The translations under genes and the position numbers were made by a program. A DNA stretch of 63,287 nt, filler included, from Asterionella formosa (lineage: Eukaryota), in the NCBI GenBank assembly GCA_002256025.1. It is 13 parts of 13 records of this genome, joined end to end, with 100 filler letters (N's around TTAATTAATTAA, not from the genome) between each part and the next. Parts side by side here need not be neighbours in the genome. Positions count along the whole stretch, not along the records: positions 34,169 to 38,943 come from NKIB01013366.1; 12 more parts are not named here. One strand, written 5' to 3'. The notes under the pieces are model-generated. The model was not told where the DNA came from. It ran no database searches and worked only from the letters and a program-made list of their open reading frames with translations. Positions 1 through 63,287 of this stretch are shown piece after piece. The number at the start of each line of letters is the position of its first letter. Position 1 is the first letter of the stretch.

Positions 1-169
1 TTGTAGGCTAAATCAGATTAAAGTTACAGACAATTCCAAACAACCAGGTGGTCAGGTGGTTTATTAAATGAAAAATCAAAAGAGATACACATGAATCAAT
101 TTGGAATTGGAATCACTATTGCCAGCATGATGACGTATGTAGCACTAAAGTTTGGATACTGCTCGTTTA

Positions 170-190
170 GCAAAATTACCGCAACTTGCC
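170..190 (-). mobile_element. Terminal inverted repeat of a small MITE-like family (GCAAGTTGCGGTMATTTTGC)
   Basis: gcaaaattaccgcaacttgcc. The same motif is at 5821-5840, 18146-18165, 47201-47220, 47272-47291 and, degenerate, at 61463-61480. Confidence 0.7.
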
Positions 191-207
191 GGTAAGCTGA
201 GTACCCT

Positions 208-240
208 GGTACCAGGTACCTGGTACCTGGTACCGGTACC
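208..240. repeat. (GGTACCW)n palindromic array
   Basis: Five GGTACC units, mostly separated by A/T. Similar arrays at 511-534, 23276-23320, 36158-36183, ~41778-41890, ~47546-47590 and 59142-59154. Confidence 0.9.
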
Positions 241-740
241 ACCATCTTGCTTCATGTGCATATTTTTATGCATCATCACGCACATCCCGGACTTTCTACG
301 ACTAATCAGAGTTGATTTTTCAACCAAAAAGGGAGTACAAAATCAACCGTCAATGCAACCGGGTTGATTTTTTCTTTGTTGTACAATACTGTATTTTCTC
401 GTGATCTAGTACGGAAAAATACCGTCAAGGTATTTTACCATCCGCAGTAGAACGATACTTGAGGCCTACAGAAAAATACAACCTGGGTTGATTTTTACAA
501 GTAATACCATGGTACCGGTACCAGGTACCAGGTAGTTCAATGACAAGACAGCAACATCGCTCAAATTGTGGGAAAAACTAACTAATTCCCAAATGGGAAT
601 CATAATATTTCATTTATATAACTAGTCTAATAGAAATTTTTTACTTTTTTTATAATGGTTTTGTCATCCTACGTCACAGTAGATGGGTGGTTGACAGCAT
701 TTAGGATTTCCCAAAAACCGATAGCATCGTTTTTTCGTCA

Positions 741-798
741 GTTGACCAAAACCAAAACCAATCCAAAAAAAAGTTTTTGGGTTTTGGTTTGGGTCAAC
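741..798. repeat. Inverted repeat/hairpin (19-bp arms, 1 mismatch)
   Basis: gttgaccaaaaccaaaacc (741-759) pairs with ggttttggtttgggtcaac (780-798). Confidence 0.8.
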
Positions 799-1144
799 GG
801 TTAGCAACGGCCTTATTTAGTCGCTGAATGTATATATACCTTAAAAATAAGATCGACATATATGCATACACACTCTATACTCCGATTAACGATTTTATAT
901 GCTATGCATTGAATCCGTTCGTATACGGTATATATTTAGATTCTACATCGCTTTATGTGCATATACCTGGTACTACAATCGATACTCCGATCGACGACAA
1001 TGTATCATGTATGCGACAAGGCGTCTCGGCAAACATTTGAAAGTGCACCCAAGGAGCGGTACGCGTACCGGTATGTCCACTGATGATCATCTACTGGTAC
1101 CCGTCGTGAATATAGCACCGGACTGTCAGTACACCCAAGAAAAT

Positions 1145-1288
1145 GTTAAATGTTAATCCAATGTGGCCGGCGTGGGTTTGCACGACCTCGCAAACCAGGC
1201 CAATCAAACAGAGGAAGTTAAATGTTAATCCAATGTGGCCGGCGTGGGTTTGCACGACCTCGCAAACCAGGCCAATCAAACAGAGGAA
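1145..1288. repeat. Perfect 72-bp tandem duplication with an internal hairpin
   Basis: 1145-1216 is identical to 1217-1288. Each unit contains TGGCC..GGTTTGC-8nt-GCAAACC.GGCCA. Confidence 0.95.
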
Positions 1289-1406
1289 TGTAGTTCACGT
1301 TCACCAATCATATTATATATGAGGAAGCGGGTACTTACAATGGATATTTTCGGATAGGAGATTTTAGGACTAAAAATTCCGGCACACGACTGCCATTCTG
1401 GTGATC

Positions 1407-1482
1407 ACGTTTTGGCACCTAATAACTCTGATTCCGATATTTTGGCGACCGTAGAAAAGGCCGGATTTGTCGAGTTTTTGGA
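1407..1482. repeat. Dispersed repeat (inverted copy at 12535-12610)
   Basis: The core tctgattccgatattttggcgac...gaaaa.gccg...gtcga.tttttgga matches the reverse complement of 12535-12610 in contig 3. Confidence 0.75.
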
Positions 1483-1574
1483 CGACGATAGCTAAACGTT
1501 GGCTGGGTCTGACGGCGATTTAGATACATAGGTAACTTTCAAATAGCATCAGTATACCGGTATAACTTCTGGCG

Positions 1575-1690
1575 AGAAACTGCAGAAAAGGAACTTCGGT
1601 TTTTTTACTATGCCAAATAAACAGATTTCCACCGAATTTTCGAGTCTTTTTAGCATAGCTAAAAAACCGAAGTTCCTTTCTGCAGTTTCT
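1575..1690. mobile_element. Foldback/MITE-like element with ~38-bp inverted arms
   Basis: agaaactgcagaaaaggaacttcggtttttttactatgc (1575-1613) versus gcatagctaaaaaaccgaagttcctttctgcagtttct (1653-1690). Confidence 0.75.
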
Positions 1691-2159
1691 GACCAGATCC
1701 TATATACTGACGATATATTGAGTGAACCTACACCCCTACTTTGTCCGAAGACTGTATTTAAGCATATGGAAAGGGTGTCTATTGGTGAAAGCTCCGTTGA
1801 GCGTTATACATTTTTAATTTATATGTGTAAAGTACGTGTTTGATTAGTCTGACTCAATATTATTTTCTAAACCCTACCTCGAACTAGGGGTTCAAATGCA
1901 GCAACCTTAAATTATAAACTGGGAATGAACGGAAAATCAGACTACGGCTGAAAAACCGGCCTACTGTCCGAACATTTCTACGAAAAATAGCGTAGGTGTC
2001 CCGTAGATGTCTGATGATGACTGAATGAATTTGGAGCTTGCATGCAGAATTCAACGACAGATGGTAGAGACTGAAGAATTACAAAAACACGATCACAAAG
2101 AAGAAGACCTTTCATCGCACATTCGATAAAACTACCAAATCAACAAGAACAAAGCAAAC

Positions 2160-4118
2160 ATGGCGAACATCAATGCCCATCTCACACTCGCCCAGACCAA
2201 GAATAAAGCTATAATTATTACTGACCAAGGCGTACAAGCTGAGCTAATTAGGAATGGATTCTGTCCTTATCACGCAGACATTCAGCTTCGCATAATGAAT
2301 GCGTTTGGAGTTTGGAAGACTGTGCGAGCCAGCTGCCCTCATTGCGAGTGTGAACGAATGAATATACAAGGGACTCCTGCTGCAACGACTCAAATGGCTC
2401 AGTCGCCTCCTATGCCAGTAACCCAATCTCAGGCTTCAAACCAAATTCCAACCACTTCAAATTCGCCCTTAGATAAAACTTTTGCGAACTTGGCTATGAA
2501 TGACAGCAACAATCTGACAAATACTGAAGCAGATTTGCCTACTGCCACTTCAGTTTCGTCTCCGATTGCTGAAATTCTTCCGAAGATGAAGAAAGTGAAA
2601 TTTACAAATCCTGAAATTCCAGTTGAAAGTCTCTCCGATCCTATTCTGTTGGCTGAAAAGAATATTGACAACTACTGGGTGAAGATTTTTGAAGCAGGAG
2701 GTTTCACTACGATTCTGTCTGCAATGAAGAATGATCCAATGAATGCTATTGTGCAATACTATGGTTTTAGAGCACTTTCTAGCTTGGCTGAGAATCAGGA
2801 GAACCAGTTGATGATTGCTGAAGTAGGAGGTATCACTACGATTCTGTCTGCGATGATAATTCATTCCTCCAATGCTAATGTGCAAGAATATGGTTGTGTA
2901 GCACTTCAGAAGTTGGCTGAGAATGAAAACAACAAGGTGGCGATTGTTGATACAGGAGGTATCACTACGATTCTGTCTGCGATGAAGACTCATTTCTCTA
3001 ATGCTAATGTGCAAGAATATGGTTGTACAGCACTTGCCTTCTTGACTGAGAATCATGACGAAAACAAGGTGATAATATCTGAAGCAGAAGGTATTACTAC
3101 GATTCTGTCTGCGATGAAGACTCATTTCTCTAATGCTAATGTGCAAGTATATGGTTGTGCAGCACTTTGTAACTTGGCTGAGAATAATGACGAGAACAAG
3201 GTGATGATTGCGGAAGCAGGAGGTATTACTACAATTCTGTCTGCGATGAAGACTCATTTCTGTAATGCTGATGTGCAAGAATATGGTTGTGCAGCACTTG
3301 AACAGTTGGTTGTGAATAATAATAACAACGAGGTCACAAGTACTGAAGCGGGTTTGGAAATATCTGTCAAATGGTTGAAAGAAAATGAACCAAGTTTGTT
3401 TAAACTTTATCTTCCGGATAAATCAATTGGTGATGACGCCAAGGCCATTGCAGAGACTCTCAAAGTCAATACTTTCTTGACAATACCTAATCTCAGTAGG
3501 AATTACAAATCAAACATATCACTCAATCCTTCTCATGTCCCGACCCACCAAGATGTTCAATTTGTGAATGAGTATGCCAGACAAAAAGAGTGTACTTTGT
3601 CTCAGATTGCTGCTATTCATTCAGAGATGCAAATGAATGAGCAGAATGCTGACATTCAAGAAGGTCTCTTGAATCTTCAGAATGTGGCTAATGATGACAA
3701 CAATGAGGTGACGATTGCTGAAGCAGGAGGTATCACTACAATTCTGTCTGCAATGAAGTTTCATTCCTCCAATGCTAACAAGGTGGTGATTGCTGATGCA
3801 GAAGGTATCACTATGATTCTGTCTGCAATGAAGACTCATTTCTCTAATGCTAATGTGCAAGAATATGGTTGTACAGCACTTGCCTTCTTGGCTGAGAATC
3901 ATGACGAAAACAAGGTGATAATGTCTGATGCAGGAGGTATTACTACGATTCTGTCTGCAATGAAGACTCATTTCTCTAATGCTAATGTGCAAGAATATGG
4001 TTGTGCAGCACTTGAACAGTTGGTTATGAATAAAGATAACAACAAAATCACAAGTGCTGAAGCAGGTTTGGAAATATATGATCCAAGTTGGTTTGGGTTA
4101 GGGTTGTGCAGCACTTGA
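2160..4118 (+). CDS. Armadillo-repeat protein with an N-terminal Cys/His motif and an NLRC3/RI-like LRR remnant; 3' end probably decaying
   Basis: About 8 units of ~42 aa (GGITTILSAMKTHFSNANVQEYGC.AL..L); SIGDDAKAIAETLKVNT LRR-like segment; CxxH...CxxC near the N-terminus. Confidence 0.8.
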   Translation: MANINAHLTLAQTKNKAIIITDQGVQAELIRNGFCPYHADIQLRIMNAFGVWKTVRASCPHCECERMNIQGTPAATTQMAQSPPMPVTQSQASNQIPTTSNSPLDKTFANLAMNDSNNLTNTEADLPTATSVSSPIAEILPKMKKVKFTNPEIPVESLSDPILLAEKNIDNYWVKIFEAGGFTTILSAMKNDPMNAIVQYYGFRALSSLAENQENQLMIAEVGGITTILSAMIIHSSNANVQEYGCVALQKLAENENNKVAIVDTGGITTILSAMKTHFSNANVQEYGCTALAFLTENHDENKVIISEAEGITTILSAMKTHFSNANVQVYGCAALCNLAENNDENKVMIAEAGGITTILSAMKTHFCNADVQEYGCAALEQLVVNNNNNEVTSTEAGLEISVKWLKENEPSLFKLYLPDKSIGDDAKAIAETLKVNTFLTIPNLSRNYKSNISLNPSHVPTHQDVQFVNEYARQKECTLSQIAAIHSEMQMNEQNADIQEGLLNLQNVANDDNNEVTIAEAGGITTILSAMKFHSSNANKVVIADAEGITMILSAMKTHFSNANVQEYGCTALAFLAENHDENKVIMSDAGGITTILSAMKTHFSNANVQEYGCAALEQLVMNKDNNKITSAEAGLEIYDPSWFGLGLCST

Positions 4119-4450
4119 ACAGTTGGTTGTGAATAATGATAACAACAATGGTCACAAGTACTGAAGCAGGTTTGGAAATATCTGTCAAATGGTTGAAAGA
4201 AAATTATCCAAGTTGGTTTGTTGAAGAGGTTAATCAGAGTAAAGAATGAATATTTGGATACATAAACAAGAAGATAGTGATATGAAGAAGTTACAGAAGG
4301 GTTAGGGTTATCTCTGCAGTAATTCAATTGGTGTTGATGGCGCCAAGGCCATTGCAGAGGCTCTCTAGGATAATAATGTCTTGACTACAATTAATCTCAA
4401 CAAAAATTCAATTGGTGTTAATTTACTAAATGAAATTGAAAAACTTGTTA
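4119..4450 (+). pseudogene. Frameshifted, stop-containing continuation of the ARM-LRR gene
   Basis: ~4101-4200 re-duplicates 3282-3385. Around 4320-4450 it reads *NSIGVDGAKAIAEAL*DNNVLTTINLNKNSIG, an RI-like LRR with stops. Confidence 0.7.
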
Positions 4451-4564
4451 AGGTTGCAGCCTGGCTTAACCCTAGTTTGGAGAAAATATAGCTAGGGTTG
4501 TAAAAACGGTGTGGAACAGGGAGTTTCCTACTATGAATTCCCATGATTCAAGTGTCCATTTGAA

Positions 4565-4611
4565 TATTTGAATTAAATAGGAATCGGCGCCAGATTGATA
4601 GAGTTCCATTT
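4565..4611. repeat. Dispersed 47-bp repeat (inverted copy at 13150-13196)
   Basis: tatttgaattaaataggaatcgg.gccagattgatagag.tccattt, with 2 mismatches to the reverse complement of 13150-13196. Confidence 0.85.
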
Positions 4612-4640
4612 TAAACAAACAAAAATGATATTTAAACGTT

Positions 4641-4670
4641 TACCGTATACTTCATTGTCCTGGACCCCCC
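4641..4670 (+). mobile_element. Putative left end (TA+CCGTA...) of a pogo/Tc1-like non-autonomous element
   Basis: 30 bp identical to 9377-9406 (taccgtatacttcattgtcctggacccccc). Confidence 0.65.
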
Positions 4671-4788
4671 CTATGGTTGCTGGACCCCCCTGTACATTTT
4701 TCTCGAGGTGGAACCAAACACCCAATAATTTTCTTGTCATAGACAAAGTAACGTGCTATAATTCTTTTTGTCCTCGTAGGCACTAGTA

Positions 4789-4888
4789 NNNNNNNNNNNN
4801 NNNNNNNNNNNNNNNNNNNNNNNNNNNNNNNNTTAATTAATTAANNNNNNNNNNNNNNNNNNNNNNNNNNNNNNNNNNNNNNNNNNNN
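4789..4888. other. Artificial contig-joining linker (N44-TTAATTAATTAA-N44); first of 12
   Basis: Identical 100-nt linkers at 4789-4888, 9673-9772, 14555-14654, 19433-19532, 24316-24415, 29193-29292, 34069-34168, 38944-39043, 43818-43917, 48689-48788, 53558-53657 and 58423-58522. The 12-mer has stops in all six frames. The flanking contigs are 4788 down to 4765 bp. Confidence 0.99.
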
Positions 4889-5417
4889 CTACTACGAGTT
4901 CGTATCAGAAGCTACATGAATACTCAGCTAGAGAGAGTCAATAGTTCTGGAGCAGCGTGGCGATCACGCTTGCTCAGAATGGAATGATCAGGGTTGCTTG
5001 TTTGTTGGGCAGTGGAGAGGAATGACTGTGGCGGAAATACTGCTACTGGTGTCAGGCTACTACAGCGATGCGCATGGTTGCAGAAACCAGACCATTTACG
5101 CTACATAACGATGTAGGTCAAGATTGGGTTCAGCTTTTCCCTTCTTATTTCGGTCTTCGATTGTGTGGTGATGGAAAGTCAATGTTGCCTGGTGTGTAAG
5201 TACTACAATGATTCACAATGCATAGCTACGTCTCCATTGGAACTCTTATTTTTTATTTCATTTCTAACCCAAATTTTTTTCTATTTCTCATTTGATGCTA
5301 CTTATTACATCGCATTTCATACTTTGGTTGCTCCAAACATCATGTTAAATTTTCGTTGATGTTGCATGTTCCAATCATTCTCGTGTGTTTTACGCTTGTT
5401 GTACCATCTCTATGCAT

Positions 5418-5582
5418 ATTACCGTTATTTTGGTTGTCATGCTAAAATCGGCAATTTTATTGCCGAAAAATTCGATGTGCCCCATATTGCCCTTAAATAA
5501 AAATTACTTAAGAAATTACTTAGAGACTAATAATTACTTAGAAGTACCCGAATGGCAAGACGATAGCTGGAGCGGGAATTGC
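5418..5582. repeat. Dispersed ~165-bp repeat (inverted copy at 22969-23134)
   Basis: High-identity reverse-complement match, including ttagaagtacccgaatggcaagacgatagctggagcgggaattgc. Confidence 0.9.
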
Positions 5583-6096
5583 CTCAACAATACCCTTCTC
5601 GGCGGCTACTTGCCTTCTCGTATACATGTGTACTCGGCTGGGATGGCACTCGTAGGGCGGGCGCAACTCGTACGGTCAGCCTGCTCGCGCCACCCAGCCT
5701 CGAACATATGTATACTCGCAGGCAAGAGACCACCTCGGACGTATATTGCCTTCAGCACAAACGATTTTGAAGAGTGAATTGATGACGTTTTCTATGTCCC
5801 GCGTCACGTTATCAATTTCAGCAAAATGACCGCAACTTGCGGTTATTTTATTGGGACATCCACATCATCAAGACAAAGGTCAGGTCATCGTTTCTTTTTT
5901 AGGGACGAGGAATAGTATGCTGCATGTAAAACATATGGACACGATGCAAACTGAAAATAAAAAGTGGAAACAAAAAATATTGTTTGTAGGAGGAGTCGTT
6001 TGGACCTGATGATCAATGGGACAACGATCAATTGATTACAGCTATATACACAGCATCAGCAATATTTTTCTCATTTCGCTTGTTTCAAAGAGCATA

Positions 6097-7415
6097 ATGA
6101 ACTCGAGCGTCAACGACGAGACTAACCCAGCTCCACCTCGAAAGAATGGGATGATGTCAGCTTTTGGCTTCGCTACTGTCCTTGCTGTGACAATACTCGC
6201 CACTGTTTCAGATTGGCAACAGGATCCACCATCATTACACACTACTAATACACACCGAAGGCTGGCAGCGGGAAAGTTTTCCGGGTATGAAGCGACCGCT
6301 GGTAGGAATACCAAAAGTGATGCGGATGCAAGGATTGTCAACGGCGATCCTGCGGGGGCCGGCAAATACCGCTTCATGGTGGCCCTTTATAGCAACGAGG
6401 CTCCTAACCCTCCAGAGGACCATCCGGTTTGCGGTGCATCCTTGATCACTCCATCTATCGCGCTAACTGCAGCGCACTGTGTCGTTTCGATCCGCGCCGC
6501 CGAGTATGGTAGGTACGACGTCAATGATAACAATGGAGTACAATTTTTTAGTAATTTGGAACGAAGGTCCCACCCTTTGTTTGATGTAGTATCATTTGAT
6601 TATGATTACGCATTGGTCAAGTTTCCAACCGATGTGCAAGACCCATTCTTGATGCAGCTCTGGAGAACGCCAGAACTTCCAGAATCAATGACGGTTATGG
6701 GTTGGGGGGTAACGAAATTTGAAGGAGTTCAACCAGATACTTTGATGGAAGTCAATGTCTCCCGATTTGAAACAGGTATTTGCCGAACCAATTACGAGTC
6801 GTTGTACGATATTACGGAGAACATGTTTTGCGCTGCGGACGTTAACAACGGACGCGATTCATGCCAAGGGGATTCTGGTATGTTACTGCTAGAATGTTCT
6901 CATGTTTATTCAATCATGCATTACAAGAAAAACTCAAATACACTCGCAAAATGTTGCATTGCAGGTGGGCCTATAATTATTCCGGGGCGAAATGTGCAAC
7001 TTGGTATGGTTAGTTTTGGCAATGGCTGTGGTGATCCAACTTTTCCAGGAGTCTGTAAGTTTCAGGAGTAAGAATTTCGATGTCAAGATGCTCTCCTTTC
7101 ACTCACTCATATTTCTGCCGTATATCAATGTTAGACTCTCGATTGGATAAGGGATACTCATGGATCGAGGAAACTATTTGTTCCGATTTGAATCCACAAT
7201 ATTGTGTCAATGGAAAATTGCCCTACATCGGCGAAGATGGTCAAGCAAAACCTGTGAGTTGCAACGATTTGGAGCAGTTTAATGGCTTGGGAAAGAAGAT
7301 GCTTACTAGAAACTGCTCTTGGGTTGCCTTGAATACCGAACAACGTTGTCCGTGGTATGGAGAAGAATATTGCCCAGCCACTTGTGACATAAAAAGGTGT
7401 TCGTCGAAAGTCTGA
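6097..7415 (+). CDS. Trypsin-like (S1) serine protease with an N-terminal membrane anchor and a C-terminal Cys-rich (ShK-like) module; exons 6097-6877, 6965-7054, 7135-7415
   Basis: RIVNG activation site, TAAHC and DYDYALV motifs. Removing GT-AG intron 6878-6964 restores GDSGGP; removing 7055-7134 restores PGVYSR. C-terminal CxWV...RC...YCPATC...C. The alternative start is 6016. Confidence 0.92.
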
Positions 7416-8372
7416 AAAAAATACAATTGCGAAAATTGAATTTCTATGTGTGTGCAGTCGTTTGCATGCCAAAAAATGGATTAGTTTATCATCGTCACTG
7501 GATAAGTCCCGCACGTAAAAAAGAACCGACTTCAATTGACACACTGCAATTCTATTTATTGCCAATGGGAATTTTGCCAAACAAGTTTTGTTCGCGTGTT
7601 TAAGTCTGAGGAATTGAAGTGTTATGGATTTATTTGTATCAAATAAGCTTTTCAATGAGTTCCATCCATGTTGGTACCAATAAGTCAAAATATACTGATT
7701 TACGATAACATTATCCTTATACCATCATACTTCCAGGAATAATTTTCAAAAGTGAAACTGGTGCCTCAATATTCCCATTCTTCAGATGCAATGTGTGCTC
7801 GATGATATCACCATCAGTGTAAATGGTTCATTTGATCCTTAATTTTTAAATGTTTAACAAGTTCATGATGTCAGTCACTTAATACAAGTATGCACATCAA
7901 GAAGACAGTGACTACCCAACCTGTGATTGGCTGCTTCTGCTTTTTCAGAAAGTCATTTTCACTCTTCTCTCTAGTTTGCTTAACCAAACTCTCATCTGAG
8001 GGGAGGGAACCAGGATCTTGTTTTCCAATATGTGGTTATAACATATATAGGCCTCTGTTAATAATTTTATAGCATATTAGTACTAGCTAGCCTCGCTTCA
8101 GGATAGTATTCATTGCGCTCCATGGGCAAGAAAACTTGGTGGGCCGATGGAGAGGTTTGGGGTGGTTACTTCCTAGTGTAGGAGTCTTGTAAAAAAAATT
8201 TGCCATCAGTGTTTTTAGCCAGATCCAAGAATAACACTTGTCTTGTGGGTGGGTCTAGAACATGGATTAATTTTTCTTCTTTGTTTGTTTCATTGTGTCT
8301 TTCCTAAAATTTGTCTGAGCATTCCCCAACTGGCTGAATGATGATGTAAATTTTTGAAATTTGGTATGTTTA

Positions 8373-8725
8373 ATAGCCCATTAGTACTCCCCTATTTCTA
8401 TAGGCAAGTATTCATTGTACTAGTACCTGCCAACAAAACCTGTGCTTTCCTACTTATATTAGCATGGGTGAGTCCATAACCACCTTTGCGAAAGGCGATT
8501 GTTGTAGCCGCAGCATTAGCTAGGGGAAACTCCGACCATCTAGGAAGGTGGTGCAAGCTGCTTGTAGGGGGCAACCCACTATTTCTTCTACACCAGGCAA
8601 GACCGTGCAGGATGGTAAGGAGTGTGGGAGTCAAACCCAACAATTGCTTCTCCAAAAAAAGCAGGAATCTAATCTCACAACCTCAGATCAAAGGCAATGT
8701 GCTGAACCACCAAGCCATTCCCTTA
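8373..8725 (-). mobile_element. tRNA-derived SINE-like element, older degenerate copy
   Basis: Colinear with 35315-35658. Minus-strand A box TGGCTTGGTGG (8707-8717); B boxes are decayed. Confidence 0.75.
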
Positions 8726-9376
8726 CATGGATTAAGCATGATTGTGTTGACGAAATTTGGTAACTCTGGTTCACTGCACTGGAGTTACCAAATTGGGTCA
8801 ACACAAACACAAAATTTTGGGTTATGCTGAGAACAACGATTTATGTTATAATACACATGATATTTATCAGAGCCCGCCCAATATATATATATGTGGTGGT
8901 TGATACTTCTCTATTTGTCAAAAAACTTCATACTTTAATATTCGTAAACTTTGACTTTTATACATACACATGCATACATCGCAAAGTGAGCTCATCATAG
9001 TACAGTAGTCATGAATAGCAGTCGAATGAGTCGACTTTGGGTGTACCAAGCAAGCTCCCATCAACCACACAATATTATTCTGCTATGTATAATGAGCCAG
9101 ACAATATAGACTATTTGGAAGACCAATAATTTGAATCCAATGATCAATGGTCATAAACCTATGATCAATAAGTGTGAGATGGACATGGGTCTATCTATGA
9201 ATGTATGTTCTGAAAAATCCAAACAGCATTGGAGAATAGTTCATTTGATTATTCAAACTGAACAAACATAATAACTAGCGAAGTAACTCATAATAAGAAT
9301 ATAGAAACAAAAGAGAAAGGAATGTCTCTATCTGTAGTCGTCTTTGTCCAACAATAGATTTATCTAGAAAAGGTAA

Positions 9377-9468
9377 TACCGTATACTTCATTGTCCTGGA
9401 CCCCCCAATGTACACTGCCGTGACTGAATTTGACTGATTTTACTTAAGGGGGGCCCAGGACAATGAAG
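9377..9468. mobile_element. MITE-like unit with 21-bp inverted repeats
   Basis: cttcattgtcctggacccccc (9386-9406) pairs with ggggggcccaggacaatgaag (9448-9468), 1 mismatch. The left end is shared with 4641-4670. Confidence 0.7.
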
Positions 9469-12400
9469 AGATTTCCCTTATAATGGACCTAAGTAAATTT
9501 CTTTAGTTCTACAGGATAGCCCACATTTTTCTAAGATGTATTAATATGACAATTATTTTCGTCTTGTGAAAAATGAGAGAGTTATTCACCTCGCAAGAAA
9601 AACGGGACTTCATGTTGTTATCGGCGATCTCAATTTTCGTTGTCATTATTAGTGTTATTACTTTACTTCTTTNNNNNNNNNNNNNNNNNNNNNNNNNNNN
9701 NNNNNNNNNNNNNNNNTTAATTAATTAANNNNNNNNNNNNNNNNNNNNNNNNNNNNNNNNNNNNNNNNNNNNAAATGAAGATTTAAGATTGAATCGAACA
9801 AAGCAAATGATGACAGCTCAAATGCCGATTTCAACAAAAATCAGACGAAGGACATTTTCTTTTTTGCAGCTCCCCAGCTGCCTCCTCCATCATCATCATG
9901 ATCATGTGTACCGTAGGAGTATATACACCGTTATACAACATATATGCAAGGCAGCGATGGCTGATGTGCAACATCGTCTCCCGTCCGCCCAATTTGCGAG
10001 GTATATATTATTCTATATGATAGAGTGCAAACCGTGAAAGGAAAGGTCAATGATGAAGAGCGAAAGAAATTTAGGAGAGCGAGTTGTAACCGGTATGTAT
10101 GTAGGAGTGCCATTTTCCTACTACCAGGTGAGCGGCATCATTACAGTTTAATATAGGGTTAGTGTTATGTCAGTTATGTCAGAAGTAAATAATGAAAGAA
10201 CTTGACTAACACCTTTTATATACTTTGGTGTCAACTACGAGAACAAGTTGCACATCAAGATTTAGTAATAAACTATTATATTCAACAAATGCTACTACTT
10301 TTAGTTAGATACTTCACTATGAATTCAAAATGAGTCAAATTAGAATTAATAATGTTGATATACTCTCAAGTCCCAGTGGTCCCATTGATGAAGGATAACA
10401 ACATACTAAACATCAAGACTCGGACCTCTTTGAGTATCACTACCTGGTCGATTTTTGGAGTCTTTCAACCAAGATATGATCAATGAACACTTGTTGATTG
10501 ATTTCAGTAAATCCTGTGATATGGCTAACACATGTACCCCGCCCCCTCTTCAGGAGTCCAGCAGATTCTTTGCTTTTTCTGCTACTGTTACAAAAGATGC
10601 CTCACAAATATTGCCATGTCTGATGGGATGAGCGTTGCAACACAATCAGATGCTAAGTCCCATGACAGTCTCAACAAAGTCATGGTGATGTGGCTGGAGG
10701 ATTATCTTGCTTCCTCATGATATCTTTGAGAGTCAGCAACAGTGGATGCCATGATAATACTCGAAAAAACATTTCAACATAATGGTGATGAAATTCTCTG
10801 CCTGTCTCAAGACCTATAATAAGAAGAACACAAAACAAATGATTTGCTTGGTTTTGAATTACTTCGAGAGTCAACAATCTTCCAAAGATAATTTCAAGCA
10901 CATCCTCAAGCATGAGTTCTACTAGTATAACACTATATCAACTTCGCATCGCTGAAGGCAATTGTGTTCTCTTGTGTCAAATTCTAACACAAAATAGTCT
11001 ATATAAAGCTAGTTGAAGTTGAAGACAATCAGGTGATGCATCAAGAAACTAAGCGTGACTAGTGTCAATTTTTAACAAAAGATCGTCTTCGCATCGCTGA
11101 ATGCAGTCGTGTGATCCATCAAGAAAACAAGCATGTCAAGTGTCAATTTGTACGCGATAAAAAAGTGGTAATTGCAGGGCGCATTCATTTTAATGCAGCT
11201 GGACACGAATGGGATAGTGAAACAACGTCGGTCAAACATAAAGCCCGTCATATTGGGTTCCTGTTGCGCGGAAATTCTACGCAGAGCGAGTTATCATACT
11301 GACACAGCTAATCCCCCTCCCCCCCCTGTTTATTTTTTTCTTTCGTGCATGTTTTCTACATAGTGGGCTATCCATGGGTTAATCATATGATGATGTCTGG
11401 TTAGGGTACTGTGCTGAAGGCCACAACTGCCGACTTCTACAAATCTGCCCAGGAAATTTTAGTGGTCATGAATCCTCATGTTGTTCAGCTACTAGTCGCC
11501 TTTGCGCCAGAAGAGTGTGCGACAATTTGCGATGATATTTTTATAATATGTAAAAATATACATGATGGCATTGAATATAGTCTTACGTCAGTCATTCCAA
11601 GTTTAACATTTTTTATATCCAGGATAATTACAGGATGGATATCGCCAAAATTGCAACACTAGATACTATAAAATGCATACCGGCAGCTGGATTCGACATA
11701 TCATCCCATACATCTTAAGGCCTGATTATGGTATCATTTCTGTCTTTCCCTAAGAATGCATAAGCTTCATTGCAATTCATTCTCATTTCATTGGTAACCC
11801 CAAGATTGGCGGCTGCTGCGAATATACATGACATCATAAGATGAATGTTATCTGATTGCGGTGGCTGGGTCCTGATGTTTAATCTATGAATGGCTTGAAC
11901 TAGAACAGGATATTTCGTTGTCTATCGAAAATATATAATTAATAAACACCATGTATGGCAGGTACCTACCTTATCTTCCTTTGCCAGTACTCTTTCAGCA
12001 TGATCAACTGATCCTAACAGTGGTATGGCATTCTTTTATGTTGTATTATGGTGATACTCCCATGATACAAGTAAATAGTATTCCCTCTGTTTGAAATTAA
12101 TTGCGTCAAACCGCCTCCACCAGTCTTTACTGTTCGCATATTAAGCTTGCGGCCCCGCAGTTACACATTACGAGGTCTTTTTTTCCATAATAATTTTATT
12201 ATGTATTTCAATCCACAGAGTACAAGCAACGATAAAAATTAGCTTTCACCTATACGACCACTTTGCATATGCTTAGATACAGTCATTCCTAGACTTAGGG
12301 GTATGGTCTATATGCAGATATGGTAAGCACCTCATTTCTGGAGAGAAGTGACAGTTATCCCTCTTGGAATCGTAACTATCCAAAAAATAGTCAAAAAAGG

Positions 12401-13236
12401 GGGCCATCAAGCTTTTAAAAAAATCTACAAGGGACAACTGCCACTTCTTTTCAGAAGTTAACTCCTGACGTTATAGGGTACACGGCTATCTATTTCACTC
12501 TTCATGAAACCCCGTAGATGTAGAGCAATCCTCCTCCAAAAAGTCGACCCGATCGGCTTTTTCAACAGTCGCCAAAATATTGGAATCAGAACTTGTATGT
12601 GCAAGAACGTTCTCGTATACTTAGAGTCTTGCGTAGGTATGTTTCGCTGAATAATTCTCAGTCCGAAAAGACTCCAGGGTAAGTTCCCGCGTCACTACAC
12701 ATATTCTGATTGGTTGAAATGAATTTACTCACCTGCTGCAGATCGGCTGGAGTATCCCGGTCTTGTAAAATCTCGCCAGCCACACTTGAATCACACGTAT
12801 TAGATGTACTGAATCCTGGTTGGGAAAATCAGTACCGGTACTACCGGTAGTACATCCTGTCCTCCATCATGATGAACCAATATTGTGTACTACCTGATGC
12901 TCCAAGTGCCGAAATACCGTTACTCTGGGACTCCGGTAATGATTTACATAAGGGTATATACCTTTGTGCGTGGAGTGATAGTATTGAAACTACAAACAGC
13001 AACGTAGATTCATTATTAACGTATAAACAAGAGCCTTGAGCATACATGTTGGCATACTCCTAATTTATATATTTGTTTTGGCGTTGAGCAAAATTATGTC
13101 TACATCCAGCAACCTAGAAAAAGTATAAATGTTTAAATATCTTTTTTTTAAATGGAGCTCTATCAATCTGGCCCCGATTCCTATTTAATTCAAATAATTA
13201 TGTATGTTGCCAAATTTATCATATTGGGCCACCCAA

Positions 13237-13708
13237 ATAATTAATTTGGGTGATCACATTTGACTAGCCTTTTTTGTGGCAGCTGTACCAATAATCGGAG
13301 TTGTAGATGCATATGGAACCATCCTGTGCCACTTTGTGTACAATACTCTTGATCCTGTACTAGTCTATGCATTATACTTTTAATTTGCAGACAAATGGGG
13401 CACAAGAAATCCTCCAATTAGTGTGAGGAACCTGCAAGCAAATGCATCAAGATGTGAGTTAGTATATATTAGGCTACGTACATAATTAATTTGGGTGATC
13501 ACATTTGACTATCATCTTAGGATTTTTAAGGTGGCTTTAGCAATAATTGGCGTGGTAGATGTTTATGGAACAATCCTGTGCCACTTAGTGTACGATATTC
13601 TTGATCCTATAGTCTATGCATGACACTTTTAATTTGCAGACAAATGGGGCACAAGAAATGCTCCAATTGGTGTGAGAAACCCGCAAGTGAATGCATCAAG
13701 CTGTGAGT
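13237..13708. repeat. Diverged tandem duplication, ~245-bp period
   Basis: 13237-13459 aligns with 13482-13708 (ataattaatttgggtgatcacatttgacta...gcatcaag.tgtgagt). Confidence 0.9.
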
Positions 13709-14219
13709 ACCGGTATCATTTTTTAATTTACATATGTACGCAAATCATACCGACATAATTGATGGACACTACCACTTAAAAACTGTAAGCCACCGCTACG
13801 GCGACTTTTGAATTGTAAGCCACCGCTAAACGGAGTAAACGCACGGTTTGAAGTTAGTTTACAAGATACGCTATTTATTGTCACGAACGAGTTGTTCAGA
13901 TTTATATAGCGAGTAAATACTTTCCTACTTGTATTGTTGCATTGTGTACATTGTTAATTAGGTATTATCGCCCAAAGGTTGCTGTCGACGTGAAATTGCG
14001 AAAATTGGATATTTTCACGTTTACTCGATTGAGCAAGCATCACCTTTTATATACGTATTCAGCTGTTGTAATATTCCTCCGCTAGAAAACTAATTTATTA
14101 TCCTCTAAAATTTATTTAATATGGCTACGACGTCATTGCGCTTTCGCTCGTGCGCCATAATAAAGAGATAAATTCAGTAATGGAAAACGTCAAATAGGAA
14201 TTCCTGGCGCGCCCGAATT

Positions 14220-14554
14220 ATGAGTACAAAACTTAAATGCAAACACAAACAATCACCCATAACCCATCACAATACCAACATCATGATCTCGAAAGCGCCT
14301 CGACAATGCAAAGCCTTGCCTCGAAAGAAATTGTCTCCTGAAGAGTTGGTCAGTGTTCAGTTTTGTCTTAACAATGTGATTAGGGAGCTAGAAGCTAAGA
14401 AGGCTAACAATGGTGGAAAAATGTCTCATGGTGCTATTTCTAGGACAGTATCAGCTAAGCAATGCATTTTCCCTTGGATATCTGTTAACCAAGTGAAGAA
14501 TGAACTAAAACAAAGTGCTAAACTAGAAGTTAAGTCTAGTACTACTAGTATGTA
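14220..14554 (+). mobile_element. 5' part of a pogo-like DDE transposase (cut by the contig end)
   Basis: ELEAKKANNGGKMSHGAI...FPWISVNQV matches the N-terminus of the 36673 transposase (EFEAIKANNNGKLQYGAI...LPWLTKNKV). Confidence 0.7.
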
Positions 14555-14654
14555 NNNNNNNNNNNNNNNNNNNNNNNNNNNNNNNNNNNNNNNNNNNNTT
14601 AATTAATTAANNNNNNNNNNNNNNNNNNNNNNNNNNNNNNNNNNNNNNNNNNNN

Positions 14655-15541
14655 GCCGTGAGTGCGACAATCTGTGCCTCCAGCTTAGCATCTTTAGCAG
14701 ATGGTAAATTCCACTTCTTAGACTCCACGAGCATCTTATATTTATTTAGGGCCAGGTCCATCAGCGAATCCACATCAAAATCCACCCGTCCATCGTGATA
14801 CTGATCCTGCTGACCAATCATGTAATCATGGAACACTTTATCCTCCACAGCCTCGTATGCTGTAAACAGATTTGTCAGTAGGTCAGAAGAAGTTTCCCCA
14901 CAAGACATAAGTGCGTCACGTTGCACACGGACATGGAGGTTAAACTTCTCAATGTTGCAGTCCACCGATAACATGTATTCATCCAACACGCTGAGGGTAC
15001 GGCGAATAGTAGCCACCGTGGATCGTGTATCGACCGTGCATCTCGTAATGAGAAGTTTCAAGAATGCAGCACCACTTGCCACCACGTGTGTAGGGGCTGT
15101 GGGTGACGTAAGACGATAGGCAGATGAGTCTGTAGAAACCTTGAGCAAGGCCTCCATTGAAAGTGAATCGTAAATGCACGTAAACAACTGCGCACTGTTC
15201 TGTGCGTCACGCGTCTGGGAATGAACATGGGTGGCTGCGTGAGCAACCACATTTGCCATGGTGACCCTTCCATATTCGGTGATTAGGTTTCGCCCAACGT
15301 TGTGGTCATCAGGGATCGTGAGGATGGAGGCCCATCCAAATGCGTCGGCTCGTTGCTGCAAGGCTTGAAGGAAAAGGCGGAGACCTCCAGTTTCACCATC
15401 GAAGGGATGATTGAGTTTTTCGGTTGCAGACTTGTACAATTTCATCCCTTCATTTGAGTTGTAATCAACGGGATCAGGATTTGCGAGAGCTGGGGTTAGA
15501 GCTAAGACGAAAGCCGCATGGGCGTTGGGAGCTTGAGACAT
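14655..15541 (-). mobile_element. CoDi-type Ty1/copia gag (partial, runs off the contig)
   Basis: ALTPALA...VDYNSNEGMKLYKSATEKL..FDG...RADAFGW...NLITEYG...CNIEKFN...DLLTNLF resembles diatom CoDi gag; an LTR lies upstream. Confidence 0.8.
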
Positions 15542-15670
15542 GTTAGGTTCTAGACCACGAAGTCGAGAGGATCGACGAAGAATGATAGACGATAGTCTAC
15601 AATACGGCGGTTGTCGTGTTGCGCAGGGGAAGCATGAGGGAAACCAGCAAATATTCAAACGAATAAATGC

Positions 15671-16067
15671 AGTTTGACAATAACCAAAGTAAGACGCAAA
15701 TCAATAACAGATTAGTCTACTTTCAATTATATGTCTCATAATCATTGGGCATCGTCTGCAAAAACGCACTAGCCTGTCTAACATGCACCAAACAGCAGCA
15801 AGACGAGAAGACCCTCATCATTCAGATATACCTGAATGTGGACTGAACACATCGCTCAAAAACCCTTATTATTCCAATAGAAGAATCGCTACAACGCAGC
15901 ATGACTCGCCATCAACCAACTGCCAAAAGAGACCCAACCACATCCGCTTGGACCCAATCCAGCAGCAAGTTACAAATCGAATCATCAATGCAAAAATGAA
16001 GGGGGGAACCCGGAAACCCATCAGACACTTTAATACCACAGCCTCACCATCACACGTACGTCAAACA
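15671..16067 (-). mobile_element. Putative 5' LTR (~397 bp) of the gag-bearing element
   Basis: The minus strand begins TGTTTGAC at 16067, exactly where the trypsin pseudogene breaks off, and ends GTCAAACT at 15671 (7-bp terminal inverted repeat). Confidence 0.6.
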
Positions 16068-16602
16068 TTGGAATACCCAATGGCACTGCACCCCTGGCAC
16101 CAGGGAGCAAGGGCACATGAGAAATGCATAATTCTCACAAAACACAATCTCGGCAGCACCCACTGCAGGCACAGCGCTGTTGGTATTCAAAGCAACAGGG
16201 GCGACTTGAGTAATGGCTGTCTTGAGTTTGATGACAAGGATATCGTTCTTGTTAGTAGCACTATTGTAACTCGGATGAGGAATGACCTTTTCCATTTAGG
16301 CCTGATAGTAGCCAGTACTGTTTGATTTTTTTCGATGCTAACCCGGACCAAGCTGCTTGCAAGACTAAAGTCGGCCGAATCATAGCAATGGGCAGCACAA
16401 AAAAGAATATATTTTTTGCGATCAATGTGCCACCACATGATGCATAACCAGCTCCGTTGGCTTGATAAAATCGAACTGAGGTGAAGTATGGGTATCTGCC
16501 TTTGGCGGCTGGATAGCCTCCAACAATGCGAGTGTCTAGTTCTCGAGGGCTGGGAGTTCGAAACGCGCTTCGCAACCATAGAACGGTGAACAAGAGGGGC
16601 AT
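16068..16602 (-). pseudogene. Trypsin-like protease pseudogene, frameshifted and interrupted by the LTR element
   Basis: RIVGG..GRYPY..CGGTLI, CAAHC and HPSYN..NDILVIKL lie in three different frames; the GDSGGP half is absent. Confidence 0.88.
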
Positions 16603-18292
16603 AAACTGATTGGGAGGAACGATGAGAGTTAGGTTGAGCTAATAAATCTTACATATTTGAAATGAAACCAAACCAATTGTTGAAACTGACGATGAGTTGA
16701 ATATCGAATCTTTCTCCGCCTCCTGATTTTGTCCTGGTGATGATGTAATTTGCCGATTTCGCAGCATGTCGGCTTGCACATGCTTCGTTGAAGCTCGTCA
16801 CTTGCACAACAATTTTACCGGACACCGAGGTCGGTGTGTGCGATTCAATATGGAAAACGGAATCCAGAATCAGCTTGGATGTCATGCATGACGTCGAAAA
16901 TGAGCATAACATCGTCAGGAAACAATATTGGTATACCGGTACATACCGGTATGCTTAGAGCGGCTTCTGGTATGATGACGCAAGGCTCACCAGAATAGTA
17001 CGTGGGTATAATAGGTACTATCATGTATCCTGTCGGATTAACAATGCATGGAACAGAACTTGCATGGACTTGGTAACTTAATAAAATCATACACTATTCC
17101 TCCTTACTGCAGTATTACTCTAGCATGCTCATAGAAAAATGCTTTTCTGTTGTGTGAAGGAGAAATACAGATGGCTGCAATTGTAGCTGACTGGGGATGG
17201 TGGTGTGCGTGTATGTGCTCATGGTTACCAAATGTCTTAATTGGAAAAAGTTTGATGCCATCTCATCAGGCCCTATGCACCGATATTCCTTAAATGCAAT
17301 GCCATGAACCCAGCCAAGGTGCTTTTCCAATTGTCATCAATGTGGTCAATATACAAGCAGCCCCTAAATTTTCTGGGGTAAAAATGATAGGTTGCCCAAG
17401 GAAGTGTATCCTTTTGTGTTTCCTTCTTCGCGCAATATTCTATTCAGAATAATGGCATCACGAGTTCCGGTGACACAGCCAATCACATGGTGAATCTGTA
17501 AGTCCTACTCAGCTGCAAATGATGCTGAAATGTAGCCAAAACAGTGTACCTGCCACTTCAGAATATCACCCCATTTGATCCTGGCAAATCCATAAAAATG
17601 ATTTTCTAGGTGCAGCTCACCCTCCTGAACATTATTTACGTGTTCACTTCCCTCTCACCGTAAAGCGTCCTGGCTAGGTTGATTATCCTTGAGTGAAATC
17701 TTGTTAATGGAGCAAGTGAACCAGTTTCTCTCTGATTTCATGGATTATACTAATTCTTGAAATGTCACTCCTGGTGTGCTGCAATATCGAGCAGTCTGTT
17801 GAATCCACAAGTTCGGACTGGATTCTATATCATGTCTGTAAGACAGCAATAGACAGATGTCAGCCTACAGGGGAGGCTTTGTTGATGTAAACCCGATAAT
17901 TAGTAAAGAATGAGCATGAGCAGAACTCATGTTATCTATGTATATATACCTACTACTTATCCATCCATGTAACCTTCACTGTTGACGTGGCTTCTTTCGT
18001 TTTCTTTCCTTGTACTTTGATCCACTCACCGTCTGTATCTTGTACGTCAATATTTCCGAACACAGACCAAACATTTCTACAAAAATCATTGTAAGTGTCC
18101 GGTATATGTCTGATTGTTCTACCAGGTACCAGCTACCAGGCAACAGCATGTTGCGGTCATTTTGCCGAAAATGGAATGTTATCTTACTTGAGACTTCCTC
18201 TAGATCTAATGACGGAGAAACAATGACGCATCCTGATTGTCCAAAGTCAGGACATTTTGCATTTCAAACGGCCCTTATGGAAGTGGCTTTCC

Positions 18293-18538
18293 TGATAAGA
18301 TACTATCTAAAGACGAATTGGCCTGTTAGTGCCCTGCTGTAATGGTAGGTCCAACAAGTTGTGACTTGAGGCCGTTCCAGCAGTACTTTTTACTAGGTTA
18401 GTATGTATCTACGTAGATGGTACAACCACGTTGTACCAGTACCCATCAATACTGTGGATATCTGATTCATCAGTTGCACTAAGCAGTAAGTCACCAATTA
18501 CCCGGAGAACCCGAGCAATCTCGTTCCCATATTTATCA
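18293..18538 (-). mobile_element. 3' LTR (246 bp) of a CoDi element, preceded by a polypurine tract
   Basis: Minus strand: CAAGAGGAG PPT (18539-18547), then TGATAA...TTATCA termini. Confidence 0.75.
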
Positions 18539-18613
18539 CTCCTCTTGAATCAATAATCCAATAGTTTGATTGACCATAATAATACTTGCATAGAATATGC
18601 AAATCCCTAATCC

Positions 18614-19432
18614 CTATCCATGCATCACCTCCCCGACTAACATGGCAAACACCTTGTTAGTCTGGGCCTTGGTGAGCACATCTGCAAAATTATACCTTCC
18701 ATCAATCTTGACTGGATGTACAATTCCGCATGCCGCCGCATCCCTCACCTTGTGATATGAGATGGCAACATGTTTCTTCTTCAACAAACTATCCTTGATA
18801 GTAACATTCTGAACTACTCCAAGGTTGTCACCGAACAGGTATGAGGCATGAGCCACCCCCACTCCCATTGAGCGTAGCATATAACGAATAGCTATGGTTT
18901 CTTCAACTGCAATGCGCATAGCACAAAACTCAGCGCCGTATGTTGATGTCTACACTGCTCCTTGTCGCCTACTCATAAAGAATACAGATGTTCTTCCAAC
19001 AAATATAATCAAAACGGTCACTGGCTGACCTGCGTGTGATCTTGTCATGTGCATGATCTGAGTCAACAAACACAGTTATGTCCAGCTCATCAACCAATGG
19101 CTTTGGTAGGTTGCTGTCAAACTCCTCAGATGCTTCAGGGTAGTCTTCACCAAGAATACTTGCGTAGTCTTGAGAGAAATCTTCTTCAAATCCTGAAAAG
19201 TCAGGCGACCTAGAATCCACAACAATTCGCCTAATTGGCCTCCTCTTAAGGTAGCCAAACACTTTCAATACCCGCTCAAGGTGTCCTTTTCTTGGACATG
19301 CAGAAAATCTTGACAATGACATTGTGGCGTGTGCGACATCAAATCTCCCAATTGTTACTACCCAATTCAACATGCCAATTAACATCTGAAACTTTCGATG
19401 TTCGTCATCACTAAGTAGTGTGGTGTCATCGA
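18614..19432 (-). mobile_element. CoDi Ty1/copia pol C-terminus (end of RT + RNase H), frameshifted near 19020
   Basis: IGMLNW..TIGRFD, FVDSDHAHD..TRRS, ETSTYGAEF, GDNLGV, LKKKHVAISYH and NFADVLTK motifs. Confidence 0.95.
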
Positions 19433-19532
19433 NNNNNNNNNNNNNNNNNNNNNNNNNNNNNNNNNNNNNNNNNNNNTTAATTAATTAANNNNNNNNNNNN
19501 NNNNNNNNNNNNNNNNNNNNNNNNNNNNNNNN

Positions 19533-21300
19533 CTAATTCAGTGAGACTTGTCATGAGTCTAATCTCTGTTGGAAGTGTTCCAGTGAATTTATTGTTGGAC
19601 AAAATAAGGTAAGAGAGATTTGTCATCAGACCAAACTCAGTGGGTAGTTTACCATCCAAACGATTAGGACCCAATGATAAGAATGTGAGGCTTGTCAAGA
19701 GTCCAATCTTTGTGGGAAGTGTGCCAGTGAAAATATTTATGGACAAATCTAGATAATTGAGACTTGTCAAGAGTCCAATCTCTGTGGGAAGTGTGCCATT
19801 GAAATTACTGTAAGACAAATCTAGAACATTTAGACTTGTCAATAGTCCAATCTCTGTGGGAACTAGGCCAGTGAAAATATTGTAAGATAAGCCTAGGAAA
19901 AAAGTATTATTCAACAAGTATAGATCAGTGAAAATTGTCAAGAGTCCAATCTTGTCTACATATTTTATCTAACCCTAGTAGCATTCTGTGGATAACACAT
20001 ATTGACCACTATTATGTCATCAGTAATTAAAATTTTTGAGGATTTGATCCATTGAATGCATCTAAAATATTGAGACTGGTCAATAGTCCAATCTCTGTGG
20101 GAAGTGTGCCAGTGAAAGTATTGTAAGACAAATATAGATTATTGAGACTTGTCAATAGTCCATTCTCTGTGGGAAGTGTGCCAATGAAAGTACTGTAAGA
20201 CAAATCTAGAACATTGAGACTTGTCAAGATTCCAATCTCTGTGGGAAGTGTGCCATTGAAAGTAGTGAAAGTATTCCCAGACAAATCTAGATAATTGAGA
20301 CTTGTCAAGAGTCCAATCTCTGTTGGAATTGTTCCAGTGAAAATTTTTCTGGACAAATCTAGATAATTGAGACTTGTCAAGAGTCCAATCTCTGTATGAA
20401 TTGTTCCAGTGAAAATATTTCTGGACAAATCTAGATAATTGAGACTTGTCAAGAGTCCAATCTCTGTGGGAAGTGTGCCAGTGAAAGTATTGTCAAACAA
20501 ACCTAGATCAGTGAGACTTGTCAAGAGTCCAATCTCTGTGGGAAGTGTGCCATTGAAAGTATTGCCAGACAACTTTAGATCAGTGAGACTTGTCAAGAGT
20601 CCAATCTCTGTTGGAAGTGTTCCAGTGAATTTATTGTTGGACAAAATAAGGGAAGAGAGATTTGTCATCAGACCAAACTCAGTGGGTAGTTTACCATCCA
20701 ACCGATTAGGACCCAATGATAAGAATGTTAAGCTTGACAAGAGTCCTAGCTCAGTTGGAATTTTTCCAGTTAGATCATTTCCATTTCGAATTTGGTGATC
20801 TCCATGTCCAAAGTTCAAATATCCTTTTTTGTTTTGGAAACAAATGTGCAAAGCCATGAATGAGATATATTCAGTATATACCACTGGCACTTTCTAATTC
20901 TTTGATATACTTACGTAGTTTTGGCAACTGAAGCCACTCTGAACTGATTTTTCCAGATAATAAAATATTGTCACCAAAGTCTAATGTCGCTGAATAAAAA
21001 GAGAAATATACAAAAATTAAGTGGAACCATTTCACACCCATTTGTCATAAAAACCATAAGCAGCACTTACAAAGATTAGTCATAGATTCAGAGATGGGTG
21101 GTAGCTGTGCAATTATATTAGATGAGCAATTGAAGTACTCTATAGAAATAGCCATAAAAAAAGGTTTTGGTTTAGAAAAATCTTCAAAACTGTTTTCCGA
21201 TATCCTTGACACTCACCTAGATTTGAAAGCTTATTGAAGCTTGAAGGTAGTTCCAAAATCGTATTGTTGCTCAAATCTATGTACCCTGTTCAACGAAATA
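19533..21300 (-). CDS. Plant-type (24-aa) LRR protein, multi-exon, partial and probably disrupted
   Basis: About 15 units of TGTLPTEIGLLTSLxxLxLSxN (72-bp nucleotide repeats) in 20027-20790 and 19533-19950. GT donor sites upstream near 20915, 21070 and 21216. An in-frame stop or insert lies at ~19955-20040. Confidence 0.8.
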
Positions 21301-21310
21301 ACAGGCAAAA

Positions 21311-22732
21311 GTGGTTGTTAGATTGCAAAATTCAGCGAAACCATGTTTTCTTTCAAATCTTTGCTTACTCAACTTGCTCCCGCACCATTACCTCCCCTGC
21401 CCAGTCACCCCTGGCCTATGGATGGATACCACCAGTAATCTCATGTTTACACTTGTTGTTGATGATTTTGGTGTACGTTACACCAAACGTAGTGACGTGA
21501 ACCGTCTCCTCACCACTTTACGTACCAAATACCGACTCACAACTGATTGGACTGGCTCTCGATACATTGGCCTTACACTGACGTGGGACTACAAACATCG
21601 CACAGTTGACCTCACTATGCCTGGTTACATTGTTCGTGCTCTACAACGATTCACGCACTCCACCCCAACACACCCACAACATGCCCCCCATGCCTGGACT
21701 GCACCTAGTTATGGCGCTCGCCAGCAATTTGTTGTTTCTGATGTCACTCCTGTCCTTGACCTCCATGATAAAACACGTGTGCAAGAGATTCTTGGTACTT
21801 TATTGTATTATGCCCGTGCTATTGACTGTACTAGTCTATGTTGCTGGCCCTTTGTACATTGGCTACACAACAAGCAACCCCCACTGTGGCTACCTTGACT
21901 GCTATTACTCACCTTCTCAATTATTGTGCCACTCATCCTGAGGCCACACTTCGCTTTACTGCCAGTGACATGGTCCTCCATGTTGAAAGCGATGTCTCCT
22001 ATCTCTCTGAAACACGTGGTCGCTCCCGCGCTGCCGGCATTCACTTTCTCAGCTGTAAACCCGTGTCTCCACCTAGCCTCCCTACGTCCATCCCTCCTCT
22101 TAACGGTGCTATTTACGTACACTGTCAAATTCTTAAGGAGGTTTTATCAAGTGCTGCTGAGGTCGAATTAGCTGCTTTGTTCCACAATGGCAAAGAGGCA
22201 TATGCTATTTGCAACATTCTTGTTGAGCTTGGTCATCCCCAACCTTCTACCCGCATTGTCACCGATAATAGCACTGCCATTGGCATCGCCAATGATACCG
22301 TCTGACAAAAACGCTCCAAAGCTATGGATATGCGTTATTACTGGGTATGCGATTGGGTTCGCCAAGGCCAATTTCTTGTATACTGGATAAAAGGTAGTTT
22401 GAATCATGCTGATTATTTCACTAAACATCATCCCGCTTCCCATCATATGTTGATGTGCCCACACTATCTCCATTGCCCTCCATCCCTCCCTAGTCCTTTT
22501 AACTATTATGAGTGCTTGGCTTCTGATGCTGATATCATCTCCACCCCAGCTCCTGTTCTTCTGCCTGAATCTGTTGGTGATGGTGTGTTAATATCTGCAA
22601 ATGATGCTCCATACATGCGCCGTACAAACCATACCAGCACAGCCACCAGATTAGGTACATGCGTGAGTGCTAACAACGATGTACTCGAAACAGCAATAGA
22701 ATAGTCATAATATTGTAGTTCACCTTTATTCA
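21311..22732 (+). mobile_element. Decayed Ty1/copia RT-RNase H (VDDFG type) with PPT and a putative 3' LTR 22586-22732
   Basis: FTLVVDDFGVRY, DWTGSRYIG, LGTLLYYARAID, SAAEVELAALF, TDNSTA and KRSKAMDMRYYW motifs. Frameshift ~21835, stop at 22303. GGTGATGGTG is followed by TGTT...ATTCA. Confidence 0.92.
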
Positions 22733-23779
22733 TGACAAGGTCCCCCTCCACAAGATATTCGCAATATTCGGACTTTCCCGGAACTCCCAGGGAGAGCACC
22801 GGTACGCACTGGTATCATATGTTTCGGTGGCCCAACGATATCTTCATCGTTATTGCACAGGCATGTCGAAGTGACCTCATCTACTGTACCAGGTACCAGT
22901 ATAATGTTGCAAGCAATGACTAAAAAAAAGCTCTGGGAATAACAAGACGATATTATTTAGATTCACGAGCAATTCCCGCTCCAGCTATCGTCTTGCCATT
23001 CGGGTACTTCTAAGTATTTTTTAGGCTCTAATTAATTTCTTAAGTAATTTTTATTTAAGGGCAATATTGGGCACATCGAATTTTTCGGGATAAAAATTGC
23101 GGATTTTAGCATTGACCGCCAGAACAATGGTAATTTAGTCCCGGTATATAGAAATTTTAAAACGCCCGGAACTCCCTATCCGTTGAAAGTAAACCTTGAA
23201 CGAAGAACGATTTCGAGATTTCTGCTTGGGCTGCAATTCCGGGTGCCGGTAATTGAAAGAAGCTTACCGGTAACAGTACCGGTACCTGGTACCGGAAGAC
23301 AAAGTATGGTACCTGGTACCAGGGTGACACCAGGGTAACCTGGTGCTCCTAGCAGGTAAAAGCACCTTCACCAGGTACCAGATACCGAGAACTGTGCAAT
23401 TGTTAAATATACTGTCCCTGCAGAAACAAGCCATGAAAGAAAGATTTCAAGATTTCTGTCTCCGGGATAAAGCGAAACATACCCTTCTTATACCCATGGT
23501 AATAACCTTACGGTAAAAAAGCTCAAACCAACAATCTTCATTTCCCGAACCTCCCTTGAGCAATATTGCTTCCGATATTTTGCTGGTTTGATTAATTCTT
23601 TATACTATATTCTTCACATAATCTTGTCTTACTGTTATGGTTATCCTGTTCGTTAAACACAATATTCAATCAGCATTATGAACGACGATAAAAAGGATAT
23701 CTAGAAAGGCAGCCAATGTGATCACGTAAGTGCAGTAAAACCTTCTCTAACTGCAAAAAAGAAGAGTATTGATGCCACC

Positions 23780-24315
23780 TTGCCTTTTGCTGACGAAGCA
23801 AAGGAGGAAGAACGAGCACGGGACTCTGACTCTTCTCATGGACAAGTGTTTGATGAGAAGAAACATGTTGACCACAAGGTTGGGCGAGGGACTAAATTTT
23901 CGTACCAGGATTCTTCCAAGGTGGCGGTGGAGCATGACGAAGGTCCAGCACCTCCACAAACACTTCCTGGAGCAGTTGCGGTGGGAGCGAGAGATCGTGC
24001 AAGTCCTAGTGCTGAAGCTACAAACAATGAATGGAATGTAGAGGAGTCCCATGGAATCAGTCAACAACCACTTGCCATTCCTGGCATAGAGGGAGGCCAA
24101 CAGGAGACAGTGAATGCCACTCTTGTTGATGAAATTGAAACCTTTATGCCTGCCACTATTATGACTGCCACTGTGACGGCCATCGACACTGAGGCTGAAG
24201 CGAAGGCCCAACGTCACCGTGGCATGATCAACATCATGGTATCTTGCGCTTTCACAAGTCTTGTTGCCATTGTAGCTGTTGTACTTGCAGTTGTGCTTAC
24301 TCAGAACAACAAACC
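23780..24315 (+). CDS. Partial single-pass membrane protein (disordered N-terminus, PGAVAV motif, TM helix), typical of diatom type II LRR/receptor-like proteins
   Basis: LPGAVAVG motif and hydrophobic SLVAIVAVVLAVVLT just before the contig end; the start is uncertain. Confidence 0.55.
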
Positions 24316-24573
24316 NNNNNNNNNNNNNNNNNNNNNNNNNNNNNNNNNNNNNNNNNNNNTTAATTAATTAANNNNNNNNNNNNNNNNNNNNNNNNNNNNN
24401 NNNNNNNNNNNNNNNAACATGACACTTCTGTCCGACTCGGTCGATGGAGCAAAAGAAACGACACCAGCGTCCGGTTATTTGCAAATGGCTGTACTTGATT
24501 AAAAACAAATAACCATTTTGTTAGTAACTATTTATGAGTAAATAAAAATTCTTACTTCCATCTTTCCCCATAG

Positions 24574-24795
24574 GAATCAAGCAAAAACGAAAGTAGTCCT
24601 GACGAGGAATACTGTGTCGTCGATCCGGAAAGTGGGGAACTCATTCGTCTCACAGTAGCCGAAAAGGAGCGTATCTTTCTGGACGCGCTTCAGTCCTACG
24701 ATGCCACTGGAAGGCAAATGCTCAAGGATGACGAGTTTGACCTATTGAAGGAAGATTTGCAATGGAAGAACGGATCTGAGCATATATATAGCTAA
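24574..24795 (+). pseudogene. PGRL1: Truncated PGRL1 (PGR5-like 1) fragment
   Basis: After a CATAG acceptor it reads ESSKNESSPDEEYCVVDPESGELIRLTVAEKERIFLDALQSYDATGRQMLKDDEFDLLKEDLQWKNGSE, matching the PGRL1 E..FL.A.QS.Y..G...M...EFD.LKE.L.W.GS motif. It then hits a stop and AT-rich DNA. Confidence 0.8.
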
Positions 24796-25423
24796 AACAA
24801 GGAAAGACGACACGACAATGAACGTGATGGCTGGTTGTTGATGATACCGGTATGTGATATGCATCAATCCATATCACAAATCATATTATAGTGATGTACA
24901 TATCAACGCATCCATATACTTAGATCCTATCCACTGTATAATACTATCATATTAACTATTGACTTTAACTGTATACATTCAACGACAAACACATATATTA
25001 ATTAACATACTTTATGATTGCTTGATTTATACTCTATGATGTCTTGGTAGCACTTGCGTACATATTTTATTGTATTTTTTTATCATTGTATTATTTTTAC
25101 ATGATCATATATTGATCAAAATTATATCATATATATTTGATAAAATCATCATAATTTTATGATCAATGTATCATAGCTATGTGATGTACTTTATTCAATA
25201 TTACGTATCAACCTTCGGTGATGTATGAATCGATGTAACCTTATCATGATATCACAGTATCATCTTGTCAATCATGATGAGATGATGATTGGGAAGCAAC
25301 TGTATTCTGCATCGTGCTACAGGGTATATTATTATATCACGCAATTTAGTAGCGAAGTCACTCCGCCTGTAATGTACAAAAGTCGACAGTGCAAATACCG
25401 GGTACCGGTACTCACACGCTAAT

Positions 25424-25829
25424 CAGGTTTGAGGCAATGGACAGTGGTTCCAACGAGCAAATGATGATATGGTACCAATTTTTCCAGCGAAAGAACTTGT
25501 CTCTCTATTGATGAGGATGACACGGACACGGACACCGACTTTTCCAGGAGCAAATAACAATGAAGAAACCCACTTGACGCTCTATTGATGTTCACAAAGA
25601 TGCGGACAAGTTCAACAGTGAATACAAGAACAATATACCAATGAAAACAAGTCAACAGTGTGTACGCAAACGCCCAGCAGGTTTGAGGCAACGGACAATT
25701 CCAACAAGCAAATGACGATACAGATATCAAATTCTTCCTACGAGCAAACAACAATGAAAAGAGCCACTTGCTTTCGCTCTCTTGCTTGATGGTATCAAAG
25801 ATGCGGACAAGTTCAATAGTTAATTCAAG
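25424..25829. repeat. Diverged local duplication
   Basis: caggtttgaggcaa.ggaca...gagcaaa..acaatgaa.a..ccacttg...aaagatgcggacaagttcaa occurs at ~25424-25628 and ~25678-25829. Confidence 0.75.
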
Positions 25830-26531
25830 TACAGTATGCCAAATGCAGAAACGAGCGAGCGATATGAAAATGAAATACATTCTAATCAGAATCATTCTAT
25901 AACTATAGCTATGTGGACAGTAGTCTGTTATGCACATTTTCGTATCTCCTTCTATGCTGAATCTCAATAGTAGATGTAGTATCATGTGAGAATTGAAAAT
26001 GTTAACGAGAACAAGTAGAATGTGTTTGTTTACGGGTTGATTGGCAAGATTGTCATGCTGAAGTGCACGAAATGGATATAATTTGTGCGCTGTGTGCGGA
26101 AACATTACGAGTTCGAATGGTTTCTTCTCTCCTGTACACTCTTAATTGAATGGTTATGAAAAAAGGGTAACTGCACATGACGATTACTCGAAGATATAAA
26201 GATCACTTGACCAACAAATTGAAGACGTTATCGCAAACATTCATTCCGCTTGTCATTGCTAGTATTTCCTTGTTGTTGCAAAAATCGGAGTGATGAGGGA
26301 TGGAAATGACGAGCCAAATTACATTACTTGAACTGGTACATTATCCTACCAAGAAATTCGAATACAGGAATCAAATAGAAACAATACATATAATAATTAA
26401 ATATATGTAGTCAAAAGGGTTACAATTTAAATTACAAAGGCATTTATCAAAATTATTAGATGATATAACGAAAAATTATGATCAGATGATCACAATCCTA
26501 TGATGCATCATGGAAATATGATAGTTTTTAT

Positions 26532-29192
26532 TTGCAGATGAAAGGAAAAGGGATAGGCAATAAGAAACAACAGAGCAAGAACAATTATATTCCAGATAAT
26601 GTAATTGAGGCAGTGAAGAAAGCTGGAGGGAAACTTGGGAGCAAATATGTGAGCTATCTGCTCAGGGGTCGAAATAAAGAGGAAGGTCGTGTTGTTAAAT
26701 CGGTATCGAGTGAAGGACATGACAATGAGCAAGCCGATTCTGAAGATGATGCGACTGAAGGTCCCAGCCACATGCCAAGTGACGCTGCTTCCGCATCATT
26801 CGGCTGTGACTCTCGGAATAGGCATTCTGAGAACCCAACCAAAAAGCAAAAGGTCAGCTCAACAAGCAGCACCCGTAGGGAGCTCGCTGGTGTGGTGACT
26901 CACTGTAAAGTGGGCTACAAGGTTGGAAAGGCACTAGTCATACAGCATCCTAACGACTTTAAGGTCACAGCTCGTCTGGAAGTGGATTCCAGAGCCGACA
27001 CATGTTGTTTTGGGAAAACATTCCGCCTACTAGAGCAAAGCGATCGAGTGGCAGATGTTCAGGGCTTCTCTGGGGAGCTCGGATCCTTTTCAGATGTTCC
27101 AATTTGCACATGTGCAACAGCAATTGACCTAACAGGGGTACAGGAAACCATCATTGGTGTCTGGAACGAAGGCCTTTACTTTGGCAAGCGTTTAGACGAT
27201 TCACTCCTCAACCCTAATCAGTAACGAGCATATGGTATTGTAGTCGACACCTGCCCCAAGCAATATTCCCAAGGAAAGTCTTTGCACGGAATTTATGTTC
27301 CAGAACAAGACCTTTTCTTCCCATTCAAGATGCATGGATGCATCAGCTATCTCACTACTCGCCTCCCTACCGATGATGAATTAGTCAACTGTCGGCACGT
27401 CACATTTACTTCCGATGCAGCATGGGACCCTTATTCGCAGTCCTTTGCCAACCTCGAGAAGGTTTATGAAAATGTTGCTCGTGGAGATACAACTGGGGAG
27501 TTCTTTAGCACACATGGCGACATTGTGCACTGTGTTGGAGCCACTTCCAGCACAGATCGCCGCTCAACTGTGGATGCAGCCACACTGGCCCGACGAAAAA
27601 GTTTGGCAACTGCAGCGAGTACCCTGCAGGCATCTACAACAAGAGCAGTACGGTTTTACCCACAAATGGAAGAGCTCTCCCACCGGTTTCGTACGCGTCA
27701 AGGACAGCTACGATACCCTCACCTTCGTACTAGGTGGTATACTGATACCATGTTTCCCAAGGACAAGGTGAAGTCGGTGAGGGGACACACATGTGCACAA
27801 CTTTTCTGTAATGATCAGTGTTGGGCCAAGGTGTATCCAATGCGCTCTGAGGCAGATTGTGGGGATAGATTCAATGCGGCCATCCGGCAATATGGAATTC
27901 CAGAACTAGGTATCCACTCAGACAATGCAGCTGCGGAAACAGGGGACTTCACAGAGTTCGAGAGAGTCCGGAAGATCCACTTAGTTCCTCGCACAACAAC
28001 AGAGCCTCACAGCCCCTGGATGAACAGAGCTGAGAGCGAGATTGGACAATTCAAGACGCATTGGCGTCGTATCATGAATAGGTACAGATGTCCAGACATG
28101 CTGTGGTGTTTTGCAGCGGAATATACCTCCAACATCCGTGAGCTCATGTCTAGACCTGCACTTGAGGGTCGATCTCCATATGAAGTAATGACAGGTGAGA
28201 CTCCTGATATTTCGGAGTATACAGATTTCGATTTCTATCAGTTTGTGATTTACTATGATCCCAATGATATGGACGAGAGTGGCCTGGCCCGACGGAAACT
28301 CGGGAGATGGCTCGGCCCCTCCAAGAGCGTTGGGCAAGCTTTATGTTACTATGTACTTAAGGCGAATGGGCGGTACATCGCTCGGTCGACTGTAAGGCCG
28401 ATTGTCGACGATGATTATTTAAAGTATCCAATGCTGAGAGATGAAATGAAAGAATTTGAGACTAGGATAAAGGAGCATGTTGGGGTCCATGATAATGATG
28501 CTATCCTCCAGTCTGAGGTAGATGAGCCTGAAGAAGAGATCTTCGAGGCTACCCCTGATGGCATTCTCCCTACAGATGAAGATCTGGAAGAAGATCCTAA
28601 TGGTCCAAGTTTCGATCCACTGATTAAGGCTCAGGTCGTACTTCCACACAAGGAGGGCGATATGATTGCAGTGGTCATTAAACAAAAGCGGGATGCAAAC
28701 GGGAACCTGGTTGGGCGAAAGCACAGGTTTCCAAGGTTAGATTCCAGGGTTTATGAGGTCGAATTCTTAGATGGTGAGCGACAGCAAATCGCATACAATA
28801 TATTGGCAGAGCATCTCCTCAGTCAGGTAGACGAGGAGGGTAGACAGTACCAACTCTTCAAAGAAATTGTGGACCATCGCCGTGATTCAAGGAAGGCTGT
28901 GGAGAAGAGTGATCAATACTTCCAGAGAAACGGTAAACATTATAAGAAGAAGACAACAACTGGTTGGGATCTAGAAGTCGAATGGAGGGACGGATCTACA
29001 TCCTGGCTCCCATTAAAGACTTTGAAGCAAACAAATCCAATTGAAGTTGCTGAATATGCCAAAGCGAACCAAATCGAAACCGAGCCTGCTTTTGATTGGT
29101 GGGTTCCAATGGTTTTAAGACGCAAGAAACGAATCATCAGGGCAACACAGAGTAGACACCACCGAGCTGGTTTTAAATTTGGGGTTCAAATG
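26532..29192 (+). mobile_element. CoDi Ty1/copia pol: protease, integrase, chromodomain-like segment and start of RT; one in-frame stop at 27222-27224
   Basis: LEVDSRADTCC protease; WYTDT/HSDN/EPHSPWMNRAE integrase; GWDLEVEWRDGSTSWLPL..LK..NP chromo-like segment; KFG start of RT. The two ORFs are in the same frame. Confidence 0.95.
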
Positions 29193-29320
29193 NNNNNNNN
29201 NNNNNNNNNNNNNNNNNNNNNNNNNNNNNNNNNNNNTTAATTAATTAANNNNNNNNNNNNNNNNNNNNNNNNNNNNNNNNNNNNNNNNNNNNTCTAGCAG
29301 GAACCAACTACCGGGTACTC

Positions 29321-30934
29321 ATGGGCTCCTTGTTTCTGGGGTTAATGCCCTGGATGGAAGAAGTTTCTTTCCAAGCGTTGCTGAACCACGAGTACAAAAA
29401 GGAATCCAAGATTGTCCAAGTGTTGTCTCGACATTCCCACGATCGACGACGAATGATGTTGTCAGATCGAGCGGCATTCATGGAAGCTTTCGTGCGAACA
29501 ACAGCAAATAACGTGAATGAGGAGGAGGATCAGGAGGAATGGACTCCAGGAAGTCTCATCAAATTGGTGGATTGGCGAGTCGTTGTTCGCTCGTCCTTGC
29601 CGAGCGCCACAACGATGGCAGCGTCGCAAGACGCAATGGTGTGGTTGGAGATTCTAGGGAGCGTATCATTGATTGGAGCACAAAGTATGGGAGTTGTGGG
29701 AGACCCTATCGACATTCATCAAACGATGGATGTAAGACGGGCCGTGGAGTACTTGAAAAACATATCGCCGCCACCTACTGTTTGTAGAAATAGTAGCACA
29801 AGTATTCCCACACAACCAACATTGGGCAATATGGAACACTGTTTGATACAAGCGCGAGAAAAATCAAATGGACATGGTACCATTTTGGAGCAAATCATGG
29901 CGCAGGCAGAAGAGGATCGGAAGAACGAGGAGAAGTCACTGAAGTGGGCGCCTCCGATACTGGGAAATGCATTGGAGCTACTTCAAGATGGAGAAACCAT
30001 GGATCAGATTTTCATGCCTCATAACAGCTCTCATCAGTTCCATATGGAAACCAATAAAACACCAGAAATACTGCGGCATCCTTTGGCCTTGATTCAAAAG
30101 GATCAGGCGGATGCAGCCCAGCAGACAGTGTTAGGGGATCTCACAGTATTGCTCAAGGATTCTGCCATGGTCCAAGCTTTAGTTGAAACAGCTGCATCAC
30201 CGACACGAGGAGCTATTGCTAAAGGAGTTACCATGATGAGCATTCGAAAAAACCATAACTTTCACGTAGAAGAAACCAAAAAACAGCATCATGTCCCACT
30301 TAGGCATTGCAACTCCCGCTCGAATTCGCCAGCATCACCACGACAATCGGATGATACATCACACAAGACCAGTGCCAAGACGATAAATGGTACTATCTTT
30401 GCTTCTCTAACAATACAACAATTGGATAGGATAGTGGAGAATGATGGCACAGCTTTTGTGCAAGACGATTGGTCCATGCGACGAGCAATACCCATGGGAC
30501 AACGGCAACCGGAAACGGACATTACACCCCTAAGGACCAATGCAACTTTCAAAACGCCATCGACCACACTGTTTCATAATGTGAAGAGTCCGAAACGACT
30601 ACGAGAACTGGAAGATGACGACAACGATGATGATGCACCAAGAGGAATTAGCTCGATGTTATTCGATAGTCAGTCCTCTGATGATGATGATGATGACAAC
30701 GACGGCAATAGAAAACCTGCTTCAATTGACGACCGAAGAAGCATTCAAATCCAGGAAGAAAATGTCAAGACTTTTGGGATATCAAGTTTCCAACATACGC
30801 GGAATTTTTTCAAAGCACTTTTGGATCCATCCAACAACCCTGTCAAGAAGAGTGGTAGTACACTGCTTGTACCCCCTGAGAAGAGGCATCAGTCTCTCAA
30901 GTGTATGCTGGATCAGACAGTGACAACAGAATAA
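29321..30934 (+). CDS. Hypothetical protein with a candidate TPP1/Tpz1/Est3-type OB fold at the N-terminus and a long disordered C-terminus
   Basis: 537-aa ORF, open to the contig start. Motif order L.PW.E / IVQVL / LSD...MEAF / acidic loop / GSLIKL.DW / VWLEI / G...GDP..I...DV. The CDS is likely real; the function is inferred. Confidence 0.6.
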   Translation: MGSLFLGLMPWMEEVSFQALLNHEYKKESKIVQVLSRHSHDRRRMMLSDRAAFMEAFVRTTANNVNEEEDQEEWTPGSLIKLVDWRVVVRSSLPSATTMAASQDAMVWLEILGSVSLIGAQSMGVVGDPIDIHQTMDVRRAVEYLKNISPPPTVCRNSSTSIPTQPTLGNMEHCLIQAREKSNGHGTILEQIMAQAEEDRKNEEKSLKWAPPILGNALELLQDGETMDQIFMPHNSSHQFHMETNKTPEILRHPLALIQKDQADAAQQTVLGDLTVLLKDSAMVQALVETAASPTRGAIAKGVTMMSIRKNHNFHVEETKKQHHVPLRHCNSRSNSPASPRQSDDTSHKTSAKTINGTIFASLTIQQLDRIVENDGTAFVQDDWSMRRAIPMGQRQPETDITPLRTNATFKTPSTTLFHNVKSPKRLRELEDDDNDDDAPRGISSMLFDSQSSDDDDDDNDGNRKPASIDDRRSIQIQEENVKTFGISSFQHTRNFFKALLDPSNNPVKKSGSTLLVPPEKRHQSLKCMLDQTVTTE

Positions 30935-30989
30935 AAGTAATTGTTAAATTCAAATGTAGATTAAATTGTCTTCCCAAAGGTGCTTCTTA

Positions 30990-33128
30990 CTACTCCTCCT
31001 TTGCCTTGGTAGCAAGCTCATCAATGACCCGAAATTGGCGGGACCATGTTACGTTATAGAGAAACTGTCTCAAATCAAATCGATTGTCATCTGGTGAATA
31101 CGCCTCTGCATGATATGCTGGTGTAATCGTGCACATTTTGTGTCGATTGATGGAATAATAATAAAAGAATCGTTTCACTTTCTCTGCCACACTTTGTGGT
31201 GAGAGATGTGACCATTCCACACAAAGTTGCCGAAACATGGCGACAGGTCCACAACGGCCAATCTTGCGCAACCGACCAAAGATTCCAAGCTCCTCGTACG
31301 TCATACCCATTTCCACTTCATCCAATTGGCTGTGTTCATCGCCAGTTACTTCACCATCATTTGATGTTGAAACGATTGGTCGAAGTTCTGCTGTCGGTGC
31401 TGCATTTGCAATTTCAGCAAGGACTTGGTAATTCTCATAATTCTGAGAAGCCCAAAGAAGCATTCGCTTTAAATCACCTTTGGACATGGCTCCGATTGGA
31501 TTCAAATCAGCTGATGAACAATCATATTTTGTCATGTATCCTCGAAGTCCTTCGTCAACATTGGCACTCCCAAGAACAAGCAAGAATCCAGATCGACCCC
31601 TTACCCATGGCAGAAGCTGTGCCAACAAGTAAGCGGTGACCATTCGTAGCCGGGCTTGAATGTTTTGCAACGCCAAATCTTCCGCTACTGTCCCACCATG
31701 GGATGTAAACCTTGGAGTCTTTCCCGTGGTGATTGAAAAAACCTTGATAATGGCAGACACCATCAAATCAATTTTGATGGAAAGGTGGTACGATCCAATC
31801 GCAGTACCCAGCCGCGCGGCACGAGATTCCGTAGCCCGCGATGAATTCTCAGTCCCCATAAAGGTGGTGTAAAAGACACAATTGGCCATTTCCTCGGGTG
31901 TTTTTGGGATCCAATCGCCATCTTTGTGACACACTCTGCGGCAGTCTTGCGCAACATCTGGATCATACTTGGCAGCATTGGTAACCAACTGACACATGAC
32001 TCCCACAATGGCGGCCACGGAAGACGAATCTGCACCGCCACTCAGAGGAAGGAAAAATCCGGTGGCCCCCGATCGCCGCAAGTAATCCCACAACCAGCAT
32101 GCAGGTCCCAGACAGCACTCTTCTTCTGGAGAGTGGTATTGCAATTTGGTCAAAGGTTTTGTTGGTTTGAGCTGAGCGTTGGAGTCAATTAGGGTAATAT
32201 CATGATAGGTTGAATAGTTTCCTTCGTAGAATCTAGCTTGCATCCCTAGTGAAGGTATGGACGCTCGGTAGGATCTAACTTCATCAAGGTCCACAGTCGC
32301 CACAATCACTTGAACGTCAGATACATTGAATTGAGGTGCCTGTACTAGCACTTTTCCATTGACACAAATCATGGCACATCCATCATAGTACAGTCGCCCT
32401 CCATCGCACCCACGTTGATTGGCATACAAATAAATCCCTCCTGATTTTTGGGTGGCACTTTTAATCAAATCAATTCGTGCATCTAACTTTCTCAACTCAT
32501 GATGCGATCCACTGGCATTTCCAATAATGTCAACCCCTCGTAGAGCCAATCCAATATGCGAGGATTGCGGAGTCCATAGTTCTTCACATGATTCACATCC
32601 TACTGTCGTACCGTCCGCACATTGGATAGGCTGCAATCCAAAGGGAGCCTCCCGTTGCCCAAAGCTGTCGTGGAATATTTGTGGTAGCAGTATCCGTTCC
32701 TTCAGACACTTGGTCGGCGGATACGCTGTAAAGTACCTGGATTCCCGATAATTTCCCCCATCTGCCATGGCAGTCTTGGGTCTGATCATGAGTATCGTCC
32801 GATTGTGAACCAATATACGGCAATTGTATCGCACACCTTGAAACAGAACAGGCATTCCAAAGTCGCAGAGCAATCCCCCATCGGTCGCCCCACGTTGCAT
32901 CAACTCATGCAGAGATTCCCAACAATGAAGAATGGTGTCATGTTCAAAGAAGTGATCTTCACAGCCATATCCACAAATTTCCAATTCCGGGCCCAAGCGA
33001 TACGAGGCTCCCAGCGCCTTGGCTTGCTGACATGATTTCAGAATCCGTTCAACGTTGCCATCAAAATCCATGGCCCATTGATTCAGGTTGCATGTTGCGA
33101 CGGTAACCAACGACCCGTGCATTGCCAT
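30990..33128 (-). CDS. NADSYN1: Glutamine-dependent NAD+ synthetase
   Basis: Nitrilase domain (GPELE, RPK, CEELW) plus synthetase motifs PLSGGADS, LQNIQARLRM, TKYDCSSAD and SPDDNRFDLRQFLY. Confidence 0.98.
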   Translation of the reverse strand: MAMHGSLVTVATCNLNQWAMDFDGNVERILKSCQQAKALGASYRLGPELEICGYGCEDHFFEHDTILHCWESLHELMQRGATDGGLLCDFGMPVLFQGVRYNCRILVHNRTILMIRPKTAMADGGNYRESRYFTAYPPTKCLKERILLPQIFHDSFGQREAPFGLQPIQCADGTTVGCESCEELWTPQSSHIGLALRGVDIIGNASGSHHELRKLDARIDLIKSATQKSGGIYLYANQRGCDGGRLYYDGCAMICVNGKVLVQAPQFNVSDVQVIVATVDLDEVRSYRASIPSLGMQARFYEGNYSTYHDITLIDSNAQLKPTKPLTKLQYHSPEEECCLGPACWLWDYLRRSGATGFFLPLSGGADSSSVAAIVGVMCQLVTNAAKYDPDVAQDCRRVCHKDGDWIPKTPEEMANCVFYTTFMGTENSSRATESRAARLGTAIGSYHLSIKIDLMVSAIIKVFSITTGKTPRFTSHGGTVAEDLALQNIQARLRMVTAYLLAQLLPWVRGRSGFLLVLGSANVDEGLRGYMTKYDCSSADLNPIGAMSKGDLKRMLLWASQNYENYQVLAEIANAAPTAELRPIVSTSNDGEVTGDEHSQLDEVEMGMTYEELGIFGRLRKIGRCGPVAMFRQLCVEWSHLSPQSVAEKVKRFFYYYSINRHKMCTITPAYHAEAYSPDDNRFDLRQFLYNVTWSRQFRVIDELATKAKEE

Positions 33129-33459
33129 GGTGCGTGTAGTGCAGTTTGTATAGTATCTAGTGTCAGTTTCTAGTGCTGCAACCCAAACTGCAGGCGATGG
33201 AGTTGAGTGAAGTGGTGTGTGTCGAGGATGGAGCGATTTTATATTTTTTATATATGGTTCCGGATTCTGTGATTTTTGTGAGAGGAGAGTTTTGTGTCGT
33301 CCTGATGTCTACATATGTACCGGTATTTATTACGTACGTATGTTTTAGCCAATTTAGGCAATACATATACCGGTTTATGTAGAAGTATTCACGCTTCCTC
33401 TAACCGGGACGAGCGGACTCAAAACAACAGCCAACAAAGAAAGAATCCGAGGAGAATGA

Positions 33460-33490
33460 ATTTATGCTCAGGATGATCCCGAGCATAAAT
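33460..33490. repeat. Near-perfect palindrome upstream of NADSYN1
   Basis: atttatgctc-a-ggat g atcc-c-gagcataaat (14 of 15 pairs). Confidence 0.7.
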
Positions 33491-33723
33491 ACTACCAGTA
33501 CCCAACTAAGTGTTAGTACTCCTTCCTACCAAAACAAAGCGGAAAAGTAAACCTTTTCTAAAGTTAAACTAACAATGGCGGGTGCACATTGATCGCTTCA
33601 CACACAAACACAAAATGTGACATACCGGATATTGACATAGAAAATGGTTGTCAAAATCCAACCAAGTCCTCCTATTCCGTTTGTTCCACTTTGTGTGCCA
33701 CGTATTGTTGCTGCAAACGAGAG

Positions 33724-34068
33724 CTAGAGTTCATCCACTTCTTTTTCTTGGTTTCCCTTTTTTGCTGGAAAGAATCTCGAAAAACTCCAAGTTTTTTTCG
33801 GCTCAAAAGTTAGAAACTCAACAGATGGTTTCTTTCGATCACAAACTGGACAAGAGCCCGAACCACATTTGTGAACATCACAGCATGTTTGCAAGCGGAG
33901 CGCCTCTTCGTCCATTGGAGCGTCGTCTTCTTCAGCAGTCATGGTCATTTCTGGGATGGGATCTTCTATCTGCTCCTTTTCGTCGATCGGAACCTCCTCT
34001 ACGGGTTTGGGACGACGAGAGAACTGTACCATGCCAGCCACGAGGACCAACAAGAGAAGGAATATAGC
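33724..34068 (-). CDS. 3' part of a small hypothetical membrane protein with a CC..H.C..G.C..C motif
   Basis: Hydrophobic stretch, acidic linker, then TCCDVHKCGSGSCPVC; open to the contig end. Confidence 0.55.
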   Translation of the reverse strand, partial: AIFLLLLVLVAGMVQFSRRPKPVEEVPIDEKEQIEDPIPEMTMTAEEDDAPMDEEALRLQTCCDVHKCGSGSCPVCDRKKPSVEFLTFEPKKTWSFSRFFPAKKGNQEKEVDEL

Positions 34069-34296
34069 NNNNNNNNNNNNNNNNNNNNNNNNNNNNNNNN
34101 NNNNNNNNNNNNTTAATTAATTAANNNNNNNNNNNNNNNNNNNNNNNNNNNNNNNNNNNNNNNNNNNNCCCACCCATGCCCCCCCCCCCCCCCCCCCTAG
34201 CAACATGACGGTTTCAGAGCACATCCTACATGTGGTACCTACACTGGCATTTCATGATTTATTGAATACCACTGGAACAGAGAAAACGACTATACA

Positions 34297-34803
34297 ATGA
34301 TCGATTTCGAATCGGAATACACTCTCCTGACAGCAGACCCTCCGTATGATCCAATCTACAATGACACGAAAGAAAAAGAGACGAATTGCGACAGCGGTAC
34401 TCTCAAGAACCTCAGAGACAAACTGTCACGCAAGACGACTACAGAAAAGAGAACGAGCATCAATACTGCCGCCACATTGTCAGCGAAGGCGCAAACTCAC
34501 CACAAACACCACGAGGATAGGAAATCAGATGCAAAAACTACAGGAATTGGAACCATCATCGAAAAAGCCATTCCTGCATCGTTTCAGGCGCAAACTCATC
34601 ACAAAGATCACGATGAAAGGACATCACACAAGCAAACTACAGGAATAAGAGCCATCATTGGTAATGTCGCCATAACATTGCAGCCACAAAATTACAGGTA
34701 CAAAAATGACAAAATGTCCTCACACAAGACAAATACAAGAATAGGAACCATTATCGATACAGCCATCGCATTTTTGCCCCTGCAAACTCATCACAAACAT
34801 TAA
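34297..34803 (+). repeat. Degenerate ~96-100-bp tandem repeat forming a repetitive ORF
   Basis: caaactca.cacaaa and ggaaccat.atc recur (QTHHK...TGI..II units); coding status is doubtful. Confidence 0.5.
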
Positions 34804-35314
34804 AACAAAAAGACACAATGTGGTCTGTTTGCCTGTGAATGCCTGTCTTGTCTTCTTGCTCTACCCTCTATCTCTACAAAGGCTACTATAAATATACTCT
34901 AATCACTCTTTTAACATACCACCTTCCAAACTCCTATTGAGTTTGTCAGGTTTGTTAATTGACTCACCCTACTGTCCTCCTCCTCCTTTGTCCTTGTTGT
35001 CATTCGCTATCCTATCCTCTTTCACAACATAGGAACCATCATCAATAGTGCCGCCGCCACTCTGCAAGGGTGACACCACTACAAATGGGTGTACACAATA
35101 ATGAAGAATGCACTGCAGTATGTGAGGCTCTCATGAAGTTATATGGAACAAACAAAAAGGTGAATTAGCAGAGCTCCCCTAAAAATTTATCAATTTTTCT
35201 CCTGTCTATCCAGGCACAAGTGCATAGTTTAGTTTTAAAGTACTCTAAAATTTTATTCTCCCCCTGTATATCCCTCCAGAAAATATTGACAGTCAAGCAA
35301 CAGTATATTATTAA

Positions 35315-35658
35315 AATGATATAGCCCATTCCTACACCCCTTTTTCAAGGCAAGTATTCATTGTGTTGCCTGCCAACAATACCTGTGCTTCCCTAGTTTT
35401 GTTAGCGTAGGTGAGTTCCCCAACCACCCTTCACGAAAGATGATTGTCTTAGCCGCAGCATTAGGGGAAGGCGGCACAAGCTGCTTGTAGGGGGGCAACC
35501 CACTATTTCTTTCACGCCAGGCAAGACCATGCGGGATGGTAAGGAGTGTGGGAGTCGAACCCAACAATTGCTTCTCAAAAAGATTGCGGGAATCGAACCT
35601 CACAACCTCAGATCAAAGGCAACGTGCTCAACCAACTACCATAAGCCATTCTTCCTTA
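35315..35658 (-). mobile_element. tRNA-derived SINE-like element flanked by a 16-bp target-site duplication
   Basis: aacagtatattattaa at 35299-35314 and 35659-35674. Minus-strand head GGAAGAATGGCTT..TTGG..GAGC; B boxes GGTTCGATTCCC (35588-35599) and GGGTTCGACTCCC (35550-35562). A second copy is at 8373-8725. Confidence 0.8.
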
Positions 35659-36672
35659 AACAGTATATTATTAATATGTAATATTAAAATAAATTCCCCA
35701 TCATGAACCATAGCATCATCAATCATATTGTTGCCTCAGGAGTTACCGCTTGATGACAGTGATGATTTTGATGTTGTAAATGACAATAACAGCACCAGTG
35801 TTCTGGATTTCCTCTTCCTCTGTCATCTAGCTGAAGGAGCTGAACAAGAAGAATCATCCAAAAGACAAAGACAAAAGCACAAATGGCACCATGAAAACAA
35901 CTCATCCGAGAGACAAAGATGAAGGCACAATTGGCAGCAGCCACCATGAACAAATCTCCTGGTAATCACATGTCGAAAAGCTTAATCACAAGATTGCTTT
36001 CTAAAAAACATAAAGAATGTCACACAGAGCATTTAGAAAGCTGACCTCCATAGCTACTGGCGAACCCATAACCCGAGCAACAACAATGCAAACTTGACAC
36101 CTTGCTTCGGAAAGGGGGAGCATTGGAAGATATGATGTACATACAAATTGCAGGACCGGTACCAGGTACCTGGTACTGGTACCAGTAAAAAACTGCCATG
36201 ACCCATTGAGAATATTTTTGAACTGCTGTGACCCATTGAACACAGAATAACACGTTTTGCTGTCAAAACTTAAGTAAATGTAAGTTCTGAGAGTTCTGGC
36301 TCCTTCTCGAGCATGTAGGCTAGTCAGCTATGTATTTTGTTTGAGATTTGGAGTCAATTGTTCATCTCAATAGATTGCCAGAAATAGTGAATCGACCAAA
36401 AAATATAGAGAACACGGATTAGGGTAAGTTTGGAGTTCTCATTGTCATATAATATACAACGATATATACAAATATTTCGACATTGATTTAATTAGTGTCT
36501 GAACGTTAACCACATTTATAGCAATAAAGATTTTGTTTTGGTATTGAATTGTACAGAGATGGCAAATGATATGGGCGCGCCTATATCTGATTGAGGATTT
36601 TGATATATACGTATCTGTCAGTCCACAAAACATGAAAAACAGTAAACAGCTATCACGCAAACCAGCACCACC

Positions 36673-38260
36673 ATGCCGAAGTCAAGAAAAAGTCGATCTT
36701 CCAGCATCAAGAAGGAGACAGAAGCACTTCACTATGCTCAGGTCGTTATTCAACGCAACATGCTTGGCATTGTTACAGAATTTGAAGCAATCAAGGCGAA
36801 CAATAATGGAAAGCTCCAATACGGAGCCATTACCAACATGGTGAAGGCTCAGAAGGTATACTTGCCTTGGCTTACCAAAAACAAAGTCGACTACTGGTTA
36901 AGAAAGGCAGGTGCTAGTGCTTTCCCCAACATGGGTATACTATCAGGAGATTCTCAGGCAGATATGCGCTCATTTTACTATTCAAGTAATAGAACATCTA
37001 CTTTGACAAGAGAAGAGGATGACAACATGACAGGAGTAGATGATAATATCAATGCTATTAATAGTATTGAATTATTTTCTACAACTATGACTACTGCTGC
37101 AGTTAGTGTTCCTGCAGTCATTGTCCCCATGACCACCATACTTACTGGAGGCCGGCCAAAGGGAACCGCTCAAATGGCATCAGCATCGATGCAAAGAAAT
37201 ATCGAAGAATGCATTGTCCAGTCGGCCACAGAATACATGAGGGTTAGAGAAGAACTGCAGCAAAAGAACAAGAAAGCAAGTAGATTCACACTTGCCTGCA
37301 TAATTGGGGCGAGAAAAAAGGCGCTTGGTATTCCTCCTGGAGTTGAAACAAATATAGAAACAGTGAGATCTCGGGCAAAACGCAAAAAACCCCAGGGAAA
37401 AAACGAAGCTTCAATGTCACCAATGCTCGAAGTTGAGCTACCGGTATACATTATTGTGCTGATTGAACAACTCTCCAAAATGCGATTCCCAATTACATGC
37501 TGTCAGCAGGGACTGGAACTTGCTAACTCACTTGTGTCTGGTAAATCCATCATGGAAAATATTGTGCTGTGGAGGCAGAAACATTGCATTTCATTCAGAG
37601 AGGATCCAACATTGTCTAAACCACTGGGATCAGGGTACTGGAAGGGAATCCATGAGTCGCAATTGGCTCCATGTCAAGGCAGAGAAAGGTGTCAAATTCG
37701 ATGGGAAGCGTGCTGACTGGTGCACATTAAGGAACTTTGAGCAGATGTATAGAGATGTGTATAAAGAAATGGCCAAGATGGGTATTGCGGAAAAGCTGGA
37801 TGAAGAAGTGTGGTTGAATAAATCAGGAGATGTTGTTGCAAATGAGGAAGGAGCCCTGGGAATGAAAACAAAGTACATTTTGAAGTATCCCAACAAACTC
37901 ATATTTGTTGATGAAGTTGGAAGTAACACCAGTCAGGCAAAAGATGGACAGAAGGGGGGTGAGAAAGTGTTATGTATTGGAACAGCGGCAAGACCACAAC
38001 AACGAAGTGCTGTGAAGTATGCGCATTTTACAGTCTTGGGATTTACAGCTGCCGAAGGAACTCCAGTGATGTGTGCTATAATATTCGCTGCCAAAGAGCT
38101 TGAACTTAGTTGGGTACAGGGGCTTAACCCGTTTGTGGAATGGCATGGCAATGAGGACGACTTCAACCTAAACACTTGCAAAGGAAAGCGATATCCTCAG
38201 GGACCTGTATGTGTGTTAAATGGAAAGCATGTGCCCACTTTGTAATGTTGTTCGGAATCA
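36673..38260 (+). mobile_element. Pogo/Tc1-like DDE transposase pseudogene (frameshift ~37650, stop 38243, 3'-truncated)
   Basis: GGRPKG; GYWKG/MSRN; KFDGKRADWCT..NFEQMY; IFVDEVGSNTSQAKDG; HFTVLGFTAAEGTPVMCAIIF. Confidence 0.8.
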
Positions 38261-38314
38261 CATCTAAGACGCCGTTTACGGCACTTTTTCGAATTTATGT
38301 GTAAAGTGACGTAT

Positions 38315-38391
38315 TTATGCTACTTTTTTAAAATATTATGTTACTTTTCTAAAATATTATGTTACTTTTTTGAAATATTATGCTACTTTTT
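38315..38391. repeat. 21-bp minisatellite (~3.7 copies)
   Basis: ttatgYtactttt.t.aaata units, just past the transposase truncation point. Confidence 0.9.
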
Positions 38392-39064
38392 CCCTAATTT
38401 ATTCGGGTTAAACAAAAATTTATTTCACTTATCGAATAATTATGTGATCACACCAATAATTATGTGTGTTCGTGACAATATATGTTGACCAACTAGCCAT
38501 CGCAACAGTTTAAAAGCGAAATTATGCTGCTCTGCCGCAATATTATGCTGCTTTCACCATATAATGAACGAAAGAGTCGCCAATTCCGATTCACTTATTA
38601 TTTTTTCCGCTCCGACATATTTCTTTGATCTGAACTGGCAAAGAATAACACATGCAAGAGGACGATTCACACTGTAGAATTCAGCACACGTAGTAGTAGT
38701 TGATGTTGTAGACACATAATTAAGTCATTGTTGATTGTAGAGATTACAATAGCCTGCCAGATTGGAAATAAAGCACCGTTGGTACTTGTTGAGCATCGTT
38801 GAGCATTGCATGTCTCCGTAGTGCATCGAAATTGAGATGTGCCACAATGGCCTTCTCCGTCTCGGAGCAGCTACAAATAGTCTACAGCGATAACTCTAGC
38901 AAGTACAATATAGAAAAAGAACCAGAGGATGAGTAGCTGACAANNNNNNNNNNNNNNNNNNNNNNNNNNNNNNNNNNNNNNNNNNNNTTAATTAATTAAN
39001 NNNNNNNNNNNNNNNNNNNNNNNNNNNNNNNNNNNNNNNNNNNCTACCCCAATAAGTATCTAAA

Positions 39065-39979
39065 ATGGCCAACACAATTAGTGCATCATTGTTGTTAGCT
39101 AACAACAATAATAACAATAATTCACCACCACCAACAACAACGTTTGAAGTCCATGTCTCCAACGACACGTTCAAATTCAACGCTGCTCACTTTGTTGCCT
39201 TTAAAGGCTTTCGAGAGCGCCTTCATGGTCACAATTACAAAGTTGGTGTTCGACTGTTGGGAAGTCGGACCATCGGAGCTGATGGCTACTTGATTGACTT
39301 TGGTGAAGTGAAAGGAGTCACCAAGAAGGTTTGTAAAGATCTCAATGAACACTTTTTATGTCCAACTCTTTCCAATGTTATCAAGATCACTGAGCAACAT
39401 CCTCATCATGATGACGACAACGAAGCCACTGCACCTGGGGAACAAGTCTCGATCCATCTTTCTTGTGAAGATGGGTCCTATTTCACATTTCCCAAAAGCG
39501 ATTGTGCCATGCTACCCATAGCTCATGCGACCACCGAAGAACTGGCGATTTACATATGGGGAAAGATATTGAACGGTTTAAATGCTGCGTATTTACTTCA
39601 GCGAGGGATTCATACCATGGAAGTGAATGTTGCTGAAGCTATTGGTCAAGATGCAACCTTTCGAATGCGAATTCCTGACGAGTCGGCGTCGGCCGAAATC
39701 TTTGATGTAGCAACGTACATAACCAAGGGAGACGTTGTGCCGATGCCATGTTTGTCACGTTTAGATGAGAATAATCATGATGGCTGGACTAAGAAACGAA
39801 AGGCCGATGCGAATGGTTGTTCCGAGAAGAAATGCCAATGTCTGTTCCAGTCGGAGTTTTCGGCAAAACTACAAAAGCTGGCAGATGGCCTCTCGAAGCA
39901 AGCTACCGGTAATACTGGTACAACGTTTGACAACGTTAAGATAACAAGAGAGTACCTTGAGGATATAATGAATAAATGA
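39065..39979 (+). CDS. PTPS: 6-pyruvoyl-tetrahydropterin synthase family protein, PTPS-III type, with a C-terminal extension
   Basis: FNAAHF, RERLHGHNY (ExxHGH, no catalytic Cys), GYLIDFG, TTEELA and VNVAE motifs. Confidence 0.9.
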   Translation: MANTISASLLLANNNNNNNSPPPTTTFEVHVSNDTFKFNAAHFVAFKGFRERLHGHNYKVGVRLLGSRTIGADGYLIDFGEVKGVTKKVCKDLNEHFLCPTLSNVIKITEQHPHHDDDNEATAPGEQVSIHLSCEDGSYFTFPKSDCAMLPIAHATTEELAIYIWGKILNGLNAAYLLQRGIHTMEVNVAEAIGQDATFRMRIPDESASAEIFDVATYITKGDVVPMPCLSRLDENNHDGWTKKRKADANGCSEKKCQCLFQSEFSAKLQKLADGLSKQATGNTGTTFDNVKITREYLEDIMNK

Positions 39980-40079
39980 AACAAAAACTTGAGGTAATTA
40001 ATAAATATAGTATAGGAAATCGATTAATAGAAAACTTGTGTCCCATGACATGAGGTGTATAATTTCAAGAAATGACAAT

Positions 40080-41189
40080 TTACTCGGCCTTCTTCTTGGG
40101 TGCCGCATGGCCATGGCCACCCGAGGTAAGCGAGTACGCAAACGTTCCTCCAATCGCAATGGCAGATCCAACGACGGTATTGCGCTCCATTGCTTCTGAA
40201 AAAATGATTGACGAAACAACAATGATAATCACACGCTTCGCCGTGTTGAGGACTGAGGAAGTGACGGCTCCGACGTGGGCAGTGAACGCGAATGCCACTT
40301 CGTTGTAAAAGTAGAAAAAGAATCCAGAAAGGACAATGTTCTTCACCAGGGCGTTGAACCCGTGCTGGGCAACGGCAGCGTCCCACTCGGACTGGAGAGT
40401 AGGAAGCTCCGTGATGACCACAAAAGGGATAGTGCAGAAGAAGGAGATAATGTTCATAACACCGTATACGTTGGCAGCATCCATATTCTTGGATGGCTCA
40501 GCGTGCAACGCCTTGGTGACGGACGATCCTAGCTTTCCCTTCAATGCGGCAGCAGCGTTTGCCATGGAAGCGAAGGCAAAGGCTTCCATGTTAATGTCAA
40601 CCCCCTTTCCTTCCTTGATACATGCCAGCCCAACCCCACCGACAATAGGAATAAGCATCACGTACGCAAGGAACGGCTTAACATCCATTGGCGGGACAAG
40701 AAGTCCGACCACGGCGGCAAAGACGGGCTCACAAGCCTTGACGATCTGAGCAAAGCTGACCGCGCCGACAGCGGAGGCCAGAACGGATCCGCAGTGTGCG
40801 AGCGCAGCAAAGAGACCGATAGGGATGCAGGAAGCGATATCAGCGGCAGTAAGGTTGGGCGTCTTGCGAAGTCCAGTTCCCCACATGACAAGCGACAAGA
40901 CGATGCCGACAATCAACTGAACCGAGGCCAAGAACCAATGGGCATGGATCATATTGGCTGCTTGCTTGTTGTAGACATTGTAGACAGTGTTGCCGAAATA
41001 CCAGAGTACGACCAAACCGGCCTGCCGCGAGGAAACAGTTTACATGAGTTCATTAGATCGGAATGGATTCGCCGATTCCCCGATTCTATTCCTGCTTTTC
41101 GTTCGCAGTGGATCGATGGAACAAGCTCGACGAGGAATGGTTATTCAACTTACGAGTTTGGCGGGAGATGCTGCTTCTTTAGGGGCCAT
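40080..41189 (-). CDS. TPT: Triose-phosphate/phosphate translocator family protein, paralog A; exons 41189-41154 and 41021-40080
   Basis: WYFGN..YNVYNK, GAVSFAQIVKACEPVF, YFYNE and LNTAKRV motifs; GT-AG intron 41153-41022 after MAPKEAASPAKL. Confidence 0.95.
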
Positions 41190-42532
41190 GATGGAATTGC
41201 GAGTGTCCGAATCTTCGCTATGGGATGAAGAAATCAGTACTATGAATGGCTAAATGGGAACGAAGCAAATTTGAGCTCTGATATACCGGCAGTGTGTCAG
41301 TGAATTTGAAGTATGAAGTATATTTCCCGTTGTACCGGCAGTGTGTCAGTGTGTCTGATGTACCGTATAGAGCTAGCTACCCGGTGGCTATGATTTCCCG
41401 TTATCATACATGGTGATCCTATACCGTACAGCACCTGGTATGGTATGGTACACTTTTACTCGCCGCCCTAGGAGGAGGATCACACGATCGTTTATTTGTT
41501 ACGCAGTTAGTACATAGACCTATGTACCGGTACTCCATTTGTGATAACAATCATGTACCGGTATACAGCTACCGCATCATAGATAATGGATATCGTACAT
41601 AGCTACCGGTAGTGGAAAATGGTGATGCCTAATAATATGATACGAGTATTGGCTTGGCTGACGTCAAGCAACTGCCGCGATCTTTGACTCGGCCGTCGTT
41701 GAGCTCGTGGTCGTGTACTATGGGAGTACATACGACCACTAGCAAATGCTTTTACGTTCAGAGTTCAGAGTATGTGTACCCTGGTACCGGGTATTTAGTA
41801 CCGGTACCTGGTACCGGTATACCAGTGGTAATCAAGTTCCACATGTCAGTCAATCAAAGGACGGTTCGGGAGTCGTACCAGGGTACCTGGTACTGTTCGA
41901 ACTACCGGTATGTACCGGTACATACCAGTGCGGATGATGCTACATAGCATAATTGTAATCAAAGCAATCAGCTTTGCTATCTGGTGGCAGGTTACCAAGT
42001 ATCAGGGACTCCTACCAGGTACCATCATGTTGAAATCTTGTTCTATTGGCTATCAGTTCAAATGTCACTTGCTTGGTGTACTAGGACACTACATGGAGCA
42101 TGACAAAGTAACATTAAAGGCAGACCACAGAAATTTTATTACTTTTAATACTGTCAAATACCTATAAATTGGCTATGGGGGACAACAGGGAAAGTCGAGA
42201 ATATTTCTCTTGATAGTAAGCACTGTAAACATTCAGCTGAGGAGAAATGAAGGTATTTTTTCCCTTGCAAGCTGGCGAGTTTGATGAGCATTTGTGAGGC
42301 AGGACCTCTCGAAATCATGAACCAGACCAGACACAGATTGCTATAGAGAAATGCTATGGTATGCATCAGGACACTTTTGTTACCTTCTCTTTGCGGTAGA
42401 ATGACAAGTATCAACAAATATACAAGATGTGTTGTAGCTAATAATGAAAGCCAGTGCTGCAGCTTAATAGGTAGTGATGACCCAAACAAGACAAGCACTT
42501 GGTAAACATTCAAAATATTAATTTCTCGCTCA

Positions 42533-43665
42533 TTAGGCTGTCTTCTTCTTGGGTGCCACTTTTTTGCCTGAAGAAGTAAGCGAGTATGCAAAAGTTCCTC
42601 CAATAGCAATGGCAGATCCAATGACAGTGTTGCGCTCCATAGCTTCCTGGAAAAGGACAGACGACACAACGATGATAATAACACGTTTAGCAGTGTTCAA
42701 TACAGATGAGGTAACAGATCCCACGTGAGCCGTGAAAGCAAAAGCCACTTCATTGTAGAAGTAGAAAAAGAATCCAGAAATCAAAATATTCGTGAGAATT
42801 GCGTTCGCACCGTGCGTTGAGGCAGCTTGCGACCAGACCTCAGAAAGGGTGGCACCCTCATTGTATATAACAAAGGGGACCGTGAATATGAAAGAAATGA
42901 TGTTCATGACACCATAAACGTTGGCAGCGTCCATATTCTTGGATTTGTCGGCCTCCAAAGCCTTGGTGATAGAAGAACCGAGCTTGCCCTTCAAAGCAGC
43001 CGCAGCGTTCGCCATAGAGGCAAATGCGAATGCGGCAACATTGATATCGACTCCCTTTCCCTCCTTGACACATGCTAGACCAACGCCTCCGACAATTGGA
43101 AGCAGCATCATATAAGCTAGCATAGGCTTGACATCCATGGGTGGAACAAGAACACCGACAATAGCAGCAAACACAGGCTCACAAGCCTTGACGATTTGAG
43201 CGAAGCTCACTGCTCCAACGGCGGAAGCAAGAACTGTTCCACAATGCGCGAGACACGCGAATAAACCGATAGGAAGGCAAGCCATGATGTCGCTACGGGA
43301 AAGATTTGGTGTCTTCCTCAATCCACTTGCCCATAAGAAGCAACTAATGACGATGCCAACAACAAGCTGAGCTGAAGCCAGGAACCAATGGGCGGGAAGC
43401 TGGTTGGCCGCATTCTTGTTATAAACATTGTACACAGTGTTTCCAAAGTACCAGGCGACGACCAAAGCCGTCTGAGTGAGGATATGAGGATATGTCAAGA
43501 ACAGAACAACGTGTTGGGCCAGATGAGAAGGACATAAAAATGGAAAGAAATCGGGTGAGAGGGTGAGAGTATTGCTTTCATCGTTGGCTTTGTATTCAAG
43601 CAAAATCTGAGAACTGCATTAACACTCACCAACAAAGTAGTAGAAGCGCCTCCTTCTTTGCCCAT
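42533..43665 (-). CDS. TPT: Triose-phosphate/phosphate translocator family protein, paralog B; exons 43665-43630 and 43471-42533
   Basis: Same motifs as paralog A; GT-AG intron 43629-43472 after MGKEGGASTTLL (same position and phase). Confidence 0.95.
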
Positions 43666-44386
43666 GGTGGAGATACTTGGTTGAGATTGTTTGAAATGAG
43701 AGGCAGATTCATACTGTTCTCAGTGGCGGGAAGTTCGCAGATTCGAGTACGTTTGTGTTCTATATCCGGGGTGAAACCGGGTACTGGTATACTATTATGC
43801 TATTATGCATGTACAATNNNNNNNNNNNNNNNNNNNNNNNNNNNNNNNNNNNNNNNNNNNNTTAATTAATTAANNNNNNNNNNNNNNNNNNNNNNNNNNN
43901 NNNNNNNNNNNNNNNNNCGAAAATTACAACAATCAACCGATAAAGGCTACTGAAGAGGCTATGTGGGTCTGATAAACCGACTAATTCTCCTATCAAACAG
44001 GCGATGGGGAGAATACTGAACCTAATGTTGCAATTAGCGCTATCGAAGGGTACCACATAAAAGAAGTAATCACAAAGCAATATCCAACACAACTTGTTGG
44101 ATGGGAAAAACTCGACATATTCCAGACAAGGATTACCCACTCAAGGATGACCAAAATACACGCTGGTCCTACAGGCCGCTAGTACCAGGCGCCTGCATGT
44201 CACAAGACAGACCTCGCAGGAATACACCTAACGGTTTCCCCGTTGAGCATACGCCTGAGACACCCTGACGTATACCCAGAATTTACCAGACTTCAATAAA
44301 ATCGTTCATTTCAAAAAATCACCCGATCTTGATCGCTTACCGTCGTTGCGATCGCAGTCTCACGCAGATCCTCTGCTAATATCAGC

Positions 44387-45763
44387 ATGGCACTCATCCT
44401 TGTTTTTGGAGTGGCGTTTGCCAGCTATCAGAGATACAATTCGGAATCCGAATCAGATCCCGAAGTCGATCTCACTGGGAAGACAGATGTGGAGCTGCTA
44501 CCGCTGGAAAACTCTGTTTTACTCATGGAGGCTCCCCTGGCGACCATTACATTCTGCAAAGGGGATTATAATAAGGCAGCAGAATATCTTAGGGCCCGCG
44601 TGGCAGATATTGCCTATCGCAATCCGTGGATTGGAGGGTGGTTGGCCAAGGATCCAACTTCAAAGGATTTGCGCCTCTGGTACGATCCATCCAGTGATGA
44701 TTTGGCTCCTGGTCTGTTGCTTGAGTTTCAACCAGGTGAAATTCCCTTACACCGAGAGCTTTCATATGATGAATGCCATGAACTTGTCAATTCTCGTGGA
44801 GCCAAAGTTCTTCGTAAAGCGGAGCTTTCTGGAAAGAATGAGCCCATCGTCAAGATTTCGATCATTCCTGATGAAGCAAATCCAACAGAACGCTTTTCGC
44901 TTGTGACTTCCATGTCGCATGCCGGTGGAGACAAGCATACCTATTACAAGATTTTTAACATGCTCTGCAAGGGGACCGAGATTTTGGTGATGAATCCAGT
45001 CCGGAAAATGGAAGCTATTGATGCTGTTTTTAAACGCATGGGACAAAACGAATCCTTTTATATTCGAAACGCTCTAAAGGAGCCCATGTGGGCATTCTCA
45101 CAAAGCAAGGAAAACCGGGATCCAATGCAGCTGAAGATATTTTATCCTCATCTCCAGTGGAGTGTAGACGGAAGCAAGCAGCAGCTGAATCAGGAAAAGG
45201 ATGGCGATGAAAGCATCAAGCTTATGCCTAGGCAGTCGGACTATGCTGTCTTGGCTTCTTGGTTCTTTGGAATAAACGTCACCACTGTCGGTTTCCTGGC
45301 CGTAAACTATCGTAATTATCTTGAACGATGCGATCTAAATGACATGGACGCCGGTAATTATCAGAATCCAATCCCATTGACGGCAGTTGACTATGCCACG
45401 CCCAGGTTGGTTCAACTAGCCACGGAAAGTGGAAAGCGCTGTGGGACTAATCCTATCGCTCCATTACCCAATCATCAAGCTGAGAACTCCTATTCCATCG
45501 CGGTTGATTGGGCTGAAAGCAGGGATGCAGCTATTGATATTGGGGATGGGATCGAAGAACAGCTGCACTTACCCTTGTATAGTTCAAAGGAACTTCGAAG
45601 TGTTCCGAACAAGATGTCTTTTATGGTGTTGTTTACGGCGAATGGGAAGACGGAGAATCGAAGGAAACGAATTGCGCTATTTGTGGTCGCCAAAAAATCA
45701 GTTATTGACAAGATCGACGAGAGTGGTATCGTGGACGAAGTAATCTATGTGGAAGATAGCTAG
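44387..45763 (+). CDS. Hypothetical protein, probable CoA-dependent acyltransferase fold (HxxxD), with an N-terminal signal/anchor
   Basis: 458-aa ORF; NPWIGGWL early motif and SMSHAGGDKHTYY (HxxxD). Confidence 0.65.
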   Translation: MALILVFGVAFASYQRYNSESESDPEVDLTGKTDVELLPLENSVLLMEAPLATITFCKGDYNKAAEYLRARVADIAYRNPWIGGWLAKDPTSKDLRLWYDPSSDDLAPGLLLEFQPGEIPLHRELSYDECHELVNSRGAKVLRKAELSGKNEPIVKISIIPDEANPTERFSLVTSMSHAGGDKHTYYKIFNMLCKGTEILVMNPVRKMEAIDAVFKRMGQNESFYIRNALKEPMWAFSQSKENRDPMQLKIFYPHLQWSVDGSKQQLNQEKDGDESIKLMPRQSDYAVLASWFFGINVTTVGFLAVNYRNYLERCDLNDMDAGNYQNPIPLTAVDYATPRLVQLATESGKRCGTNPIAPLPNHQAENSYSIAVDWAESRDAAIDIGDGIEEQLHLPLYSSKELRSVPNKMSFMVLFTANGKTENRRKRIALFVVAKKSVIDKIDESGIVDEVIYVEDS

Positions 45764-45963
45764 ATCCTATTCTCTCGTTGGTTGTGAATCGAGCATATTT
45801 TAATGCCCTATGTGACAAATAAAGTTAAACACACATTTGGAAAGCCAAAATTTTAAACATTTTAAGGGAGATTTACTAAATATCAAGATTTGTATCCCGT
45901 TGTCGTGGTGATGGTATTGATGGAATATACTACACAATTACTTCCAATATCAATTCAAGACCA

Positions 45964-47018
45964 TTACGAATTCTTCGAAATATTGTAGAAGACAGCCCCG
46001 AAACCAATGGCCAGCACTACACATATAATGTCGATACACAATTTGTCACTGGCTCGTCCCACTTCTGACAGGGTTTCCTTCATTCTGGCATTGACATTCT
46101 CAACGCCATCATTCACTCTGTCTAGCTTTGAGTTCAAACCATCCAGCATCACTCCTTGGACCTTCACTTCTTCTCCTGCTAACGCCGCGATTTCGGCCAA
46201 GTCAGCAATGCCATCGCCAATCTCATCGAGTTGCCTGTCGAAGTCTGCATCCCGCTCTTCCAGCTGTTGAATCTGGACTCTTTGTCCTTCAGTCAAGGCA
46301 ACCCCACCACCACCGCCTCTGTTCCAGCTTTTGCCACCAGTGGTTCCTTTAATGTAAGTTCAAGAAGCAAGTTAACAATTTAGTTGCCAGTCTTCGACTC
46401 AATTGTGATTTTTTGATTCAACATACAGCCGAAAAATATGTCCCGTACAGTTTGGTACAATTTCTACGTACCTCCTCCAAGTTTTGATCCTAAAATGGCA
46501 GCAGCAGCATCGTTTTGAGGTCCTCTACCTTGTGCAAAGTTTGCCATTTGCGCCGATCGGATTTTCTCAATCTCTACATACAACCTTGAAACAAGCTCTT
46601 GCTGAGTTTCTAGTTCTTCTGGCGTGAATTTGGATCTCTTCTTTCTAGCTTCTTTCTTATAAATTTCATCCATTTCCTTCCATTCATCTTGTGCTTGTCG
46701 GATCTCTTCTCGAATCTCGGCCTGTAACTTGATGAGCTGCGTAGGAGTATCTCCTCCGTAACCAGCATTTTCTAGTTCCTTAGTTTGTTGAAGCTTTGAG
46801 TGGGTATTCTTTAACCGCTGTACAATAGTGCTCTTTAGCTCCAGGAAACGGGACCCTTTGGCTAACGACTTTTTATCCTTGCCCATGGTCGCAACATTCT
46901 CCGCTTTGAGCTTCTTATCATCATGTGATGTTTTCGGCTTTGCACCAACGTCCTCCTGCATCGTATAGAGCTTCGTGAGAAGCTCCGTGAGCTCCTGATC
47001 AGGCTTGGATTTCCCCAT
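45964..47018 (-). CDS. SYP7-like Qc-SNARE; exons 47018-46472 and 46346-45964
   Basis: N-terminal coiled coils, SNARE motif (DRQLDEI...EEVKVQGVMLD) and KLCIDIICVVL TM typical of SYP7; a phase-1 GT-AG intron 46471-46347 joins the two ORFs in frame. Confidence 0.88.
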
Positions 47019-47200
47019 GGTGATATTTGGTGTGCGTATAACCTAAAAGCTAGCAGCTGCAGAAAGCAGAAATACCGTACCCTTCTGGAGACGTAATAGA
47101 CTACCAGTTCATACGTAGTGAACGTCGTATCTGTGGTTGGTATACAGGTAGTCCTGTGTAGTGCCCTAGCTATAAAAGCGTTGAACTACCAGGGGTACCA

Positions 47201-47291
47201 GCAAGTTGCGGTAATTTTGCTCAAACTAAAGGTTTAGCTATCTTTCTCCCAGATTTGAAATGTTAGTTAACGCAAAATGACCGCAACTTGC
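47201..47291. mobile_element. 91-bp MITE with 20-bp TIRs
   Basis: gcaagttgcggtaattttgc ... gcaaaatgaccgcaacttgc (1 mismatch); the same TIR occurs in four other contigs. Confidence 0.8.
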
Positions 47292-47691
47292 CATGTACCT
47301 GGTACCCTGGTACTGGTACTACCAACAGTAACTGAAACAAGACACCGCCGTCTTGGCTTACACATATTACCACTACATAATGTGCCGATTGATATTATAT
47401 AGGTATTCACTTTTTATTCGACGGAGAATGCTACCCGTAGTGGAAGCTAGTACACTAGTAATTTGCTAGCACCGTGTACAAAGCCAGTACCTGATCATGA
47501 ATGTTTGCATATCGCTCACAAGCATGACCATCTGTACCAGTTGCTGTACCTGGTACCTGGTACCTCTACTCATTACAGGTACCAGGTACTTCGTCGTGCA
47601 ATTCAATATATGTACCAGGATACCGGTATGTACAGTGATCATAAATTTTGTGTGGGCTATCATACTATGGTACTCCTACAATACATATTAA

Positions 47692-48688
47692 TGTTAAATT
47701 CTTCTGCAGTCTGACTGCAATGCTAGCTCTTTCTAGACAAGCTCGGTGTATTAAAACCTTCTGTTCTAATCCCACCTTATTGTGAGCTTATTTGATCTAT
47801 CTTGTAATCGTTCACATGACCAATTATTAAGGTTCTCTTCCCAAATTTGTATATAGATATTCATTGTGTTGTTAGACATTCAATTCTCAACTGACAACTC
47901 AACTCCACTCACTTAGTAGAACAATCGTGAATATTCAATGCTATCTGCATTGCGTATATACCTTTCCTTCATTGAAATATTGATTACTTAGAACATTCTC
48001 CATTCGAATATTTACCTTGGTTTGCTGATATAGTTCTTGGCAATCAATGCTGTTCAAATTCTCACAGCATTTCAATACGGGATTTTGGCTGGAATATTAT
48101 TCAAGATTGATTAGTTCGACTGAACTAATATGCACGCAGTACTAAATCTTGACATCCTCCCTGTTCCAGTTCCAACAATCCATTGTCCCATTGCAAATAT
48201 CATATGCATGCGATTCATGTACCTTCTGAGTTACATTCTTTGACAGCAGGTCACTAGGGTTTTCACATGTTTGAACATAGACCACAACAACATATCCATC
48301 TTCAGTCTTCTCACGTATAAAATGATATCTGACATCAATATGCTTTGTCCTTGATCCAACTTGTTGGTTTTTGCTTAGGAAAATCGCTCCAGTGTTATCC
48401 TCAGCAATTATTGCTGGCAGTTCCACATAGTAGACCTCATCCAATAGATTTGTAACAAATGTAGTATCCTTGACACCGTCGCTTAGGCTGACATACTCAG
48501 CTTCTGTGCTTGATGTTGTTACAATGTTCTGTCCTTTGGATGACCAAGTCACCAAGGAGCGTGCTCCAATAGTTCCGAGATATGCACTTGTACTTTTGCG
48601 AGTATCAGGGTTAATTGCAAATGCACTGTCAACAACATCCATTGGGCGCATTTCTTTAGGGGTTCGCATCTTCATACGCCGATGTTTC
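47692..48688 (-). mobile_element. Ty1/copia RNase H end (48142-48688) with PPT and a putative 3' LTR 47692-48154
   Basis: VDSAFA..PDTRKS, SSTEAEY, EDNTGAI, RTKHIDVRYHFIRE and NPSDLLSK motifs. CAGGGAGGA PPT, then TGTCAA...TTAACA; the distal LTR end is tentative. Confidence 0.92.
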
Positions 48689-48789
48689 NNNNNNNNNNNN
48701 NNNNNNNNNNNNNNNNNNNNNNNNNNNNNNNNTTAATTAATTAANNNNNNNNNNNNNNNNNNNNNNNNNNNNNNNNNNNNNNNNNNNNG

Positions 48790-49056
48790 TTTCAGCTATG
48801 TGGAAGGCTTGGCTATACTGGTCTTTCTGGTCCTGAAATCCTACCCACTAGGATTTATAATGGATTGGTTACCTCGCCTCTAGGTCCAACTATCTTGGTC
48901 TTTCCAACTTCTGGTCTTCCTACAGCAAAACAGGCATGCTGGACCCTAACTACGGCCCAACAAGCACTGCTTGCTTCCAAACAACTCTTTGTCGTTATCC
49001 GGACATCTGCCTGCCCTCAAGGGGAAATCCGTGGTCACATCCTTCAATCCATCTAG
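48790..49056 (+). CDS. 3' end of a CHRD-domain protein (partial)
   Basis: LGYTGLSGPE...LTTAQQALLASKQLFVVIRTSACPQGEIRGHI matches the CHRD L.G...LYVN.HT..P.GEIRGQI pattern; open to the contig start. Confidence 0.75.
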   Translation, partial: FQLCGRLGYTGLSGPEILPTRIYNGLVTSPLGPTILVFPTSGLPTAKQACWTLTTAQQALLASKQLFVVIRTSACPQGEIRGHILQSI

Positions 49057-49212
49057 TCCCTATAGGTATTGGTACAAGCAATTCCTTGTAATCCTCTCTT
49101 GATGGGTCAAATTGCTCGTTCATCCCACATTCAATCATATTATGAAATTGTTTGATAGATTTCCTCTAACAAATACATAAGCCTCTATACTAGAAAAAAG
49201 ATGGCCAATTAC

Positions 49213-49276
49213 TATATTGTGATGCTAAAATGGATACCGTACCATATATTGTGATGCTAAAATGGATACCGTACCA
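49213..49276. repeat. Perfect 32-bp tandem duplication
   Basis: tatattgtgatgctaaaatggataccgtacca occurs twice. Confidence 0.95.
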
Positions 49277-50102
49277 GGTACTAACTTCGAATGGCGTACT
49301 GGTATTACTTATTATATGCCAAGTACCTGGTACCTCGTACCCTGATACTGCCTACCACAACAACTCCGAGGATGTTGTACCATGATGTATACTGCTTCCA
49401 ACATGTACAGTAAGTACTGTGGTGCGTAACTTGGTACTAGGTCCCTGGAGATACTGACTGGTACAGTCCGGAGAAGTATGGTACTGTAGCTGGGACGATC
49501 GTAGATTCGATCTCGTCTCCTGAGTTCAAACGGCCAACATGATGACCTACAAATGACCATTCAAGAAATGGACGACATTGAATGACTTTAATCTCCTTTG
49601 AATGACTGTTTTGAGCCCGTTCTTTGCTTTGAGTGTACATACGGGTAGATGTATACGAATGTACTGGTAGCCAGCAGACAGGTCATATGATACACATTAA
49701 CATCCCGAATGTCTCAGTACACTTACATGCTGTGCTATGTAGGAAAATCAATTTTTTTCCCCATTGTATATATCCAAATGTTAAATTGTGTAACTTGATA
49801 CCAGGATATCTTGATAATAAATAATTACATACACATCTTTGGTCATCCATCAATTATAGTAGAGTACCCGGTACCGCCGGTTAGACAAAGTCTAAATAAT
49901 CCCACCCATGATGGGCTATGTAATAATATTACAGTTATATACCGGCACCAGTATGATAAACGCACCCAAAATCCTCGTCGGCAAACAACAACAAAATAGT
50001 AACAAAGGAGTAAAATAATAAATTTCATAAATAAAATGAACATTTGATCTTCGAAAGTGAAGATGACTGTTACATGTAATGTCAAGAAAAAGACAACCAA
50101 CC

Positions 50103-52543
50103 ATGGACCCGACAGAATTCAAGCGTAAGTCCTCATGGTATAGATGTATGCCAAGATCAACGAATGAAGAGGTTCAACAAGGATCTCTTAATTTCCTCTC
50201 ATTTCGCTCTGACATTTTTCATTTACATATTTAGCATCCGCAGAGTTTTCGCTACTAGTTGATGCCCTTGAGGACGGAATGCCACTCGATGAAATTCATC
50301 GCATTGTCAATTCGAACCGGAACTGTGTCAGGGAGAAGAGCGAGGCTGGATGGCTTCCCCTGCACTGGGCCTGCAATAATCTGGCACCTGTCAAGGTTGT
50401 GGAATTATTGGTAGCCGAATATCCCTTGTCAGTTATGGTGACGGACGATGTCTTTGTATGGCTTCCCCTGCACTGGGCATGTGCCAATCAGGCGTCACTC
50501 GAAGTGGTGCAACTTCTGGTAGAGAAATATTCGGATTCTGTCATGATCAAGGACCCTAATGGATGCCTTCCGTTACATTTGGCATGTGCCTGGGAGGCGC
50601 CACTCAATTTGGTGGTATTGTTGGTTGCTGCATGGCCTGCTTCAGTTATGGAGAAGAACAATGATGGATTGACTGCACTGGGCGTTGCAATTGAGGAGAA
50701 AGCGACGAACGAGGTAGTTCAATACTTACATGAACAATATGAGGATGTTACATACTTGCATAACGAATATGTCAAGTTGGTTGCGGAATGGCCTGATTCA
50801 GTTATGGACATGACTGATGATGGATTGGCCGCACTGGATGTTGCTCGTGAAGAGGATGAGCCAAATGAGATAGTTCAATACTTGCAGGAACAATATATCA
50901 AATCATGCTCATCATCATCATCATCATCATCCATGGACCTCCTCCAGTTCAATGACGATAGTGAAGGGATTGGGTCCGATTTTGATGTTTCACAACCGTC
51001 CAATAGCTCGAATCAAGAATCGAACGATGCTATACCCACCTCAAATCTTGAAACCATCACACATGAGGACTTACTACAGATGGTGAACGAGGCGAAAGAA
51101 GACCGAGAACTCTGGATGGATGTCCTGATTTCTCTTCAGCAGCAGCAGCCTGTAAACCAATCATCTGATTCAGTCCTTCTCACAGAAGAAGAGAAAAAGC
51201 TACTAACACTCCTCCTTGGTGAAAGGAGTATGGCCAAAGAGGAAGAAATAGAAAGACTTGCCATTCTTAATAGCAAGATATACAGCGAGTTTTATGTACT
51301 CCTTGTACGGAAACTTAACTCCATGATCGGTGCTTGTGAGAATCTTTCTTCAAACATGGTAGCGGAGGGAAGTAGTGTGTCTATCCGCTCCATAGTCCTT
51401 CGCATGTTTAAAGATAAAAGAATAATTGGAGATGGGGTTGTCAAGACAATGAACATTGGTGAACACATTGCTAAATTTATTGAAGTGGCAAAGAGAAATG
51501 TTCCTCTTCCCTTTAGTGATGGAATTGGTTCCTTCTTGCAGATGATCCTCCAAATGAAAGCAATGCGTGAGCAGTGCTTGGGTGTTGCTAATGTTGCCGA
51601 CTTTGCCACTCTAGCATCTCTGAAAACAAATGGTCTCCATGGGACATTCCGGTGTGAAGTAGAGCGCTTTGCAAGAGTGATGGTACGTGCCCTGTTCAAC
51701 AAGTGTATATTGTACAACAACAAAGCCTTTGAAGATAGCGACAAGGATTTTGGGGCGATAAAAAAGTACATGTTGAAGTTGCTAGCCGAACCAAACAATG
51801 TCCCCAGTAAGGAAAGGGGTAGTGACGTGGCCAACTGTGCCCTAGCCCATATCATGAAACCAGGAGAAGGTACTCCTCTTTTCTTGATGCTTGTTCTGCA
51901 GGAAAACGAAAAGGATGATATTAAGTTATATGAAGCCCTTGCAGCAACAACCTTGAACATGACTATTGAACAAGTCCGGGATCTACCAAAGTTTGAACTT
52001 TCGAAGGAGCTGCATAGCACAATTGGAAATGGACCAGTCACACAATCCCAGGACACCACAAAACATGGCTCCAATGATGGAAACAATGCCAGTACTGGTA
52101 AAGTGTTAGCAACAGAGCCTAGTATAGTTGAGGCTCTTGCCAAAACGGTTGAAGCTTTGGAGGAATTGAGAGCCTCCCATGCAGCTCTGAAAGCCTCCCA
52201 TGCAGCTCAAGAGAAGAAGTTGAGTGATACCCATGCAGCGCAAGTCAAAAATGAACAGAACACAAAGGCATTGAAGAAGAAAATAGATTGCATGAATCAA
52301 AATGTATCCAGTGAGGGTGGACTGATATTTGCGGAACATCATGAAGCAAACAAGAACAATGAAGTCACTGACCATTCTCAGGAAATTAAAGAGTTAAGGC
52401 ACCAGGTGTCACAGTTGTCAGAACATTCGTCAACTAGCAGCGAGCATATTGACACACTGCGTAATCAGGTGGATTGCATAACAATGAGAAATACACCAAA
52501 ACGACAATGGAAATTGCTTGGGAGAATTAGAAAGAAAAATTAA
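50103..52543 (+). CDS. Ankyrin-repeat protein with an unknown helical middle domain and a C-terminal coiled coil; probable first exon 50103-50124
   Basis: GWLPLHWAC / LPLHLAC / GLTAL ankyrin units; GTAAGT...TTAG intron 50125-50234 joins MDPTEFK in frame to the 50279 ORF. Confidence 0.85.
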
Positions 52544-53657
52544 AATTTCCTTTTCGATGCCATCGTGTTAGCTTTTGTTTCAACCCTGCATTCTTCCTGT
52601 TTTTATGCTTAGAGACAGCAATTGCTGTCCTCTGATTTGATTGCTTGCATGTTTATGTGCCTTCTCATCGACCAGCTCAAAAATCACTTTTTGCATGTTT
52701 TGTGCCTGGGCTGCCAGAGTCTCGCAGGTGCACTTCAATTTTGCGCCATATACCCATATCTTGATGTGCGTTAATGACATGGTTGGTTATTGTTTTTACC
52801 TTTTGCTTTTCCAAGGGGCTCATTGCTAGAGTTCCAGAAAATAATCCATCACTTATTAATGCGGGAAATCAAAGCTGTGTTGTCGGTAAACTCTGACTGC
52901 TGTAATGTAGATGGTGTTGTTACCCCTCGGGCATCATGGTAGATAACAGAACATCGACCACCACTATGCTACCAAGATAATCGCCTGGCTCTGGGTGTAA
53001 GTATGACACCATTGCTCCTCCTCCTGCAACATTGGCCATAACAGTTTGCTGAGGGAAACCACCGAATATCAAATACAAATAAACGTAGTTTAATAACCAA
53101 TAAGACAGGATCAATATCGAACGAATCTATTTTAGTTATATGAGATAGTATCGTCATTTCCACAAAAGGCAACTCATCAACCATCAGTTGGATCGCTCAC
53201 AAAACGGCAACAAGAGAAGACCGGGAACATTCGAATATACATGAATGACACCTGGAACATCGCCCATAACACCTCTCAAATCGATACTGAGATCGCCACC
53301 AAACATTGTCAAGGAGGACCCAGCAGCTTTGATGGAAACGGCATCGGCATCTGAAGCAAGTTACAAATCGAATCCAACAACAACCGAAAACAAACCCGGA
53401 AACCCATCAGATACTTTCATACCGGGATCGTAAGACTATTCACCCGTAGGAACTTCGAATATTCTCACACTCCCTTATTCGAGCAGACAACTTGCGCAAC
53501 ATACACGTGCAGGTCACCAGCGCTGCAACGATTTGCGATGACGCAGAAAAGTCATAANNNNNNNNNNNNNNNNNNNNNNNNNNNNNNNNNNNNNNNNNNN
53601 NTTAATTAATTAANNNNNNNNNNNNNNNNNNNNNNNNNNNNNNNNNNNNNNNNNNNN

Positions 53658-54481
53658 ATCACCATGTGATTGCTTCCAAAATCCTTTTCGAATTGGCAAG
53701 CCGTACTGAACAATTTGAGACGGTTTCACCTTACGATCACGGGCTGCCTGGTTCAAGACATCACTGGGAACGAAACACTTGTCGACTCTTTTGGTGTTCA
53801 CGTTTTGTAAATGGGGGTGAGAATCTGTAATGGGGTACGATAACAACCATATTCTACTTACCCTGGGTTGAACCATGTTGGATGAGCACCACCCAAATCA
53901 GTAACTACTGTCGCAAAGGGCGTCGTTCTTCCCTCCCATTTTCTTGTCAATCCAATAGAATCCAAATCGGCCAAAATTCTTAATGGCAAGTCTTGACAAA
54001 GTGGGTGCACAGAAATGACCATATCCGCTCGCTTTGATGTCGAACCTGAGGGACGATTGAGGCATTCCTTGAATGGAACGAAACAAAACTCTTCCAGCAA
54101 AAGCGCATTCAACCAAAGTCCTAATCGTGTCGCGCCGAAGCGATAGAACCAATCCCATAAGAAGGTGTATTGCGCCATGAGCTTATAGAGTCCGACGTAG
54201 TCGTTGTAGGGCCAGAATGGTCCGTAGTCTGTGTAAATGTCAACAATGTCACATTCGATTTTTCCGGGATGAAGAACATCAAAGGCATCTCGGAGTGCAT
54301 TGGCCGACGCTCTATGTCCACCACCTGTATCAGACATAAGAATTTGAATGGTATAAACATCGCTTTGTGCTCGAAGAAAGGCTTTCGGCTTTGATGATGA
54401 AGTTGAAGGCACCACAAAGGCATTTGTGGTGGTTATTAACAAGGCCAAGAAGATCGCACGCCATCGTGTCATCTGCATCAT
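53658..54481 (-). CDS. MGD: Monogalactosyldiacylglycerol synthase (GT28), 5' part; intron 53861-53788
   Basis: ILMSDTGGGHRASA, ISVHPLCQ, VVTDLGGAHPTWF and YGLPIR motifs; signal peptide ending TNA-F (plastid bipartite type). Confidence 0.96.
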
Positions 54482-54958
54482 TCTACAAGGGTGTTATGTG
54501 TTTTGCTGCAAGAGTTTCCATTCATGGGAAAGGTAAGGTCGATTTCGAGAGGCAAAATGAGATTGCAGGGGTGACACTTGGCTGTCGGCTTTCGTTCGCT
54601 TGAAGTTCGTTGTGGACGCATCGAAGTTGACATCCCTTCTCAGCGTTTTGATACACACTTCCGCGATACAGATGTAAGACATCAGCGGATACGTACCGGT
54701 TTGTACTATACCGTTATCCGGAAAACGGGTATTCCGCATCTGTACTTGTCTTTTATTGATATATGAATATTATACTCAACATTTAATATACTCATGTATA
54801 TATGACCTCACAAAGCCCTCACATCAGATCTCGGACACGATCCAGTGTTCAAGTCCCTATTGACCACTTCGCTCGTCATCTGGCTCAGTCGATGAGTTTC
54901 CACTCTATAGATCATCGCAAAGCACTTACCCAGAAGTAAACCCAGCACCGCACAAAAA

Positions 54959-56646
54959 ATGAGAAACAAAAACTTCTTTCCCACAGGGAGGATAGCACTA
55001 CTCGCAACTTGGATTGCACTTTCGCAGGGCGTCGTGACCGGCTTTCGCCATTCAGTAGTCCATCCTTCGACCAAGACGCGATCGACTTCTTCCAGGCTCT
55101 CGGCGGCGTCATCGCGGCTGAAACGAGTTTCCAATTTATCAAAATGGTCTCAACAGATTGGTATCAAGTGAGTCCAGTATCCCCGATTGCCTGCAGGTTC
55201 ATCCCAAACTGCCATTCTTTTATTCTCACCTACCCACATAGAATCGGAGGGTTAGTTGTCGACAAAAGCGACTATGGCGGACTCGGGCTTTTGACCACCC
55301 AGGAAATCAAGGACAATGTAGTTGTCATATCCGTCCCATCTAATGTTGCCCTCTCCGTAGAGTCACCCGGGGGTGGTCCGGATGATCGAGGCCCATTTGA
55401 ACTTGTGTCAGACCGCAAGGTGGTGAGGGATGCTCCATGGTATGTTCAGTTCGGTCTCTATCTATATTCTTTGGATAATGTATCTGCCACAAGAGGCAAA
55501 GGCTTGGATATGCGGCCATGGTTAGACTCCTTGCCACGACAGTTTGATACTCCAATTCATTGGAGCGCAAGCACCATGGATGCTTTGCAGTATCAGCACA
55601 TGGTTGACGCTGTTTCGAGGCAGCAAGTGGAGTGGAAAGCGCATTACAGCAAACTTATGAATATGGCGACGCCTCAATTGAAAATGACATGGACCGACTT
55701 CCTCTGGGGATGCGAATGTGCCAGGTCGCGAGCCTTTTCAGGGGCTTATACGGGATCCGCCTTTAATCCTTGGACTTACGCCTTCACGCTCTTGCTGGTT
55801 ACTATTTACGTTGGACTTGGAATGGGAGATTTGGAACAAGCTGCGAATGGTGGTGCCTTAGTTGTTTGCGCGTCCATTTTGAAAGATTTTGTTGTGCCTA
55901 AGTTGTTTAAGACGAAGCGGTATGTCATATGCCCGATTGTGGACATGGCCAACCACAAGTCCGTGGGTACAACTGGCGACGTGTCGTTTGAGTTTTTTGG
56001 AGATGCCTATAGTTTGGCTTCGACTGGAAATATCGGACAGGCTTCGGAGCTCTCGATTAGTTATGGTGCCCGCTCGAATGATCAGCTACTTCAGTATTAT
56101 GGCTTTGTGGAGGTTGAAAATCCACATGATGTGTATGTTATGCCTCCTCTTCGAGAGTGGAAGATTGAGGATTTGGAAAAGGCTGTTGGGCGAACATTTT
56201 CTCCAGGGCGGTTGCAAAAATTAGATAGGGTAGGACTCTTGGGAAGTACTGCGGTATTGGACGATGCTGGTGGGGACGAAATTGACAATCCCTTGGGTGG
56301 AGTAGTTGTCACGCGAGCCACAGGTATTGACCCTGCCGTTATGATTGCACTCCGTGCTCTAGTGTCATCAGAAAGTGAGTGGATCGATGCTGGAGAAGCT
56401 ATTGGAAACTTTGCGGCGGAAGGCTCAGGTGGACCTGAAAATGAACGATTGGCTCGACTGGCAGCCAAGACTGCGTTGGAACTGGAGTTGGCGTCAAAAC
56501 CTACAACTATTGACGAAGATGTGGAGCTCTTGAAGCGCAAAAAGGCGTCAAAGAGCATGGATTCCTCGGCAGAGGAAACTTTGCCGATCCTCTTTCGATT
56601 GGAAAAGAAAAAATTACTGAAGGAAATCATTGGAACACTACAGTAA
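54959..56646 (+). CDS. SET-domain Rubisco-LSMT-like protein lysine methyltransferase, probably plastid-targeted; exons 54959-55167 and 55242-56646
   Basis: GGLGL, SRAF, PIVDMANH and SYGARSNDQLLQYYGF motifs, plus a PTTIDED..LL / FRLEKKKLL substrate-binding tail; signal peptide ending VTG-F. Confidence 0.92.
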
Positions 56647-56694
56647 AAAAGCGCTAAAATGCAAACCATTCAACATGTAATAAAGCAAGAATCT

Positions 56695-58410
56695 CTACAC
56701 CATTGCATCATTTAGTCGTTCTACTGCCACCGCCAGCTCATCCGCTTTGGTGACGGCACCAATGACAGCAACACAATCTGCTCCAGCAAACTTTACTGCT
56801 CTAGCCGTCTCTGGATCACCAATGCCACCAATTGCCACAAGGGGAATGTCAGGATCGATGAGCTTTCGCCACCTCGCTACGATCGCCAAGCCTTGCGGGT
56901 CAAAGGCTACCTTCTTACTGGATGTTCCAAACACAGGCCCCATACTAATATATGACGGCTTAATACCAGCAGCTGCAGCCAATTCTGCGTAGGAATGAGT
57001 GGATATTCCAAGAGCCATACCCTTTGCTCTCAGAATTTCCAATCCCCCTGCTTGTATACATTTGACAAGGTCCTCTTGTCCAACATGTACACCAAAGCAT
57101 CCCGCTTTGACGGCGGCTTCCCAATGATCATTGATCCACAGTCTAACATTGGCTCGTTCGCACATGGTTTGGCATAGTTTGGTCCGTTCGAGAATAATAC
57201 TCGGATCCGTTTGATCCTTGATTCGCAACTGTATGTCCGTCACGCCTGGAATATTTGCTAGTCTCTCGACCCATTCAACTGTGTCAACAATGGGTAAAAT
57301 GCGACCCAATATAGGTTTTTCATCCAAGCTGGAACTTGACCATGCCTTCATCGGAAGAAATGGAGGTATATCGGATGAGCGAATCGTCGGATCAACCGCA
57401 ATGGTTGGAAAATGTCGAAACGAGGATGGAAACTCTGTATGTTGCACTGGACCTGGCCCTTTTCCTATACCCATGGCTTTTCCAATTCCAGCTGTCACGT
57501 ACGCTTTTGCCAAACAGCAAGCATCTATGGGATAAATAGCAGATGTGGCACCCTGAGGTTGATTGTCCAATTGTCGTCGTTGATGACCCAGCGCTAAGGC
57601 TGATGCAATTACTGAAGAAAGAGTGCATCCCGTTCCGTGTGTGTGTTCGGTGTCATACCTATCAGTGCGAAGCCATACTCCTCCGTCGCAGAGTCGTTCA
57701 TCGCCCACCGCTGGAACGGACGATAGGAAGTAGTCTTGAGCATAGCCTAGTGTTGCATTGATGTCAGGATCAAAAATGTGAGGAACTTCCTTACTTTCGG
57801 ATAAGGAATGACCTCCCTTAATCAAAACCGCCTTTACTCCCATGGCAAGAAGTTGTTTGGCTCCTTCTTCTACATCTTGCGGAGTCAATAATTTCCTGCC
57901 CAGCAACGCTTCTGCTTCGAATTTGTTAGGTGTCAATAAATCAGCATGCGGAAATACGCTTGCAATCATAGCATCCTTCGCTTCATCATCAATCAAAGCA
58001 TGCCCCGACGTGGATATCATGACTGGATCTAGTACCACCCATGGCATATCGTTCGATCGGGGCAAGAGTCTTGCCAGGGTCGCCCCGACCGTCTCTGCCA
58101 ATTCCTTGGTCCCCAACATGCCGATTTTAATGGCTCGTGGTGGCATATCCTCCCATAGCGTCTCCAGCTGTTGTTTCAAGAATTCTACGGGCGGAACATG
58201 TACTCCTGTTACCCCACAGGAGGACTGTGCTGTCAAACAAGTAATGGCGGAGCATCCGTGGCAGCCCATGGCATGAATTGCGTGCAAATCAGCTTGAATG
58301 CCGGCGCCGCCTCCTGAATCCGAGCCAGCAATGGAATAGACAACGGGAGGTGGAGGCGTCATGCTGGAAACGCAGGAACTTGTAGTCACCAATAGGAGGA
58401 AGCGAAGCAT
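56695..58410 (-). CDS. TH1: Bifunctional HMP-P kinase / thiamine-phosphate synthase (ThiD-ThiE fusion)
   Basis: IAGSDSGGGAGIQAD, DPVM, TPNKFEA and THGTGCTLSS motifs, then QLRIKD, INDHW, GVHVGQED, GISTH and VAIGGI; the start lies close to the contig end. Confidence 0.96.
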   Translation of the reverse strand: MLRFLLLVTTSSCVSSMTPPPPVVYSIAGSDSGGGAGIQADLHAIHAMGCHGCSAITCLTAQSSCGVTGVHVPPVEFLKQQLETLWEDMPPRAIKIGMLGTKELAETVGATLARLLPRSNDMPWVVLDPVMISTSGHALIDDEAKDAMIASVFPHADLLTPNKFEAEALLGRKLLTPQDVEEGAKQLLAMGVKAVLIKGGHSLSESKEVPHIFDPDINATLGYAQDYFLSSVPAVGDERLCDGGVWLRTDRYDTEHTHGTGCTLSSVIASALALGHQRRQLDNQPQGATSAIYPIDACCLAKAYVTAGIGKAMGIGKGPGPVQHTEFPSSFRHFPTIAVDPTIRSSDIPPFLPMKAWSSSSLDEKPILGRILPIVDTVEWVERLANIPGVTDIQLRIKDQTDPSIILERTKLCQTMCERANVRLWINDHWEAAVKAGCFGVHVGQEDLVKCIQAGGLEILRAKGMALGISTHSYAELAAAAGIKPSYISMGPVFGTSSKKVAFDPQGLAIVARWRKLIDPDIPLVAIGGIGDPETARAVKFAGADCVAVIGAVTKADELAVAVERLNDAMV

Positions 58411-58522
58411 GCGGAGCAAAAANNNNNNNNNNNNNNNNNNNNNNNNNNNNNNNNNNNNNNNNNNNNTTAATTAATTAANNNNNNNNNNNNNNNNNNNNNN
58501 NNNNNNNNNNNNNNNNNNNNNN

Positions 58523-59022
58523 GCAAACCTACCAATCCAACATCCAAAGCCAAGCTGTAGCTCCGAGTAAAGTCCTATCCCAAGCCCTACAGATGCTGTA
58601 ATCAGAGGATAAGAAATAGAAAACAGATGCATGACGGGTTCAGCAAGCTTCTTCATTTTTGTGTCGTTCATTCCGTATCTGACCACCAAGAGGAAGTTGA
58701 GATTGAGCATCACGTTGTAAAAGCTAATGATCGTAATGCCAAATTGCGCAAAGAAGCCCAGGGCGGAGCAAGTCCTTGCGTTTCCGAAGGACCAGATCCG
58801 ACCGCCGCTGCTTTCTGGAACCAGAAAGGGTTGCAGGGCATAGCAAATGTTATGCACAATGTCGAAACAGGACATGCACAGGAGCAAGCGCTGGTAGGTG
58901 CCCCGCAATTTCTGCTTCAGGGTCAGGTGGATGATGGATCCAGAGCCGAGGGTTGAGAGGGAGCAAGCGACAATGGATGGGATAATCACAGATATTTGTT
59001 GACTATCAGTTAACGGAGGCAT
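58523..59022 (-). CDS. GPCR-like 7TM protein (Git3/cAR-like), N-terminal part
   Basis: LSTLGSGSII, YQRLLLCMSCFD, GNARTCSALGF, YNVML, EPVMH and GCWI motifs; cut by the contig end. Confidence 0.85.
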
Positions 59023-59279
59023 CGTGGCGCATTACCGATATTGTCGCAGCATATCAACATCGTGCCATTTGCTACTGGTACCGACAGGCTTATTATGCTC
59101 CTCAAGTTGGGACAGCCAGCAAAAGTCATCTTCTTCGTGATGGTACCTGGTACCACCTAAAAACTGAGAGTCATCCTTATTTTACCCCATGTTACGACTC
59201 AAATTATTTTAGTCCGATTACCGGTACATGGTAATGTTGAAGCAAGTACGAAGGTTATTGTAGTTCGTCCACTCACGTA

Positions 59280-61358
59280 CTACCAGGTACTAGATCTAAT
59301 TATAACTACCGGTAAGGCTGGGTGCACCCTGTAACAAACCCTTCGACTTACCCACCCACCCAACCTTCTTTCAATTAGTTCTTTGGTTTCAATGGCATTC
59401 TTTGTACATAGTTCGACTAACTCTCTTTTACTTTTCCCTTTCGTGTTTACTCCTTTGCTTAGCAGGTCCATTGTCAATGACAGCTGATTTTGGTCAGCAT
59501 TTTTTGTCCCAATCACTAGTACATCATGGCGACATAATTCAGCTTGAGTAGGGGTGAGCCAAAATAGACAGGGATCTGATTGTAGAAAAGTAAGGCATTG
59601 AGTATTGCCTGGATGTAGAATTGAATTGTAAGTTCCCAGGTATCCTTGTACTGTTTCTATTTTCGTTTCTCTCATCAACGTGTTCCTTCCTCAAAATGAC
59701 CTGTTCATTCAGGTTGCATTAAGACCATCAGGGCGTTGCTTTGAGTGACCAGATGATTGGTCGAAGAGGAATACAAAATGGTAAGTGGGGTGTAGTATCT
59801 CTTAAGGACATCTACACAATCTTCGAACTGACACACCATGTGTCCATAATTCCAGTATCCCTCCTTACTCTCTCCATACTCAAAGTAAACCAGAAAAGGA
59901 GATTTCTTTAGATCTTTTTTTAGAGCACTCCATAGACTTCTATAGCAGCTTCTTCGTCAGCATACTTAGAATGTAGTCTAGAATGATTGACTTGAGTTAG
60001 AAGATTAATGTCTAGTTCCCTAATCAGTCCATGTTCTCGAAAGATCAGGGAACTAACAATTAAACCGGAGCCCTCATCTTTGGGTAGAAGTGGTCTCTCA
60101 CCACTAGGTCCAGTCCACATCTTAGATGGCAGGAGGAATTGCCTGAAGATGGCCTCATCTTGGCCGAAAAAAAACCACATGGTCATTGGCTTGGTGGCAT
60201 CACTTGCTTGGCAGATGGTGCCTTCAAGAAAGTATTGTTGAACCTAGTAACCATTCGACTATGCCATGATTGCTGTAAAGGTTGCCAGTCGTTAGTGTAG
60301 ACTTCAACACCAACATTGTTCATTTCACTCATAAAGTGCATGATGCACTTCTTCCATGTCCATCTCATTCCAGTTTGTTCTTCATTTACAAACTTGTGCA
60401 ATGCAATCACCAAATATATACATCTTTCTTGAATCATAAATACATCATTAGAGCTGCATGCATTTTCCTTATCCCCTTCCTCAACAACAAGTCTCCAATT
60501 GCTTGAATTCTGATTCACCGACTCAAGCAGTTCAATTCTGTCCATGACGATGTCCTTCACATTGCAATTATTGTTGTATTTGCCACATGGCGAAAAAAAG
60601 AGCCAGGCATTGCCAGAAGTCCACCAATCGACAAATCCAGAAACATGTGGTTGATTTCTATCATAAAGCGAGTCAGAACGACGAGAATCATCTGCTGTAT
60701 TGTCACTATTCCTTGCTGCCTTCTTCACCAAAGTCGCATTTCTTTTATTGGCAGAAGGTGTCATCACCTTTGTGAAAATTTCATCAGAGACTACATTGCC
60801 ATCCTTCCTCCCACCACACAATCGCCTTGCAACACATGCATCCACCCACAAAGATGCATTCTTTCCAGATGGAAACTTGGGCTTGAATCCTGCTTCCATT
60901 GTCAGGTACACAAACTCACGCCAACCACTTCCTTTCTTACGATGACCACTATGCCAATACATTTCAATCAGAAGATTTTCCGCCAGAACCACTTTATTTG
61001 CCTTTCTTTCGGTCTTTCCATGAATTTTAAAAATCGTTCTTGTCAACATAGTCTTGGTGAACTTCATGTCATCTTCGACATTGAATCTCAGGTTCATTTG
61101 GTCACACAGCAGCTCGATTGGAATCCATTTCTGTTTGTAGGAACTTTCTGAATTGATACCATTAAAATAGCTCAAAATTAAATGAGAATATGTGCCCTTG
61201 CGGGTTCCATCGACTCTTTCTATTGTTAGTACAGACGATTGTGAATCTCGAACCGGAGTTGGATCTGCAAGATTGCAATGTGGTAGTATGAAGAAAAGCG
61301 ACTGGTCAATGATGGCCATTGCGTAGGTAAAACAACAAGCTTTTTTGCGCATTATCAT
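59280..61358 (-). mobile_element. Decayed large DDE transposase (IS630-Tc1-mariner-related)
   Basis: GQDEAIF...W......LLPKDEG.GLIVS...EYGESKEGYW...QFEDCVDV...FLFDQSSGH..RPDGL, spread over several frames with stops. Confidence 0.75.
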
Positions 61359-63287
61359 AAATTTTAGAAGGGTCAGGGATATCCATTGTATTAGGTCTAC
61401 ATGATCCTACCCAATGTCCTCAAAAATTGCACCCAGCCATACTGGACGGCACATGTAGACCGAAGCTGTGGTCATTTTGCTGAATTTGATAACGTGACAA
61501 AGGAATGGAGCCTAAGTTCTTCACACTACGCACTCCGAAATAGAAGAAGTCACTTTCAACAATTCCCATAGTCAAAATTTTTCCAGTTCTCCGGGTTTGT
61601 TATTAAAGCTAAAACTTGTTTTCGTAGTTTCCCGAAGATTTTGATGAGGCCATCAGTCAATAAAACCCTCAAGTCTAATAAACATGACAAAGCTAGCCTA
61701 GTGACTCTCCAAGCATGATGCTGTGTAGCCATTGCAGCATTTATTTTATAATGGCATCAGATGCTTTGTTGGGTTAATGACAGCCATTTGTTGGTTGTTG
61801 GATGAAGTGGTGCTTGAAACCTGTTGATTGATTATTTTCGTCGATTTCGAATGGCTGCAATTAGTTATAAACAACTCCTTGATATCTTTCTGTAAAATAG
61901 TCGTATTATTGGCATGACGTCAACATACTTCGAGGTCAACAGCACTGCGGAAAAGCGGAGCAAAAAATCTTGGTTAGCAGTAGAATTATTGTTGCTTGAA
62001 TCAGGCTTGTCATGGTGACAACAATCCCTTGTGTATTATAGCTTCATCGTGATGAAACTACTTGTACATGATTTTCAAAGTCGAAACGTACCAGATCCAA
62101 AGTCCGAACAAATATATTATAGTAACTTCGCAATATTCAACTTCTTCATCTCTCAGCCAATCCTGGTCACATTCAGACTTCAGCTCTCCATGCATACATT
62201 AGCTTAAGTCTAAGATGTGGCCAGGATTGGCAAGCAAATGAAGGAAATCGTCTTGCAATCAACATTTTATTTCCTTGCTCTCACTGGCAGCGACAAAACG
62301 AAATTAATTGAGCTGTAAGCATGCACAGTATTACAGCACCACATTTGCACCATTTTGATTATTACTCTCATTCCAGAGAGTGTACCTCGCCTTCTTTCCC
62401 CGCATGTGAGCCCCAGAAATCACCACGTTTCTTGGGTTGAAAATGGAGGGCACAGTTTTCTCTGCCAGGGCTGGTGATGCCAGAAAGCGTTACACATGCT
62501 CCCATACTAACCTACTAGAGTAGCTATTAGTCTTAAGACGATGATATAGAGATGAAATTAATATTTACATCTTATGTATATATCAACAGTTGACTGATGG
62601 TATTGAACATAATAGAAACTGGTAAAATATGTTGAAATCTCATCAGCAGCCCACGCTTCCATCATTCCAATATCACAATTCATCCTTTTGTGGTGTTGGC
62701 TGATACAAGCAATCAAGTCTCAAGTGATTTGTAGATTTTTTCAAATATTTTGCTATTGTTTTAGTTGTCTTTGTAGTCCTCGTGCAGCTTCTGTGAAAGT
62801 GTCAAATCTTTTTGTATCGTTTTTATTCTGAATTGCGCATTGTCTATAATGTCATCGGCGACTTCAATTTCGTTGTCAAAATTAGTAATAAGAACATGAG
62901 AGAATGGGCTTGGGAAAAGTAGAACGAAATATCGGAAAGTGTATCACGATTTTAGATAGTTGGATATGAGAAGCCTGGCAGGCGATGGCCAGGTTGAAAT
63001 GTAGGAGGAAGCCATGAGAAAGTGAAAGGATTTTTGGTGACATCCAGAGACTGCAGGGCATGTAGCCAGGATGATTCAAGGTATTTGGAAGAGGGGCGGT
63101 TAGGGAAGTGGAAGTGTTTCAAGAAGGGGGATGTGAAGAGGGGAGAGTAAGGGTGTGACGCTTGAAGTATGCACCAGGCCAAGCTTGACCAGCGCTGATT
63201 GCTTTTTCTAGTTGAGTCTTGAGTGTTGCTGGCTGTTGTTTGGAGCATAGGGAAGGTGGGATGGTGAGATCATCAACATCCACAGGA

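Follow-up and report, generated by a model that had tools for sequence, protein, structure and literature searches.

A probable tRNA-derived SINE family with a duplicated T-arm in a freshwater diatom

Organization of the locus

The window, by which is meant the whole stretch of 63,287 bases that was analysed, consists of 13 separate contigs of ~4.77 kb each, joined by spacers of the form N44 + TTAATTAATTAA + N44. One of the proteins encoded in the window is a ThiD/ThiE fusion protein whose named matches, at 58-64% identity, are all from diatoms (Nitzschia, Cylindrotheca, Pseudo-nitzschia, Attheya, Bacillariaceae and Thalassiosira), which agrees with the diatom host assumed in an earlier reading made from the sequence alone (hereafter the sequence-only reading). 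Plastid-related functions are also encoded in the window. Two copies of a dispersed element are present (Table 1), copy 1 in the contig at 34169-38943 and copy 2 in the contig at 4889-9672. The contig with copy 1 was detected in 20 of 24 listed public runs belonging to 14 studies, the sources being freshwater, lake and 'algae' metagenomes together with four runs of one related named species. Logan contigs of four runs, designated X1, X2, X6 and X15, were placed on the 1.2-kb stretch 34900-36100 at a likeness of at least 80%.

Table 1. Features of the two element copies, in window coordinates
Feature	Position	Strand	Basis or remark
Probable SINE, copy 1	35315..35658	minus (sense)	344 bp, non-coding
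Probable target-site duplication of copy 1, left copy	35299..35314	none	16 bp, exact; direct-repeat search
Probable target-site duplication of copy 1, right copy	35659..35674	none	16 bp, exact; direct-repeat search
tRNA-like module 1 (acceptor-like 5' end, disrupted A box, D arm, decayed anticodon arm, T-arm, then T-run)	35575..35658	minus
B box 1	35589..35599	minus	exact GGTTCGATTCC; pattern match
Internal T-run, T5	35577..35581	minus	alignment; T7 in most family copies
Second copy of the 27-nt T-arm and acceptor-strand duplication	35541..35567	minus	direct-repeat search
B box 2	35551..35561	minus	exact GGTTCGACTCC; pattern match
ACCA directly after second acceptor-like strand	35537..35540	minus	kept in 3 of 4 copies
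Unique body and tail	35315..35536	minus	loose ends at 35320; alignment
Probable SINE, copy 2	8357..8724	minus	368 bp, older; family-homologous part, by alignment with other copies
11-bp direct repeat of copy 2, tail side	8260..8270	none	exact
11-bp direct repeat of copy 2, flush with head	8725..8735	none	exact
Extra 86 nt after tail of copy 2	8271..8356	minus	inside the 11-bp repeat; ends A-rich; absent from other copies

Copy 1 is enclosed by two occurrences of the 16-mer aacagtatattattaa, at 35299-35314 and 35659-35674, which are flush with both ends of the 344-bp unit. An exact 16-mer direct repeat with a spacing of 50-600 bp did not occur in any of 100 Markov-1 simulations of the window. 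Other kinds of local repeat are abundant in the real window, and the weight therefore rests on the fact that the 16-mer directly borders a repeated family on either side. Two stop-to-stop frames span the unit (83 and 88 aa), and neither gave a Pfam match at E<=1. The description of a non-coding unit of 344 bp lying between exact 16-bp direct repeats, given in the sequence-only reading, thus holds for this locus. The unit has no terminal inverted repeats, and the sole inverted repeat in 35250-35720 is internal (35359-35372 / 35518-35531).

Compared with the other copies and with the consensus of loose contig ends (those at 35320, 35420, 35466 and 35634 were used for variant calls), copy 1 has gained 6 nt in the A-box/D-loop region and has lost ~20 nt internally, near 35420-35466, as well as 9 nt of the tail. 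Copy 1 is a deleted variant, and the length of 344 bp, while correct for this copy, is not that of the family, which is about 365-370 bp. Depth in the bin 35433-35473 is ~40% of that in neighbouring bins, from which it appears that a sizeable minority of copies may have the deleted form of copy 1.

Both junctions of the copy 1 insertion are bridged with 0 differences by X2 contigs (records 17 and 23). The sequence flanking copy 1 is mildly repetitive too (bins 35187-35309). Joints that pass over the insertion were found at 35308->35749, in one contig each of X1, X2 and X6 at single-copy depth and with 44 letters on the shorter side, and at 35311->35829, with 24 letters on the shorter side. No clean empty site was seen among these contigs; neither joint has the form of a precise 360-bp excision, and both were placed at 80% likeness. 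The insertion at 35299-35674 may be hemizygous, as the single-copy depth of the 35308->35749 joints would allow, although we do not count the joints as evidence.

The tRNA-like head and the internal duplication

The 5' end of the element is a module of ~80 nt in which A box, D arm, anticodon-like loop and B box/T-arm follow one another in the order and with the spacing of a tRNA gene. This arrangement is seen best in L063, one of two further copies described below, and in the loose-end consensus at 35634. In both, an exact A box, TGGCTTAGTGG, lies eight to nine letters in from the 5' terminus; it is followed by a D stem of 3-4 bp, a seven-letter loop and, after a variable region of five letters, a B box that is likewise exact. 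The loop reads C-U-UUG-A-U or C-C-UUU-G-A, depending on the register, and the parent may have been Lys-UUU-like or Gln-UUG-like, as judged by eye.

The individual motifs differ in weight. The A box that had been read in copy 1 does not hold in the form given, there being no match to TRGCNNAGTGG within one mismatch in that copy; copy 2 matches the pattern with one mismatch at 8707-8717, and both of its B boxes are decayed. The pattern with one mismatch occurs 28 times in the window against 18.6 expected, and being this common it carries no weight alone. Exact matches to the B box, GGTTCGANTCC, number two in the whole window; both are in copy 1 and they are 38 nt apart. The expectation is 0.10 matches per window, and two or more were obtained in 1 of 100 shuffles. 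The proposal that the family has Pol III promoter motifs is sustained by the consensus, which carries exact A and B boxes and from which promoter activity is predicted.

Searches with tRNA models count against a SINE in part. ARAGORN found 0 tRNAs in the window, in L063 and L066, and in all 110 loci of the first metagenome scan (see below), and Rfam at E<=10 gave no tRNA match on 35000-36000, copy 1 included. On module 1 of L063, the Rfam tRNA model gave a full-length alignment (1-71) in the expected register with a score of 13.6 bits against a gathering threshold of 29 (E 1.5 over 4227 families), and the tRNA-Sec model spanned both modules of L063 and L066 with 17.6 and 19.2 bits against a gathering threshold of 47. 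The tRNA-like head of the sequence-only reading is thus retained insofar as exact A- and B-box motifs stand in tRNA register in the consensus and in L063, but the detectors are silent on copy 1 and remain below threshold on L063 even where the alignment is full-length. A real tRNA gene was rejected, since the stems are decayed. Judged by layout and motifs, and not by score, the head is probably a decayed tRNA derivative.

The first T-arm is followed by a T-run, the length of which is T5 in copy 1, T7 in copy 2 and L063, and T4 in L066. At position 35582, ~84% of the summed depth in X1 (783,642 / 930,971) has the base that makes the run T7. A run of T7 is expected to stop Pol III after about 85 nt. 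The terminator-like run pointed out earlier is therefore real, and it is stronger than had been stated, since most copies have T7.

A second T-arm with its own B box had been placed ~38 nt beyond the first, and this proved correct: the B box is exact and lies within a 27-nt tandem duplicate whose partner is at 35579-35605 (78% identity, spacing 38). On our own reading, the second acceptor-like strand pairs better than that of the first copy with the first five letters of the element. The two T-arm copies can also pair with each other (MFE -39.1 against -31.7 +/- 3.5 for shuffles, z -2.1, 3 of 200 shuffles as good); 0 compensatory changes were found across 34 predicted pairs in four sequences, which leaves a conserved structure without support.

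Beyond the second module is a unique body of ~230 nt. The family tail ends in TTT(T) and has no poly(A), A-rich or simple-repeat tail, which counts against a SINE. Nothing in the window resembles the tail.

Family members and copy number

Copy 1 (35321-35658) is 78.4% identical over 365 columns to 8373-8725, confirming the colinear second copy that had been noticed there, and alignment with the other copies places the family-homologous span at 8357-8724. The window beyond copies 1 and 2 contains no further copy. A scan of metagenome contigs with a 16-mer returned 110 loci, two of which (L063 and L066) were confirmed by blastn; the other 108 are chance matches with no tRNA in any of them. A scan of prokaryote genomes (54 loci) and viral contigs (11 loci) with a 17-mer gave 0 further copies, so that 2 of 175 loci belong to the family overall. 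L066 is a full copy, matched over 363 bp (529-891), in which the 5' part is divergent. L063 comprises the head and half of the body in a contig that starts inside the element, next to what is probably a sequencing-adapter sequence. The four copies align colinearly, with pairwise identities of 83-94% in the head and first half and 82-89% in the remainder, and L063 is nearest to the consensus suggested by the loose ends. The sizes of copy 1, copy 2 and L066 (344, 368 and 363 bp) lie below about 700 bp, as is characteristic of SINEs.

Depth over the unit is far above that of its surroundings in all four runs. In X1 (10,825 contigs on the 1.2-kb stretch), the depth of the unit is 0.31-1.73 million (bins 35310-35637), and single-copy junction or flank contigs have ~470-930. 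The corresponding figures are 12,000-121,000 and about 94-105 in X2 (1,714 contigs), 570-3,900 and 5.5-5.8 in X6 (919 contigs), and 48-266 and ~3 in X15 (164 contigs). Summed depth over the unit is thus roughly 40-3000x that of single-copy flanks, a figure that takes in other organisms and gives an order of magnitude only, not copy numbers. To this order of magnitude, there are tens of copy equivalents in the related organism and hundreds to a few thousand in the others, and two copies in ~62 kb fit this range.

The ends of the unit are also shared. Depth drops steeply at 35310 and beyond 35637. On the head side, contigs diverging from copy 1 at 35634/35651 (116 in X1 and 44 in X2) agree on the terminal letters, beyond which their sequence turns AT-rich and discordant. 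At the tail end, contigs entering at 35320 (57 in X1 and 15 in X6) agree on 16 letters more, which are partly absent from copy 1, and A-rich discordant sequence precedes these shared letters. Agreement on the terminal letters with discordance beyond them indicates that both ends are sharp and common to the copies and that the flanks vary. Together with unit depths of tens to thousands of times flank depth, the shared ends substantiate the high-copy family that had been proposed from two copies. Depth over the head is 1.3-1.8x that over the body in all four runs, which is the opposite of what 5' truncation would produce and counts against a SINE. The excess could reflect head-only copies, sister families that share the head, or better conservation of the head.

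Target-site duplications are less uniform than those ends. Both ends are available in three copies only, and one of these, copy 1, has a clean flush duplication. Copy 2 has an 11-bp direct repeat that is flush with the head, but its tail-side member sits 86 nt past the family tail; no other direct repeat of at least 8 nt connects the 300 nt on one side with those on the other. L066 has no flanking duplication of at least 8 bp. The perfect duplication recorded for copy 1 therefore stands for that copy and does not extend in the same form to the other two. The 16-bp and 11-bp duplications both end in ATTAA beside the tail, and the tail-side flanks of the family are A-rich on the plus strand.

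The surroundings of copy 2 have further repeats. Another 11-mer, TACCAAATTTC, is present both 38 nt upstream of the head and where the tail ends, a foldback of ~100 nt (8739-8809 self-inverted) adjoins the head, and a flank motif is common to copy 2 and L063 (window 8832-8863 against L063 231-262, 90.6% over 32 nt). No single history was found that explains the second 11-mer, the foldback and the shared flank motif along with the 11-bp repeat.

Origin and mobilization

The unit is probably a member of a high-copy non-autonomous retroposon family, namely a tRNA-derived SINE, in a freshwater diatom, and we put the probability of this at roughly 0.8. The family has unusual traits in its duplicated T-arm, an internal terminator-like run, the ACCA and a tail that ends in T. 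If the family is a SINE, Pol III would initiate at the A and B boxes of the head, and a minority of transcripts would read through the internal T-run and terminate only at the one that ends the element. A LINE-encoded endonuclease/reverse transcriptase would then nick AT-rich DNA after an A-rich stretch, as the ATTAA shared by both duplications next to the tail suggests, and would copy the RNA in place, giving rise to duplications of variable length (16 bp and 11 bp). A search of the window for the LINE itself, in which 39 of 74 frames of at least 110 aa were compared with Pfam, revealed no LINE domain. The architecture would be explained most simply either by a partial internal duplication of the T-arm or by the fusion of a tRNA-like promoter module upstream of an older element that started with the CCA-bearing 3' end of a tRNA.

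The T7 run is an obstacle to this scheme. Either read-through is frequent enough, or the active source copies have shorter runs, or the full-length RNA is made in some other way. Shorter runs in active sources would fit the observation that in copy 1, which alone has a perfect duplication, the run is T5 and is broken by a C. If source copies do have T7 between the B boxes, full-length RNA requires that diatom Pol III read through a signal at which the enzyme stops elsewhere, and the hairpin of roughly 30 bp that the two T-arm copies could form around the T-run might possibly aid such read-through. A more specific proposal, in which the SINE is active or recently active, Pol III reads through T7 and the RNA ends in the U-tract of the terminator itself, which is primed at the nick after the A-rich stretch, is tentative and seems to us somewhat doubtful. 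Priming of a U-tract end after an A-rich nick would mirror the poly(A)/T-rich priming by L1.

It is also conceivable, and in our view improbable, that the family is a retroposon whose tRNA-like parts are relics of its origin and not a working promoter. The ACCA would then derive from a reverse-transcribed mature tRNA, the full-length RNA would arise from Pol II or by read-through from a neighbouring gene, and the product of Pol III would be limited to the 85-nt head. Under the 'strong-stop DNA' model, a primer tRNA plus its CCA becomes joined to the complement of the U5-R of an LTR. Retention of ACCA after the second acceptor-like strand in three of four copies is what such an origin predicts, as is the plus-strand appearance of the second module, ~26 nt of which are complementary to a tRNA 3' end and which starts with TGG. 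The T7 between the modules in most copies and the excess head depth, which would fit many head-only copies, likewise favour a head that is transcribed separately, and the 86 extra 3' nucleotides of copy 2, with their A-rich end inside the repeat, could be read as a longer and possibly polyadenylated transcript. However, the consensus retains its A and B boxes in exact form, which suggests selection on them in source copies. Moreover, the body resembles no other part of the window, its retrotransposon-like stretches among them, and the sequence after the ACCA does not have the TG start expected of an LTR end.

Still less probable, and in our estimation very unlikely, is some other kind of dispersed repeat (a DNA-transposon derivative, a Helitron fragment, a solo LTR or a composite piece) in which the tRNA-like motifs are incidental and the 16-bp repeat results from insertion into locally duplicated AT-rich sequence. 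That only one clean duplication was found, that the flanks of copy 1 are mildly repeated and that the motif shared by the flanks of L063 and copy 2 hints at a larger repeated context for some copies are all compatible with such an origin. These points are outweighed by the character of the ends, which are common to dozens to more than 100 contigs with unrelated AT-rich sequence beyond and which are neither TG..CA nor Helitron-like, and by two exact B boxes, which are very unlikely to occur by chance. At 16 and 11 bp, the duplications are longer than the fixed ones generally known from cut-and-paste transposons. A MITE or other cut-and-paste derivative was rejected on the grounds that terminal inverted repeats are lacking and that the duplications are unequal in length and not of a fixed short size; a solo LTR and a Helitron were rejected because the ends of the unit do not suit them, and a tandem satellite was rejected given that the copies are dispersed.

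A tRNA-derived SINE would give diatom genomics a concrete retroposon for use in annotation. Its insertions could provide presence/absence markers for freshwater diatom populations, given that the family turns up in runs from 14 studies and also in a related named species. It would further help to identify the LINE active in diatoms and would offer a natural test of Pol III termination in this lineage.

Comparison with known systems

Twin SINE of Culex is reportedly a SINE with two tRNA-related regions, and squid and salmonid SINEs are said to have CCA after the tRNA part, a feature that has been connected with the strong-stop DNA model. The present family resembles these elements in that a tRNA-like segment occurs more than once at its 5' end and CCA directly follows an acceptor-like strand. 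It differs from them in that the second segment is only a T-arm and acceptor strand, present as a 27-nt tandem duplicate, and not a whole tRNA, and in that no U5-like match was found. Au SINE and p-SINE1 of plants reportedly have T-rich 3' ends. The short T-run at the end of the tail and the absence of poly(A) are shared with these two SINEs, while the host group and the body differ.

In more general terms, the family is like tRNA-derived SINEs (SINE2/tRNA, as defined in SINEBase) in that it is short and non-coding, has 5' A and B boxes in tRNA register and a unique body, and is dispersed at high copy, with what may be target-site duplications of variable length in AT-rich DNA. It is unlike typical tRNA-derived SINEs in its short T-run end, its internal T7, and its duplicated T-arm and acceptor strand with ACCA.

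Among diatoms, Table 2 for Phaeodactylum tricornutum lists a 'Putative SINE' with 13 copies and 1,454 bp (PMC5859163), and the genomes of C. cryptica and S. costatum have sequences labelled as SINEs with roles described as 'poorly understood' (PMC7466962, PMC8147415). A structural description of a diatom SINE was not met with in the literature searched, which was part of the whole, and the earlier remark that diatom SINEs are scantily characterised is in keeping with the available portions of these three papers, in which the elements appear as pipeline labels only (PMC5859163, PMC7466962, PMC8147415). The putative SINEs of these species have in common with the present family the host group and the class label, a comparison made by description only, as the accessible text presents them as pipeline calls without a described structure. 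Set against these calls as they appear in that text, the family described here has defined ends, recognizable motifs and hundreds to thousands of copy equivalents.

Composition of the window

The window is a concatenation of 13 contigs, each about 4.77 kb long, placed in order of descending length and separated by spacers (see table). Reading features across its contig joints is not permissible.

Features in and around the joined contigs (depths are summed over contigs of run X1 aligned on 34900-36100 at a likeness of at least 80%)
Feature	Position	Strand	Remark
Inter-contig junction	4789-4888 and 11 further		Spacer, N44 + TTAATTAATTAA + N44
Foldback	8739-8830		Directly upstream of copy 2 head
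Repeated stretch	34900-35022		X1 summed depth up to 262,000
snoRNA-like region	35746-35833	+	Overlaps a repeated stretch
Repeated stretch	35802-35842		X1 summed depth up to 85,000
Repeated stretch	35966-36047		X1 summed depth up to 153,000
Overlapping pair of long frames (356 aa and 260 aa)	36646-38242	+	Just downstream of copy 1

Neighbourhood of copy 1

Three further short stretches near the SINE copy at 35315-35658 (copy 1) are highly repeated in the sequencing runs and are unrelated to the SINE. The snoRNA-like region gave weak matches to the C/D-box families SNORD11B (24.6 bits, E 0.12), SNORD70 and Z107; it is probably not a snoRNA, given scores far below gathering, an imperfect D box and the overlap with a repeat. 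A Pfam search of the two frames gave no match, and these possibly belong to a single gene that a frameshift or intron interrupts, or alternatively encode a transposon protein.

Copy 2 and a metagenome copy

The foldback beside the SINE copy at 8357-8724 (copy 2) is about 100 nt long, with long inverted arms (self-inverted match of 81.7% over 71 nt) and without a clear duplication; it is MITE-like. The copy 2 flank at 8832-8863 matches positions 231-262 of L063, a metagenome contig carrying the SINE head and half of the body, at 90.6% over 32 nt, and by eye the likeness extends over about 70 nt, gaps included. In copy 2 the matching flank is upstream of the head, at a distance of about 107 nt; in L063 it directly abuts the head. 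This match may reflect an orthologous locus, a duplicated locus or a preferred repeated target. At its end (positions 1-27) L063 starts inside the SINE, adjoining a stretch that resembles a transposase-library adapter; such an end suggests an artefact of assembly.

Variation inside the SINE body

Several of the contigs aligned on the unit carry other letters in place of internal parts of the body, as for example in X1, X2 and X6, where 36 other letters stand between 35420 and 35518. Such replacements point to SINE subfamilies with differing middle segments.
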